NCBI RefSeq assembly: GCF_044324785.1
Contig: NZ_CP172127.1
Direction: 5' to 3' (one strand)
Source of the DNA: Escherichia coli
GTDB lineage: Bacteria; Pseudomonadota; Gammaproteobacteria; Enterobacterales; Enterobacteriaceae
DNA length: 64,000 nucleotides
Part shown: positions 1 to 64,000 of the stretch, piece by piece
Position numbering within the stretch: position 1 is the first letter of the stretch
Layout: every line of letters begins with the position of its first letter
The notes under the pieces: model-generated
Told to the model about the DNA's origin: nothing
Seen by the model: the letters and a program-made list of their open reading frames with translations, nothing else
Databases searched by the model: none
Program-made: the position numbers and the translations under genes

Positions 1-405
1 AAATCCACGAATAACACTGGTGCGCATACCCATAGTTTAAGTGGCAGCACGAATGCAGCTGGTAATCACAGCCATAGAGATGGCCGTCGATTTAACCCCA
101 GTGTTTTTAAAGATACTTATCAATATGGTTATACAAGCTCAGGTCAAAATACCTGGGGTGTACAAGGCTCAGTAGGTATGTCTACGGGGTGGTTAGCGAA
201 TACCAGTACAGATGGTAATCATAGCCATTCACTGTCCGGCACAGCAGCATCTGCAGGTGCACACGCGCATACTGTCGGTATTGGTGCTCATACGCACTCC
301 GTTGCGATTGGTTCACATGGACACACCATCACCGTTAACGCTGCTGGTAACGCGGAAAACACCGTCAAAAACATCGCATTTAACTATATTGTGAGGCTTG
401 CATAA
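1..405 (+). CDS. Prophage side tail-fibre protein, C-terminal part (5' end lies outside the window)
   Basis: Frame 1 is open from base 1 to the stop at 403-405. Translation carries repeated G-x-H-x-H-S/T motifs and ends [18 protein letters not shown], typical of lambdoid side tail-fibre C-termini. It is followed directly by a tail-fibre assembly gene. Confidence 0.7.
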
Positions 406-980
406 TGGCATTCAGAATGAGTGAACAACCACGGACCATAAAAATTTATAATCTGCTGGCCGGAACTAATGAATTTATTGGTGAAGGTGACGCATATATT
501 CCGCCTCATACAGGTCTGCCAGCAAACAGTACCGATATTGCACCACCAGATATTCCTGCTGGCTTTGTGGCTGTTTTCAACAGTGATAAGGCATCGTGGC
601 ATCTCGTTGAAGACCATCGGGGTAAAACGGTTTATGACGTAGCGTCAGGGGACGCGTTATTTATTTCTGAACTCGGTCCGTTACCGGAAAATGTTACCTG
701 GTTATCGCCGGAAGGGGAGTTTCAGAAGTGGAACGGCACAGCCTGGGTGAAAGATGCAGAAGCAGAAAAACTGTTCCGGATCCGAGAGGCGGAAGAAACA
801 AAAAACAGCCTGATGCAGGTAGCCAGTGAGCATATTGCGCCACTTCAGGATGCTGTAGATCTGGAAATCGCAACGGAGGAAGAAACCTCATTGCTGGAAG
901 CCTGGAAAAAGTATCGGGTGTTGCTGAACCGTGTTGATACGTCAACTGCACAGGATATTGAATGGCCAGCACTGCCGTAG
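405..980 (+). CDS. tfaQ: Tail-fibre assembly protein (TfaQ/TfaR-like)
   Basis: 191-aa ORF starting [39 protein letters not shown]; its start overlaps the tail-fibre stop, the usual stf-tfa arrangement. Confidence 0.8.
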
Positions 981-1077
981 GGTAAAACATATAAATTCTA
1001 TAATTAGATGTATCTTTCCATTTACGGCAAGGAAGGGGGCTTGGAAGACGTAAAGCATCTCACACCGAGATTATTTT

Positions 1078-1668
1078 TTATATGTCAGGTGTCTGAAGTT
1101 TTGCTTTGGCTCTTAAAATGGTTTGCCGCGAGGTTTTGAATTCCCGGGCAATGGCACTTATACTTACACCTGACTTAATTCGTTCGAATACCACCTGTTT
1201 CTGTTCTTCATTTAACACAGGTGGTCGACCAAAACGTTTCCCTGCGCCGCGGGCTCTTACTATCCCGGAATGAGTGCGTTCAAGTAAAAGGTCTCGTTCA
1301 AATTCAGCGACTGCTGAAATTACGTGCATCATCATTTTTCCTGTTGGACTGGTCAGGTCAATGCCCCCCAATGCTAAGCAATGCACTCTGATACCTGTTT
1401 CGGTCAGTTGTTCCACTGTTTTCCTGATATCCATTGCATTACAACCAAGGCGATCCAGTTTTGTCACAATCAATTGATCACCACATTTCAGGCGAGCAAG
1501 CAACCGGTTAAAACCAGGACGCTCACTGGTTGCTGCTGAGCCGCTAATGTGTTCTTCGATTATTTGCTGAGGTTTGATTTTAAAACCTGCACTTTCGATT
1601 TCCCGGCGTTGATTTTCGATGGTCTGATCCAGCGTTGATATCCGACAGTAAGCAAAAATTCGAGACAT
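1078..1668 (-). CDS. pinQ: Pin-family serine DNA invertase (site-specific recombinase)
   Basis: 196-aa [18 protein letters not shown]...; N-terminal resolvase/invertase catalytic domain plus C-terminal HTH, Hin/Gin/Pin family. Which Pin paralogue it is cannot be decided from sequence alone. Confidence 0.8.
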
Positions 1669-1984
1669 AGTGAGACTCTATACGAAATTGGTGTTCATAT
1701 CATAATGCATCTCAGAAAATAATTTTGATTATTTTTGTGCATATTTGTATGTACACGTTCGAAAATAAACGAATGCGTATGCAACCCCGTAATTTTGGTG
1801 AGACCCAAAATCGATTTTGTGAAAAATGGCTTTAACTCGGTTTGTTTTTCGAGTTCCGGGCGGACTCAAGGAAGAAGAATAGTGTTGCGTGTTATTTTAA
1901 CCAGATTTCAAGTTGTTTGGTCGTGGAAAAGTGGAGCAAAATGTTGTTAAAGTGGAAAAATGATAAAAAAGTAAGTTTATTATA

Positions 1985-2218
1985 TTACATTTTACCATTT
2001 AAATTTTGGTTGTCTTTAAGAACTGATATCGCTGTTTGTAATAATTCTTTGTTATCCAGCCATGATTTTTTCTTTATGTTTCCTTCAATGTAATCAAGCA
2101 ATGTTCTGGTATTGATAGGTCTTCCCTGTTTTGCTACTTCCACTACAGCATCCCCTAGGATAATTCTTACTTCAGGAAGCTGCGCAGGGAACCACTTTAG
2201 GGTGTCTTTTGATTTCAT
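1985..2218 (-). CDS. ydfK: Small prophage protein YdfK/YnaE-like (cold-shock induced)
   Basis: ORF 1985-2251; likely start at the internal Met (MKSKDTLKWFPAQLPEVRIILGDAVVEVAKQG...), about 77 aa. Sits next to the pin gene as in Qin/Rac. Confidence 0.6.
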   Translation of the reverse strand: MKSKDTLKWFPAQLPEVRIILGDAVVEVAKQGRPINTRTLLDYIEGNIKKKSWLDNKELLQTAISVLKDNQNLNGKM

Positions 2219-3003
2219 GAAGATATTCCTTAAAATATTATTGAGTTTCATTGCGATATTGTATGTCTGATTCAGGATATGTTGACTTATACATCGGTTT
2301 TGTCTGGGTTATTGGATATGCCAATCCCTAATTTTATTAGGGCATGACTAAAAATGCTGAATATGATAAGGAGAGAAGTGATTATCAGTATGCTGTTCAT
2401 ATAGCCTCGAATTAGTAATGTGTTATATATGATATAGTTGACAATTTTTATCTTGGGTGTTCTTAAAGTTCGTAGATAAACATTGTCGTTTCAGGTATAC
2501 AGGAATGCTAACAGGTGGCAGCAAAAATCAGGCGGTTTATGGCGCAAGCTGAAGCGGCAACTGCAAACTATCTTATGCAGAGACTCTACACGGATTGGGT
2601 TTAAAAGTATACATAGATAACAGTTTTTATCTGAAAAAGAAAAATATCAAGGTGATATAGCCTATATGCCTTTGATGCGGAGGAATGAATGTGATGGGAG
2701 TGATGTATCTGAATAGTTGAAAAACCGCAGACACGCCTTATGCAAGAACGTGCTGCGGTTGGCTGGTAAATTTTTCGATAGTGTGAGTATTGAATGATTT
2801 CCAGCCGTTCTTGATTTTACGCATAAATCCATGAAAAAACTACTTATCTGTTGGGGAGTTTTTTTGGGGCATATATGGGACAGAAATAGGCCCCAGATAG
2901 ACACTGAGATCGAACTTAGGATGCTTTTTAAAAAATGCAACTATCTGAAAAAACCTAGAAAACGCCAAGGAAACCACAGGATGGGAAAAAACACCTGTGA
3001 ATT

Positions 3004-4287
3004 ATGGATTTCCAGTTATATTCGCTCGGCGCAGCGTTAGTGTTTCATGAAATATTTTTTCCTGAATCATCAACGGCAATGGCGTTAATTCTGGCAATGG
3101 GAACCTACGGTGCAGGTTATGTGGCACGTATTGTCGGAGCATTTATTTTCGGCAAAATGGGCGACAGAATCGGGCGTAAAAAAGTGCTCTTTATTACCAT
3201 CACCATGATGGGGATCTGTACCACCTTAATTGGTGTGCTGCCGACCTATGCACAAATTGGTGTGTTTGCGCCAATTTTGCTGGTGACGCTGCGTATTATT
3301 CAGGGGCTGGGGGCAGGCGCGGAAATTTCCGGTGCCGGCACGATGCTGGCGGAATATGCACCAAAAGGTAAGCGCGGAATTATCTCCTCATTTGTTGCTA
3401 TGGGGACTAACTGCGGAACCTTGAGCGCAACGGCAATCTGGGCCTTTATGTTCTTCATTCTCAGTAAAGAGGAACTGCTGGCGTGGGGATGGCGTATACC
3501 GTTCCTGGCGAGCGTTGTCGTGATGGTCTTTGCTATCTGGTTGCGTATGAATCTGAAAGAAAGCCCGGTCTTTGAGAAGGTTAACGACAGCAACCAACCG
3601 ACAGCAAAACCTGCACCTGCTGGTAGCATGTTCCAGAGCAAATCCTTCTGGCTGGCAACAGGGCTGCGTTTTGGTCAGGCGGGTAACTCAGGTTTAATTC
3701 AGACTTTCCTTGCAGGCTATTTAGTGCAGACGTTATTGTTTAACAAAGCAATTCCAACAGATGCATTGATGATCAGTTCGATTCTCGGCTTTATGACCAT
3801 TCCGTTCCTTGGTTGGTTATCCGATAAAATTGGTCGCCGGATCCCGTATATTATTATGAATACCTCCGCGATTGTGCTGGCATGGCCAATGCTTTCTATC
3901 ATCGTAGATAAAAGCTATGCCCCGAGCACCATTATGGTTGCACTGATTGTGATTCATAACTGTGCGGTGCTGGGATTATTTGCTCTGGAAAACATTACCA
4001 TGGCAGAAATGTTCGGCTGTAAAAACCGCTTTACCCGGATGGCTATTTCTAAAGAAATTGGTGGTCTTATCGCTTCCGGTTTTGGTCCTATCCTGGCGGG
4101 TATTTTCTGCACCATGACGGAATCCTGGTATCCGATCGCCATTATGATCATGGCATATTCAGTGATTGGTTTAATCTCTGCGCTGAAAATGCCAGAGGTG
4201 AAAGACCGTGATTTAAGTGCGCTGGAAGACGCTGCGGAAGATCAACCGCGTGTTGTAAGAGCTGCGCAACCTTCCAGAAGTCTGTAA
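3004..4287 (+). pseudogene. ydfJ: MFS metabolite:H+ symporter YdfJ, apparently 5'-truncated at the prophage junction
   Basis: 427-aa ORF with 12-TM MFS character. It opens directly in a conserved helix (DFQLYSLGAALVFHEIFFP) with an in-frame TGA two codons upstream and no signal or N-terminal segment, consistent with prophage insertion into the 5' end. Confidence 0.55.
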
Positions 4288-4294
4288 ATCCTCC

Positions 4295-4327
4295 ATCCCT
4301 TCTCTTACCGGAGAGGGGATTTTTTAT
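4295..4327 (+). terminator. Rho-independent terminator downstream of ydfJ
   Basis: GC-rich hairpin (cccttctcttaccggagagggga) followed by a T6 run. Confidence 0.6.
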
Positions 4328-4376
4328 TCATATAACAAAACATGCAGCTTGCCATATTTAAATTTAAGGAATTGTT

Positions 4377-5837
4377 ATGGGAAATAATTTGTTATCAGCA
4401 AAAGCGACGCTCCCTGTTTATGATCGTAATAACCTGGCCCCAAGAATTGTTCATTTAGGCTTTGGTGCATTTCACCGTGCGCATCAGGGCGTGTATGCCG
4501 ATATTCTTGCTACGGAACATTTCAGTGACTGGGGATATTATGAGGTCAATTTAATCGGCGGCGAACAGCAAATTGCCGATTTACAACAGCAAGATAATCT
4601 TTATACCGTTGCGGAAATGTCGGCCGATGCGTGGACGGCTCGCGTCGTTGGCGTCGTTAAAAAAGCCTTGCACATACAAATAGATGGCTTAGAAACCGTG
4701 CTGGCCGCGATGTGTGAACCGCAAATCGCGATTGTCTCTCTGACAATCACCGAAAAAGGGTATTTCCACTCTCCGGCGACCGGACAGTTAATGCTCGATC
4801 ACCCGATGGTCGTTGCCGACGTACAAAATCCCCACCAGCCGAAAACTGCAACAGGGGTGATTGTCGAGGCGCTGGCTCGCCGTAAAGCGGCAGGACTTCC
4901 CGCATTTACCGTCATGTCATGTGACAACATGCCAGAAAACGGTCATGTTATGCGTGACGTTGTCACTTCCTACGCGCAAGCTGTTGATGTAAAACTGGCA
5001 CAATGGATCGAAGAAAACGTGACTTTCCCATCAACAATGGTGGACCGTATTGTGCCCGCAGTGACGGAGGATACGCTGGCGAAAATCGAACAACTTACCG
5101 GTGTGCGCGATCCTGCTGGCGTTGCCTGTGAACCTTTCCGCCAGTGGATAATAGAAGATAACTTTGTTGCCGGACGTCCGGAATGGGAAAAAGCGGGAGC
5201 CGAACTGGTTAGTGATGTGCTGCCTTATGAAGAGATGAAGTTGCGCATGCTCAACGGCAGTCATTCATTCCTGGCGTATCTGGGTTATCTTGCCGGATAT
5301 CAGCACATTAATGACTGCATGGAAGATGAACATTATCGTCATGCAGCGTATGCCTTGATGTTGCAAGAACAAGCGCCGACGTTGAAAGTGCAGGGCGTTG
5401 ATTTGCAAGATTACGCTAACCGATTAATTGAACGCTATAGCAACCCGGCGCTACGTCATCGAACCTGGCAGATTGCGATGGATGGCAGCCAGAAATTGCC
5501 ACAGCGGATGTTGGATTCTGTTCGCTGGCATCTGGCGCATGACAGCAAGTTCGATCTGCTGGCTCTGGGCGTCGCAGGTTGGATGCGTTATGTCGGTGGT
5601 GTTGATGAACAGGGAAATCCGATAGAAATCAGTGACCCACTGTTACCTGTTATTCAGAAGGCTGTACAAAGTAGTGCCGAAGGGAAAGCGCGCGTCCAGT
5701 CATTGCTGGCGATTAAGGCGATCTTTGGTGATGATTTGCCAGACAATAGCTTGTTTACTGCAAAAGTGACGGAAGCGTACTTGTCTTTATTAGCGCATGG
5801 TGCGAAAGCGACCGTGGCGAAATATTCCGTGAAGTAA
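4377..5837 (+). CDS. ydfI: Mannitol dehydrogenase-family oxidoreductase (D-mannonate/altronate oxidoreductase-like)
   Basis: 486-aa ORF with an N-terminal Rossmann GFGAFHRAH motif; long-chain mannitol dehydrogenase family. Confidence 0.85.
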
Positions 5838-5844
5838 AAAAAGC

Positions 5845-5866
5845 AATGCCGCCATCGGCGGCATTC
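5845..5866 (-). terminator. Terminator hairpin between convergent ydfI and ydfZ
   Basis: Near-perfect hairpin aatgccgcc-atc-ggcggcatt preceded on the + strand by an A7 run (a T-run for the minus-strand transcript). Confidence 0.5.
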
Positions 5867-5872
5867 ACACGC

Positions 5873-6076
5873 TTAGTTCATGCCGAGACGAATCAGGTCC
5901 AGAGGTGCCAGTTTCTCTTCACAACCTTCAACAACTACGGTTTTTCCGCGGCGGATTTGCTCAGCGGTCAGACCTTCAGTATCAATCGACAGGATCTTGC
6001 CAGTGTGACCGGTGCCGCTAACCATAACACGGCTGCCAGTGGTGATTGCGTTACGGTTACGATCGTAGGTCGTCAT
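5873..6076 (-). CDS. ydfZ: Small conserved protein YdfZ (putative selenium-binding)
   Basis: 67-aa [70 protein letters not shown]. Confidence 0.75.
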
Positions 6077-6252
6077 AGGTGTTTTCTCCTTTCTGATTTA
6101 CAGTCGAAGCCCACGTAACGGGCGCAATATAAATACTCCTGTCGAGTGAAATATTTTTTGTTTTTGATCAAGCTCACATCTTTTTTGATGCATGCATGAG
6201 CCATATGACGGAGGGAAAAACTCTCACCCCGGATGGGATGAGAGGAAATGAA

Positions 6253-6939
6253 TTACTCTTCGCTAAACCAGTCGCTGTTTTCCTGGCGGATCTGGCGCAC
6301 GGATTCGCTGATTTCCTGCAAATGTTGCGTCATTGCACGTTCTACCGCATCGCCATCACGTTTTTGCAGGGCAGAGAAAATCTCAAGATGCTGGCGTAAC
6401 AGCATTTCTGGTGGAGAAACGTGGTCGAAACTCATATAGCGCACGCGATCAACGGTCGCTTTCAGGTTCTCAATGGTATCCCACGCCAGTTGACAGTCGG
6501 CAATCTGGGTCAAGAGTTGATGGAAGTTGTCATCAAGTTCAAAAAAATCATCCAGTTGTTTGCGCTCAATGGCAATGCGTTGCTGATGAAGATTTTGTTC
6601 CAGTTGGTAGCACTGGCTTTCGGTAATCATGCTCGCCGCCCGACGCGCCACCGCGCACTCAATGGCCTGACGGATAAAACTGCCGTTGCGCACCTGGGCC
6701 ATGGAAATTTTGTTGACGTAGCTGCCACGCTGCGGACGAATTTGAATCAGGCCGTTTTCCGCCAGTTTAATAAAGGCTTCACGAACCGGCTGGCGTGACA
6801 CATTGAAACGAACAGAAACTTCTTTTTCCGACAACGGTGTGCCTGGTGCAATCAGGCAATGGACAATGTCGCGACGAAGAATACGATAAATCTGCTGATT
6901 GACAGGCTGTGTGGGATTAAGTTGCGTTTCGACGGTCAT
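6253..6939 (-). CDS. ydfH: GntR/FadR-family transcriptional regulator
   Basis: 228-aa ORF with an N-terminal winged-HTH (GntR) and a FadR-like C-terminal domain. Confidence 0.8.
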
Positions 6940-7027
6940 TCGTTCTTGCTTGTGAGTGAGTTAACTGCATGAGTCTACCACTTTTTTGTGACAAGCAATA
7001 ACCCGGCAGTTACGCCGGGTATAAAAA

Positions 7028-7774
7028 TTACTGACGGTGGACATTCAGTCCGGCATAGCTTTGGGTAACCGGCATCATTTCCAGGGTATTGATATTGACG
7101 TGAGCAGGCAGCGTTGACACCCACCAGACGGCTTCGCTGACATCTTCTGGCGTCAATGCAACGGTATTTTGATAGGTTTTTTCCGCTTTACCGTCATCGC
7201 CTTTAAAGCGGACATTGGAAAACTCGGTGCCACCCACCAGACCCGGCTCGATGTCGGTGACGCGCACCGCCGTACCATGCAGGTCCGTACGCAGATTCAG
7301 GCTAAACTGACGAACAAACGCTTTCGTCGCACCGTAAACGTTACCACCGGCATACGGCCAGCTGCCTGCCGTTGAGCCAATGTTAATAATATGACCATGA
7401 TTACGTTCAACCATACCCGGTAAGACGGCGCGCGTCATATATACCAGGCCTTTGTTGTTGGTATCAATCATCGTTTCCCAGTCTTCAACGCTGGCTTTAT
7501 GCGCAGGCTCCATGCCCAACGCCAGACCGGCATTATTTACCAGGATATCAATATTGCACCACTCGGCAGGAAGCGATGCCAGCATCTCTTCAATAGCGGC
7601 GCGGTTGCGAACGTCCAGTTGGGCGATATAAAGATTATCTCCCAGTTCGTCTTTTAACTCCTGCAACCGCTCCTGGCGACGGCCAGTGGCGATAACTTTA
7701 TGCCCTTGTTGAATAAAACGACGAGTAATGCATTCACCAAAACCTGCCGTTGCTCCAGTTACTAAAACGATCAT
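7028..7774 (-). CDS. ydfG: NADP-dependent 3-hydroxy acid dehydrogenase (SDR family)
   Basis: SDR with a TGATAGFG cofactor motif; likely start at MIVLVTG (248 aa) rather than the ORF-track Met five codons upstream. Confidence 0.85.
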   Translation of the reverse strand: MIVLVTGATAGFGECITRRFIQQGHKVIATGRRQERLQELKDELGDNLYIAQLDVRNRAAIEEMLASLPAEWCNIDILVNNAGLALGMEPAHKASVEDWETMIDTNNKGLVYMTRAVLPGMVERNHGHIINIGSTAGSWPYAGGNVYGATKAFVRQFSLNLRTDLHGTAVRVTDIEPGLVGGTEFSNVRFKGDDGKAEKTYQNTVALTPEDVSEAVWWVSTLPAHVNINTLEMMPVTQSYAGLNVHRQ

Positions 7775-7910
7775 CTCACTGTTCCTCAACGCTTTTGTGT
7801 GTCAATAACATAGCACGTGATGCTTAAGAGCGGGTAATACTGGTTTGCAAGATTGCACTCCGTTATCAGTAAGCCTACGCTATGGAACACCTCGCGTTCA
7901 GGAGAAGAAA

Positions 7911-9956
7911 ATGACAACAATGAATCCTTTCCTTGTGCAAAGCACACTGCCGTATCTGGCTCCCCATTTTGATCAAATTTCCAATCATCACTATCGCCCG
8001 GCATTCGATGAGGGAATGCAGCAAAAGCGGGCAGAAATTGCTGCCATCGCGCTTAATCCGCAAACGCCTGATTTCAACAATACTATTCTGGCACTGGAAC
8101 AAAGCGGAGAATTACTTACCCGCGTTACCAGCGTCTTTTTTGCGATGACTGCGGCGCATACTAATGATGAATTACAGCGTCTTGATGAACAGTTTTCCGC
8201 TGAACTGGCGGAACTGGCTAATGATATCTATCTGAACGGTGAATTATTCGCGCGGGTAGATGCTGTCTGGCAACGCCGTGAATCCCTGGGACTTGATAGT
8301 GAATCCATCCGCCTGGTGGAGGTCATTCATCAACGTTTTGTCCTTGCCGGAGCCAAACTTGCACAAGCTGATAAAGCAAAATTAAAAGTACTGAATACAG
8401 AAGCTGCGACCCTGACCAGCCAGTTTAACCAGCGGTTACTGGCAGCAAATAAATCCGGCGGTCTGGTTGTGAACGATATCGCGCAGCTGGCAGGAATGAG
8501 TGAGCAAGAGATTGCGCTGGCGGCAGAGGCGGCTCGCGAGAAAGGTCTGGATAACAAATGGCTGATTCCGTTGCTGAATACCACCCAGCAACCAGCGCTT
8601 GCTGAACTGCGCGATCGCGCGACGCGTGAAAAACTGTTCACTGCGGGCTGGACGCGAGCGGAAAAAAATGATGCCAATGATACCCGCGCTATCATTCAAC
8701 GTCTGGTGGAGATCCGCGCGCAGCAGGCGAAACTGCTTGGTTTCCCTCATTATGCCGCATGGAAAATCGCCGATCAGATGGCAAAAACGCCAGAAGCAGC
8801 ACTCAACTTTATGCGGGAAATTGTTCCAGCGGCGCGTCAACGTGCGAGCGATGAATTAGCCTCCATACAGGCGGTTATCGATAAGCAGCAGGGCGGGTTT
8901 AGCGCGCAGCCGTGGGACTGGGCATTTTATGCCGAGCAGGTAAGACGTGAGAAATTCGATCTCGATGAAGCGCAGCTCAAGCCTTATTTCGAATTAAACA
9001 CGGTGTTGAATGAAGGCGTATTCTGGACTGCGAATCAGCTCTTCGGTATTAAGTTTGTCGAACGTTTTGATATTCCTGTCTACCATCCTGACGTTCGGGT
9101 GTGGGAAATTTTTGATCATAATGGCGTGGGGCTGGCGTTATTTTACGGTGATTTCTTCGCCCGTGATTCAAAAAGCGGCGGTGCATGGATGGGCAATTTT
9201 GTTGAGCAATCAACGCTGAATGAAACGCATCCGGTAATTTATAACGTCTGCAATTATCAGAAACCCGCTGCCGGTGAGCCTGCGTTGTTACTCTGGGATG
9301 ATGTCATAACCTTATTCCATGAATTTGGTCATACGCTGCACGGCCTTTTTGCCCGCCAGCGTTATGCCACGCTTTCCGGCACCAACACGCCGCGTGATTT
9401 TGTCGAATTTCCGTCGCAAATCAACGAACACTGGGCAACGCATCCGCAGGTATTCGCTCGCTATGCCCGGCATTATCAGAGCGGGGCAGCAATGCCTGAC
9501 GAACTGCAACAGAAAATGCGTAATGCCAGCCTGTTCAACAAAGGGTATGAGATGAGCGAACTGCTTAGCGCCGCACTTCTCGATATGCGCTGGCATTGCC
9601 TGGAAGAAAACGAAGCAATGCAGGATGTCGATGATTTCGAATTGCGGGCGCTGGTGGCGGAAAATATGGATCTTCCTGCTATACCGCCACGCTATCGCAG
9701 CAGTTATTTCGCCCATATTTTTGGTGGCGGATATGCCGCAGGTTATTACGCTTATCTGTGGACGCAAATGTTGGCCGATGATGGTTATCAGTGGTTTGTT
9801 GAGCAGGGCGGATTAACGCGTGAAAATGGGCTGCGTTTTCGCGAGGCGATCCTTTCCAGAGGTAACAGCGAAGATCTGGAACGCCTGTATCGACAATGGC
9901 GCGGTAAGGCACCTCAGATTATGCCGATGCTGCAACATCGTGGCTTGAACGTATAA
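7911..9956 (+). CDS. dcp: Dipeptidyl carboxypeptidase II (M3 zinc metallopeptidase)
   Basis: 681 aa from MTTMNPFLVQSTLPYLAPHF, with an AGGAGA ribosome-binding site at 7900-7905; HEFGH zinc motif present. Confidence 0.9.
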   Translation: MTTMNPFLVQSTLPYLAPHFDQISNHHYRPAFDEGMQQKRAEIAAIALNPQTPDFNNTILALEQSGELLTRVTSVFFAMTAAHTNDELQRLDEQFSAELAELANDIYLNGELFARVDAVWQRRESLGLDSESIRLVEVIHQRFVLAGAKLAQADKAKLKVLNTEAATLTSQFNQRLLAANKSGGLVVNDIAQLAGMSEQEIALAAEAAREKGLDNKWLIPLLNTTQQPALAELRDRATREKLFTAGWTRAEKNDANDTRAIIQRLVEIRAQQAKLLGFPHYAAWKIADQMAKTPEAALNFMREIVPAARQRASDELASIQAVIDKQQGGFSAQPWDWAFYAEQVRREKFDLDEAQLKPYFELNTVLNEGVFWTANQLFGIKFVERFDIPVYHPDVRVWEIFDHNGVGLALFYGDFFARDSKSGGAWMGNFVEQSTLNETHPVIYNVCNYQKPAAGEPALLLWDDVITLFHEFGHTLHGLFARQRYATLSGTNTPRDFVEFPSQINEHWATHPQVFARYARHYQSGAAMPDELQQKMRNASLFNKGYEMSELLSAALLDMRWHCLEENEAMQDVDDFELRALVAENMDLPAIPPRYRSSYFAHIFGGGYAAGYYAYLWTQMLADDGYQWFVEQGGLTRENGLRFREAILSRGNSEDLERLYRQWRGKAPQIMPMLQHRGLNV

Positions 9957-9967
9957 ACACCACCAAT

Positions 9968-9997
9968 GGCTGGCCTGGAGAAATCGCCAGGCCAGCC
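9968..9997. terminator. Perfect hairpin between dcp and the CinA-like remnant (possible bidirectional terminator)
   Basis: ggctggcctgg-agaaatcg-ccaggccagcc inverted repeat; no strong T-run on either side, so strength is uncertain. Confidence 0.4.
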
Positions 9998-10000
9998 TGG

Positions 10001-10099
10001 TTAGAGTAGTAATTGCAGCAGCTGGGCGAGGGCAAACCTCACCGCTAATGCTAATACCGTTTCGCAGTCGCCAGCAAAATTACTTTTTTTGTATACCCT
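10001..10099 (-). pseudogene. ydeJ: CinA-like (competence/damage-inducible C-terminal domain) ORF remnant, possibly a truncated ydeJ
   Basis: Minus-strand frame ending ...SNFAGDCETVLALAVRFALAQLLQLLL*, which resembles CinA-family C-termini. No start codon and no conserved CinA N-terminal motif within the roughly 320 bp available before ydeI. Confidence 0.3.
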
Positions 10100-10320
10100 T
10101 CCGTTATAATAATTTTCAAATTTATAAATCTGATTGTTCTGAAATATGTTTAAGACTCTTTAATCTTCTTCTTACTTTAGTGAGTAAAATTCTCTGAATA
10201 TTTGACAGTTAGTTGCCTGATTTTAAATGCCTTATAACAATTGGCAGTATTCTTATTTGTCAATTATAAAAATAGCAACCAGACTTAATAAGTCAAACCA
10301 AACGCAATTAAGGAGTCAGT

Positions 10321-10713
10321 ATGAAATTTCAGGCCATTGTATTAGCAAGTTTTCTTGTCATGCCTTATGCGTTGGCAGATGACCAGGGCGGATTAAAACA
10401 GGATGCAGCGCCACCGCCGCCTCATGCAATAGAAGATGGCTATCGTGGAACCGATGATGCAAAAAAAATGACCGTTGATTTCGCAAAAACCATGCACGAT
10501 GGCGCTTCGGTTTCACTACGCGGTAATTTGATTTCTCACAAAGGAGAAGACCGTTACGTTTTTCGCGATAAGAGCGGAGAAATTAATGTTGTTATTCCTG
10601 CGGCGGTCTTTGATGGACGAGAAGTTCAGCCGGACCAGATGATCAACATTAGCGGTAGTCTGGATAAGAAAAGCGCGCCGGCCGTCGTTCGGGTCACTCA
10701 TTTGCAGAAATAA
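10321..10713 (+). CDS. ydeI: Periplasmic OB-fold (BOF/YgiW family) stress protein
   Basis: 130-aa ORF with a signal peptide [19 protein letters not shown] and a BOF-family C-terminal region. Confidence 0.8.
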
Positions 10714-10967
10714 AAATAAATTAGCCTGATGGCCTGAACTACTGGGCCATTAGGGTATTGGGTTATGCTATTTGTCATCCTTTTATTTACGATAATGCAG
10801 AGGTAATTTACAGAATTAAACACTTTATTATCCGCTGATTTTGTTTTAAATCACAATGTTATCTCAGAGATGACTCATAACTTCGGATTTCTATGAAAAT
10901 ATTGACGTAATTTTGCTTTTCTCTCGTTAGAATAGCGCGCACAAGGAACTGTGAAAAAGGAGTTGCA

Positions 10968-11858
10968 ATGATCAAGAAGACAACGGAAATTGATGCCATC
11001 TTGTTAAATCTCAATAAGGCTATCGATGCCCACTACCAGTGGCTGGTAAGTATGTTTCACAGCGTAGTCGCGAGAGATGCCAGTAAGCCAGAAATAACGG
11101 ATAACCATTCTTATGGACTGTGCCAGTTTGGTCGGTGGATTGATCATCTGGGGCCACTCGATAACGATGAATTACCTTACGTTCGGCTAATGGATTCTGC
11201 CCATCAACATATGCATAACTGTGGTCGGGAATTAATGTTGGCTATTATTGAAAATCACTGGCAGGACGCGCATTTCGACGCCTTTCAGGAAGGGTTGCTT
11301 TCTTTTACTGCGGCATTAACCGATTACAAAATTTATTTGCTGACGATCCGTAGCAATATGGATGTTTTGACGGGATTGCCGGGTCGTCGGGTTCTTGATG
11401 AATCCTTTGATCATCAGTTACGCAACGCTGAGCCTCTGAATCTTTATTTAATGTTGTTGGATATTGACCGATTTAAATTGGTTAATGATACCTACGGGCA
11501 TTTAATCGGCGATGTAGTATTACGCACCCTGGCAACTTACTTAGCCAGTTGGACGCGCGATTACGAAACGGTTTATCGCTACGGTGGCGAAGAATTTATC
11601 ATTATTGTCAAAGCGGCTAATGATGAAGAAGCATGTCGTGCAGGTATCAGAATTTGCCAGTTAGTCGATAACCATGCCATCACACATTCTGAAGGGCATA
11701 TCAACATTACCGTGACTGCAGGTGTGAGTCGCGCATTTCCTGAAGAGCCTCTGGATGTGGTCATTGGAAGAGCGGACCGGGCAATGTATGAGGGTAAGCA
11801 AACCGGAAGAAATCGCTGTATGTTTATTGACGAACAAAATGTGATTAACCGAGTTTAA
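10968..11858 (+). CDS. dgcZ: Zinc-regulated diguanylate cyclase (CZB + GGDEF)
   Basis: 296-aa ORF MIKKTTEIDAILLNLNKAIDAHYQWL...; CZB zinc-binding domain and a GGEEF active-site motif (YRYGGEEFIIIV). Confidence 0.9.
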   Translation: MIKKTTEIDAILLNLNKAIDAHYQWLVSMFHSVVARDASKPEITDNHSYGLCQFGRWIDHLGPLDNDELPYVRLMDSAHQHMHNCGRELMLAIIENHWQDAHFDAFQEGLLSFTAALTDYKIYLLTIRSNMDVLTGLPGRRVLDESFDHQLRNAEPLNLYLMLLDIDRFKLVNDTYGHLIGDVVLRTLATYLASWTRDYETVYRYGGEEFIIIVKAANDEEACRAGIRICQLVDNHAITHSEGHINITVTAGVSRAFPEEPLDVVIGRADRAMYEGKQTGRNRCMFIDEQNVINRV

Positions 11859-11902
11859 GCTCCGTTTAACATTCATTGAGAAAACTGATGCTACTGTGTC
11901 AA

Positions 11903-12001
11903 CGATCCGTTATCAGTGCAGGAAAATGCCTGTTAGCGTAAAAGCAAAACACAAATCTATCCATGCAAGCATTCACCGCCGGTTTACTGGCGGTTTTTTT
12001 T
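11903..12001 (+). ncRNA. mgrR: Candidate small RNA in the dgcZ-mgtS intergenic region (position expected for MgrR); boundaries approximate
   Basis: Non-coding stretch ending in a strong intrinsic terminator (caccgccgg-ttta-ctggcggt followed by T8 at 11993-12001). Location divergent from mgtS matches the known mgrR locus. The 5' end is not determined. Confidence 0.45.
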
Positions 12002-12007
12002 CGCCGT

Positions 12008-12049
12008 CATAAAAATCAGGCCCCTTGTACACAACTGTAACAAGGGGCC
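12008..12049 (-). terminator. Terminator hairpin for mgtS
   Basis: ggccccttgtacacaactgtaacaaggggcc hairpin with a flanking A-run on the + strand (T-run for the minus transcript). Confidence 0.5.
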
Positions 12050-12076
12050 GGTTAGGTGAGGGATTATCTCCGTTCA

Positions 12077-12172
12077 TTAGTCATCCCATTTGTGGCTGAA
12101 ATACGCGGCCAGAAAACCAGAAAATAAAATTATTCCCAGTACGGCCATAAAAACATTCATATTACCCAGCAT
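12077..12172 (-). CDS. mgtS: Small inner-membrane protein MgtS (YneM), 31 aa
   Basis: Hand translation of the minus strand gives MLGNMNVFMAVLGIILFSGFLAAYFSHKWDD*. It is below the ORF-track size cutoff; single TM helix. Confidence 0.8.
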   Translation of the reverse strand: MLGNMNVFMAVLGIILFSGFLAAYFSHKWDD

Positions 12173-12298
12173 TATTTGCCTCCGTTTATGGTGTGGTGTG
12201 TTTCCTCGCTTACCTTAATTTTCATCTCAATGAGAAAGATATTAGCAGAGGTAACCTAAACGAAGGCTGAATTAAATTTTTATTGTGTTCGACTTAAA

Positions 12299-13486
12299 TC
12301 AACAAAGCGCGGGCTGCCCCCACGGTCTTGCACGAATTCCTTTTAACATCAGCACCCACGCAGCAATGATCACCAACGCTAAGATGATAAACAGCGAGGA
12401 AGGCGGCAGGTTGGTTAGCACTATGCCACTCACTAATGGGTTAATCGCCGCACCAAGCCAGCCTAAAGACTGAGCGGAAAAATAGCTGGCTTTCATTCCT
12501 GGCGGCGCAATATGGTCAATCAACATATACTCGCCCGGCGCATAAATGATTTCACCGACAGTAAATACCGCAGCTGACATACCCCACAATAGCAGGCTGT
12601 TGCCGGAAAAAATAAAACCGACCAGACCGATGACGAAACAGAGGGTGCCTGCTGTCATCAGCGTGCGGATGTTAGCCGGGTTAAGTCGCCGGCCCACGGA
12701 ATATTGCAACGTAACCACCATGGCAGCATTCACCGGAAGAACAACCGCGACCACCTTTTCGGCAAAATCCCCATCAGCAATCACCATCACATATTGTGAA
12801 ATGCATGAAGCAAATGCGCCGCTAACAAAAGAAGCCAGAAAGCCAGAGCAGGTAAACCACAACAGTGCTTTATCTTGTAATAAAACTTTCGGCGACCAGG
12901 CACTGGCTGTTTCCGTGGCGATGATTTTCTCGCTGCGCTTTACCCAAATTTGAATGAAAAGCATGGGAAACGCGGAACAGATAGCTGCCAGCCAAAAGGG
13001 CAGATTGATGCTCTGCATCACCAACAGCGTGCCGAGCGGCGGACCGATGGTCCAGCCAATGTTTAGCATGGTGTAGTTGATTGAGAAGATTTTCGTTTTG
13101 CTGGTGGAGGAAAGATTGTCGGCAAACCAGGCTTTCAACACGGTAGCAAAAACGGAATAGGCGCAGTTAATAAGGGCAAAAAAGAGTACCACCAGCGTCA
13201 CGTTATTCACTAAAGGAATGGCAATAAAACCGCTGGCGAAGGCGGTAATTGCCAGTAACATATAGCGTTTCTTGTCGAACTTATCCGCCAGGATACCAAA
13301 ACCGAGGCTAAAAACGACGCCAATAGTGAGCGCAATTGTCATCGCATAACCGATTAGATCGACACTCAGGCTGTACTGGCGACTCAAGTAAATGGTCATA
13401 AACGGCAGCGTAGCGCCGCGTCCGATGGTTAATAACAACGACGAGGCAAGAAGGGCGCTGGTAGAGCGTCGTAGGGATAAGTTCAT
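12299..13486 (-). CDS. ydeE: MFS efflux transporter
   Basis: 395-aa ORF, 12 predicted TM segments, MFS-type. Confidence 0.8.
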   Translation of the reverse strand: MNLSLRRSTSALLASSLLLTIGRGATLPFMTIYLSRQYSLSVDLIGYAMTIALTIGVVFSLGFGILADKFDKKRYMLLAITAFASGFIAIPLVNNVTLVVLFFALINCAYSVFATVLKAWFADNLSSTSKTKIFSINYTMLNIGWTIGPPLGTLLVMQSINLPFWLAAICSAFPMLFIQIWVKRSEKIIATETASAWSPKVLLQDKALLWFTCSGFLASFVSGAFASCISQYVMVIADGDFAEKVVAVVLPVNAAMVVTLQYSVGRRLNPANIRTLMTAGTLCFVIGLVGFIFSGNSLLLWGMSAAVFTVGEIIYAPGEYMLIDHIAPPGMKASYFSAQSLGWLGAAINPLVSGIVLTNLPPSSLFIILALVIIAAWVLMLKGIRARPWGQPALC

Positions 13487-13680
13487 TTGTCTGTCCGGCA
13501 GTGCGTTTCGTTATGTTTTGTTTTAGAGATGTAAAGAAATAGCATGGCAAAAATCCGAAGTATAGCGACTTATTTGCGCTTTAATGCCGTCGTAATCGGC
13601 GACTAACGAATCAACTGTTAAAGAAAAGTAAATTCAGCTAAGTTGATTGCTTACAAAAGATGAAATTCAGAGGCGGTAGA

Positions 13681-14580
13681 ATGTCGCGAAAAGATGGGGT
13701 GTTGGCGCTACTGGTAGTGGTCGTATGGGGGCTGAATTTTGTGGTCATCAAAGTGGGACTTCATAACATGCCACCGCTGATGCTGGCCGGTTTGCGCTTT
13801 ATGCTGGTCGCTTTTCCGGCCATCTTTTTTGTCGCACGACCGAAAGTACCACTGAATTTGCTGCTGGGGTATGGATTAACCATCAGTTTTGCGCAGTTTG
13901 CCTTTCTGTTTTGCGCCATTAACTTTGGTATGCCTGCTGGACTGGCCTCGCTGGTGTTACAGGCACAGGCGTTTTTTACTATCGTACTTGGCGCATTTAC
14001 TTTCGGTGAGCGGCTGCATGGCAAACAATTGGCGGGGATTGCCTTAGCGATTTTTGGCGTACTGGTGTTAATCGAAGATAGTCTGAATGGTCAGCATGTG
14101 GCGATGCTCGGCTTTATGTTGACCCTGGCGGCAGCATTTAATTGGGCGTGTGGCAACATCTTCAATAAAAAGATCATGTCGCACTCAACGCGTCCGGCGG
14201 TGATGTCGCTGGTAATCTGGAGCGCATTAATCCCAATCATTCCCTTCTTTGTTGCCTCGCTGATTCTCGATGGTTCCGCAACCATGATTCACAGTCTGGT
14301 CACTATCGATATGACCACCATCTTGTCTCTGATGTATCTGGCGTTTGTGGCGACAATTGTTGGTTATGGGATCTGGGGGACGTTACTGGGACGCTATGAA
14401 ACCTGGCGGGTTGCACCGTTATCGTTACTGGTGCCCGTAGTAGGACTGGCAAGTGCGGCACTATTGCTGGATGAACGCTTAACGGGTCTGCAATTTTTCG
14501 GTGCGGTGCTCATTATGACCGGGCTGTATATCAATGTATTTGGCTTGCGGTGGCGTAAAGCGGTAAAGGTGGGAAGTTAA
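13681..14580 (+). CDS. eamA: Cysteine/O-acetylserine exporter (DMT superfamily)
   Basis: 299 aa from MSRKDGVLALLVVVVWGLNFVVIKVGL; two EamA-domain repeats. Confidence 0.85.
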   Translation: MSRKDGVLALLVVVVWGLNFVVIKVGLHNMPPLMLAGLRFMLVAFPAIFFVARPKVPLNLLLGYGLTISFAQFAFLFCAINFGMPAGLASLVLQAQAFFTIVLGAFTFGERLHGKQLAGIALAIFGVLVLIEDSLNGQHVAMLGFMLTLAAAFNWACGNIFNKKIMSHSTRPAVMSLVIWSALIPIIPFFVASLILDGSATMIHSLVTIDMTTILSLMYLAFVATIVGYGIWGTLLGRYETWRVAPLSLLVPVVGLASAALLLDERLTGLQFFGAVLIMTGLYINVFGLRWRKAVKVGS

Positions 14581-14610
14581 TAAGCCCCGAGATGTCGGGG
14601 CCAGAACAAA

Positions 14611-14829
14611 CTACATAGCGTGTTGATTATAATAGGGCACGCCGAGCGCATCCGACTTATCACTGCCAGTACCCATGTGATTTAAATCAAACGGTGGTTG
14701 TTCCTGCGATGGGGGAACAACCACGACATTGGCACAGGAAGTAACAACCGGCTGCGTGGTTTGTTCCGCAATGCCCTGCGTGGAAAAGAGAATAAGCGCA
14801 GCTGCTATTGCGGATAAAAGTGGTTTCAT
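14611..14829 (-). CDS. marB: Periplasmic protein MarB
   Basis: 72-aa ORF MKPLLSAIAAALILFSTQGIAEQTT..., immediately downstream of marA. Confidence 0.85.
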   Translation of the reverse strand: MKPLLSAIAAALILFSTQGIAEQTTQPVVTSCANVVVVPPSQEQPPFDLNHMGTGSDKSDALGVPYYNQHAM

Positions 14830-14860
14830 GATTGCCTCAGTGACGTTGTCACGTTATCAA

Positions 14861-15244
14861 CTAGCTGTTGTAATGATTTAATGGATGTAAAAAGCGCGAT
14901 TCGCCCTGCATATTGGTCATCCGGTATTTATGCGGCGGAACATCAAAGTAATTTTTGAAGGTTCGGGTCAGAGTTTGTTGCGACTCGAAGCCATATCGTT
15001 CTGCCAGATAGAGTATCGGCTCGTTACTTTCCTTCAGCTTTTGCGCGATTTCCGTCATCTTACGGCTGCGGATGTATTGGCCTAATGAATGACCGGTTTC
15101 TTTTTTAAACATCCGTTGCAGGTGCCATTTGGAGTAACCCGAACGCTCTGACACTTTCTCCAGTGACAGTGGCGATTCCAGGTTGTCCTCGATCCAGTCC
15201 AAAATGCTATGAATGGTAATAGCGTCAGTATTGCGTCTGGACAT
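14861..15244 (-). CDS. marA: AraC/XylS-family activator MarA
   Basis: [51 protein letters not shown]...; 127 aa with the double HTH. Confidence 0.9.
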
Positions 15245-15264
15245 CGTCATACCTCTTTTTTTGT

Positions 15265-15699
15265 TTACGGCAGGACTTTCTTAAGCAAATGCTCAAGTGT
15301 TGCCACTTCGTCCGCCGTCAGGTTTTTTGTTAATTCTTGGTGCAGGTCCTGGCCAACTAATTGATGGCATTGTTCACATATTGCCGCGCCGCTGGTGGTA
15401 AGTTTTACCAGTACGCCGCGCTTATCATTCGGGTTCGGCAACCTTTCCACCCAGCCTTTACAGACCAGGCGATCCAGCATACGGGTCAGTGCTCCCAGGT
15501 CGACCGACAATACCTTTTTCAGTTCAACCGGAGTAATACACGCCGCGCAGCGGATAGAGCAGAGCACCTTAAACTGTGCCGCGGTAATATCCAGCGGAGA
15601 CAGATACTCGTTAAGCAGGCGATCTTTCTTCTGATTAACCATATGGATTAAGCGACCCAATGGAATAATTTCATTGAACAGATCGCTGGTACTTTTCAC
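15265..15699 (-). CDS. marR: MarR repressor of the multiple-antibiotic-resistance operon
   Basis: 144-aa winged-helix MarR-family ORF heading the marRAB operon. Confidence 0.9.
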
Positions 15700-15910
15700 A
15701 TTAGTTGCCCTGGCAAGTAATTAGTTGCAGAGGATAATATTGCCCAGGCAAGTATAAGTCAAATGAATGAATTGACCGATGCCACGTTTTGCTAAATCGG
15801 TTCAAGTTTTGGTCAATGCGATGCAAGGTTAGCTAAAGAGTGACACTTTATCCTTGTTTACCCCTTATACTTTTCGCTGATAACCCAGATACACAGGATA
15901 ACAACCACCA
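15700..15910. promoter_or_regulatory. marO: divergent marRAB / marC promoter-operator region
   Basis: 211-bp intergenic region between divergent marR and marC; the known location of MarR operators and the marbox. Individual sites were not mapped here. Confidence 0.6.
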
Positions 15911-16576
15911 ATGTTAGATTTGTTTAAAGCAATTGGCCTGGGGCTGGTGGTGTTACTACCGTTAGCTAACCCATTAACAACTGTCGCGTTATTTCTTGGC
16001 CTGGCAGGCAACATGAACAGTGCCGAACGTAATCGTCAGTCGTTGATGGCCTCGGTGTACGTCTTTGCCATCATGATGGTGGCGTATTACGCCGGGCAAC
16101 TGGTGATGGATACATTTGGCATTTCGATTCCCGGTCTGCGAATTGCAGGCGGCTTAATCGTCGCGTTTATCGGTTTTCGGATGCTCTTTCCGCAACAGAA
16201 AGCAATTGATTCACCGGAAGCGAAAAGCAAGTCGGAAGAGCTGGAAGATGAACCCAGTGCCAATATTGCTTTTGTACCACTGGCAATGCCTAGTACCGCC
16301 GGACCGGGAACCATTGCGATGATTATTAGCTCGGCGTCCACTGTGCGTCAGAGTTCAACCTTCGCTGATTGGGTACTGATGGCTGCGCCGCCGCTGATCT
16401 TTTTCCTGGTGGCGGTTATTTTGTGGGGAAGTCTACGCAGCTCTGGCGCAATTATGCGGCTGGTGGGCAAGGGGGGAATTGAAGCGATCTCCCGCCTGAT
16501 GGGATTCCTGCTGGTATGTATGGGCGTGCAGTTTATTATTAACGGCATCCTGGAAATCATTAAAACGTACCATTAA
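15911..16576 (+). CDS. marC: Inner-membrane protein MarC (UPF0056 family)
   Basis: 221-aa multi-TM ORF divergent from marR. Confidence 0.85.
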
Positions 16577-16598
16577 AAAAGGCCCGAATGGGCCTTTC
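16575..16598. terminator. Bidirectional terminator between marC and ydeA
   Basis: aaaaaaggcccgaatgggcctttc: short GC stem flanked by an A-run and a T-run. Confidence 0.6.
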
Positions 16599-16600
16599 AA

Positions 16601-17791
16601 CTATTGCGTCTGTTCTTCGAGTGTCACTGGCCAGCGGCGAAAAATGATGATTGACCATATTAACGCGGCAAAAGCAGGCACCGCGCCCACATAACCAATC
16701 ATCGACATTGACCAGTGCAGACTGACCTGATTACCTACCAACGCGCCAGCGCCGATTCCAATATTAAATATCCCCGAGAATAGCGCCATCGCGACATCGG
16801 TGGCATCTGGTGCCAGCGCCAGCACTTTAACCTGCATACCAAGCCCGATGATCATCATCGCGATCCCCCAGAAAATACTTAGCACCCCGAGGTGTATTTC
16901 ACTGTTCGCCGCAGGTAGCAGCAGTGCGAGGCACACCAGCAACAGCGCAATCGCCGTACTCACCAACGCAGACGCATACTGATTACCCAGTTTCCCGAAA
17001 ATCACGCTGCCAATAATGCCCGCACCACCGAGTAATAACAGTAATGCCGTGGCAAAGTTGGCGCTGAATCCCGCAATGTTTTGCACAAAAGGCTCGATAT
17101 AGCTGTATGCCGTGTAATGGGCGGTGACAACCACCACAGTTAACAAATAAATGCTCATTAATGCCGGGCGGCGGAACAATAGCGGGAGGCTTTTCAATGA
17201 ACCGGAATGCTCACTGGGCAGCAAGGGAAGTAACTTAATCAGGCACAAAAGGGTAATAAACGCCCCGATACCAATCGCGAAGAAGGTCATTCGCCAGCCA
17301 AAATACTGCCCCACAATGCGCCCGAGAGGTAAACCTAATACCATTGCCAGTGCTGTACCGGTGGCAATTAAACTCAACGCCTGCGCTCGCTTCCCGGCCG
17401 GAGCCATACGGATCGCCAGAGACGCCGTAATCGACCAGAAAATCGCATGTGCAAAAGCCACACCAATGCGACTGATCACCAGAACGGTAAAGCTCCACGA
17501 CAAAAACGACAGTACGTGGCTGGCAATAAACACCACAAACAGGCAGATCAGTAATTTGCGTCGTTCAACCTGGCTGGTCATTAACATAAAAGGCAATGAC
17601 ATTAGCGCCACTACCCATGCATAAATCGTCAACATGATGCCGACCTGAGCGGTTTGCATGTGAAAACTTTGCGCAATGTCAGAGAGCAGGCCAACAGGGA
17701 CAAATTCGGTGGTGTTGAAGATGAAGGCGGCGACTGCCAGCGTAACGACCCGTAGCCACGCCACTTTGCGGGAAACAGTGTTTGTTGTCAT
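16601..17791 (-). CDS. ydeA: MFS sugar efflux transporter (SotB/YdeA)
   Basis: 396-aa MFS ORF. Confidence 0.8.
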
Positions 17792-17940
17792 AACAGATTA
17801 TCGGGTGAGTTGCGAAAAAGTGATGAAATGATCTTAAAACGGTTAATGATGTGAATACAATGCATTTGTGATCTGGATCGCGTTTTCCGTTTCTCTGACG
17901 CTGATTCTGTTCCGCGTCAGAGAGTCGGTAACATCACGGT

Positions 17941-19056
17941 TTAATGACGTTCAGGGAGGTCTGGCGTTTTGGCGGTTGCGGGTATAGGTGATCTGACAGG
18001 GGAGCGAGGCCTGTTTTTCACCAGGTCTTCGTGAGTAACTTTTGGCGGCGTTTCATTTTTTACAAAAAGTTTGAGGGTCCTGCGCGCCATATGTTTGATA
18101 ATTTTATCATCACTTAATGATGCTGGCATCAACACGTCATTCAAATCACTTTCATTGGGATTCATAAATTGGTGATAGTGCAACAACATATTGGCGAAAA
18201 ATAAAAACAAGTCCTGAAAATGTGGAAAATCTTGTTCTGCTAAAAGGGATAAAAAGCAGATACAGACTTCGGGTAGTACATGTTTGTTAGAACCTAATGA
18301 ATCCATCAGACTTTGCAATAAATCCTCTTTTAATTCGCTGTCCTTTATGTCAAGAATGGCGGTGATCAAGTTAGGCTCTTTATTGACGAACCATCTGTGA
18401 ACTTCAGAGTTATTCCATAATCGGGGGAGTATGACAAAATTACCGCGAGAGATAAAATTCAGGACAAGCAAATCAAACTGGCGTAAGTAATCTGCAGCGG
18501 TATGGTGATCCGGAGGCAGGGGTTCAATATGTGGTGTATGCGCTCTTTTGATGGGAACGCCAGGGTTGATCATTGGAAATTGTTCAATAAAATCATTCAG
18601 AAACAGAAAGAGCACACGCTCGACGCCGGTCTGAAATACGCGCCCCATAGTGACAGGCTTTGGGTTGGGAGCGCAAAAAATATTAATTTCTCCATCATGG
18701 CGAAAATTATCTAAATAAATAGGGCTTAAATTTATTACTACCTGAAATTCAATATTTTCTTTGTGTCTTCCATTCTTGACGGGATAAGTGAGTTTAAACT
18801 GAACCTTTTCATTGTATAGCGTGTCGTTACCCCGGAAAGAAGTCCTCTGAATATATGATAAGTTATCAAGGTTATTAAATATCTTTTTTGTGGCTGAGTT
18901 GATGTTTAAAGACGTGCGCCACTCTTCATCACATATTATGGTACTGAGTGCATCAATAAAATCCTTTAAAACTTCTTTTACCTGAGGTGCAATATTACGT
19001 ACGGGAAAATCATCAGGAAGAGATATGTAATTGCTGATGCTTACTGGCGTAACCAT
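17941..19056 (-). CDS. yneK: Uncharacterised protein YneK
   Basis: 371-aa ORF with no recognisable catalytic motif; visibly AT-rich compared with its neighbours. Confidence 0.7.
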   Translation of the reverse strand: MVTPVSISNYISLPDDFPVRNIAPQVKEVLKDFIDALSTIICDEEWRTSLNINSATKKIFNNLDNLSYIQRTSFRGNDTLYNEKVQFKLTYPVKNGRHKENIEFQVVINLSPIYLDNFRHDGEINIFCAPNPKPVTMGRVFQTGVERVLFLFLNDFIEQFPMINPGVPIKRAHTPHIEPLPPDHHTAADYLRQFDLLVLNFISRGNFVILPRLWNNSEVHRWFVNKEPNLITAILDIKDSELKEDLLQSLMDSLGSNKHVLPEVCICFLSLLAEQDFPHFQDLFLFFANMLLHYHQFMNPNESDLNDVLMPASLSDDKIIKHMARRTLKLFVKNETPPKVTHEDLVKNRPRSPVRSPIPATAKTPDLPERH

Positions 19057-19139
19057 ATTTGCCCCATATAGTCATAAGTCATCGGAGCATCACTATATAG
19101 AGCATATTAGCCGCAAGAACTATCAAAAATAGCTCATTG

Positions 19140-20015
19140 CTAACTCTGTTTTGCCGAGTCAGACACATCCAGTAGTTGAATAAATGCCTCAAGCGGACGC
19201 GTTTTCGCACCGCGACGCCAGACCAGCCAGGTTGTTAACCAACGCCATTGCTCAGCTAACGGCCACGCTTCAACCTGGTGATGCCCCGGCATACTTTCCA
19301 GCATAGAGCGTGGAATAAGCGCAATGCCTGCTCCTGCGACCACACAGGCCAACATCCCGTGATACGACTCCATCTCGTGAATAGTTCCCGGAGCGGCACC
19401 GTCAGCATGAAACCAGCTCTCGAAGTGGCGACGATACGAACAATTGGCGCGGAAGGCATAAATGTTACTGCCATTAACCTGACTGGCACGGGTTACTGGC
19501 GCATGTCCTTGTGGCGTGACAATCATCAGCTCCTCGCGGTACACCGGTATCCCGTCAATGGCAGTATGGTTAATGGGCCCATCAATAAACGCCGCATTCA
19601 GTTTTCCCTCCAGCACCCCTTCCAGCATAGTGCCGGAAGGGCCGGTGGAAAGTGAAAACTGAATTTTGGGATAACGACGGTTAAATTCCGCCAGCGTGGC
19701 CGGAATGCGCACTGCAGCGGTGCTTTCCAGCGAACCAAGAGAAAATAAACCTTGCGGCTCATCGCCAGCGACAACGCTCCGCGCTTCATCCACTAACGCG
19801 AGAATTTGTTGGCTATAGCGTAAAAAGTTATGCCCGGCAGGCGAGAGACGTAAACGCTGATTCTCGCGAATAAACAGATCAACCCCCAGTTCTGTTTCCA
19901 GCTGGCGTAGACGGGTAGTGAGATTCGACGGCACGCGATGCACTTTTGCTGCAGCCTGGGTTATGCTGCCAGCTTCGGCAACCGCGTTGAACATCTCCAG
20001 TTGGGTCAGATCCAT
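19140..20015 (-). CDS. yneJ: LysR-family transcriptional regulator
   Basis: 291-aa ORF with an N-terminal LysR HTH ([40 protein letters not shown]); divergent from sad. Confidence 0.8.
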
Positions 20016-20115
20016 AATATTCTCGATTCGTGAATAAGTGGCTTAATATTATTCATTTTAAAGCAAGAGTAAATCTGCGTATCTTCATACAATGACTCAT
20101 AAAGGAGATACCCCG

Positions 20116-21504
20116 ATGACCATTACTCCGGAAACTCATGCAATTTCGATAAATCCTGCCACCGGTGAACAACTTTCTGTGCTGCCGTGGGCTGGCGCTG
20201 ACGATATCGAAAACGCACTACAGCTGGCGGCAGCTGGCTTTCGCGACTGGCGCGAGACAAATATAGATTATCGTGCTGAAAAACTGCGTGATATCGGTAA
20301 GGCTCTGCGTGTCCGTAGCGAAGAAATGGCGCAAATGATCACCCGTGAAATGGGCAAACCAATCAACCAGGCGCGCGCTGAAGTGGCGAAATCGGCGAAT
20401 TTGTGTGACTGGTATGCAGAACATGGTCCGGCAATGCTGAAGGCGGAACCTACGCTGGTGGAAAATCAGCAGGCAGTTATTGAGTATCGACCGTTGGGGA
20501 CAATTCTGGCGATTATGCCGTGGAATTTTCCGTTATGGCAGGTGATGCGTGGCGCGGTTCCCATCATTCTTGCTGGTAACGGCTACTTACTTAAACATGC
20601 GCCGAATGTGATGGGCTGTGCACAGCTCATTGCCCAGGTGTTTAAAGATGCGGGTATCCCACAAGGCGTATATGGCTGGCTGAATGCCGACAACGACGGC
20701 GTCAGTCAGATGATTAAAGACTCGCGCATTGCTGCTGTCACGGTGACCGGAAGTGTTCGTGCGGGAGCGGCTATTGGCGCACAGGCTGGAGCGGCACTGA
20801 AAAAATGCGTACTGGAACTGGGCGGTTCGGATCCATTTATTGTGCTTAACGATGCCGATCTGGAACTGGCGGTTAAAGCGGCGGTAGCCGGACGTTTTCA
20901 GAATACCGGACAGGTTTGTGCAGCGGCAAAACGCTTTATCATCGAAGAGGGAATTGCTTCGGCATTTACCGAACGTTTTGTGGCAGCTGCGGCAGCCTTG
21001 AAAATGGGCGATCCCCGTGACGAAGAGAACACTCTCGGACCAATGGCTCGTTTTGATTTACGTGATGAGCTGCATCATCAGGTGGAGAAAACTCTGGCGC
21101 AGGGTGCGCGTTTGTTACTGGGCGGGGAAAAGATGGCAGGGGCAGGTAACTACTATTCGCCGACGGTTCTGGCGAATGTTACCCCAGAAATGACTGCGTT
21201 TCGGGAAGAAATGTTTGGCCCCGTTGCGGCAATCACCATTGCGAAAGATGCAGAACATGCACTGGAACTGGCTAATAATAGCGAGTTCGGCCTTTCAGCG
21301 ACCATTTTCACCACCGACGAAACACGGGCCAGACAGATGGCGGCACGTCTGGAATGCGGTGGGGTGTTTATCAATGGTTATTGTGCCAGCGACGCGCGAG
21401 TGGCCTTTGGTGGCGTGAAAAAGAGTGGCTTTGGTCGTGAGCTTTCCCATTTCGGCTTACACGAATTCTGTAATATCCAGACGGTGTGGAAAGACCGGAT
21501 CTGA
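20116..21504 (+). CDS. sad: NAD+-dependent succinate-semialdehyde dehydrogenase
   Basis: Aldehyde dehydrogenase family with catalytic Cys and Glu motifs; start taken at [11 protein letters not shown] (462 aa). Confidence 0.85.
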
Positions 21505-21567
21505 CGCGACATATTCAGCTCTGATATACTCGCAGGTCTTTTCAGACCTGCGGTCCAGGAGTAGAAA

Positions 21568-22494
21568 GTGGCAGTCGCCATGGATAATGCAATTTTAGAA
21601 AACATCTTGCGGCAAGTGCGGCCGCTCATTGGTCAGGGTAAAGTCGCGGATTATATTCCGGCGCTGGCTACGGTAGACGGTTCCCGGCTGGGCATTGCTA
21701 TCTGTACCGTTGACGGACAGCTTTTTCAGGCCGGAGACGCACAAGAACGTTTTTCCATTCAGTCTATTTCCAAAGTGCTGAGTCTCGTTGTCGCCATGCG
21801 TCATTACTCCGAAGAGGAAATCTGGCAACGCGTCGGCAAAGATCCGTCTGGATCACCGTTCAATTCTTTAGTGCAACTGGAAATGGAGCAGGGTATTCCG
21901 CGTAATCCGTTTATTAATGCCGGTGCGCTGGTGGTCTGCGATATGTTGCAAGGGCGATTAAGCGCTCCTCGGCAACGTATGCTGGAAGTCGTGCGCGGCT
22001 TAAGCGGTGTGTCTGATATTTCATACGATACGGTGGTAGCGCGTTCCGAATTTGAACATTCCGCGCGAAATGCGGCTATCGCCTGGCTGATGAAGTCGTT
22101 TGGCAATTTCCATCATGATGTGACAACCGTTCTGCAAAACTACTTTCATTACTGCGCTCTGAAAATGAGCTGTATAGAGCTGGCCCGGACGTTTGTCTTT
22201 CTGGCTAATCAGGGGAAAGCTATTCATATTGATGAACCTGTGGTGACGCCAATGCAGGCGCGGCAAATTAACGCGCTGATGGCGACCAGTGGTATGTACC
22301 AGAACGCGGGGGAGTTTGCCTGGCGGGTGGGACTACCAGCGAAATCTGGCGTTGGTGGCGGTATTGTGGCGATTGTTCCGCATGAAATGGCCATCGCAGT
22401 CTGGAGTCCGGAACTGGATGATGCAGGTAACTCGCTCGCGGGTATCGCCGTCCTTGAACAATTGACGAAACAGTTAGGGCGTTCGGTTTATTAA
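21568..22494 (+). CDS. glsB: Glutaminase 2
   Basis: 308-aa glutaminase-family ORF (serine-dependent beta-lactamase-like fold). Confidence 0.85.
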
Positions 22495-22853
22495 TGCAGT
22501 CTCTCGATCCACTCTTCGCGCGTTTATCCCGTTCAAAATTTCGCTCTCGCTTTCGTTTGGGCATGAAAGAGCGTCAGTATTGTCTGGAGAAAGGCGCGCC
22601 AGTCATCGAACAACATGCGGCGGATTTTGTCGCTAAACGTCTTGCTCCGGCATTACCGGCTAATGACGGTAAGCAAACCCCCATGCGCGGGCATCCGGTG
22701 TTTATCGCTCAGCACGCCACCGCGACCTGCTGTCGCGGTTGTCTGGCTAAGTGGCATAACATTCCGCAGGGTGTTTCGTTAAGCGAGCAACAACAACGTT
22801 ATATCGTGGCGGTAATCTATCACTGGCTGGTTATACAGATGAATCAGCCATGA
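22494..22853 (+). CDS. yneG: Conserved protein YneG (DUF4186)
   Basis: 119-aa ORF whose ATG overlaps the glsB stop (TAATG), suggesting translational coupling. Confidence 0.7.
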   Translation: MQSLDPLFARLSRSKFRSRFRLGMKERQYCLEKGAPVIEQHAADFVAKRLAPALPANDGKQTPMRGHPVFIAQHATATCCRGCLAKWHNIPQGVSLSEQQQRYIVAVIYHWLVIQMNQP

Positions 22854-22991
22854 GAATTGCGGAAAACGATAAAATAGCATTCCCAGGGTATCTTTATTTG
22901 CCGCCGCTGTCAGCGAACATGCTATCCTTTATGAGAATTTACTTATTACGTTGAGATAATTGCCACCCGCAATTGTATGGACAGATAATTA

Positions 22992-24410
22992 ATGCATGTA
23001 CACCCCATTTCAACTTTCCGTGTGTTCCAGGAAGGTCATCTGCTACGTAATAGCATCGCTATTTTTGCGCTAACCACGCTGTTCTATTTTATTGGTGCAG
23101 AGTTACGGCTGGTTCACGAACTTTCTCTTTTCTGGCCGCTGAATGGCGTAATGGCGGGGGTGTTTGCGCGCTATGTCTGGCTTAATCGACTGCATTACTA
23201 TGCGATCAGTTATGTGGCGATGCTGGTTTATGATGCCATAACCACCGAATGGGGACTGGTTTCACTGGCTATCAATTTCTCCAATATGATGTTTATTGTT
23301 ACCGTCGCCTTACTGGTCGTGCGGGATAAGCGTCTGGGGAAAAATAAGTATGAGCCAGTAAGTGCCTTACGGCTATTTAATTACTGTCTGATTGCCGCAT
23401 TATTATGCGCTATTGTCGGGGCGATTGGTTCGGTCAGTATTGATAGTCTGGATTTCTGGCCTTTGCTTGCCGACTGGTTCAGTGAGCAATTCTCAACGGG
23501 CGTGTTGATCGTGCCTTGTATGCTGACATTGGCAATTCCTGGAGTGCTGCCGCGCTTTAAAGCAGAACAGATGATGCCCGCTATCGCGCTTATTGTGTCG
23601 GTTATTGCCTCGGTAGTCATTGGCGGAGCGGGGAGTCTGGCGTTCCCGCTGCCTGCATTAATCTGGTGTGCAGTGCGCTATACGCCGCAGGTAACATGTC
23701 TGTTGACCTTTGTTACCGGTGCGGTGGAAATCGTACTGGTGGCAAATTCGGTGATTGATATCTCGGTCGGTTCGCCGTTCTCCATTCCGGAAATGTTCTC
23801 CGCACGTCTCGGTATTGCTACGATGGCGATATGCCCAATTATGGTTTCTTTTAGCGTGGCAGCGATCAATTCGCTAATGAAGCAAGTTGCGCTGCGAGCC
23901 GACTTTGATTTTCTGACTCAGGTTTACTCACGGTCCGGTCTTTATGAGGCGCTGAAAAGTCCATCGCTGAAACAGACACAACATCTGACTGTCATGCTGC
24001 TTGATATCGACTATTTCAAAAGCATTAACGATAACTATGGACATGAATGTGGCGATAAAGTGTTAAGCGTGTTTGCCCAGCATATTCAGAAGATTGTCGG
24101 TGATAAGGGGCTGGTGGCGCGAATGGGCGGCGAAGAATTTGCTGTTGCAGTGCCATCAGTGAATCCTGTCGATGGTCTGCTAATGGCGGAAAAAATCCGT
24201 AAAGGCGTTGAACTGCAACCGTTCACCTGGCAACAAAAAACGCTTTATCTCACGGTAAGTATTGGCGTCGGTAGTGGTTGCGCATCGTACCGAACGCTGA
24301 CCGATGACTTTAATAAATTGATGGTCGAAGCTGATACGTGTCTGTATCGCTCGAAGAAAGATGGGCGCAACCGTACCAGCACTATGCGTTACGGTGAGGA
24401 AGTTGTCTGA
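22992..24410 (+). CDS. dgcF: Membrane-anchored diguanylate cyclase (GGDEF)
   Basis: 472-aa ORF with an N-terminal multi-TM sensor region and a C-terminal GGDEF domain (RMGGEEFAVAV). The true start may be an internal codon. Confidence 0.75.
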   Translation: MHVHPISTFRVFQEGHLLRNSIAIFALTTLFYFIGAELRLVHELSLFWPLNGVMAGVFARYVWLNRLHYYAISYVAMLVYDAITTEWGLVSLAINFSNMMFIVTVALLVVRDKRLGKNKYEPVSALRLFNYCLIAALLCAIVGAIGSVSIDSLDFWPLLADWFSEQFSTGVLIVPCMLTLAIPGVLPRFKAEQMMPAIALIVSVIASVVIGGAGSLAFPLPALIWCAVRYTPQVTCLLTFVTGAVEIVLVANSVIDISVGSPFSIPEMFSARLGIATMAICPIMVSFSVAAINSLMKQVALRADFDFLTQVYSRSGLYEALKSPSLKQTQHLTVMLLDIDYFKSINDNYGHECGDKVLSVFAQHIQKIVGDKGLVARMGGEEFAVAVPSVNPVDGLLMAEKIRKGVELQPFTWQQKTLYLTVSIGVGSGCASYRTLTDDFNKLMVEADTCLYRSKKDGRNRTSTMRYGEEVV

Positions 24411-24636
24411 CATCTTTATTCATTCTGCGCGATTTAAATGCAATGTGTTCTACCACTTTATGATCGAAGAAAAGGCGTATTTCCTCGATTAAACCATGAT
24501 CCGCGCCACACTTTTCTCATAAAACTGCTCATTAATCATCAGGAGTTGATCAAAACAGGGGTTCGGCGTATTAAAGTTTGCTAACCTGTCGTACCAATTC
24601 AAACAGGTTGTATGACTAATCAGAAGGGAACCCATT

Positions 24637-26088
24637 GTGAAAACACTAAAACGTCGCGATTTTCCCGGTGCACAGTATCCAGAACGTATCATTCAGTTTG
24701 GTGAAGGTAACTTCCTGCGCGCCTTTGTTGACTGGCAAATTGATCTCCTGAATGAGCACACCGATCTGAATTCTGGCGTGGTCGTTGTTCGTCCGATTGA
24801 AACTTCATTCCCGCCGTCACTGAGCACGCAGGATGGTCTGTACACCACCATTATCCGTGGTCTGAACGAGAAGGGGGAAGCGGTCAGCGACGCGCGTCTG
24901 ATTCGCTCGGTTAATCGTGAAATCAGCGTCTACAGTGAATACGATGAATTCCTGAAACTGGCGCACAACCCGGAAATGCGCTTTGTTTTCTCTAACACCA
25001 CCGAAGCGGGTATCAGCTACCATGCGGGCGATAAATTCGATGACGCGCCAGCGGTAAGTTATCCGGCAAAACTGACACGTCTGCTTTTCGAGCGTTTTAG
25101 CCATTTCAACGGTGCGCTGGATAAAGGTTGGATCATCATCCCGTGTGAGTTGATCGACTACAATGGCGACGCGTTGCGTGAACTGGTGCTGCGCTATGCG
25201 CAAGAGTGGGCACTGCCAGAAGCATTTATTCAATGGCTGGATCAGGCTAACAGCTTCTGTTCTACGCTGGTGGACCGTATCGTTACCGGTTATCCGCGCG
25301 ATGAAGTGGCTAAACTGGAAGAAGAACTGGGTTATCACGATGGTTTCCTCGACACCGCTGAACACTTTTACCTGTTTGTGATTCAGGGGCCGAAATCCTT
25401 AGCGACTGAACTGCGTCTGGACAAATATCCGCTCAACGTGCTGATTGTTGACGATATTAAACCGTATAAAGAACGCAAAGTGGCAATACTCAACGGTGCG
25501 CACACCGCGCTGGTGCCGGTAGCGTTCCAGGCAGGGCTGGATACCGTAGGTGAAGCGATGAACGATGCTGAAATTTGCGCATTCGTTGAAAAAGCCATCT
25601 ACGAAGAAATTATTCCGGTACTGGATTTGCCACGCGATGAGCTGGAGTCTTTCGCCAGTGCAGTCACCGGACGTTTCCGTAACCCGTACATCAAGCATCA
25701 GCTGCTGTCTATCGCGCTCAACGGTATGACCAAGTTCCGCACCCGTATCCTGCCGCAGCTGCTGGCAGGGCAGAAGGCAAACGGCACACTTCCGGCGCGC
25801 CTTACTTTCGCATTAGCGGCATTGATTGCGTTTTATCGCGGTGAGCGTAACGGAGAAACATATCCGGTACAGGACGATGCACACTGGCTGGAACGTTATC
25901 AGCAACTCTGGAGCCAGCATCGTGACCGTGTTATCGGCACCCAGGAACTGGTAGCGATTGTTTTGGCAGAAAAAGACCACTGGGAGCAGGACCTGACGCA
26001 AGTGCCTGGACTGGTCGAGCAGGTTGCTAAGGACCTGGATGCGATTCTCGAAAAAGGAATGCGCGAAGCTGTACGCCCGTTGTGCTAA
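24637..26088 (+). CDS. uxaB: Altronate oxidoreductase (tagaturonate reductase)
   Basis: 483-aa mannitol-dehydrogenase-family ORF with a GTG start ([30 protein letters not shown]). Confidence 0.85.
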
Positions 26089-26284
26089 TACTCTGAACCC
26101 GGTTTCGACCGGGTTTCTCATTTCACTATATTAGTTACAACATCCTATATGCCTTTATCATTAACAGGTGCCACATGCAGCATCTGTTAATGTTGTAAGC
26201 TTGTAGGTAATTTGTACGTAGCGTCTTGAGAATGTGATCGTAATCACGTTTAATAGGGCGACTTTTCCACGCCTGAAGATAACC

Positions 26285-27199
26285 ATGATTGTTCGTCCAC
26301 AACAACACTGGCTGCGCCGTATTTTTGTCTGGCATGGCTCAGTATTATCCAAGATATCCTCGCGCTTACTACTCAATTTTCTCTTTTCTATCGCTGTTAT
26401 TTTCATGCTGCCCTGGTACACGCATCTGGGCATCAAATTCACCCTCGCACCGTTCAGCATTCTCGGTGTCGCCATCGCCATTTTTCTTGGTTTTCGTAAT
26501 AATGCCGGGTACGCCCGTTACGTTGAAGCGCGAAAACTTTGGGGGCAGTTGATGATTGCCTCACGGTCGTTACTGCGGGAGGTAAAAACGACATTGCCGG
26601 ATTCGGCAAGTGTAAAGGAGTTTGCCCGGCTGCAAATCGCCTTCGCTCACTGTTTACGCATGACATTACGCAAACAGCCACAGGCGGAAGTGCTGGCACA
26701 TTATCTCAAGACTGAAGATCTTCAGCGTGTACTGGCTTCGAACTCTCCAGCTAACCGTATCTTGTTAATAATGGGAGAATGGTTGGCGGTTCAGCGCCGC
26801 AATGGACAGCTTTCAGATATCCTGTTTATTAGCTTCAACGATCGGCTTAACGATATTTCAGCGGTTCTGGCAGGCTGCGAGCGCATTGCCTATACGCCAA
26901 TTCCCTTTGCCTACACCCTGATTTTGCATCGTACCGTTTATCTGTTTTGTATCATGCTGCCGTTCGCGCTGGTCGTGGATCTGCATTACATGACGCCTTT
27001 TATCTCTGTGCTGATTTCCTACACTTTTATTTCGCTGGATTGTCTGGCGGAAGAACTGGAAGATCCCTTCGGTACTGAAAACAATGATTTACCGCTGGAT
27101 GCTATCTGCAACGCTATTGAAATTGACCTGTTACAGATGAACGATGAAGCAGAAATTCCGGCAAAAATTCTTCCCGATCGTCATTACCAGCTGACGTAA
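26285..27199 (+). CDS. yneE: Bestrophin-family (UPF0187) membrane protein
   Basis: 304 aa from the internal Met MIVRPQQHW...; bestrophin-like TM topology. Confidence 0.75.
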   Translation: MIVRPQQHWLRRIFVWHGSVLSKISSRLLLNFLFSIAVIFMLPWYTHLGIKFTLAPFSILGVAIAIFLGFRNNAGYARYVEARKLWGQLMIASRSLLREVKTTLPDSASVKEFARLQIAFAHCLRMTLRKQPQAEVLAHYLKTEDLQRVLASNSPANRILLIMGEWLAVQRRNGQLSDILFISFNDRLNDISAVLAGCERIAYTPIPFAYTLILHRTVYLFCIMLPFALVVDLHYMTPFISVLISYTFISLDCLAEELEDPFGTENNDLPLDAICNAIEIDLLQMNDEAEIPAKILPDRHYQLT

Positions 27200-27202
27200 G
27201 AT

Positions 27203-27961
27203 TTACTCCGTACGCTGGGCAACAATAAACAGACGCGGAAATGCCAGCAGTATCTGTCCGTTCTCTTGCAGTGGATACTGCTCTTCCAGCATCTGATGGT
27301 AGCGCGTAAGAAAATGCTGCTGTTCGCTCTCGGTCAGATCCTGTAACCACGGACGTAATCCAGTGGCGGTCACCCAATCGATAATCGCCTGGTGCGACGG
27401 CATCTGGTGATAGTAGGTGGTTCGCCAGATATCGACCTCACATCCGGCTTCGCTCAAAATATCGTAGTAAGCATGAACGCCAGCCAGCGGCTCACGCCCG
27501 CGATCCGGATAATTTTGTTCCCAGGCGACTTCGCGCATGAGCACATGGGTTGGCTCTAGCCAGTTATCTGGCATCTGTACTGCCAACACACCATGCGAAT
27601 TAAGTAAAGAAACCAGATGAGGGAACAATTCGTAGTGGTCGGGCAGCCATTGCAGTGAGGCATTAGCAAAAATCAGATCGAGTGCCTGTTCCGGTTGCCA
27701 GTTGCGGATGTCTGCTTCCACGAACTGGCAATCTGGCAAAGCACTGCGCGCTTCAGCAATCATCGCCGGAGACGAGTCGATGCCTGTTATCCTGGCCGCA
27801 GGCCAACGTTGATGCAGCAGGGCGGTGCTGTTACCTGGGCCACAGCCAAGATCGGCAACGTATTTGATATTCTCCAGCGGCACTCTGGCAAGCAGCTCCA
27901 CCGCCGGACGCGATCGTTCAGCGGCAAAGTGCAGATATAAAGAGGGGTTCCAGTCAGACAT
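27203..27961 (-). CDS. tam: Trans-aconitate 2-methyltransferase
   Basis: 252-aa ORF with a SAM-binding [10 protein letters not shown] motif. Confidence 0.85.
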
Positions 27962-28017
27962 TTATTTACTCCCGTCAGTGCGTTACCCCAATTGTAGATA
28001 AAACTGATAAATTCGCC

Positions 28018-28308
28018 TCACGGCATCAACCCATTGAACAGACGTTTTTTACGCGGCCCGGTCATTAAAGATTCCAGTTTCGCGACACAGGTTTTGTAGT
28101 GGGGCGTGGTTTTATGGAACGCCACTGCGTCTTCATCTTTATAGGCTTCGTAAATATAAAAGCGCGAATTCACTTCCGGGTCCTGTAAGACATCGAAGCG
28201 CAAATTGCCTGATTCCTGTACCGAGCCCAGGTGGTTCTGGCGAAAAACTTCGATAAACTCGTCAACCTTGTCTTCATGAACGTTAATTTCAACCAGTGTG
28301 ACGTGCAT
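28018..28308 (-). CDS. lsrG: LsrG, (4S)-4-hydroxy-5-phosphonooxypentane-2,3-dione isomerase (phospho-AI-2 processing)
   Basis: 96-aa antibiotic-biosynthesis-monooxygenase-like ORF, last gene of the lsr operon. Confidence 0.85.
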
Positions 28309-28331
28309 AATTCTTCTCCTTAAATCCGCAG

Positions 28332-29207
28332 TTACTGTTTTTCACTCAGATAGAGTTCATATGCCCGATCAGCCGTTTCGTTATGGTGTACCACCGCCTG
28401 TACGGCTTTCATCATCGCCACCGGATGGTCAGACTGGAAAATATTACGCCCCATATCCACACCAGAAGCGCCCTGATCGATAGCCTGCCAGCACATTTCC
28501 AGCGCCTCGCGCTCCGGTAATTTTTTACCGCCAGCAATAACAATGGGTACCGGACATCCGGCAACAATCCGTTCAAAACCTTTATCGACATAATAGGTTT
28601 TGATAATTTGCGCCCCCATTTCAGCGGCGATTCGAGTCGCGAGCGAGAAATAACGCTGATCGCGCACCATATCTTTGCCCACGCCTGTCACGGCCATGGT
28701 CGGCATTCCCACTTTCATTCCGGCATCGACCAGCTGAATAATATTTTTGATCGACTGATGTTCATATTCGCTGCCGATATAAACCTGCGCCGCCACCGCG
28801 CAACTGTTCAGGCGCACGGCGTCATCCATCGATAACGCCACGGCTTCATTACTTAATTCCGCCAGAATAGAGTTCGCACCTGACGCCCGCAGTACCACCG
28901 GCTTATTGGTCGCCGGGGGAACTACGCTGCGCAAAATGCCGCGCGTACACATTAATACATCGGCATGTTCAAACAGCGGGGCGATATTTATATCAATGCG
29001 TTCAAGTCCGGTAGTCGGCCCCTGAAAATAACCATGGTCAAAGGCCAACATCACGGTTTTACCCGTTTTCGGATTAAATATCCGCGATAAGCGTGACTGC
29101 ATTCCCCAATCCAGTGCACCGCAACCTTTCAGGGTAAAAGGGATATTATGTTGCGGTTGATCGATACGAAAATCTTTACCATCTTTAATATCATCTAAAT
29201 CTGCCAT
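28332..29207 (-). CDS. lsrF: LsrF, aldolase-like thiolase (3-hydroxy-5-phosphonooxypentane-2,4-dione thiolase)
   Basis: 291-aa DeoC/FbaB-type aldolase-fold ORF. Confidence 0.85.
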
Positions 29208-29233
29208 AACTTACTCCGGTTAAGTAATGCACA

Positions 29234-30256
29234 TCAGAAATCGTATTTGCCGATATTCTCTTTGTTGAATATCACGCGCTCCGGTAACAGTACGATGCCA
29301 TTACCATCCGCTTCGTAGTCATAGCCCTGAACGCTGTTTGGCGAGACTTCCACCTGACCTACGCCCTGAATATCCAGCTTGTCGCCCGTTTTCATTGATC
29401 CTTTTTTCAATAATGCATCCGCGACATAAACTGATATTTTGCCTTGCTGAACCACATCCCACAGGCCAAATTCTTTCACCGTGCCGCGTTCCACATATGG
29501 ACGCATCACGTTTGGCGTACTGAATCCGACAATCGCAACTTTGTCATTTTTCAGGTTTTCTGCGGCTTGTGCGGCAGCGGGCAGGGCATTGGCATCGGGG
29601 GCGATAATGGCGTCGAGATCGCTATACGCTTTTAATATTCCTTCTGCGGTTTGTAATGATTTAGTGGCATCGTTATAGCCAAACTGCGTAGTGACAATTT
29701 CCCAGCCAGGATGCTCTTTGGCGATTTTCGCTTTCGCTTCTTTCACCCACTGGTTTTGGTCCGTAACGGTGGGGCTTGAGTAGAAAAACGCGACTTTGGC
29801 TTTGTCTTTATTCACCTGACGCGCCGCCATATCCACCAACATACCTCCCAACTGGGCGGGCGTTCCCTGATTAATGTAGTAAGAGCGGCACTCCGGTTTA
29901 GTATCAGAGTCCCAGGTCAGCACTCTCACACCACGTTGCATGGCGCGTTTCAGTGCCGGACACAAGCCATCAGGCGAAACCGCAGAAACGATAATGGCGT
30001 TATAACCCTGATTGACGAAGTTATTAATCAACTGTACCTGACCAGAAACACTGGGTTCTGTCGGCCCGTCGTAGGTCACATCAACGCCCAGCTCTTTACC
30101 CGCTTGTTGTGCGCCGTTGCCACCGCTGGTAAAAAATCCCACGCCAACCAGTTTGGGAATAAATGCAATACGCTCTGCGGCCTGCACATTCATAGAGATT
30201 GCGGCAATGCCAAACGCGCTAAGTAAGGCGATTTTCTTAAAGCGATGAAGTGTCAT
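29234..30256 (-). CDS. lsrB: LsrB, periplasmic AI-2 binding protein
   Basis: 340-aa ORF with a signal peptide; periplasmic sugar-binding family. Confidence 0.85.
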
Positions 30257-30267
30257 GAAGATATCCT

Positions 30268-31260
30268 TTATGGCAATGGGTTATTGGCCCGACGCGCCAG
30301 CCACTCTCTAATTTGCTGGCGATGCAGGCTAACGGAACGACCTACGACAACGACGATAAGTAGCGCACCGGAAAGGGCGCTGGACACCTGATTTGGCACT
30401 CCTGCCATTTGCAAACCTTGTTGCAAATATCCCACTAATAAAACCGCAATGGCGGTGCCGATAATGGAACCAGAACCACCATAAATATTGGCGCCGCCGA
30501 GGACTACGGCGGTGATGGCGGGCATCAGAAACGACGCACCGAGATCGGAACGTGCTGAACCAAAATACGATACCAGCAGCACAGCGGCGACCGCAGACGC
30601 CAGCCCCGTCATGGCATAGAGCGCACACAAGGTGCGGTTAACTGGAATCGCGCTATAAACCGCCACGCGCGGGCTTTGCCCAATCAAAAACACATTACGT
30701 CCGGCATGGGTTTTATGCAGCCAGAGCCAGAAAACGAGGAGACATATCAGGAAGATAATCAGCGGAACGGGGAGTCCCAGCACATCCAGGTTAGCGAAAT
30801 CTGTAAACGCCATCGGGAATCCACCAATACCTTCGTACCCCGTCGCTCCGGCCATACCGGAAAGCAGCAGAGCGCTTCCGGCAAACAGATACAGCGTGCC
30901 AAGCGTAATCACCAGCGGGTTAACTTTGGTATAGATAATTAATCCGGCGTTGATCAGCCCGCACAATGCGCCGAGCAGTAAGGTCAGGAGTATCGCCAGC
31001 GGCATCGGCACACCACTTTGAAACAGTACGCCCAATGCAATGGCGCAGAGGCCGATGGTCGAACCAAACGAAATATCGATCCCGCCACTGACAATCACCA
31101 TCGTCAGCGGTAGGGCGACAATGCCAATGCAGATAAAGTCACTGGTGCTGAACAGCAACATATTGAGATCTAACATCCGCGGGTTAATTGCACCAAATGC
31201 AACAATCTCAATAACGAGCAGTGCGGCAAGAGCCAGTTCCCAACCGTAGCGAATACGCAT
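30268..31260 (-). CDS. lsrD: LsrD, AI-2 ABC transporter permease
   Basis: 330-aa ribose-type ABC permease. Confidence 0.85.
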
Positions 31261-32289
31261 TACGCGGCCTCCCGTTTTTTACCTGACGAAGCGGGTTTAA
31301 CGGATGGCGGTGGCATCATAAAGCGGGCATATTTTTGCCGCCGCAGATTACGTTCCAGCGCACAACGCAGGCGTCCATCAAACACCAGCACCGCCAGCAG
31401 AACCATGCCCGCGATAAAATCATTCCACCATGCCGGAATGCGCAACAGCACCAGTACACTATCGATCTGCGTCAGGAACCATGCGCCGAGTACCGCACCG
31501 ATGATCGCGCCGGAACCGCCGAGCAAACTAATGCCGCCCAGCACGCAGGCTGCAATTGCTTTCATCTCCAGCCCGGTACCGGTCTGGTTGGGGATAAAAC
31601 CAATCTGCGAAGCAAACACAATTCCCGCCAGTGCCGCCATGCAGCCGTTCAACGAAAATGCCACAATGCGAATGGCTTCCGTACGAACGCCCAGTTGACG
31701 AGCGCCCTGTAAATTATCGCCCGTGGCATAAAAACTGCGTCCAAACGCCGTCTTCGCCAGCAGCCAGGCCATAAATGCCACCAGAATTATCGTCAACCAA
31801 CCAATTGCTGAAACGCCAAACAGTAGCGGGGCGGAGAGTTGTTTCAGTTCGGCAGGTAAGCCCTCAATCCATTTACCGCCAGTCCACAGCAACATGATGC
31901 CCCTGTACAATCCTAATGTACCGAGCGTGGCAACAATGGCAGGGATCTTTAGCCACGCGACCAGGACACCGTTGAAAAATCCCGCGAGCAAACCAAGCAG
32001 TAAAGTCGCGACACAAGCAACAGGTAGTGAATACCCCGCGTTCAGTAACATCCCCAACAGCACCGCGCACATTCCGGTAATCGAACCCCACTGAAACATC
32101 AATATTGCGCGTAAGCATTACCAGCGTCGCGCCCATTGCCAGCAGGATCAGGATTTGCGCGCTGCTATAAACCATGGTCAGCGTTTGCACACTTAAATAC
32201 TGACGGTCGAGAAAACCGGGTAATACAAACAGCAGTACCACCGCCAGCAGTGCCGTGATTTCACGGTTGTTCTGGATAAACTTCAGCAT
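31260..32289 (-). pseudogene. lsrC: LsrC, AI-2 ABC transporter permease, apparently disrupted by a +1 frameshift
   Basis: Two overlapping minus-strand ORFs (31873-32289 and 31260-32102). The upstream one reads as a permease N-terminus for about 68 codons (...NIDVSVG) then turns into Cys/His/Arg-rich nonsense; the downstream one resumes permease sequence ([17 protein letters not shown]...) in another frame. The junction is at a G4 run (C4 on +, 32086-32089). Confidence 0.65.
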
Positions 32290-33818
32290 GATGCCTCCTG
32301 ACGCTGACTATCGCCGAAGGCAACGCGCATAATGGTCTCGACATTAATATCGCGCCCGGTCAGTGCAGAGTGGGCAATTTCGCCCTGATGCATCACATAT
32401 ACGCGATCTGCCATCAGTTCGATCTCTTCCAGGTCGGAGGAGATAAGCAGCACAGCCACATTTTGTGCGGCGATGCCGCGCAACAGCTGGTAGATATCAT
32501 TACGGGCCGAGACATCCACGCCGCGCGTCGGCTCATCGACAATCAATACTTGCGGCGAAGCTTCCAGGCATTTGGCAATCAGGATTTTTTGCTGGTTGCC
32601 ACCGGATAATGTCCGTGCAGCTTGTTCCGGTTGGTTAAATTTAATATTCAGCGCCCGACGATAACGTTCCAGGGTGGCATTATCTTTCGCGGTTTTCGCC
32701 CAGAATCCACGAAGGTTATGAGTAAGGGCGCAGACGTTCCAGGCCAGCGAAGCATCAAGATTCAGTCCGGATGACTGGCGATCTTCCGGCAGATAAACCA
32801 GACCGCGCAGTAAACGTTCTCCGGTGGATAATCTATTGATCTCTTTACCATTCAGCATAATGCGTCCGCCACGCAAAGTACGCAGACCATAGAGCGTCTC
32901 GGCCAGTTCTGTGCGTCCGGCTCCCACCAGCCCAGCCAGGCCCAGAATTTCTCCGGCATTGAGCGTCAGGCTGACATTCCTGAAACCTTCGCCGGTCAGA
33001 TTTTCCAGTGTCAGCACCGGCGTTCCCGCGGCATGTTGTGGGCGGTTGCCAGGTAATTCCAGCCATAATTTTTGGCTGGCAGAGCGCGATTTTTCCCGTA
33101 GCGCTGGCGTAATGGCCTGAATAATGTCGTCGGTAGACAGTTCGCTGGTTTTGCCGCTTAAGGCGATGGTTCCGTCGCGCATCACGCTAATTCGGTCGGC
33201 AATCTGGCGAATTTCCGGCAGCTTATGCGAGATAAAAACAATACCCACGCCAGTGGCAAGCAGCTCTTGCAAGCGACTAAACAAGCGTTCGGTTTCCGCA
33301 GGGGTAAGCGAGGCGGTAGGTTCATCGAGGATCAGAATCCGCGAGTCGCGCATCAGCCCGCGGAGGATTTCCACCATTTGGCGATCGGCGACATCCAGCG
33401 TTCCTGCCAGACTATGCAGATCAAACTGGCAGCCCAGCGCCGCCAGCAAGTTCTTCAGTTTCTGCATGGAGAGCTGTTTTTTTGCCAGCCCAAACAGAAT
33501 GTTTTCTTTTATCGACAGGCTTGGGAAAAGCAGCGGTTCCTGGGGAACGAGATAAATACCCAACTGATGAGCATGAACTGGCGTTAATCTGGTGTAGTTG
33601 TTGCCCCCAATCTCCAGCGTACCGCTATCAGCAGGGGTAATACCGGCAATAATCTTCATTAACGTCGATTTACCGGCACCATTGCCGCCGAGCAGGGCGT
33701 GGACCTCCCCCTGGTGCAACGTAAAATCGATGCCTTTCAGGACATTAACCCCTGAATACTGTTTATAAACCGAGCGGGCGCAAAGTAGCGGTAACGCGCG
33801 GGTATCACTCGTTTGCAT
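32283..33818 (-). CDS. lsrA: LsrA, AI-2 ABC transporter ATP-binding protein (duplicated ATPase domains)
   Basis: 511-aa ORF with two Walker A/B and signature motifs. Confidence 0.9.
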
Positions 33819-34066
33819 ATTTCCCCCGTTCAGTTTTGCAGGTGAGTTTTGAACAAATGTATTTCTGTTTTTAATTTGTTCATAACCTTAGGTGGACATT
33901 GCACATATTTCCGACGAATAGATCACAATTTATGCTATTTTGATTTTCATGGTTGCGTTTGTTCATACTCGTAGAGTCAAACTGTGGTTGCCATCACAGA
34001 TATAAATGCGCAAGAACTGAACAATTGCATTAAAGATTTAAGTATGTTCAAAGTGAAGAATGAATT
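33819..34066. promoter_or_regulatory. Divergent lsrA / lsrR promoter region
   Basis: 248-bp AT-rich intergenic region between divergent lsrA and lsrR; the known LsrR operator and CRP site location. Sites were not individually mapped. Confidence 0.55.
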
Positions 34067-35020
34067 ATGACAATCAACGATTCGGTAATTTCAGAACAGG
34101 GAATGTGTGAAGAAGAACAGGTCGCGCGGATTGCGTGGTTTTACTACCACGACGGGCTGACCCAGAGTGAGATCAGCGATCGTCTCGGCCTGACCCGTTT
34201 GAAAGTGTCGCGATTACTGGAGAAAGGGCATCAGTCCGGCATTATTCGCGTACAGATTAATTCTCGCTTTGAAGGCTGTCTGGAACATGAAACACAATTA
34301 CGTCGTCAGTTTTCGCTGCAACATGTCCGGGTGATCCCTGGGCTTGCGGATGCTGATGTCGGCGGGCGACTAGGGATAGGCGCGGCGCATATGTTGATGA
34401 GTTTACTTCAACCACAACAGATGCTGGCGATTGGTTTTGGCGAGGCAACCATGAATACGCTGCAACGCTTAAGTGGTTTTATTTCGTCGCAGCAAATTCG
34501 CCTGGTCACGCTCTCCGGTGGCGTCGGTTCTTATATGACGGGTATCGGGCAGCTTAACGCGGCGTGTAGTGTGAATATTATTCCGGCTCCGCTGCGGGCA
34601 TCCTCCGCTGATATTGCCCGTACGCTAAAAAATGAAAATTGCGTCAAAGATGTTCTGTTAGCCGCGCAAGCAGCGGATGTGGCGATTGTCGGCATTGGGG
34701 CCGTGAGTCAACAAGACGACGCGACGATCATTCGCTCCGGTTATATCAGCCAGGGCGAACAGTTAATGATTGGCCGAAAAGGGGCAGTTGGCGACATTTT
34801 AGGCTACTTTTTTGATGCAAAAGGTGACGTTGTCACGGATATCAAAATACATAACGAACTGATTGGCTTACCTTTAAGCGCGCTGAAGACCATTCCCGTC
34901 CGGGTTGGCGTGGCAGGGGGAGAAAATAAAGCCGAAGCCATTGCCGCTGCAATGAAAGGCGGCTATATCAACGCACTGGTTACCGATCAGGACACAGCAG
35001 CGGCGATTTTACGTAGTTAA
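34067..35020 (+). CDS. lsrR: LsrR, SorC-family repressor of the lsr operon
   Basis: 317-aa ORF with an N-terminal HTH and a SorC-type sugar-phosphate binding domain. Confidence 0.9.
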
Positions 35021-35098
35021 ATTTGCATGACCTTATTACCGGGAATGATGGAGAACGTATAGAGGAACAGACAGAACGCATAAGCCGAGGATAATCTA

Positions 35099-36691
35099 AT
35101 GGCTCGACTCTTTACCCCTTCAGAATCAAAGTACTACCTGATGGCTCTGGATGCAGGCACCGGAAGTATTCGGGCTGTGATATTCGACCTGGAAGGCAAT
35201 CAAATAGCAGTGGGACAGGCGGAGTGGCGGCATCTGGCAGTACCGGACGTTCCTGGTTCTATGGAATTTGATCTCAACAAAAACTGGCAACTGGCGTGTG
35301 AGTGTATGCGCCAGGCGCTGCACAACGCCGGCATAGCCCCGGAGTATATCGCTGCCGTTTCGGCATGTTCGATGCGCGAAGGCATTGTTTTATATAACAA
35401 TGAAGGAACACCGATCTGGGCCTGCGCCAATGTGGATGCCAGAGCGGCGCGCGAAGTTAGCGAACTTAAAGAACTGCACAACAATATCTTTGAAAACGAA
35501 GTTTATCGCGCCACCGGACAAACGCTGGCTTTAAGCGCTATTCCCAGATTACTTTGGCTGGCGCACCATCGTTCTGATATCTACCGACAGGCGTCGACCA
35601 TCACCATGATCAGCGACTGGCTGGCCTATATGCTCAGCGGCGAACTGGCGGTGGATCCCTCTAACGCTGGCACCACGGGACTTCTTGACCTAACCACCCG
35701 TGACTGGAAACCTGCATTGCTGGATATGGCCGGACTACGGGCCGATATTCTTTCTCCTGTCAAAGAAACCGGCACATTGCTGGGCGTGGTAAGTTCACAA
35801 GCGGCGGAACTCTGCGGTCTGAAGGCGGGCACTCCGGTGGTCGTTGGAGGAGGCGACGTGCAGCTTGGTTGCCTGGGGTTAGGCGTTGTCCGTCCGGCAC
35901 AAACCGCTGTTCTTGGCGGTACATTCTGGCAGCAAGTTGTAAACTTAGCCGCGCCGGTGACAGACCCAGAAATGAACGTGCGCGTTAATCCTCATGTTAT
36001 TCCTGGCATGGTACAAGCTGAATCTATAAGCTTTTTTACCGGACTCACCATGCGCTGGTTCCGCGATGCTTTCTGTGCCGAAGAAAAACTGATTGCCGAA
36101 CGTTTAGGCATCGACACCTATACGCTGCTTGAAGAGATGGCAAGTCGGGTGCCGCCTGGGTCGTGGGGGGTAATGCCGATATTCTCCGACAGAATGCGCT
36201 TTAAAACCTGGTATCACGCTGCGCCTTCCTTTATTAATTTGTCTATTGATCCGGATAAATGTAACAAAGCGACATTGTTCCGTGCGCTGGAAGAAAATGC
36301 GGCGATTGTATCAGCGTGTAATTTGCAACAAATCGCTGATTTCTCGAATATTCATCCTTCATCGTTAGTCTTTGCAGGCGGAGGTTCAAAAGGGAAATTA
36401 TGGAGTCAAATTCTCGCTGATGTCTCGGGATTACCCGTCAATATTCCGGTAGTCAAAGAAGCCACCGCATTAGGATGTGCCATTGCAGCTGGCGTCGGTG
36501 CCGGAATTTTTTCATCAATGGCAGAAACCGGAGAACGCCTGGTTCGCTGGGAACGAACGCACTCACCAGACCCGGAAAAGCATGAACTTTATCAGGATTC
36601 ACGCGATAAGTGGCAGGCAGTTTATCAGGATCAGCTGGGGCTGGTTGATCATGGACTGACGACGTCGTTATGGAAAGCGCCTGGGTTATAG
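35099..36691 (+). CDS. lsrK: LsrK, autoinducer-2 kinase (FGGY carbohydrate kinase family)
   Basis: 530-aa FGGY kinase ORF downstream of lsrR. Confidence 0.9.
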
Positions 36692-37221
36692 TTTCATTGA
36701 CAGCCACATCATGATGACCGTGGCTGTTAGTTTTTGAGTATTGGTATTCTCATTTCCCATCTTTTAGAGCTGGCTTGTTAAATGCCAGCTTGCAAATTCA
36801 TCGTTCCATCACCAGTACTATATTCAAGTGAAAATTGCTATTTTTCTTAAAGCATTAAGCATAAGCCTTATTTTATAGCGAATATTCCTAAAGGCATTAA
36901 TGGATGAAAAAGGGGTTTAATAAACTTCTTTTTTTAGCAATTAGTGCTATTCTTTGTTAAATATGATGATGATAATCTTCTTATTGAAAGAAACAGTCTT
37001 CTTATTAAGCAACAATAACTCATGGTTCATTTTTAAATAAAATAAGAACTATGCAATTTTTAATCTATCGATTCGAAAGTATTAGCAAATTAGCCAAATT
37101 GACACCTTCCCACCTCCAACCAACACTCAATACAGACCTCTGACAACTTAATAAGTTTCATTTTTAACGTCTGATGACTCATCTCTTTCGTGGCTGTATT
37201 GTTTGTATATGGAGCGTTTAT

Positions 37222-40200
37222 ATGAATAGAATCTATCGCGTGATATGGAATTGCACCCTACAGGTATTTCAGGCCTGCTCGGAATTAACTCGCAGGGTAG
37301 GTAAAACATCGACGGTTAATTTGCATAAATCCTCTGGACTGACAACGAAATTCAGTAGATTGACGCTGGGTGTTTTGCTGGCACTAAGCGGTTCAGTGTC
37401 TGGTGCGAGTCTGGAAGTTGATAATGATCAGATTACCAATATTGATACTGATGTTGCTTATGATGCCTACCTGGTTGGGTGGTATGGCACTGGAGTGCTT
37501 AATATTTTGGCTGGCGGTAATGCCTCCTTAACCACTATTACTACCAGCGTCATTGGTGGTAATGAGAACTCGAAGGGCACCGTTAATGTTTTGGGTGGCA
37601 CCTGGCGATTGTATGATAGCGGAAATAATGCAAGGCCTTTAAATGTGGGTCAATCCGGAACGGGGACGCTGAATATTAAACAGAAGGGTCACGTTGACGG
37701 AGGATATTTAAGGATAGGTTCTTCGACAGGAGGCGTCGGGACGGTCAATGTTGAGGGAGAGGACTCGGTTCTGACGACCGAATTATTCGAAATAGGGAGT
37801 TACGGTACAGGCTCATTAAATATTACGGATAAGGGTTACGTCACGAGTTCAATCGTCGCCATTGTAGGATATCAGGCGAACAGTAATGGTAAGGTTGTCG
37901 TTGAAAAGGGTAGCGAGTGGCTAATAAAAAATAATGATTCCTCAATTGAATTTCAAATTGGTAATCAAGGGACGGGGGAAGCGACTATTCGCGATGGGGG
38001 GCTAATTACGGCTGAAAATACGATTACCGGTGGCAATGCCACCGGTATCGGAACCCTGAATGTGCAGGATCAAGACTCTGTCATCACGGTACGCAGACTC
38101 TATAATGGATATTTCGGTAATGGCACAGTCAATATTTCCAATAATGGACTGATTAATAATAAAGAATATTCATTGGTGGGCGTTCAGGACGGGTCCCACG
38201 GTGTCGTCAACGTGACCGATAAAGGGCATTGGAATTTCCTCGGAACGGGCGAAGCTTTCCGCTATATCTATGTTGGTGATGCTGGCGACGGTGAACTTAA
38301 TGTCTCGAGTGAAGGCAAAGTAGATTCGGGAATTATCACTGCGGGGATGAAAGAAACAGGCACAGGCAACATTACTGTTAAGGATAAGAACTCCGTTATC
38401 ACTAATCTCGGAACTAATCTTGGTTATGACGGCCACGGCGAAATGAATATCAGTAATGAGGGGCTTGTTGTCAGCAACGGAGGAAGCTCACTCGGTTATG
38501 GAGAAACCGGCGTCGGGAAGGTTAGCATCACCACGGGGGGGATGTGGGAGGTCAATAAGAATGTCTATACCACTATTGGTGTTGCGGGCGTCGGAAACCT
38601 CAATATCAGCGATGGCGGTAAGTTCGTATCGCAAAATATTACTTTTTTGGGCGATAAAGCAAGCGGTATCGGCACACTGAACCTGATGGATGCGACATCA
38701 TCGTTCGATACTGTGGGTATTAATGTCGGTAATTTTGGTAGCGGTATCGTAAATGTCAGTAATGGTGCCACCCTTAATTCAACGGGCTATGGATTTATCG
38801 GAGGAAATGCCTCCGGTAAGGGGATAGTTAATATTTCAACGGATAGTCTCTGGAATTTAAAGACATCATCTACTAACGCACAATTGCTACAGGTCGGTGT
38901 ATTAGGCGCGGGTGAACTGAATATTACCACCGGAGGTATAGTTAAAGCGCGTGATACACAAATAGCTCTCAATGACAAAAGTAAGGGCGACGTGCGGGTG
39001 GATGGGCAGAACTCTCTTCTTGAAACATTCAATATGAACGTAGGGACGACAGGCACGGGTACGTTAACCCTGACGAATAACGGCACGTTGAATGTCGAAG
39101 GTGGAGAAGTTTACTTAGGTGTTTTTGAACCTGCTGTAGGAACGCTAAACATTGGTGCTGCTCACGGTGAGGCGGCGGCAGATGCCGGGTTTATCACCAA
39201 TGCGACGAAAGTGGAGTTTGGTCTTGGCGAAGGCGTTTTTGTCTTTAATCATACCAATAACAGTGATGCCGGCTACCAGGTCGATATGCTGATTACGGGT
39301 GACGATAAAGACGGAAAAGTGATGCATGATGCAGGCCATACGGTGTTCAATGCAGGGAATACTTATAGCGGTAAAACGCTGGTCAATGACGGCCTCCTGA
39401 CTATTGCGTCACATACGGCAGATGGGGTAACGGGCATGGGATCGAGTGAAGTCACCATTGCAAACCCCGGTACGCTCGACATTCTCGCATCAACGAACAG
39501 TGCAGGAGATTACACGCTGACCAATGCGCTCAAAGGCGATGGCTTGATGCGAGTGCAGCTGTCATCCTCCGACAAAATGTTTGGCTTTACCCATGCAATA
39601 GGAACTGAATTCGCCGGTGTTGCCCAACTGAAAGACAGTACCTTCACACTGGAACGCGACAACACCGCTGCGCTTACTCACGCGATGCTGCAGTCTGACA
39701 GTGAAAATACCACATCGGTAAAAGTGGGAGAGCAATCCATTGGTGGACTAGCCATGAATGGCGGTACGCTCACTTTCGATACGGATATACCTGCTGCGAC
39801 GCTTGCGGAGGGATATATCAGCGTCGATACGCTGGTTGTCGGCACGGGTGACTACACCTGGAAAGGCCGTAACTATCAGGTAAACGGGATGGGCGACGTG
39901 CTTATCGACGTGCCTAAACCGTGGAATGATCCCATGGCGAATAACCCTCTGACGACGCTCAATTTGCTGGAACACGATGATAGTCATGTCGGCGTTCAAC
40001 TGGTGAAGGCGCAAATGGTTATTGGGTCGGGTGGCTCATTAACGTTACGTGATTTACAGGGCGACGAGGTGGAAGCGGACAAAACGTTACATATTGCACA
40101 AAACGGGACAGTGGTCGCCGAGGGTGATTATGGATTCCGCCTCACGACCGCACCTGGTGATGGTTTGTATGTTAACTATGGGCTGAAAGCGCTGAACATC

Positions 40201-42642
40201 CATGGTGGGCAAAAGCTGACGTTAGCCGAACATGGCGGAGCCTATGGCGCAACGGCCGATATGTCGGCAAAAATCGGTGGTGAAGGGGATCTGGCAATCA
40301 ATACGGTGCGACAGGTTTCGCTTTCCAACGGTCAGAACGACTATCAGGGGGCAACCTACGTTCAGATGGGGACATTACGTACCGATGCGGATGGCGCGCT
40401 GGGCAATACTCGGGAACTAAACATCAGCAACGCGGCCATCGTCGATCTTAATGGATCGGCCCAGACGGTAGAGACATTCACCGGGCTGATGGGTTCGACT
40501 GTTTTGTTTAAAGAGGGGTCGCTGACGGTGAATAAAGGTGGGATCAGTCAGGGCGAACTGACAGGTGGCGGAAACCTGAATGTTACAGGGGGAACGCTGG
40601 CTATCGAGGGGCTTAATGCACGCTACAATGCCTTAACCAGCATTAGCTCAAATGCGGAAGTCAGCCTCGATAATACGCAGGGGTTAGGCAGAGGAAATAT
40701 TGCCAATGACGGTCTGTTAACGCTAAAAAACGTGACCGGCGAACTGCGTAATAGCATAAGCGGGAAGGGTATCGTGAGCGCAACCGCCAGGACAGACGTA
40801 GAGCTGGATGGCGATAATAGCCGCTTTGTGGGGCAATTCAACATTGATACAGGCAGCGCGCTCAGCGTCAACGAGCAGAAAAACCTGGGTGATGCTTCCG
40901 TTATCAATAATGGCCTGCTCACCATCTCCACTGAGCGTAGCTGGGCGATGACGCACAGTATCAGCGGTAGCGGTGATGTGACAAAACTGGGTACCGGGAG
41001 CCTGACTCTTAACAACGATTCCGCGGCGTATCAGGGTACGACGGATATCGTGGGTGGTGAAATTGCTTTCGGTTCCGACTCTGCCATTAATATGGCAAGT
41101 CAGCACATTAATATCCATAACAGCGGTGTGATGTCGGGAAATGTCACCACTGCAGGTGATGTGAACGTTATGCTAGGGGGGACACTGCGTGTCGCCAAAA
41201 CCACTATCGGCGGCAATCTGGAGAATGGTGGCACGGTTCAAATGAATAGCGAAGGGGGGAAACCGGGGAATGTGCTGACCGTTAACGGCAACTATACCGG
41301 AAACAATGGCCTGATGACGTTCAACGCGACGCTGGGCGGAGATAATTCACCCACGGATAAAATGAACGTGAAAGGCGATACCCAAGGGAACACTCGCGTT
41401 CGGGTTGATAACATTGGCGGCGTCGGTGCACAAACGGTCAACGGTATTGAACTCATTGAGGTCGGCGGTAATTCTGCAGGTAACTTCGCGCTGACCACCG
41501 GAACTGTCGAAGCTGGGGCTTACGTCTACACGCTGGCTAAAGGGAAGGGGAATGACGAGAAAAACTGGTATCTGACCAGTAAATGGGACGGCGTAACGCC
41601 AGCGGATACACCCGATCCCATCAATAATCCCCCTGTTGTGGATCCGGAAGGCCCATCAGTTTATCGCCCGGAGGCCGGAAGCTATATCAGCAACATTGCC
41701 GCAGCCAACTCGCTGTTTAGCCATCGCTTACACGACCGTCTGGGTGAGCCGCAGTATACAGATTCACTGCGAGTTCAGGGTTCGGCAAGCAGTATGTGGA
41801 TGCGTCATGTCGGGGGGCACGAACGTTTCAGGACCGGTGACGGCCAGCTAAATACTCAGGCTAACCGCTATGTATTGCAGCTAGGAGGCGATTTGGCGCA
41901 GTGGAGTAGCAACGCGCAGGATCGCTGGCATCTTGGCGTGATGGCAGGCTACGCCAATCAGCACAGTAATACTCAGAGTAATCGTGTGGGTTATAAATCG
42001 GATGGGCGCATCAGCGGTTACAGCGCAGGACTGTACGCGACCTGGTATCAGAACGATGCGAATAAGACCGGCGCTTATGTTGACAGCTGGGCGCTGTATA
42101 ACTGGTTTGATAACAGCGTCAGTTCCGATAACCGCTCGGCTGACGACTATGATTCTCGCGGTGTGACGGCCTCTGTTGAGGGTGGGTATACCTTTGAAGC
42201 GGGAACATTTAGCGGCAGCGAAGGGGCGCTGAATACCTGGTACGTCCAGCCACAGGTACAAATCACCTGGATGGGTGTGAAAGATTCTGACCATACCCGG
42301 AAAGACGGAACACGCATTGAAACAGAAGGCGACGGAAACGTGCAAACGCGGCTTGGGGTGAAAACCTACCTGAACAGTCATCACCAGCGTGACAATGGTA
42401 AACAGCGTGAGTTCCAGCCTTACATTGAAGCGAACTGGATCAACAACAGCAAAGTCTACGCCGTGAAGATGAATGGTCAAACCGTAAGCCGTGATGGTGC
42501 GCGTAATCTCGGTGAAGTACGTACCGGGGTTGAGGCGAAAGTAAATCACAACCTTAGCCTGTGGGGGAATGTCGGTGTGCAACTAGGTGATAAAGGCTAT
42601 AGCGATACTCAGGGCATGCTGGGTGTGAAATATAGCTGGTAA
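37222..42642 (+). CDS. yneO: Large AIDA-I-type autotransporter adhesin (type Va secretion)
   Basis: Start taken at MNRIYRVIWNCTLQVF, an extended autotransporter signal peptide, with GGAG at 37211-37214. Long beta-helical passenger with repeated GxGTLNI/GxGxLNV motifs; C-terminal beta-barrel ending ...GMLGVKYSW. One continuous ORF of about 1,806 aa from this start. Confidence 0.85.
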   Translation: MNRIYRVIWNCTLQVFQACSELTRRVGKTSTVNLHKSSGLTTKFSRLTLGVLLALSGSVSGASLEVDNDQITNIDTDVAYDAYLVGWYGTGVLNILAGGNASLTTITTSVIGGNENSKGTVNVLGGTWRLYDSGNNARPLNVGQSGTGTLNIKQKGHVDGGYLRIGSSTGGVGTVNVEGEDSVLTTELFEIGSYGTGSLNITDKGYVTSSIVAIVGYQANSNGKVVVEKGSEWLIKNNDSSIEFQIGNQGTGEATIRDGGLITAENTITGGNATGIGTLNVQDQDSVITVRRLYNGYFGNGTVNISNNGLINNKEYSLVGVQDGSHGVVNVTDKGHWNFLGTGEAFRYIYVGDAGDGELNVSSEGKVDSGIITAGMKETGTGNITVKDKNSVITNLGTNLGYDGHGEMNISNEGLVVSNGGSSLGYGETGVGKVSITTGGMWEVNKNVYTTIGVAGVGNLNISDGGKFVSQNITFLGDKASGIGTLNLMDATSSFDTVGINVGNFGSGIVNVSNGATLNSTGYGFIGGNASGKGIVNISTDSLWNLKTSSTNAQLLQVGVLGAGELNITTGGIVKARDTQIALNDKSKGDVRVDGQNSLLETFNMNVGTTGTGTLTLTNNGTLNVEGGEVYLGVFEPAVGTLNIGAAHGEAAADAGFITNATKVEFGLGEGVFVFNHTNNSDAGYQVDMLITGDDKDGKVMHDAGHTVFNAGNTYSGKTLVNDGLLTIASHTADGVTGMGSSEVTIANPGTLDILASTNSAGDYTLTNALKGDGLMRVQLSSSDKMFGFTHAIGTEFAGVAQLKDSTFTLERDNTAALTHAMLQSDSENTTSVKVGEQSIGGLAMNGGTLTFDTDIPAATLAEGYISVDTLVVGTGDYTWKGRNYQVNGMGDVLIDVPKPWNDPMANNPLTTLNLLEHDDSHVGVQLVKAQMVIGSGGSLTLRDLQGDEVEADKTLHIAQNGTVVAEGDYGFRLTTAPGDGLYVNYGLKALNIHGGQKLTLAEHGGAYGATADMSAKIGGEGDLAINTVRQVSLSNGQNDYQGATYVQMGTLRTDADGALGNTRELNISNAAIVDLNGSAQTVETFTGLMGSTVLFKEGSLTVNKGGISQGELTGGGNLNVTGGTLAIEGLNARYNALTSISSNAEVSLDNTQGLGRGNIANDGLLTLKNVTGELRNSISGKGIVSATARTDVELDGDNSRFVGQFNIDTGSALSVNEQKNLGDASVINNGLLTISTERSWAMTHSISGSGDVTKLGTGSLTLNNDSAAYQGTTDIVGGEIAFGSDSAINMASQHINIHNSGVMSGNVTTAGDVNVMLGGTLRVAKTTIGGNLENGGTVQMNSEGGKPGNVLTVNGNYTGNNGLMTFNATLGGDNSPTDKMNVKGDTQGNTRVRVDNIGGVGAQTVNGIELIEVGGNSAGNFALTTGTVEAGAYVYTLAKGKGNDEKNWYLTSKWDGVTPADTPDPINNPPVVDPEGPSVYRPEAGSYISNIAAANSLFSHRLHDRLGEPQYTDSLRVQGSASSMWMRHVGGHERFRTGDGQLNTQANRYVLQLGGDLAQWSSNAQDRWHLGVMAGYANQHSNTQSNRVGYKSDGRISGYSAGLYATWYQNDANKTGAYVDSWALYNWFDNSVSSDNRSADDYDSRGVTASVEGGYTFEAGTFSGSEGALNTWYVQPQVQITWMGVKDSDHTRKDGTRIETEGDGNVQTRLGVKTYLNSHHQRDNGKQREFQPYIEANWINNSKVYAVKMNGQTVSRDGARNLGEVRTGVEAKVNHNLSLWGNVGVQLGDKGYSDTQGMLGVKYSW

Positions 42643-42717
42643 ACCGTATAAGCCGCATGTCGAAGATGCATGCGGCTTAATATTGCCGACTTCAAACGAC
42701 TTTTAAATCCTCCTTTT

Positions 42718-42831
42718 TATCCGCGATCGCGGATATCACAGTGTTTATCCCGTAGAGCGGATAAGATGTGTTTCCTGATTGACTTTATCCCCACTAAAGG
42801 ATAAAACTGATAATATCCCCTTGAGCGGATA
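42718..42831 (+). promoter_or_regulatory. hipBA promoter with four HipB operator palindromes (TATCC-N8-GGATA)
   Basis: Exact TATCC-N8-GGATA palindromes at 42718-42735, 42746-42763, 42786-42803 and 42814-42831, immediately upstream of hipB. Confidence 0.85.
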
Positions 42832-42852
42832 AATATGCTGTGGACGTATGAC

Positions 42853-43119
42853 ATGATGAGCTTTCAGAAGATCTATAGCCCAACGCAATTAGCGAATGCA
42901 ATGAAACTGGTTCGCCAGCAAAATGGCTGGACGCAGAGCGAGCTGGCGAAAAAAATTGGCATTAAGCAGGCGACAATTTCCAATTTCGAAAACAACCCTG
43001 ACAATACCACGCTGACGACCTTTTTTAAGATTTTACAGTCGCTTGAACTCTCAATGACACTATGCGACACGAAAAATGCCTCGCCAGAATCAACAGAACA
43101 GCAAGATCTGGAGTGGTAA
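42853..43119 (+). CDS. hipB: HipB antitoxin (Xre/Cro-type HTH)
   Basis: 88 aa, MMSFQKIYSPTQLANAMKLVRQQNGWTQSELAKKIGIKQATISNFE...; its stop overlaps the hipA start by 1 bp. Confidence 0.9.
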   Translation: MMSFQKIYSPTQLANAMKLVRQQNGWTQSELAKKIGIKQATISNFENNPDNTTLTTFFKILQSLELSMTLCDTKNASPESTEQQDLEW

Positions 43120-44441
43120 TGCCCAAACTTGTCACTTGGATGAACAACCAGCGGGTAGGCGAGTTAACGAAGTTAGCCAACGGCGCGCACACCTTTAAGT
43201 ATGCACCGGAGTGGTTAGCCAGCCGTTATGCCAGACCGTTGTCACTTTCGCTGCCATTGCAGAGGGGGAATATCACCTCTGATGCCGTATTTAACTTCTT
43301 CGATAACCTGTTACCCGATAGCCCGATTGTACGTGACCGGATCGTTAAACGCTATCATGCCAAATCCAGACAACCGTTTGATTTATTGTCAGAAATAGGG
43401 CGAGACAGCGTTGGTGCCGTGACGTTAATACCCGAAGACGAAACCGTAACGCATCCGATAATGGCATGGGAAAAGCTTACTGAAGCCAGACTTGAAGAAG
43501 TATTAACGGCTTATAAAGCAGATATCCCGCTAGGCATGATTAGAGAAGAAAATGACTTTCGCATCTCGGTTGCTGGCGCACAGGAGAAGACAGCACTGCT
43601 CAGAATAGGCAATGACTGGTGCATTCCGAAAGGAATAACGCCGACGACGCACATCATTAAATTACCGATTGGCCAAATCAGGCAGCCCAATGCGACGCTC
43701 GATCTCAGCCAAAGCGTTGATAATGAGTATTACTGTCTGCTGCTGGCGAAAGAACTTGGGTTGAATGTTCCGGACGCAGAAATCATTAAAGCGGGAAGGG
43801 TGCGCGCGTTAGCGGTCGAACGTTTTGACAGGCGTTGGAATGCTGAGCGAACGGTTTTACTTCGCTTGCCACAGGAGGATATGTGTCAGACATTCGGTTT
43901 ACCTTCATCGGTGAAATATGAATCAGATGGAGGCCCAGGCATCGCGCGGATCATGGCTTTTTTGATGGGGTCCAGCGAGGCGCTGAAAGATCGCTATGAT
44001 TTTATGAAGTTTCAGGTGTTCCAGTGGTTGATTGGCGCAACGGATGGCCATGCAAAAAACTTCTCCGTATTTATTCAGGCTGGCGGCAGTTATCGACTCA
44101 CGCCATTTTACGACATCATTTCAGCATTTCCGGTATTGGGTGGCGCAGGAATACACATCAGCGATCTCAAACTGGCAATGGGGCTTAACGCATCCAAAGG
44201 CAAAAAAACGGCAATCGATAAAATTTATCCGCGACATTTTCTGGCGACAGCAAAGTTGCTGAAATTTCCGGAAGTGCAGATGCATGAAATCCTGAGTGAC
44301 TTTGCCAGAATGATTCCGGCAGCACTGGATAACGTGAAGACTTCATTACCGACAGATTTTCCGGAGAACGTGGTGACGGCAGTTGAAACCAATGTGTTGA
44401 GGTTGCACCGTCGGTTAAGCCGAGAATACGGTATTAAGTAA
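43119..44441 (+). CDS. hipA: HipA serine/threonine kinase toxin
   Basis: 440 aa from MPKLVTWMNNQRVGELTKLANGAHTFKYAPEWLA; HipA N- and C-terminal kinase domains. Confidence 0.9.
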   Translation: MPKLVTWMNNQRVGELTKLANGAHTFKYAPEWLASRYARPLSLSLPLQRGNITSDAVFNFFDNLLPDSPIVRDRIVKRYHAKSRQPFDLLSEIGRDSVGAVTLIPEDETVTHPIMAWEKLTEARLEEVLTAYKADIPLGMIREENDFRISVAGAQEKTALLRIGNDWCIPKGITPTTHIIKLPIGQIRQPNATLDLSQSVDNEYYCLLLAKELGLNVPDAEIIKAGRVRALAVERFDRRWNAERTVLLRLPQEDMCQTFGLPSSVKYESDGGPGIARIMAFLMGSSEALKDRYDFMKFQVFQWLIGATDGHAKNFSVFIQAGGSYRLTPFYDIISAFPVLGGAGIHISDLKLAMGLNASKGKKTAIDKIYPRHFLATAKLLKFPEVQMHEILSDFARMIPAALDNVKTSLPTDFPENVVTAVETNVLRLHRRLSREYGIK

Positions 44442-44721
44442 GATATGGGGTTTGGTCGTTGTTAATGAGCACGACAATCATGACCGCCAACGACTGGATT
44501 CTTCCTTGGTTTATGTTGGTGCGCATAATGTATATTATGTTAAATGGAGTTTGAGTGATGCGGAGTGATTTTCCGGTCGTCGTTATTACTTCAGGGTTCC
44601 AGAACATAAAGCCTCTCCTCTTTCATAATTGGCCTGTGCATACCGGATATAGCCTGGCTGATATGCAGGTTTGCCGTTTGCCGCATCTTCTCAGCGTTGA
44701 AGAGTCAGGCTGGCAAACCGC

Positions 44722-44976
44722 GTGCAAATGAACCCCCCCTCTTTCCATCAACACTTCAGACAGCTTGCGGGAATGAGTCCACTCCGGTATCAGAAATGGC
44801 TACGCCTCAATGAAGCCAGGCGACTGATGCTGAATGAACATTACGATGTCACCACTGCAGCCTATGCTGTCGGTTACGAAAGCTTATCCCATTTCAGTCG
44901 GGAATATTCGCGGATGTTTGGAGAGTCACCTAAGAGAGATATTACCAGGTTAAGAAAGTCTGTCGGTCAGCTTTAA
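44722..44976 (+). pseudogene. yneL: AraC-family regulator fragment (C-terminal HTH only)
   Basis: 84-aa ORF containing only the second AraC HTH (..AAYAVGYESLSHFSREYSRMFGESP..); no ligand-binding or dimerisation domain upstream. Confidence 0.55.
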
Positions 44977-45409
44977 TAAACCCTGCACTTATCTGTTTAG
45001 AGCAATTCCGTGTTAGTTACACCAGGCAAACATTAACTATAGCTAATGATTTATAGCCATATAAACCATTAGTCGCTCTTGACCTTTCCTGACACTTCCC
45101 TTGTTCGCAATAATATTCTGTTTAGTCGCTGTTTATAAATATCATGCATAATGAAATCGTCATGTTATTTAGCGACATAAAATGTTTTTGCAAATACTCT
45201 CTACAACAAGTGCTGCAATAAACTTGTTGTGATTAGGTGTCCTTGTAATTTAAAGATATTATCGTTCTTCGTGAAATGTAATAACCCTGGAAACTATATT
45301 CTCAGGGCAACAACCAATTAAGAATGATTCTTGTTTTATAAGCAATAACAGAATGACTTAATTGTTAACTCTCTTTATTCAGCTACTTAAATATAAATTT
45401 TGGAGAATT

Positions 45410-45973
45410 ATGAAACTCAAACATGTCGGTATGATTGTCGTTTCTGTGTTGGCGATGTCGTCTGCTGCGGTAAGCGCAGCCGAGGGTGATGAATCAGTAA
45501 CGACCACTGTTAATGGCGGTGTTATTCATTTTAAAGGTGAAGTGGTAAATGCCGCTTGTGCGATTGATTCAGAATCAATGAACCAAACGGTTGAGCTGGG
45601 TCAGGTCCGTTCTTCTCGTCTGGCTAAAGCGGGTGACCTCAGCTCCGCCGTTGGCTTCAATATCAAGCTGAATGATTGTGATACCAATGTTTCCAGTAAT
45701 GCAGCTGTTGCATTCCTGGGTACTACTGTCACCAGTAATGACGACACATTAGCGCTGCAGAGTTCAGCGGCAGGCTCTGCCCAAAATGTCGGTATTCAAA
45801 TTTTGGACCGTACGGGCGAGGTATTAATACTTGATGGTGCCACTTTCAGCGCTAAAACTGACTTGATTGATGGCACGAATATACTGCCGTTCCAGGCTCG
45901 TTATATTGCTCTCGGGCAGTCAGTAGCTGGTACTGCAAACGCTGATGCGACCTTCAAAGTTCAATATCTATAA
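45410..45973 (+). CDS. Fimbrial major subunit (FimA-like pilin) of an F9/Yde-type chaperone-usher operon
   Basis: [23 protein letters not shown] signal peptide, GGAG ribosome-binding site at 45402-45405, conserved pilin Cys pair, C-terminal ...FKVQYL. Confidence 0.8.
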
Positions 45974-46326
45974 TTCAATCTTAAGGTGGCTATACGTCAT
46001 CTGAAATTGAAACAGGGTGTGTGTGGCATGGCTACGCACACCCGAGAAATTCACCAATGTTCATCTCATTATTAATGAGGAATAGTTTGTGTTTTGGAGC
46101 GGTATGAAAAAATCACATAATATCTAAACGTTCAATAAACAACAGTAGTTAAACTTACTGTTATTTAGAGTATTTACTTTATAGCAAGGTTTTCCTATTA
46201 AAAGAGAACCAACATTTATTTCAAACGCATTAAGTCTGGAAACCCGGCGACTCGCCAATGTATTAGCAACATTTACCGATTGTCTGATGTAACGGTTTCC
46301 CCGCTTATCCTCTTAACACATGGAGA

Positions 46327-47046
46327 ATGCATCAGATGCAAACTACGCGTACCCCCTACTCTGTTTCCTTTATGGCGACAGTGTTACTTTTATTGGTCTT
46401 TGCTTGCCATAGCACCATTGCCAACGCAGCTGTCGCACTGGGTGCGACGCGGGTAATTTATCCGGCAAACCAGAAACAGGTTTTATTGCCTGTCACGAAT
46501 AATGATCCTGCCAGTGTCTATCTCATTCAGTCATGGATAGAAAATGCAGGTGACCAAAAAGACACCCAGTTTGTCATTACCCCACCGCTTTTTTCCATGC
46601 AAGGTAAAAAAGAGAATACGCTGCGGATAATCAACGCCACTAATCATCAGTTACCAGGCGACCGTGAAAGCCTGTTCTGGGTTAATGTTAAAGCTATTCC
46701 TGCTATGGAAAAAGACCAGAAGAATGAGAATACATTACAGCTGGCAATTATTAGCCGCATAAAAATGTTTTATCGCCCCACGAACCTGGCAATGGCACCT
46801 GAAGAAGCGCCTGCAATGCTTCGGTTTCGTCGCAGCGGCAGCAAACTCACTCTTATTAATCCAACGCCCTACTTCATTACCGTAACAAATATGAAAGCAG
46901 GAAATAGCAATCTCCCAAACACCATGGTGCCGCCAAAAGGTGAAGTATCGGTGGATATCCCGCATGCTGCAACCGGGGATATCAGTTTTCAGACGATCAA
47001 TGATTACGGTGCATTAACTCCGCGTATTAAGGCAACCATGCAGTAA
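46327..47046 (+). CDS. Periplasmic fimbrial chaperone (PapD/FimC-like)
   Basis: 239-aa ORF with a signal peptide and PapD-like fold signatures; the true start may be an internal Met. Confidence 0.8.
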   Translation: MHQMQTTRTPYSVSFMATVLLLLVFACHSTIANAAVALGATRVIYPANQKQVLLPVTNNDPASVYLIQSWIENAGDQKDTQFVITPPLFSMQGKKENTLRIINATNHQLPGDRESLFWVNVKAIPAMEKDQKNENTLQLAIISRIKMFYRPTNLAMAPEEAPAMLRFRRSGSKLTLINPTPYFITVTNMKAGNSNLPNTMVPPKGEVSVDIPHAATGDISFQTINDYGALTPRIKATMQ

Positions 47047-47087
47047 GCCAGTGACCTAATTAATAATAAACTCAATCGGAATCAATA

Positions 47088-49739
47088 ATGACATCCTTTC
47101 GTGCCGCATTTAAGGCATATCGTATGCATCAGGTGTTACTACTGCCTCGCTTTGCACGGCTTACCATTGCCCTTGGCTTAGCAACTGCGGTTTTTCCCGT
47201 TGACGCAGAGTATTATTTTAATCCACGGTTTTTAAGCAATGATCTTGCTGAATCTGTCGATTTATCCGCCTTTACTAAGGGACGCGAGGCACCACCTGGT
47301 ACATATCGGGTCGACATTTATTTGAACGACGAATTTATGACTAGTCGGGATATTACTTTTATTGCAGATGATAATAACGCAGATCTCATCCCATGCCTGA
47401 GTACAGATCTTCTTGTCAGTCTTGGCATAAAAAAATCAGCGTTATTAGACAATAAAGAACATTCGGCAGAAAAACATGTGCCGGACAACAGCGCATGCAC
47501 ACCACTTCAGGATCGTTTGGCCGACGCATCAACTGAGTTTGATGTTGGTCAGCAACATCTGTCACTCTCCGTTCCGCAAATTTATGTTGGCAGAATGGCT
47601 CGCGGCTATGTTTCTCCTGATCTGTGGGAAGAAGGAATAAATGCTGGGCTGCTAAACTATAGTTTTAATGGTAATTCTATTAATAATCGTAGTAACCATA
47701 ATGCAGGAAAATCCAACTATGCATATTTGAATTTACAGAGTGGCATCAACATTGGTAGTTGGCGACTGCGCGATAACTCAACGTGGAGTTATAACAGTGG
47801 GAGTAGCAATTCATCTGACAGCAATAAATGGCAGCATATCAATACGTCGGCTGAACGTGACATTATTCCCTTACGCTCACGCTTAACGGTAGGTGATAGT
47901 TATACCGATGGCGATATTTTTGATAGTGTGAACTTTCGTGGCCTCAAAATAAATTCAACAGAAGCGATGTTGCCCGATAGCCAACATGGTTTCGCTCCGG
48001 TGATTCATGGTATTGCCCGCGGCACCGCACAAGTGAGTGTAAAACAGAATGGATACGATGTTTATCAGACTACTGTCCCACCCGGCCCTTTTACTATTGA
48101 TGATATCAACTCTGCGGCCAATGGTGGTGATCTGCAAGTAACCATAAAAGAGGCAGACGGCAGTATTCAGACATTATATGTTCCTTATTCGTCTGTTCCG
48201 GTTCTCCAACGTGCTGGATATACGCGTTATGCGCTTGCCATGGGGGAATATCGTAGTGGAAATAACCTGCAAAGCTCCCCCAAGTTCATACAAGGTAGCT
48301 TGATGCATGGACTGGAAGGAAACTGGACACCTTATGGCGGAATGCAAATTGCAGAAGATTATCAGGCCTTCAACCTTGGTATTGGTAAAGATTTAGGACT
48401 TTTTGGTGCCTTTTCTTTCGATATCACGCAGGCCAATACGACACTTGCAGATGGCACCCGTCACAGCGGGCAATCGATTAAATCCGTCTACAGCAAATCC
48501 TTCTACCAGACGGGAACCAATATCCAGGTCGCAGGATATCGCTATTCTACGCAAGGTTTTTATAACTTATCCGACAGTGCCTACAGTCGAATGAGTGGTT
48601 ACACCGTCAAGCCTCCTACCGGAGACAGCAACGAGCAGACACAATTTATTGATTATTTTAATCTGTTCTACAGTAAGCGTGGTCAGGAACAAATAAGCAT
48701 CTCTCAGCAGCTTGGAAATTACGGTACGACATTTTTCAGTGCCAGTCGCCAAAGTTACTGGAACACGTCACGCAGCGACCAGCAAATATCATTTGGATTA
48801 AATGTGCCGTTTGGTGATATTACGACTTCGCTGAATTACAGCTTTTCCAATAATATATGGCAAAACGATCGGGATCATTTACTTGCTTTTACGCTTAATG
48901 TTCCCTTCAGTCATTGGATGCGTACAGACAGTCAGTCGGCATTTCGTAATTCAAACGCCAGTTACAGTATGTCAAACGATTTGAAAGGCGGCATGACCAA
49001 TCTATCAGGGGTTTATGGCACTCTGCTGCCGGATAATAACCTGAATTATAGCGTTCAGGTAGGTAACACCCACGGAGGTAATACATCGTCTGCCACCAGT
49101 GGTTACAGTTCTCTTAATTATCGTGGAGCTTACGGTAATACGAATGTCGGTTACAGTCGGAGTGGGGACAGCAGCCAGATTTATTACGGAATGAGTGGTG
49201 GGATTATTGCTCATGCTGATGGCATCACCTTTGGTCAGCCGCTGGGCGACACAATGGTTCTGGTTAAGGCTCCTGGCGCTGATAATGTCAAAATAGAGAA
49301 CCAGACCGGTATTCATACCGACTGGCGTGGCTATGCCATATTACCATTTGCGACAGAATATAGAGAAAATCGTGTCGCTCTTAACGCGAATTCCCTTGCA
49401 GATAATGTTGAACTGGATGAAACAGTAGTCACTGTCATCCCAACTCACGGTGCTATTGCCAGAGCAACATTTAATGCACAAATCGGCGGGAAAGTATTAA
49501 TGACGTTGAAGTACGGTAATAAGAGCGTTCCATTCGGTGCAATTGTCACACACGGAGAGAATAAAAATGGCAGCATTGTCGCGGAAAACGGTCAGGTTTA
49601 TCTGACTGGACTTCCACAGTCAGGGAAATTACAGGTTTCATGGGGCAAAGATAAAAACTCAAACTGTATTGTCGAGTACAAGCTTCCTGAAGTTTCTCCT
49701 GGTACCTTACTGAACCAGCAGACAGCAATCTGTCGCTAA
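47088..49739 (+). CDS. ydeT: Outer-membrane fimbrial usher (FimD/PapC-like), full length
   Basis: 883-aa ORF with usher N-terminal, barrel, plug and C-terminal domains. Confidence 0.85.
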   Translation: MTSFRAAFKAYRMHQVLLLPRFARLTIALGLATAVFPVDAEYYFNPRFLSNDLAESVDLSAFTKGREAPPGTYRVDIYLNDEFMTSRDITFIADDNNADLIPCLSTDLLVSLGIKKSALLDNKEHSAEKHVPDNSACTPLQDRLADASTEFDVGQQHLSLSVPQIYVGRMARGYVSPDLWEEGINAGLLNYSFNGNSINNRSNHNAGKSNYAYLNLQSGINIGSWRLRDNSTWSYNSGSSNSSDSNKWQHINTSAERDIIPLRSRLTVGDSYTDGDIFDSVNFRGLKINSTEAMLPDSQHGFAPVIHGIARGTAQVSVKQNGYDVYQTTVPPGPFTIDDINSAANGGDLQVTIKEADGSIQTLYVPYSSVPVLQRAGYTRYALAMGEYRSGNNLQSSPKFIQGSLMHGLEGNWTPYGGMQIAEDYQAFNLGIGKDLGLFGAFSFDITQANTTLADGTRHSGQSIKSVYSKSFYQTGTNIQVAGYRYSTQGFYNLSDSAYSRMSGYTVKPPTGDSNEQTQFIDYFNLFYSKRGQEQISISQQLGNYGTTFFSASRQSYWNTSRSDQQISFGLNVPFGDITTSLNYSFSNNIWQNDRDHLLAFTLNVPFSHWMRTDSQSAFRNSNASYSMSNDLKGGMTNLSGVYGTLLPDNNLNYSVQVGNTHGGNTSSATSGYSSLNYRGAYGNTNVGYSRSGDSSQIYYGMSGGIIAHADGITFGQPLGDTMVLVKAPGADNVKIENQTGIHTDWRGYAILPFATEYRENRVALNANSLADNVELDETVVTVIPTHGAIARATFNAQIGGKVLMTLKYGNKSVPFGAIVTHGENKNGSIVAENGQVYLTGLPQSGKLQVSWGKDKNSNCIVEYKLPEVSPGTLLNQQTAICR

Positions 49740-49752
49740 GGAACAAGAGATT

Positions 49753-50283
49753 ATGAAATACAATAACATTATTTTCCTCGGTTTATGTCTGGGGTTAACC
49801 ACCTATTCTGCTTTATCCGCAGATAGCGTTATTAAAATTAGCGGGCGCGTCCTCGATTATGGCTGCACAGTCTCATCGGATTCGCTTAATTTTACCGTAG
49901 ATCTCCAAAAAAACAGTGCCAGACAATTTCCAACGACCGGTAGCACAAGTCCAGCCGTCCCTTTTCAGATTACGTTAAGTGAATGCAGTAAAGGGACTAC
50001 GGGGGTTCGGGTTGCATTTAACGGTATTGAGGATGCAGAAAATAATACTCTGTTGAAACTGGATGAAGGAAGCAATACGGCCTCCGGTTTGGGTATAGAA
50101 ATACTGGACGGAAATATGCGTCCGGTGAAATTGAATGACCTTCATGCCGGGATGCAGTGGATCCCACTGGTACCAGAACAGAACAATATTTTGCCTTACT
50201 CCGCTCGTCTGAAGTCAACTCAGAAGTCCGTCAATCCGGGACTGGTGAGGGCTTCGGCAACCTTTACCCTTGAATTTCAATAA
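49753..50283 (+). CDS. ydeS: Fimbrial minor subunit (FimF-like)
   Basis: 176-aa pilin-like ORF with a signal peptide. Confidence 0.8.
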   Translation: MKYNNIIFLGLCLGLTTYSALSADSVIKISGRVLDYGCTVSSDSLNFTVDLQKNSARQFPTTGSTSPAVPFQITLSECSKGTTGVRVAFNGIEDAENNTLLKLDEGSNTASGLGIEILDGNMRPVKLNDLHAGMQWIPLVPEQNNILPYSARLKSTQKSVNPGLVRASATFTLEFQ

Positions 50284-50295
50284 TCAGAGTCAGAT

Positions 50296-50799
50296 ATGAA
50301 AAGACTTCACAAGAGGTTCCTGTTAGCTACGTTTTGCGCGTTATTCACAGCAACTCTCCAGGCCGCCGATGTCACTATCACTGTTAATGGTCGGGTAGTC
50401 GCTAAACCCTGCACTATTCAAACCAAAGAAGCTAACGTTAATCTCGGGGATCTTTATACGCGCAATCTGCAACAACCTGGTTCTGCATCAGGGTGGCACA
50501 ATATTACTTTGTCATTAACCGATTGTCCGGTTGAAACAAGTGCAGTGACGGCAATCGTGACAGGTTCAACTGACAATACGGGTTATTACAAAAATGAAGG
50601 TACTGCCGAAAATATTCAGATAGAGCTAAGGGATGACCAGGATGCGACGTTAAAAAATGGCGATAGCAAAACGGTTATTGTTGATGAGATCACTCGTAAT
50701 GCACAGTTTCCACTTAAGGCAAGAGCTATCACGGTGAATGGAAACGCAAGCCAGGGAACGATCGAGGCGCTAATCAATGTGATCTACACCTGGCAATAA
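50296..50799 (+). CDS. ydeR: Fimbrial minor subunit (FimG-like)
   Basis: 167-aa pilin-like ORF with a signal peptide. Confidence 0.8.
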   Translation: MKRLHKRFLLATFCALFTATLQAADVTITVNGRVVAKPCTIQTKEANVNLGDLYTRNLQQPGSASGWHNITLSLTDCPVETSAVTAIVTGSTDNTGYYKNEGTAENIQIELRDDQDATLKNGDSKTVIVDEITRNAQFPLKARAITVNGNASQGTIEALINVIYTWQ

Positions 50800-50858
50800 C
50801 GTCGATTCGATTTTCTTAGCCTCCTTTTTAAATCAATTTTTTAACCTTAGGATATATC

Positions 50859-51773
50859 ATGGGTAAAACAATAAGTATGAAGCTTCTGTTCGGTATTTAT
50901 CTTCTATTAATGGCAGGCAAAGTTTTTGCCTTCAGTTGTAATGTCGATGGCGGGTCAAGTATTGGAGCAGGTACAACCTCTGTTTATGTTAATCTCGACC
51001 CTGTAATACAACCGGGCCAGAATCTGGTTGTAGACTTGTCTCAACATATCAGTTGCTGGAATGATTACGGCGGCTGGTACGACACTGATCATATAAACCT
51101 GGTACAAGGCTCAGCTTTCGCAGGCTCTCTACAGTCATATAAAGGATCGCTGTACTGGAATAATGTGACCTACCCCTTCCCGTTGACGACAAATACTAAT
51201 GTATTAGATATTGGTGATAAGACACCGATGCCATTACCGTTAAAACTCTATATTACCCCAGTCGGGGCGGCCGGTGGAGTTGTCATAAAAGCCGGGGAAG
51301 TTATTGCCCGTATTCATATGTATAAAATTGCCACGTTAGGAAGCGGAAATCCGCGTAATTTTACGTGGAATATTATTTCAAATAACAGTGTTGTTATGCC
51401 AACAGGCGGCTGCACTGTTGATAGTCGTAATGTCACCGTGAATCTCCCGGACTTTCCTGGAAGCGCAGAAATACCCCTTGGCGTATATTGCTCAAGCGAA
51501 CAAAAGCTCTCATTTTATCTTTCGGGTGCCACCACTGACAGTGCCCGACAAGTGTTTGCTAACACAGCACCAGATGCAACAAAAGCATCGGGAGTGGGTG
51601 TCTCTCTGATGCGTAATGGAAAAATACTGGCTACGGGAGAAAACGTCTCCCTGGGGACAGTAAATAAAAGCAAAGTACCTCTGGGTTTAAGCGCAACCTA
51701 TGGACAAACAGGAAACAAGGTTGCAGCCGGAACAGTTCAGTCAGTCATTGGTGTCACTTTTATCTATGAATAA
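50859..51773 (+). CDS. ydeQ: Fimbrial tip adhesin (FimH-like two-domain adhesin)
   Basis: 304-aa ORF; N-terminal lectin-like domain ([14 protein letters not shown]...[20 protein letters not shown]) plus a pilin domain. Confidence 0.8.
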
Positions 51774-51846
51774 TTGTGATTTTGACATTAGTCTATGCGT
51801 TCCATTCACGAAAATTGTGCGGATAATTATTTTGTGAAGGCTATTA

Positions 51847-51863
51847 TCCTACACTTGTAAGAA
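51847..51863 (+). promoter_or_regulatory. EvgA-box-like inverted repeat upstream of ydeP
   Basis: TCCTACA-CT-TGTAAGAA, matching the EvgA consensus (TTCYTACA...TGTARGAA), about 250 bp upstream of ydeP. Confidence 0.6.
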
Positions 51864-52111
51864 AATCCGCGCACAATTGAAGCCAGAGTCTTATTTTTTA
51901 TATTGAAAAACATGTTAATTTAAACACTATGAGAGATGATGCTTAACTTATCGTATTTATACCATTCTATTATTTAACGATAATAGATTAAAAATAGAAA
52001 GAGAGTAGTCCCCTACTCTTATATATCCAGGTTGATGATAAACCTATTATATATACTGTGCATCATCGCTATTACAAATCCTAATAATTCATTTCCACAC
52101 AGGATAAGCAG

Positions 52112-54391
52112 ATGAAGAAAAAAATTGAATCCTACCAGGGAGCTGCCGGTGGTTGGGGTGCTGTTAAATCCGTAGCAAATGCAGTACGTAAGCAGATGGA
52201 TATACGCCAGGATGTTATTGCCATGTTTGACATGAATAAGCCAGAGGGCTTTGACTGTCCGGGATGTGCATGGCCAGATCCTAAGCACAGTGCGTCATTC
52301 GACATTTGTGAAAACGGCGCAAAAGCAATCGCCTGGGAAGTCACGGATAAGCAGGTAAATGCCTCTTTCTTTGCTGAGAATACGGTTCAATCATTACTTA
52401 CCTGGGGAGATCACGAGCTTGAGGCTGCGGGGCGTCTCACTCAGCCTTTGAAATATGATGCCGTCAGCGACTGTTACAAGCCATTAAGCTGGCAACAAGC
52501 TTTCGACGAAATAGGCGCACGCCTTCAAAGCTATAGTGATCCCAATCAGGTTGAATTCTATACTTCGGGCCGCACTTCCAATGAAGCAGCCTTTCTTTAT
52601 CAGCTTTTTGCCCGTGAATACGGGAGCAATAACTTTCCCGACTGTTCCAACATGTGCCATGAACCGACCAGCGTGGGATTGGCAGCGAGTATCGGTGTAG
52701 GTAAAGGGACCGTGTTGCTGGAAGACTTTGAGAAATGCGATTTAGTCATTTGCATTGGGCATAACCCTGGTACAAACCACCCTCGCATGTTGACTTCGTT
52801 GCGCGCTTTAGTGAAACGGGGAGCGAAAATGATCGCCATCAATCCTCTACAGGAACGTGGCCTGGAGCGATTTACCGCACCGCAAAACCCGTTTGAAATG
52901 CTGACGAACTCTGAGACTCAGTTGGCCAGTGCCTACTACAACGTGCGCATTGGTGGTGATATGGCGTTGCTCAAGGGGATGATGCGCCTGTTAATTGAGC
53001 GCGATGATGCTGCAAGCGCCGCAGGTCGGCCCTCATTGCTTGATGACGAATTTATTCAAACGCATACCGTCGGCTTTGACGAGCTACGCCGTGACGTTCT
53101 CAATTCCGAGTGGAAAGATATCGAACGTATTTCTGGACTAAGTCAGACACAAATCGCCGAACTGGCTGATGCATATGCCGCTGCCGAACGCACCATTATC
53201 TGTTACGGAATGGGGATCACTCAGCACGAACATGGTACCCAGAATGTACAGCAACTGGTCAATCTGCTGTTGATGAAAGGTAACATTGGCAAGCCTGGTG
53301 CGGGTATCTGCCCACTACGAGGTCACTCTAATGTACAGGGCGACCGAACCGTCGGTATCACCGAGAAACCGTCTGCAGAGTTTCTGGCTCGCCTGGGTGA
53401 GCGCTATGGTTTCACCCCACCTCATGCACCTGGACATGCTGCAATTGCCAGCATGCAAGCAATATGTACGGGGCAGGCTCGAGCATTGATCTGCATGGGG
53501 GGCAACTTTGCACTGGCAATGCCAGATCGGGAAGCGAGCGCTGTACCGTTAACGCAATTAGATTTGGCGGTACACGTAGCCACTAAGCTTAACCGCTCTC
53601 ATCTGCTGACCGCACAGCATAGCTATATTCTGCCGGTTCTTGGGCGTAGCGAGATTGACATGCAAAAAAGCGGTGCGCAGGCGGTAACCGTTGAGGATTC
53701 AATGTCGATGATTCATGCCTCGCGTGGCGTGTTAAAACCCGCCGGTGTAATGCTGAAATCAGAGTGTGCAGTGGTCGCGGGAATCGCGCAGGCAGCACTA
53801 CCCCAGAGCGTGGTAGCCTGGGAGTATCTGGTGGAAGATTATGATCGCATTCGCAATGACATTGAAGCTGTGCTGCCAGAGTTCGCCGACTATAACCAGC
53901 GCATCCGACATCCTGGAGGTTTTCACCTGATAAACGCAGCTGCTGAAAGGCGCTGGAGGACGTCGTCAGGTAAGGCTAATTTCATTACCAGTAAAGGGCT
54001 GTTAGAAGATCCCTCTTCAGCGTTTAACAGTAAGCTAGTCATGGCGACAGTACGCAGTCACGATCAGTACAACACGACGATTTATGGTATGGATGATCGC
54101 TATCGAGGGGTATTCGGTCAACGAGATGTGGTCTTTATGAGTGCTAAACAAGCTAAAATTTGCCGTGTAAAAAACGGCGAAAGAGTTAATCTTATTGCGC
54201 TTACGCCAGACGGTAAGCGAAGCTCACGCCGCATGGATAGATTAAAAGTGGTCATTTACCCTATGGCTGACCGCTCACTGGTGACCTATTTTCCAGAATC
54301 GAATCACATGCTAACACTTGATAACCACGATCCATTAAGTGGCATTCCTGGCTATAAAAGTATTCCGGTTGAATTAGAACCATCAAATTAA
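52112..54391 (+). CDS. ydeP: Molybdopterin-dependent oxidoreductase (formate dehydrogenase-like), acid-resistance protein
   Basis: 759-aa ORF with an N-terminal Cys cluster (CPGCAW) and molybdopterin oxidoreductase domains. Confidence 0.85.
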
Positions 54392-54512
54392 TTCGCCTCC
54401 TCATTTCTTCTGCTGTCATCCGCACAGCAGAAGAATTCCTCATTGACCATTGTCGCGCAATTTACTCACATGTGCTAAATTTAAACTGCTCGTTATAAGA
54501 TATATACCTCCT

Positions 54513-54529
54513 CCTACAGCTGTAAGAAA
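54513..54529 (+). promoter_or_regulatory. EvgA-box-like inverted repeat upstream of safA-ydeO
   Basis: TCCTACA-GC-TGTAAGAA, about 110 bp upstream of safA; lies within a roughly 45-bp stretch similar to the ydeP upstream element. Confidence 0.6.
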
Positions 54530-54639
54530 CTCCGCTCAGTACTGAAGCGCCAGTCCTATTTCCTCTACTCTCCAGCCTGTTATATTAAGCATACTGATTA
54601 ACGATGCTTAACGTCATTCGTTTAATAAACACATTTGAA

Positions 54640-54831
54640 ATGCATGCGACCATAGTGAAAAATAAAATCACGCAAAGAGACAACTATAAAGGGATCATGT
54701 CTGTAATTGTGGTTGTCTTATTACTGACCCTTACGGTGATAGCCATTTTTTCGGCAATTGATCAGCTGGGTATTTCAGAAATGGGTCGCATTGCAAGGGA
54801 TCTTACACATTTCATTATCAATAGTTTGTAA
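54640..54831 (+). CDS. safA: SafA small membrane connector protein (EvgS/EvgA to PhoQ/PhoP)
   Basis: MHATIVKNKITQRDNYKGIMSVIVVVLLLTLTVIAIFSAI...; single TM helix; start taken at the internal Met of ORF 54604-54831. Confidence 0.75.
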   Translation: MHATIVKNKITQRDNYKGIMSVIVVVLLLTLTVIAIFSAIDQLGISEMGRIARDLTHFIINSL

Positions 54832-54911
54832 GACTGAAAATAAACAGCAAATTATAAATATGAAATGTTAAAAAAGTATCGATAAAAACTTTATTGTTTT
54901 AAGGAGATAAA

Positions 54912-55673
54912 ATGTCGCTCGTTTGTTCTGTTATATTTATTCATCATGCCTTCAACGCTAACATTTTAGATAAAGATTACGCCTTCTCAGACGGCGAGAT
55001 CCTGATGGTAGATAACGCTGTTCGTACGCATTTTGAACCTTATGAGCGGCATTTCAAAGAAATCGGATTTAATGAAAATACCATTAAAAAATATCTACAA
55101 TGCACTAACATCCAGACAGTGACGGTGCCTGTTCCTGCGAAGTTTTTACGTGCTTCAAATGTACCGACTGGATTGCTTAATGAAATGATTGCTTATCTCA
55201 ACTCGGAAGAACGCAATCATCATAATTTTTCAGAACTTTTGCTTTTTTCTTGCCTGTCTATTTTTGCCGCATGCAAAGGTTTCATTACACTATTAACTAA
55301 CGGTGTGCTATCCGTTTCCGGGAAAGTGAGAAATATTGTCAACATGAAGCTGGCGTACCCATGGAAGCTGAAAGATATTTGTGACTGCCTGTACATTAGT
55401 GAAAGCCTGTTGAAGAAAAAACTTAAGCAAGAGCAAACGACATTCTCACAGATTCTTTTAGATGCCAGAATGCAGCACGCAAAAAATTTGATACGCGTAG
55501 AAGGTTCAGTCAATAAAATTGCCGAACAATGTGGTTATGCCAGTACATCTTATTTTATTTATGCGTTCCGCAAACATTTCGGCAACAGTCCGAAGAGAGT
55601 TTCTAAGGAGTACCGTTGTCAAAGGCACACCGGTATGAACACGGACAACACGATGAGTGCTTTAGCTATTTGA
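54912..55673 (+). CDS. ydeO: AraC-family acid-resistance regulator YdeO
   Basis: 253-aa ORF with a C-terminal AraC double HTH, downstream of safA. Confidence 0.85.
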   Translation: MSLVCSVIFIHHAFNANILDKDYAFSDGEILMVDNAVRTHFEPYERHFKEIGFNENTIKKYLQCTNIQTVTVPVPAKFLRASNVPTGLLNEMIAYLNSEERNHHNFSELLLFSCLSIFAACKGFITLLTNGVLSVSGKVRNIVNMKLAYPWKLKDICDCLYISESLLKKKLKQEQTTFSQILLDARMQHAKNLIRVEGSVNKIAEQCGYASTSYFIYAFRKHFGNSPKRVSKEYRCQRHTGMNTDNTMSALAI

Positions 55674-56074
55674 TTATTTGCTAACGAGTAGTCAACCACA
55701 CACGCTACGTAAGAATTAAATGGGGCAGCCATTTCCTGCCCCGCGTTGTTTTTAGGCGATATATTTATTGAAATAAATAAGTGACACTCATCACATATTT
55801 ATGCATTTGCATAACCTGTTGCATAATTATTTATGATCTTAATTCGGAATTTTGTCAGTAAAATACAATAATTTATTAAATATCAATAGATTAGTTGTTT
55901 ATCTGCGAGAAATTACTTAGTAGAATAGAAAGTAATGTCAACAGTTTATGGACTGTTATTTCTCTTTTTTTAGCTAAATCTGCTATCTCTTTATGTGACT
56001 AACTTCACTTACATCCACTTATTTCTCTTCGTAAAATTACTTTGGAATTAAGTACAATAAGAAGAGGAACATTT

Positions 56075-57757
56075 ATGAAGTCTGCATTAAAGAAAAGTGT
56101 CGTAAGTACCTCGATATCTTTGATACTGGCATCTGGTATGGCTGCATTTGCTGCTCATGCGGCAGATGATGTAAAGCTGAAAGCAACCAAAACAAACGTC
56201 GCTTTCTCAGACTTTACGCCGACTGAATACAGTACCAAAGGAAAGCCAAATATTATCGTACTGACCATGGATGATCTTGGTTATGGACAACTTCCTTTTG
56301 ATAAGGGATCTTTTGACCCAAAAACAATGGAAAATCGTGAAGTTGTCGATACCTACAAAATAGGGATAGATAAAGCCATTGAAGCTGCGCAAAAATCAAC
56401 GCCGACGCTCCTTTCATTAATGGATGAAGGCGTACGTTTTACTAACGGCTATGTGGCGCACGGTGTTTCCGGCCCCTCCCGCGCCGCAATAATGACCGGT
56501 CGAGCGCCCGCCCGCTTTGGTGTCTATTCCAATACCGATGCTCAGGATGGTATTCCGCTAACAGAAACTTTCCTGCCTGAATTATTCCAGAATCATGGTT
56601 ATTACACTGCAGCAGTAGGTAAATGGCACTTGTCAAAAATCAGTAATGTGCCGGTACCGGAAGATAAACAAACGCGTGACTATCATGACAACTTCACCAC
56701 ATTTTCTGCGGAAGAATGGCAACCGCAAAACCGTGGCTTTGATTACTTTATGGGATTCCACGCTGCAGGAACGGCATATTACAACTCCCCTTCACTGTTC
56801 AAAAATCGTGAACGCGTCCCCGCAAAAGGTTATATCAGCGATCAGTTAACCGATGAGGCAATTGGCGTTGTTGATCGTGCCAAAACACTTGACCAGCCTT
56901 TTATGCTTTACCTGGCTTATAATGCTCCGCACCTGCCAAATGATAATCCTGCACCGGAGCAATATCAGAAGCAATTTAATACTGGTAGTCAAACAGCAGA
57001 TAACTACTACGCTTCCGTTTATTCTGTTGATCAGGGTGTAAAACGCATTCTCGAACAACTGAAGAAAAACGGACAGTATGACAATACTATTATTCTCTTT
57101 ACCTCCGATAATGGTGCGGTTATCGATGGTCCTCTGCCGCTGAACGGGGCGCAAAAAGGCTATAAGAGTCAGACCTATCCTGGCGGTACTCACACCCCAA
57201 TGTTTATGTGGTGGAAAGGAAAACTTCAACCCGGTAATTATGACAAGCTGATATCCGCAATGGATTTCTACCCGACAGCTCTTGATGCAGCCGATATCAG
57301 CATTCCAAAAGACCTTAAGCTGGATGGCGTTTCCTTGCTGCCCTGGTTGCAAGATAAGAAACAAGGTGAGCCACATAAAAATCTGACCTGGATAACCTCT
57401 TATTCTCACTGGTTTGATGAGGAAAATATTCCCTTCTGGGATAATTACCACAAATTTGTCCGCCATCAGTCAGACGATTACCCGCATAACCCCAACACCG
57501 AAGATTTAAGCCAATTCTCTTATACGGTGAGAAATAACGATTATTCGCTAGTCTATACAGTAGAAAACAATCAGTTAGGTCTATACAAACTGACGGATCT
57601 ACAGCAAAAAGATAACCTTGCCGCCGCCAATCCGCAGGTCGTTAAAGAGATGCAAGGCGTGGTAAGAGAGTTTATCGACAGCAGCCAACCACCGCTTAGC
57701 GAGGTAAATCAGGAGAAGTTTAACAATATCAAGAAAGCACTAAGCGAAGCGAAATAA
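56075..57757 (+). CDS. ydeN: Periplasmic sulfatase (arylsulfatase family)
   Basis: Start taken at MKSALKKSVVSTSISLILASGMAAFA (signal peptide); sulfatase domain. The formylglycine-motif position carries serine (SGPSR), i.e. a Ser-type sulfatase. Confidence 0.8.
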   Translation: MKSALKKSVVSTSISLILASGMAAFAAHAADDVKLKATKTNVAFSDFTPTEYSTKGKPNIIVLTMDDLGYGQLPFDKGSFDPKTMENREVVDTYKIGIDKAIEAAQKSTPTLLSLMDEGVRFTNGYVAHGVSGPSRAAIMTGRAPARFGVYSNTDAQDGIPLTETFLPELFQNHGYYTAAVGKWHLSKISNVPVPEDKQTRDYHDNFTTFSAEEWQPQNRGFDYFMGFHAAGTAYYNSPSLFKNRERVPAKGYISDQLTDEAIGVVDRAKTLDQPFMLYLAYNAPHLPNDNPAPEQYQKQFNTGSQTADNYYASVYSVDQGVKRILEQLKKNGQYDNTIILFTSDNGAVIDGPLPLNGAQKGYKSQTYPGGTHTPMFMWWKGKLQPGNYDKLISAMDFYPTALDAADISIPKDLKLDGVSLLPWLQDKKQGEPHKNLTWITSYSHWFDEENIPFWDNYHKFVRHQSDDYPHNPNTEDLSQFSYTVRNNDYSLVYTVENNQLGLYKLTDLQQKDNLAAANPQVVKEMQGVVREFIDSSQPPLSEVNQEKFNNIKKALSEAK

Positions 57758-57808
57758 CTAAACCTTCATGCGGCGGATTTTTCCGCCGCCTTATTGAGCG
57801 AGATAGCG

Positions 57809-64000: not shown

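Follow-up and report, generated by a model that had tools for sequence, protein, structure and literature searches.

A conserved hairpin without a U-tract after the major pilin gene of the Escherichia coli F9 fimbrial operon, a candidate protective 3' stem-loop

The major pilin gene of the F9 (Fml/Yde) chaperone-usher operon of Escherichia coli is followed by a long untranslated spacer, near the start of which lies a stable GC-rich hairpin. We report that this hairpin is selectively conserved, and we put at about even the chance that it acts as an element of the f9 mRNA, i.e. as a stem-loop protecting the 3' end of the pilin (fmlA) cistron. F9/Fml fimbriae play a role in chronic urinary tract infection, in cattle colonisation and in plant attachment. 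To our knowledge, control of their expression is known at the promoter only (H-NS, temperature) and possibly at the translation of fmlA, and the F9 papers that we read contain no discussion of the spacer. A conserved RNA element after the pilin gene would add a post-transcriptional layer setting the ratio of pilin to assembly machinery, and such an element would have to stay intact in expression constructs.

Results

The F9 operon and its pilin-chaperone spacer

The window, i.e. the whole stretch of 64,000 nucleotides analysed here, contains the F9 operon as six genes on the + strand, identified from open reading frames, NCBIfam matches and RefSeq annotation (Table 1). The F9 (Yde/Fml) identity was assigned from near-identical loci annotated in RefSeq in E. 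coli O157:H7 and other strains, and the pilin product is 99-100% identical to the RefSeq "fimA" proteins of other strains. Upstream of the operon lie hipBA and an AraC-type fragment, and ydeP lies downstream of it. The upstream fragment (44722-44976) is the C-terminal part of an AraC-family gene which, in RefSeq strains, is an N-terminally truncated pseudogene; among strains, the most variable part of the F9 locus is the region upstream of the f9 promoter. The promoter itself is conserved. In strain CFT073, 5'-RACE defined a -35 element TAGTCG, a -10 element CATAAT and a start 251 nt upstream of the pilin ATG (PMC3966885), and both the elements and the distance match in the window.

A sequence-only reading of this DNA had proposed a gap of about 350 bp between the pilin and chaperone genes of a chaperone-usher operon. 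Both genes are indeed recognised by their NCBIfam models, and the gap that follows the pilin stop codon (TAA, 45971-45973) measures 353 nt to the first in-frame chaperone ATG at 46327, where the longest chaperone ORF begins, or 362 nt to the ATG at 46336. The latter (MQTTRTPY...) is more probably the chaperone start, since it is the RefSeq start in other strains and lies 10 nt past the Shine-Dalgarno sequence, whereas the ATG at 46327 lies only 1 nt past it. Of 5,426 complete E. coli genomes, 3,635 have the spacer, and the 30 records listed among these show no RefSeq feature at this place. The E. coli B strain C2566 has a damaged F9 operon, in which the pilin gene is truncated at its 5' end and internal stops or frameshifts interrupt the chaperone and usher genes; the post-pilin hairpin is nevertheless intact there.

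Table 1 Features of the F9 operon and of its pilin-chaperone spacer (positions in the window)
Feature	Coordinates	Strand	Elements or basis
f9 operon promoter	45123-45159	+	-35 TAGTCG 45123-45128; -10 CATAAT 45147-45152; start G 45159
Major pilin gene, F9 (fmlA; Z2200/ECs2113/c1931 homologue)	45410-45973	+	NCBIfam FimA, 2.7e-51
Weaker composite stem-loop directly past the stop codon	45974-46011	+	Predicted; in the RNAalifold consensus
GC-rich 13-bp hairpin, 3-nt loop, without U-tract	46015-46043	+	Folding, conservation
AU-rich (72% A+U), untranslated, fast-evolving segment	46044-46230	+	
C-rich, G-poor 5' leader of the chaperone gene	46231-46335	+	Shine-Dalgarno GGAG 46322-46325
Periplasmic chaperone gene	46336-47046 (alternative ATG 46327)	+	NCBIfam FimC, 6.6e-77; RefSeq start
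Usher gene	47088-49739	+	
FimF-like subunit gene	49753-50283	+	
FimG-like subunit gene	50296-50799	+	
Adhesin gene	50859-51773	+	

A stable hairpin without a U-tract follows the pilin gene

The hairpin begins 41 nt past the pilin stop codon and has the sequence GGGTGTGTGTGGC-ATG-GCTACGCACACCC. An inverted repeat had been proposed at about 46012-46045; it is present and slightly longer than described, with 13 pairs (8 G-C, 3 A-U and 2 G.U) closing an AUG loop in the RNA. RNA folding, which the sequence-only reading had suggested as a check, predicts a stable structure: in a 51-nt context, the minimum free energy is -24.1 kcal/mol, compared with -11.0 +/- 2.5 kcal/mol for 200 dinucleotide shuffles (z = -5.19), none of which folds as well. 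When every 35-nt window of the 64 kb was folded on both strands, the hairpin came out as the second most stable hairpin locus, well above what chance would give.

Other strong hairpins were seen in the window. The most stable local one, at 9963-9998, is a near-perfect palindrome (GGCTGGCCTGG...CCAGGCCAGCC) that folds on both strands at -26 kcal/mol and is possibly a bidirectional terminator. Another (42646-42680, -18.9 kcal/mol) lies after the stop codon of an ORF of 1,822 codons for an autotransporter of the ECSE_1600 family (37174-42642), which is intact here and frameshifted in O157:H7 strain ATCC 43890.

The F9 hairpin is oriented. Both of its non-Watson-Crick pairs are G.U pairs in the sense RNA, where an antisense RNA would have C.A, and the sense strand accordingly folds at -23.8 kcal/mol versus -16.0 kcal/mol for the antisense strand, i.e. 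is more stable by 7.8 kcal/mol. Seen as DNA, the inverted repeat has 13-nt arms which are 85% complementary.

Such a structure, directly past a highly expressed structural gene, could be a leaky intrinsic terminator, at which RNA polymerase itself would stop in a fraction of rounds. The hairpin has the GC-rich stem-loop of an intrinsic terminator (about 5-14 bp with a short loop), and true terminators made of a hairpin and a U-run occupy the same position after the pilin gene in distant operons of Proteus mirabilis (L053), Izhakiella (L064) and Acinetobacter (L069). The U-rich tract, however, is absent in F9: the 3' tail of the hairpin reads GAGAAAUUCACC here and GAGCAAUUCACC in most strains, with no U-run in either, and a consensus terminator scan does not report the hairpin. 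As a hairpin of this kind is expected to terminate poorly by itself (restated in PMC6061677), we consider it unlikely that the F9 hairpin is a leaky terminator.

The hairpin is an island of conservation

Among nine E. coli alleles, a single one of the 29 hairpin sites segregates, against 24% of the 41 nt before the hairpin and 22% of the 87 nt after it. This small-sample difference between the hairpin and the adjoining spacer is only moderately significant (Fisher p = 0.017, or p = 0.07 when one deliberately chosen variant is added). The contrast was also examined across complete genomes, using three queries of equal length (40 nt) that cover the hairpin and its flanks. Of 3,590 complete E. 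coli genomes, 3,550 have the hairpin 40-mer at 95% identity or more; the next 40 nt (46050-46089) reach that level in 515 of 3,384 genomes, with 80-90% identity in 1,617. Thus, the hairpin forms a sharp conservation island between two hypervariable flanks. The conserved part includes a slippage-prone (TG)n run, and the loop and the G.U pairs are conserved likewise. The hairpin is selectively conserved.

The rare variants keep the stem or weaken it slightly: one (A7) turns a G-C pair into G.U and another (E67) introduces one mismatch. In a third, both arms are shortened, and the assembly from which it comes is rich in indels. No double-sided covariation was seen, since the orthologues available are all E. 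coli alleles, at least 92% identical; in a scan of one genome per bacterial species, the F9 chaperone turned up in E. coli-like DNA only. The support for the hairpin structure consists of thermodynamics and conservation. Together, the contrast between hairpin and flanks and the placing of the G.U pairs on the sense strand point to a structured RNA within the operon transcript.

These features bear on whether the inverted repeat could instead be an element of the DNA, such as a palindrome bound by a protein, a cruciform or one copy of a repeat family like REP/BIME. The 13-nt arms and the unusual alternating TG/CA sequence would fit such an element. Its imperfect complementarity at the DNA level does not, the mismatches being tolerated only as G.U pairs in the sense RNA, and a repeat family is contradicted by the copy number, which is exactly one place per genome in all 3,590 genomes. 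We hold a DNA element to be very improbable. A mobile or repeated element was also rejected: there are no phage matches, and the six matches in a plasmid collection, several of them multi-megabase, look like chromosomal DNA.

The rest of the spacer is variable and weakly structured

Between the stop codon and the hairpin, a composite stem-loop is predicted, with an outer helix (45974-45979/46006-46011) and an inner helix of 7 bp (45984-45990/45996-46002). In the inner helix, a G.U pair becomes A-U in three alleles and one pair is broken in one allele, with no double-sided changes; the support for this putative element is weak.

Downstream of the hairpin, about 290 nt are devoid of any gene-length ORF and hold only mini-ORFs of 6-12 codons. 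The AU-rich segment comes first and folds no better than shuffled sequences (z = -1.3). Nucleotide diversity over 46044-46130 is 0.086, twice that at third codon positions of the chaperone gene (0.040). RNase E-type RNWUU motifs occur in the AU-rich segment at 4.3 per 100 nt versus 1.8 in the flanking coding sequences; the common GAGCAA allele lacks the one closest to the hairpin (46047). The chaperone leader that follows has a diversity of 0.034, about the synonymous level, and a folding z of -1.6. In 78-nt windows, the ratio of C to G is below 1 for starts at 46010-46090 and 1.25-2.08 for starts at 46190-46350, so that C-rich, rut-like RNA sets in about 150 nt past the hairpin and not immediately after it.

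Several smaller features were noted in the spacer. An AU-rich hairpin at 46136-46167 (TAAACAACAGTA / TACTGTTATTTA, 92% complementary) is nearly invariant inside the poorly conserved segment, and the sole change seen in its stem, from A to G, retains a U.G pair. A run of A at about 46106-46112, just past an ATG at 46104, counts seven residues in the window and in its closest alleles and six in most strains. That ATG opens a mini-ORF (MKKSHNI) preceded by a Shine-Dalgarno sequence (GGAG, 46096-46099). The A6/A7 indel switches its frame and length, giving a 15-residue alternative, and a conserved peptide from this mini-ORF is unlikely. An ORF of 44 codons on the minus strand, with a TTG start, was likewise rejected as it has no support.

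The composition of the spacer raises a further explanation, namely that it acts as DNA, either as an internal promoter from which the chaperone and usher genes are transcribed or as a downstream H-NS nucleation site contributing to the silencing of the operon, the hairpin being incidental. The G+C content is 26-32% over 46050-46250, similar to that of the H-NS-bound promoter region at 45100-45400, and H-NS represses f9 (PMC3966885); in the literature, F9 is described as poorly expressed in standard cultures and H-NS-silenced. Moreover, the pilin gene and the distal genes were not in step in one microarray of O157 exposed to bile, where Z2200 (pilin) changed 1.4-fold and the mRNAs of ydeQ and ydeR were raised 2.2-fold (PMC3769235, Table 7). 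In the spacer, however, no sigma-70-like promoter is found at 9/12 matches on either strand, and the high-affinity H-NS motif is not enriched, with two matches at 2 mismatches, about the window average. The AT-rich segment is also the least conserved, and the hairpin would be left unexplained. A role of the spacer as DNA is therefore, in our estimate, quite improbable.

The spacer occupies the slot of fimI in related operons

As a comparison set, we used 78 fim-type loci from other genera, obtained through a chaperone search. Where the chaperone is 60-70% identical, almost all loci share one order: a fimA-like gene, about 70 bp, a fimI-like gene, 20-100 bp and the chaperone gene. In type 1 pili, FimI is the subunit that terminates and anchors the rod. 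F9 lacks a fimI-like gene, and its spacer occupies the fimI slot. A decayed fimI pseudogene was considered and rejected: 37 neighbouring fimI-like genes were used to make a FimI HMM which, run with --max against the six frames of the spacer, returned negative bit scores only, and blastn of the spacer against the 78 other-genus loci gave only short matches (E of at least 0.04) at scattered and non-corresponding positions. Any fimI gene lost here would thus have left no recognisable trace.

The missing gene suggests that the spacer might be debris of the loss of a fimI-like gene and the hairpin functionless, its invariance being due to chance or to local mutation bias. F9 alone is without the fimI-like gene that nearly all of its close relatives have. 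Most of the spacer, moreover, changes at least as fast as synonymous sites do, and its middle and 3' parts fold like shuffles. But debris would hardly account for an island of conservation kept between hypervariable flanks in spite of the slippage-prone run, nor for the rank of the hairpin in the 64 kb and for imperfections that are all G.U on the sense strand; nor is any trace of fimI detectable in the spacer. We give a functionless hairpin only a small chance.

The F9 hairpin differs from FimR2

The sequence-only reading had also suggested a comparison with the fimA-fimI spacer of type 1 fimbriae. That spacer encodes an sRNA, FimR2, to which the F9 hairpin is not homologous. FimR2 derives from the fimA 3'UTR, is processed by RNase E and binds CsrA (Raad et al. 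2022, NAR; PMC9723502), and its gene in K-12 (fimR2, b4838) starts 10 nt past the fimA stop codon. About 40 related operons have a conserved GC hairpin 20-30 nt past the stop codon of the fimA-like gene. In these relatives, the fimA-fimI gap carries a GGA and then a GGGCC-AGGAN-GGCCC hairpin which aligns with K-12 fimR2, and the stem of this family shows compensatory changes. A covariance model made from 38 members (R1) and run with filters off found no match at E <= 10 in 45974-46335 and none in any F9 locus, true members scoring 25.6-48.4 bits. The F9 loop, AUG, contains no GGA. A FimR2 homologue was hence rejected, as were two lesser candidates: a likeness by eye to the K-12 fimA 3'UTR (ACGTCAT...CAGGG...CACCC) is not significant (p = 0.27), and a marginal R1 match at 29697-29731 lies antisense inside an ORF and is a chance match. 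The F9 hairpin therefore shares the position of FimR2, in the 3'UTR and within tens of nucleotides of the pilin stop codon, and lacks its sequence and structure signature. A post-pilin hairpin is thus found family-wide, and the F9 hairpin is an element distinct from FimR2.

FimR2-like elements after fimA-like genes also occur beyond Escherichia and Salmonella, in Klebsiella, Raoultella, Kluyvera, Citrobacter and Serratia as well as in Yersinia, Pantoea, Erwinia and Aeromonas. In many of them, the first GGA lies in the loop of a helix of 3-4 bp, with some covariation and 70% of cells paired; the first GGA of FimR2 in E. coli K-12 is described as single-stranded.

The pilin 3'UTR of F9, with one or both of its hairpins, might nevertheless be released as a stable sRNA, an analogue of FimR2 with another sequence and other targets. 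The paralogous slot in fim and in the roughly 40 related operons does encode such an RNase E-processed sRNA, and the conservation of the F9 hairpin, loop and G.U pairs included, is tighter than exonuclease blocking seems to require. On the other side, the spacer gives no FimR2 covariance match, has no GGA in its loop and matches no Rfam family, the Rfam search of the spacer returning only noise (E of at least 2 in all cases). A released sRNA, which is compatible with a protective stem-loop and not exclusive of it, seems to us improbable.

A proposed role as a protective 3' stem-loop

What the spacer offers is a stable stem-loop without a U-rich sequence after it, as expected of a protective stem-loop, and downstream of it RNA free of ribosomes, AU-rich at first and C-rich further on; it is on this arrangement that the reading of the hairpin as a protective stem-loop is based. 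In E. coli, Rho-terminated transcripts end just past stable stem-loops that have no U-run, with rut sites downstream, and these stem-loops protect the transcripts from PNPase and RNase II (PMC6061677). Protective hairpins at 3' ends lead to differential decay in malEFG, papBA and cfaAB (PMC5927463). Within the family of F9, nearly every related pilin gene has a hairpin after it.

By analogy, the following sequence of events can be proposed for F9. Transcription from the G at 45159 would run through the pilin gene into the roughly 290 nt of untranslated RNA. The ribosome-free transcript would be cut by RNase E in the AU-rich segment or else terminated by Rho, for which the C-rich, G-poor segment (about 46190-46360) could serve as a loading site. 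Exonucleases acting 3' to 5' would trim the RNA back to the hairpin and stall there, and a stable pilin mRNA of about 885 nt would remain. Escaping transcripts alone would go on to encode the chaperone, the usher, the tip subunits and the adhesin, and the net outcome would be more pilin message than assembly-gene message. We infer the formation of 3' ends at the hairpin, the nuclease or termination factor involved and the effect on pilin relative to chaperone.

A partial terminator or attenuator after the pilin gene, keeping pilin transcript in excess, had been put forward in the sequence-only reading. One part of that proposal stands: a structure past the major pilin gene is seen family-wide, and the F9 hairpin combines stability and selective conservation with specificity for the sense strand. 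The device proposed fares less well, the tail and the negative terminator scan making intrinsic termination the weaker reading. A protective stem-loop, which we hold to be about as likely as not, would agree with that proposal in its purpose, an excess of pilin, but not in its device, a partial intrinsic terminator.

Expression data touch on this proposal from two sides. The difference between pilin and distal genes in the bile microarray is a weak hint in support of a protective stem-loop. In addition, temperature control of fmlA is seen at the level of a translational fusion, with expression at least 6-fold higher at 18 C (PMC7766294, section 2.2). Together, these data suggest that there are post-transcriptional layers in F9 expression.

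Discussion

The F9 post-pilin hairpin is an unannotated element of a well-known kind, since protective or attenuating hairpins after the pilin gene are familiar in fimbrial operons; the class of mechanism belongs to operon control as already understood and brings no conceptual advance. The absence of FimI and FimR2, both present in the sister operon, bears on the length of the F9 pilus, on the termination of its rod and on cross-regulation between fimbriae. A more far-reaching history can be imagined, in which a duplication gave rise to fim and F9, after which F9 would have lost fimI together with the CsrA-sponge sRNA FimR2 and gained a conserved 3'UTR sRNA of its own, with its own targets. 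This history is unlikely. If it were true, each paralogous fimbrial operon would emit a distinct 3'UTR signal, with cross-talk to other adhesins or to motility.

Comparison with known systems

Four kinds of known element invite comparison with the F9 hairpin. The first is the class described by Dar and Sorek (PMC6061677), to which it is alike in being a stable stem-loop without a U-tract that comes after a coding region and is followed by untranslated RNA, C-rich in part. It differs in lying inside an operon and not at its end, and in that the region with more C than G comes about 150 nt downstream and not immediately.

The second kind comprises the stabilisers of malE-malF, papA (papBA) and cfaB (CFA/I) (PMC5927463), which are hairpins past a cistron needed in excess. 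The F9 hairpin likewise precedes assembly genes needed in smaller amounts, and its structure is conserved. However, the malE-malF element belongs to the multi-copy REP sequences and the F9 hairpin is single-copy, and the papA structure has been described as a terminator resistant to RNase.

Thirdly, the pilin terminators of the distant operons L053, L064 and L069 are, like the F9 hairpin, GC-rich stem-loops between the pilin and chaperone genes; they have a clear U-run and F9 has none.

Finally, FimR2 belongs to a paralogous operon, lies at the same position after the pilin stop codon and is also a hairpin without a U-tract. The F9 stem, however, has 13 bp versus 5-6 bp, it carries no GGA loop and it shows no similarity in sequence or to the model; and where fimI follows FimR2, about 290 nt of non-coding RNA follow the F9 hairpin.

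Follow-up and report, generated by a model that had tools for sequence, protein, structure and literature searches.

Two EvgA-dependent promoters of the Escherichia coli acid-resistance locus, at ydeP and safA-ydeO, as probable copies of one cassette of about 102 bp

How two neighboring operons come to answer to the same response regulator is the question raised by the E. coli acid-resistance locus, where ydeP and safA-ydeO each lie downstream of an EvgA box. In the 64-kb stretch of E. coli DNA analyzed here (the window), ydeP (plus strand, 52112..54391; 759 amino acids), a putative acid-resistance oxidoreductase, is followed by safA (plus strand, 54640..54831; 63 amino acids, codon 64 being the stop) and by ydeO (plus strand, 54912..55673), which encodes an AraC-family activator of gadE. 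The gene order ydeQ-ydeP-safA-ydeO is annotated likewise in K-12 and in E. coli 2012C-4221, which is 99.8% identical to the window over the 501 bases of 51700-52200 and 98.7% identical over a wider 12.5 kb. By these annotated genomes, a preliminary description of the locus had correctly assigned the genes downstream of the two boxes. Nearly all E. coli possess the EvgS/EvgA system (PMC5706723); evgAS itself is not inside the 64-kb window and maps ~0.9 Mb away in K-12. The safA-ydeO promoter is bound directly by EvgA (PMC9496106). Activated EvgA causes strong induction from the ydeP promoter, and all directly regulated genes have an EvgA site (PMC4283999). Annotation thus names the two operons, and these two reports describe their control by EvgA. 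We put at roughly 93% the probability of the overall reading, in which the two regions are the EvgA-dependent sigma-70 promoters of the locus, PydeP and PsafA, and probably derive from one cassette of ~102 bp.

The preliminary description had pointed to two visibly similar stretches, each with an inverted repeat matching the EvgA consensus, and both observations hold: the 45-bp stretches that it quoted are identical at 34 of 45 positions in pairwise alignment, and TCCTACA-NN-TGTAAGAA has exactly two exact matches in the window, at 51847-51863 and 54512-54528, where 0.08 are expected by chance from shuffles and where none of 100 shuffles held two. Even with up to two mismatches, the motif matches the window only at these sites. 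We also scanned with an EvgA weight matrix, a check that the preliminary description had proposed, trained solely on other K-12 EvgA-target promoters with the ydeP and safA boxes left out. The ydeP box, ATCCTACACTTGTAAGAA (plus strand, 51846..51863), scores 22.5 bits and is the top site in the window, and the safA-ydeO box, CTCCTACAGCTGTAAGAA (plus strand, 54511..54528), ranks second at 21.4 bits, far over the background (third site, 12.5; window mean, -17.6; standard deviation, 6.8) and inside the 18 to 25 bits spanned by the training sites. Each 18-mer is one mismatch from the palindrome TTCYTACA-NN-TGTARGAA, which also occurs upstream of K-12 emrK/evgA, frc, yfdX, and yegR, operons reported as direct EvgA targets. 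In both boxes the promoter-proximal half-site, TGTAAGAA, is perfect and the distal one degenerate.

The 18-bp EvgA-box consensus reportedly goes back to Masuda and Church in 2003 and to Itou et al. in 2009, and the EvgA boxes of the K-12 ydeP and b1500 (safA)-ydeO promoters are said to have been described in the same years by Masuda and Church and by Itou, Eguchi, and Utsumi. The K-12 orthologs of the ydeP and safA boxes are AGCCTACACCTGTAAGAA and TGCCTACAGCTGTAAGAA, respectively; on sequence evidence, 51846-51863 and 54511-54528 are the EvgA binding sites already described for E. coli ydeP and safA-ydeO. The box scores, the K-12 target sites, and published work (PMC9496106, PMC4283999) support the proposed fit to the cascade from EvgAS to YdeO in acid resistance. 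A reading of raw sequence has recovered a real, experimentally established pair of regulatory sites and adds little biology in doing so. The box pair is the known wiring from EvgS/EvgA to YdeO and SafA, and the only addition is that ~100 bases are common to both promoters, as if copied.

That addition concerns the length of the repeat. The likeness noted in the preliminary description stands, and its length of ~45 bp does not: what is repeated is a promoter cassette ~102 bp long. The intervals 51846-51947 and 54511-54612 align in exact register, gap-free, with 70 of 102 positions identical (55 of 84 in the part after the box), and the 60-bp flanks are at background identity (17/60 and 18/60; 28-30%), giving the unit sharp edges. 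Its local alignment score is 39, compared with 10.6 ± 1.5 in 1,000 shuffles; with the box removed the score is 26 against 9.3 ± 1.5, reached by none of 1,000 shuffles, and the similarity without the box gives z values of 7.5 to 10.7 in the window strain and K-12 alike. The first copy (plus strand, 51846..51947) runs from the box through a linker, a weak -35 region, and an extended -10, then past the transcription start to about nt 19 of the transcript; the second, putatively paralogous copy is at safA (plus strand, 54511..54612). The two share no exact 11-mer. Their likeness is collinear and gap-free, reaches past the functional motif, and has defined boundaries, the pattern by which a segmental duplication is recognized. 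We infer that PydeP and PsafA are paralogs, each a copy of the same ~102-bp cassette reaching ~19 nt into the transcript, and, because both promoters would be such copies, that safA-ydeO was probably wired to EvgA by copying of a whole promoter and not by independent origin of a box.

Comparison with other EvgA promoters bears on this reading. K-12 frc (yfdW), yfdX, yegR, and emrK/evgA have the 18-bp palindrome in common with ydeP and safA, and their sites account for the 18-to-25-bit range given above; the inverted repeats at yfdX and yfdW are bound by EvgA (PMC3720670). Read from sequence, frc has a -10-like hexamer at a similar distance from its box and yegR one ~4 bp further. Past the box, however, these promoters lack the extended likeness to the ydeP/safA cassette, with the exception of a marginal match between ydeP and yegR (z = 2.6), in which ATTTAAACACTA(T)GAGAG is common to both near the -10 and start.

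An alternative to duplication is convergence, in which both regions independently evolved the same transcription factor site and similar core-promoter signals with no common origin. Identity is indeed strongest in the box itself, the core-promoter elements are short, and polymorphism is not significantly lower at shared than at unshared cassette positions (p = 0.43 and 0.15). Nor is there remnant similarity beyond the 102 bp, either between the ydeP leader and 5' coding sequence and the region from safA through the ydeO start or between the regions upstream of the two boxes. Convergence does not readily account for a gap-free, sharply bounded identity at 55 of 84 post-box positions, nor for box-free z values that other pairs of EvgA promoters, the marginal ydeP-yegR match apart, do not show. 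Much of what the copies share, moreover, such as TCCGC.CA, CAGTC.TATTT, and GAT..TTAAC, corresponds to no known polymerase or EvgA signal, and we regard convergence as quite improbable. That the sequence instead belongs to a dispersed family of intergenic repeats, or is a structured RNA gene, and is not a regulatory site has a negligible probability: all that favors this is that the sequence occurs twice, and against this there are 2 copies only in 64 kb, promoter queries match one place per genome (median), and an Rfam scan of 51000-56500 returned no family and nothing but a chance OxyS match (E = 0.14).

The duplicated cassette reading is also consistent with the placement of the core promoters. 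The extended -10 of PydeP, TGtTAATTT (plus strand, 51913..51921), and that of PsafA, TGtTATATT (plus strand, 54578..54586), are in exact register, and the latter is kept as TGcTATATT in a divergent lineage, L007. An RNA probe used in PMC11210196 consisted of the K-12 ydeP 5' leader, from -178 to +10. The position 178 nt 5' of the K-12 ydeP ATG is the A of ATGAGAGATG, which corresponds to window position 51929, and because of this published leader we place the ydeP start at 51929 ± 1, directly after TGtTAATTT. Relative to that start the ydeP box would extend from about -83 to -66, with its center at ~-74.5; the register with ydeP predicts a safA start at ~54593-54594. A consensus promoter scan called TTGAAG-16-TATATT at 51877-51904, a possible second promoter of ydeP. 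As a promoter shared by both copies it was rejected, as its safA counterpart varies (TCTACT, TCTTTT, or TCTATT) and lacks the essential A.

Each promoter would then begin with an 18-bp EvgA-box palindrome, downstream of which come a conserved linker, a -35 region of poor quality, and an extended -10 (TGnTAATTT or TGnTATATT). By analogy with K-12, for which these steps are established, EvgA would be phosphorylated by EvgS at mildly acidic pH, a dimer of EvgA would bind each box and recruit or activate RNA polymerase, and the output would be YdeP together with two activators, SafA for PhoQ and YdeO for gadE. A PhoP-box match at 54595-54611 is a hint only, because PhoP-box matches occur in the two intergenic regions at no higher density than across the window as a whole (3.3 per kb at up to 3 mismatches).

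How EvgA acts from a primary site at -74.5, far from polymerase, invites comparison with its homologue BvgA. BvgA promoters of Bordetella, such as fhaB and fim3, carry several dimers arrayed at 22-bp spacing. They resemble the promoters in the window in that the regulators are homologous proteins of the NarL/FixJ type and a weak core promoter is served by an inverted-repeat primary site that lies well upstream; they differ in their 22-bp multidimer arrays, of which the EvgA matrix gives a weak sign at ydeP and none at safA. By this analogy the linker after each box might hold secondary low-affinity EvgA sites, with dimers of phosphorylated EvgA lined up every 22 bp toward polymerase. The second-best matrix score near the ydeP box is centered exactly 22 bp downstream (CGCGCACAATTGAAGCCA, in the top 0.5% of window positions), and safA has a perfect palindrome, TCAGTACTGA, centered 21 bp downstream of its box. 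The ydeP score is -1.0 bits, however, and with ~115 offsets tried, each promoter should yield ~0.6 such matches; at safA the matrix gives none at +21 or +22. Class I activation through the alpha C-terminal domain from a site near -72 also has no need of extra dimers. Such secondary sites seem unlikely, if slightly less so than convergence.

The weak +22 match at ydeP overlaps one arm of a second inverted repeat, which the preliminary description saw bracket the ydeP box and suggested might be an additional regulatory structure. The repeat exists, with a left arm, aaaattgtgcggata (51811..51825, about -118 to -104 of PydeP, within a conserved block), and a right arm, tccgcgcacaatt (51866..51878, -63 to -51), the latter in the linker between EvgA box and core promoter and within the module that ydeP and safA have in common. 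It is imperfect, with 9 bp perfect (AATTGTGCG at 51813-51821 and CGCACAATT at 51870-51878) and 12 bp once a 2-nt bulge is admitted. An alternative would make it a functional ydeP-specific element, either a stem in DNA or RNA or two half-sites ~5 helical turns apart for another dimeric regulator that bracket and gate the EvgA box. The arm centers are ~55 bp apart, the minimum-energy fold of single-stranded DNA joins the two arms, and the left-arm block, TCCATT.A..AAAA.TG.GCGGAT, is a conserved island amid the diverged upstream regions of L007 and of another lineage, L136 (91.6% identical).

Repeats as good are not unusual, however: a perfect repeat of at least 9 bp arose in 46 of 300 shuffles and a bulged one of at least 12 bp in 20 of 300 shuffles (~7%) and in 13 of 189 real 338-bp windows, and the fold has a z of only -1.9. 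The repeat center is ~10 bp off the box center, a 12-bp insertion in L007 between the left-arm block and the box alters the arm spacing, and left-arm variants (T/C at 51818; G/A in L136) are uncompensated in the right arm, whose conservation the promoter cassette already accounts for. The repeat has no counterpart at safA, and the left-arm block was not found at other EvgA promoters. The arms of 9 to 12 bp also lack the traits of a terminator or cruciform: they have no T-run, lie upstream of the transcription start and so are not in ydeP mRNA, and have a spacing of 48 nt, which makes a cruciform implausible. As an extra regulatory structure the repeat thus finds no support, and we consider it as improbable a ydeP-specific element as convergence is an origin of the cassette.

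A joint reading of these observations is that the cassette was duplicated across ydeP, bringing the E. coli-specific safA-ydeO into the EvgA regulon, that conserved nonbox positions have a further, undescribed function (secondary contacts with EvgA, contacts with the alpha-CTD, or a conserved 5' transcript element), and that the block at -118 to -104 of ydeP serves another factor. We hold this combination only tentatively, as possible and on balance doubtful, at a level above that of secondary sites or of a ydeP-specific repeat taken singly. The EvgA box is absent upstream of the ydeP orthologues examined outside E. coli (Edwardsiella, Yersinia rohdei, Raoultella, Burkholderiaceae, and others); at the amino acid level, ydeP orthologues are 85% identical in Edwardsiella and 67% in Yersinia rohdei.

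Within E. coli, the variable part of the EvgA box is the distal half-site. In comparison to the K-12 ydeP and safA-ydeO promoters, the window has the same genes, order, and spacing, and the proximal half-site TGTAAGAA and ensuing linker are identical, whereas the ydeP box reads ATCC..CT where K-12 has AGCC..CC and the safA box CTCC where K-12 has TGCC. Mismatches to the consensus number one at ydeP and one at safA in the window, against two and one, respectively, in K-12. The T at 54512, which gives the safA box its TCCTACA, is private, being in no other copy examined and in none of 5,426 complete E. coli genomes. Linked G/T variation at position 2 of both boxes was considered and rejected, as T is common at ydeP and G is universal at safA outside the window. 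Promoter regions were present in 5327 (ydeP) and 4792 (safA) of the 5426 complete genomes. On metagenome contigs where the partner promoter could be located, its box was intact in 37/37 cases for safA and in 33/33 for ydeP, the latter being contigs sampled through their safA box and counted only if the ydeP promoter was locatable.

These additions are modest and bear on how a two-component regulon grows: one apparently copied cassette, a variable distal half-site, a private box change toward consensus, and a shortened SafA. They could also guide the design of EvgS/EvgA reporters, for which PydeP and PsafA are in wide use.

Three smaller features accompany the promoters. The ydeP 5' leader (plus strand, 51929..52111; 183 nt), with a 5-nt insertion relative to K-12, is predicted from fold energy to be structured (-39.3 kcal/mol, compared with -26.5 ± 3.6 for shuffled sequences; z = -3.5), and it showed no compensatory covariation across 16 distinct variants. 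A putative mini-ORF, MRDDA, would have its AUG at the 5' end of the leader, and a predicted long-range helix would pair 51932-51942 with about 52060-52070. Just past the ydeP stop codon is a perfect 12-bp stem with a 7-nt loop (plus strand, 54405..54435), which has no T-run, was not called by a terminator scan, and is kept in K-12. SafA in the window strain is shorter by two residues.

The motif TCCTACA-NN-TGTAAGAA occurs exactly at 51847-51863, within the 18-bp box upstream of ydeP (51846-51863), and at 54512-54528, within that upstream of safA (54511-54528), against 0.08 matches expected from shuffles; with two mismatches allowed, no further site was found in the 64 kb. The EvgA consensus, reportedly TTCYTACA-NN-TGTARGAA and said to come from work by Masuda and Church in 2003 and Itou et al. 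in 2009, was checked empirically against K-12 promoters targeted by EvgA. Sites for this palindrome with 0 to 3 mismatches lie in the K-12 emrK-evgA intergenic region and upstream of frc, yfdX (twice) and yegR, as well as upstream of ydeP and safA. A weight matrix trained on five K-12 sites, with those of ydeP and safA left out, scores the two boxes at 22.5 and 21.4 bits, first and second among ~64,000 positions and far over the background (next best, 12.5 bits; mean, -17.6; standard deviation, 6.8), and the preliminary description was right to assign both boxes to EvgA. The emrK-evgA, frc, yfdX and yegR operons are reported EvgA targets. Direct binding of EvgA to the safA-ydeO promoter is documented (PMC9496106), EvgA also binds inverted repeats at yfdX and yfdW (PMC3720670), activated EvgA strongly induces the ydeP promoter, and all directly regulated genes have an EvgA site (PMC4283999). 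The two boxes are the already known wiring from EvgS/EvgA to ydeP and safA-ydeO (PMC9496106 and PMC4283999), in agreement with the acid-resistance cascade named in the preliminary description. Our results refine this known system: a 102-bp cassette, a box near -74.5, a T private to the safA box and a second inverted repeat that is not significant.

Similarity between the two upstream regions is real and extends well beyond the ~45-bp repeated element originally described. The 45-bp stretches are identical at 34 of 45 positions, and they form part of a gap-free match of 102 bp between 51846-51947 and 54511-54612, with 70/102 positions identical (55/84 after the box). The 60-bp flanks on each side are only 28 to 30% identical, and no similarity between the ydeP and safA regions was found outside the 102 bp. 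Local alignment of the two regions scores 39 (shuffles, 10.6 ± 1.5), and without the box it still scores 26 (shuffles, 9.3 ± 1.5), a value reached by 0 of 1,000 shuffles; the K-12 cassette pair gives the same outcome (z = 7.5). Other pairs of EvgA promoters share no sequence beyond the box, except for a marginal match (z = 2.6; 3/200 shuffles) in the -10/start region, where ydeP (51919-51936) and yegR (4330-4350 of the K-12 sequence L005) have ATTTAAACACTA(T)GAGAG in common. Orthologues match at 90 to 97% identity and the paralogues at ~69%, so recent gene conversion has not taken place. We infer from these alignments that an entire promoter cassette was probably duplicated long ago, its copy 2,665 bp downstream bringing safA-ydeO under EvgA control. 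Polymorphism at cassette positions common to the two copies is not significantly lower than at those that differ.

The cassette appears to hold complete promoters. The 5' leader of ydeP has been given as -178 to +10 (PMC11210196), and the A of ATGAGAGATG is 178 nt upstream of the K-12 ydeP ATG; with the 5-nt insertion in this strain's leader accounted for, that A corresponds to 51929. Directly upstream is an extended -10 element, TGtTAATTT (51913-51921), with a safA equivalent, TGtTATATT (54578-54586), at an identical offset from its box and kept as TGcTATATT in L007, the most divergent lineage found. With the ydeP start so placed, the box (-83 to -66) would be centered near -74.5, which is a typical position for an upstream activator, and by register the safA start would lie near 54593-54594. 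A weak -35 region, (C/T)TATTT, lies 3' of the box. TTGAAG-16-TATATT, proposed by a consensus scanner, is probably not the shared promoter, since the corresponding safA sequence is missing the essential -10 adenine and differs among strains. Matches resembling the PhoP box are no denser than background, and no Rfam family was matched. One hint of a BvgA-like array of EvgA dimers comes from a weak matrix match exactly 22 bp downstream at ydeP; this match is no better than chance, and safA does not have it.

The second inverted repeat around the ydeP box (arms 51811-51825 and 51866-51878) does exist, as 9 perfect base pairs (51813-51821/51870-51878) or 12 with a 2-nt bulge, separated by a 48-nt spacer; its suggested role as a regulatory structure finds no support. 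Perfect repeats of comparable size turn up in 15% of shuffled intergenic sequences and 14% of real 338-bp windows, bulged ones in 7% of each, and the single-strand fold of the region reaches a z of only -1.9. The repeat is centered ~10 bp off the box center and lies wholly before the start site, at -118 to -51; nothing like it was found at safA, and variants in the left arm go uncompensated in the right arm. The right arm is part of the linker that the two cassettes share, whereas the left arm forms a conserved island amid diverged upstream sequence in two distant lineages, L136 (91.6% identity) and L007, the latter with 12 bp inserted between arm and box, and may be a site for some factor rather than a stem.

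Variation in the boxes was followed in E. coli contigs from one metagenome pattern scan, with 79 copies of the ydeP type and 71 of the safA type that could be used; the search pattern itself held their promoter-proximal half-site constant. Where the partner promoter could be located on contigs found via the other promoter, its box was intact in all cases (safA, 37/37; ydeP, 33/33). The variable part is the distal half-site, A[T/G/C]CCTAC[A/C] in ydeP and [T/C]GCCTACA in safA. The T at 54512, position 2 of the safA box, moves that box toward the consensus; it is found in 0 of 71 metagenome copies and is absent from K-12, CFSAN018748, 2012C-4221 and L007, every other copy examined having G. In part, then, the exact motif common to both boxes reflects a change private to this strain. 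None of 5,426 complete E. coli genomes matches 54492-54550 exactly. Of these genomes, 5,327 carry the ydeP promoter region and 4,792 the safA promoter, in line with a published account of evgAS and safA-ydeO as nearly universal in E. coli and not found outside it (PMC5706723). Beyond E. coli, the nearest ydeP orthologues, those of Edwardsiella spp. (85% amino acid identity, different gene context), Yersinia rohdei (67%) and more distant ones, have no EvgA box; the Edwardsiella identity seems unusually high for the genus pair and suggests horizontal transfer. A contig binned as "Candidatus Nanosynbacter," which has a ydeP 100% identical to that of E. coli and boxes of the K-12 type, is evidently mis-binned E. 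coli.

Around the boxes, the sequence runs collinear with the fimbrial and acid-resistance locus of E. coli: ydeQ (50859-51773), ydeP (52112-54391), safA (54640-54831) and ydeO (54912-55673), all on the plus strand. A 501-base stretch at the ydeP start shows 99.8% identity to 2012C-4221, which carries the same gene annotations, as does K-12 MG1655; over 12.5 kb the closest genome available is only 98.7% identical. Compared to 2012C-4221, the window is missing a ~6-kb PTS/porin/6-phospho-beta-glucosidase block and has ~1.8 kb additional near 40750-42570. The fimbrial usher upstream of ydeS (47088-49739) is an intact 883-amino-acid open reading frame, whereas in K-12 it is represented by the fragments ydeT and yneL. 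Codon 64 of safA (54829-54831) is a TAA stop, CAA in other strains, leaving a 63-residue SafA without the last two residues of its PhoQ-interacting C-terminal region (QG in K-12; QD in CFSAN018748). A hairpin of 12 perfect base pairs and a 7-nt loop (54405-54435), 3' of the ydeP stop codon, has no T-run after it, was not called as a terminator and may be only a weak one, which would fit the description of ydeP-safA-ydeO as a read-through unit (PMC11052181).

Strong structure is predicted for the ydeP leader (51929-52111; -39.3 kcal/mol versus -26.5 ± 3.6 for shuffles; z = -3.5), with a long-range helix pairing 51932-51942 with ~52060-52070 around three hairpins and a final helix in which the Shine-Dalgarno region is paired. 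No compensatory changes were found in 16 distinct variants, only one-sided changes preserving G·U pairs. If transcription starts at 51929, the ydeP mRNA would open directly with the AUG of a 5-codon mini-ORF, ATGAGAGATGATGCTTAA (MRDDA*; 51929-51946), which is unchanged in all lineages seen, the most divergent included. The in-register safA sequence, CTGATTAACGATGCTTAA, has the same GAT-GCT-TAA ending.
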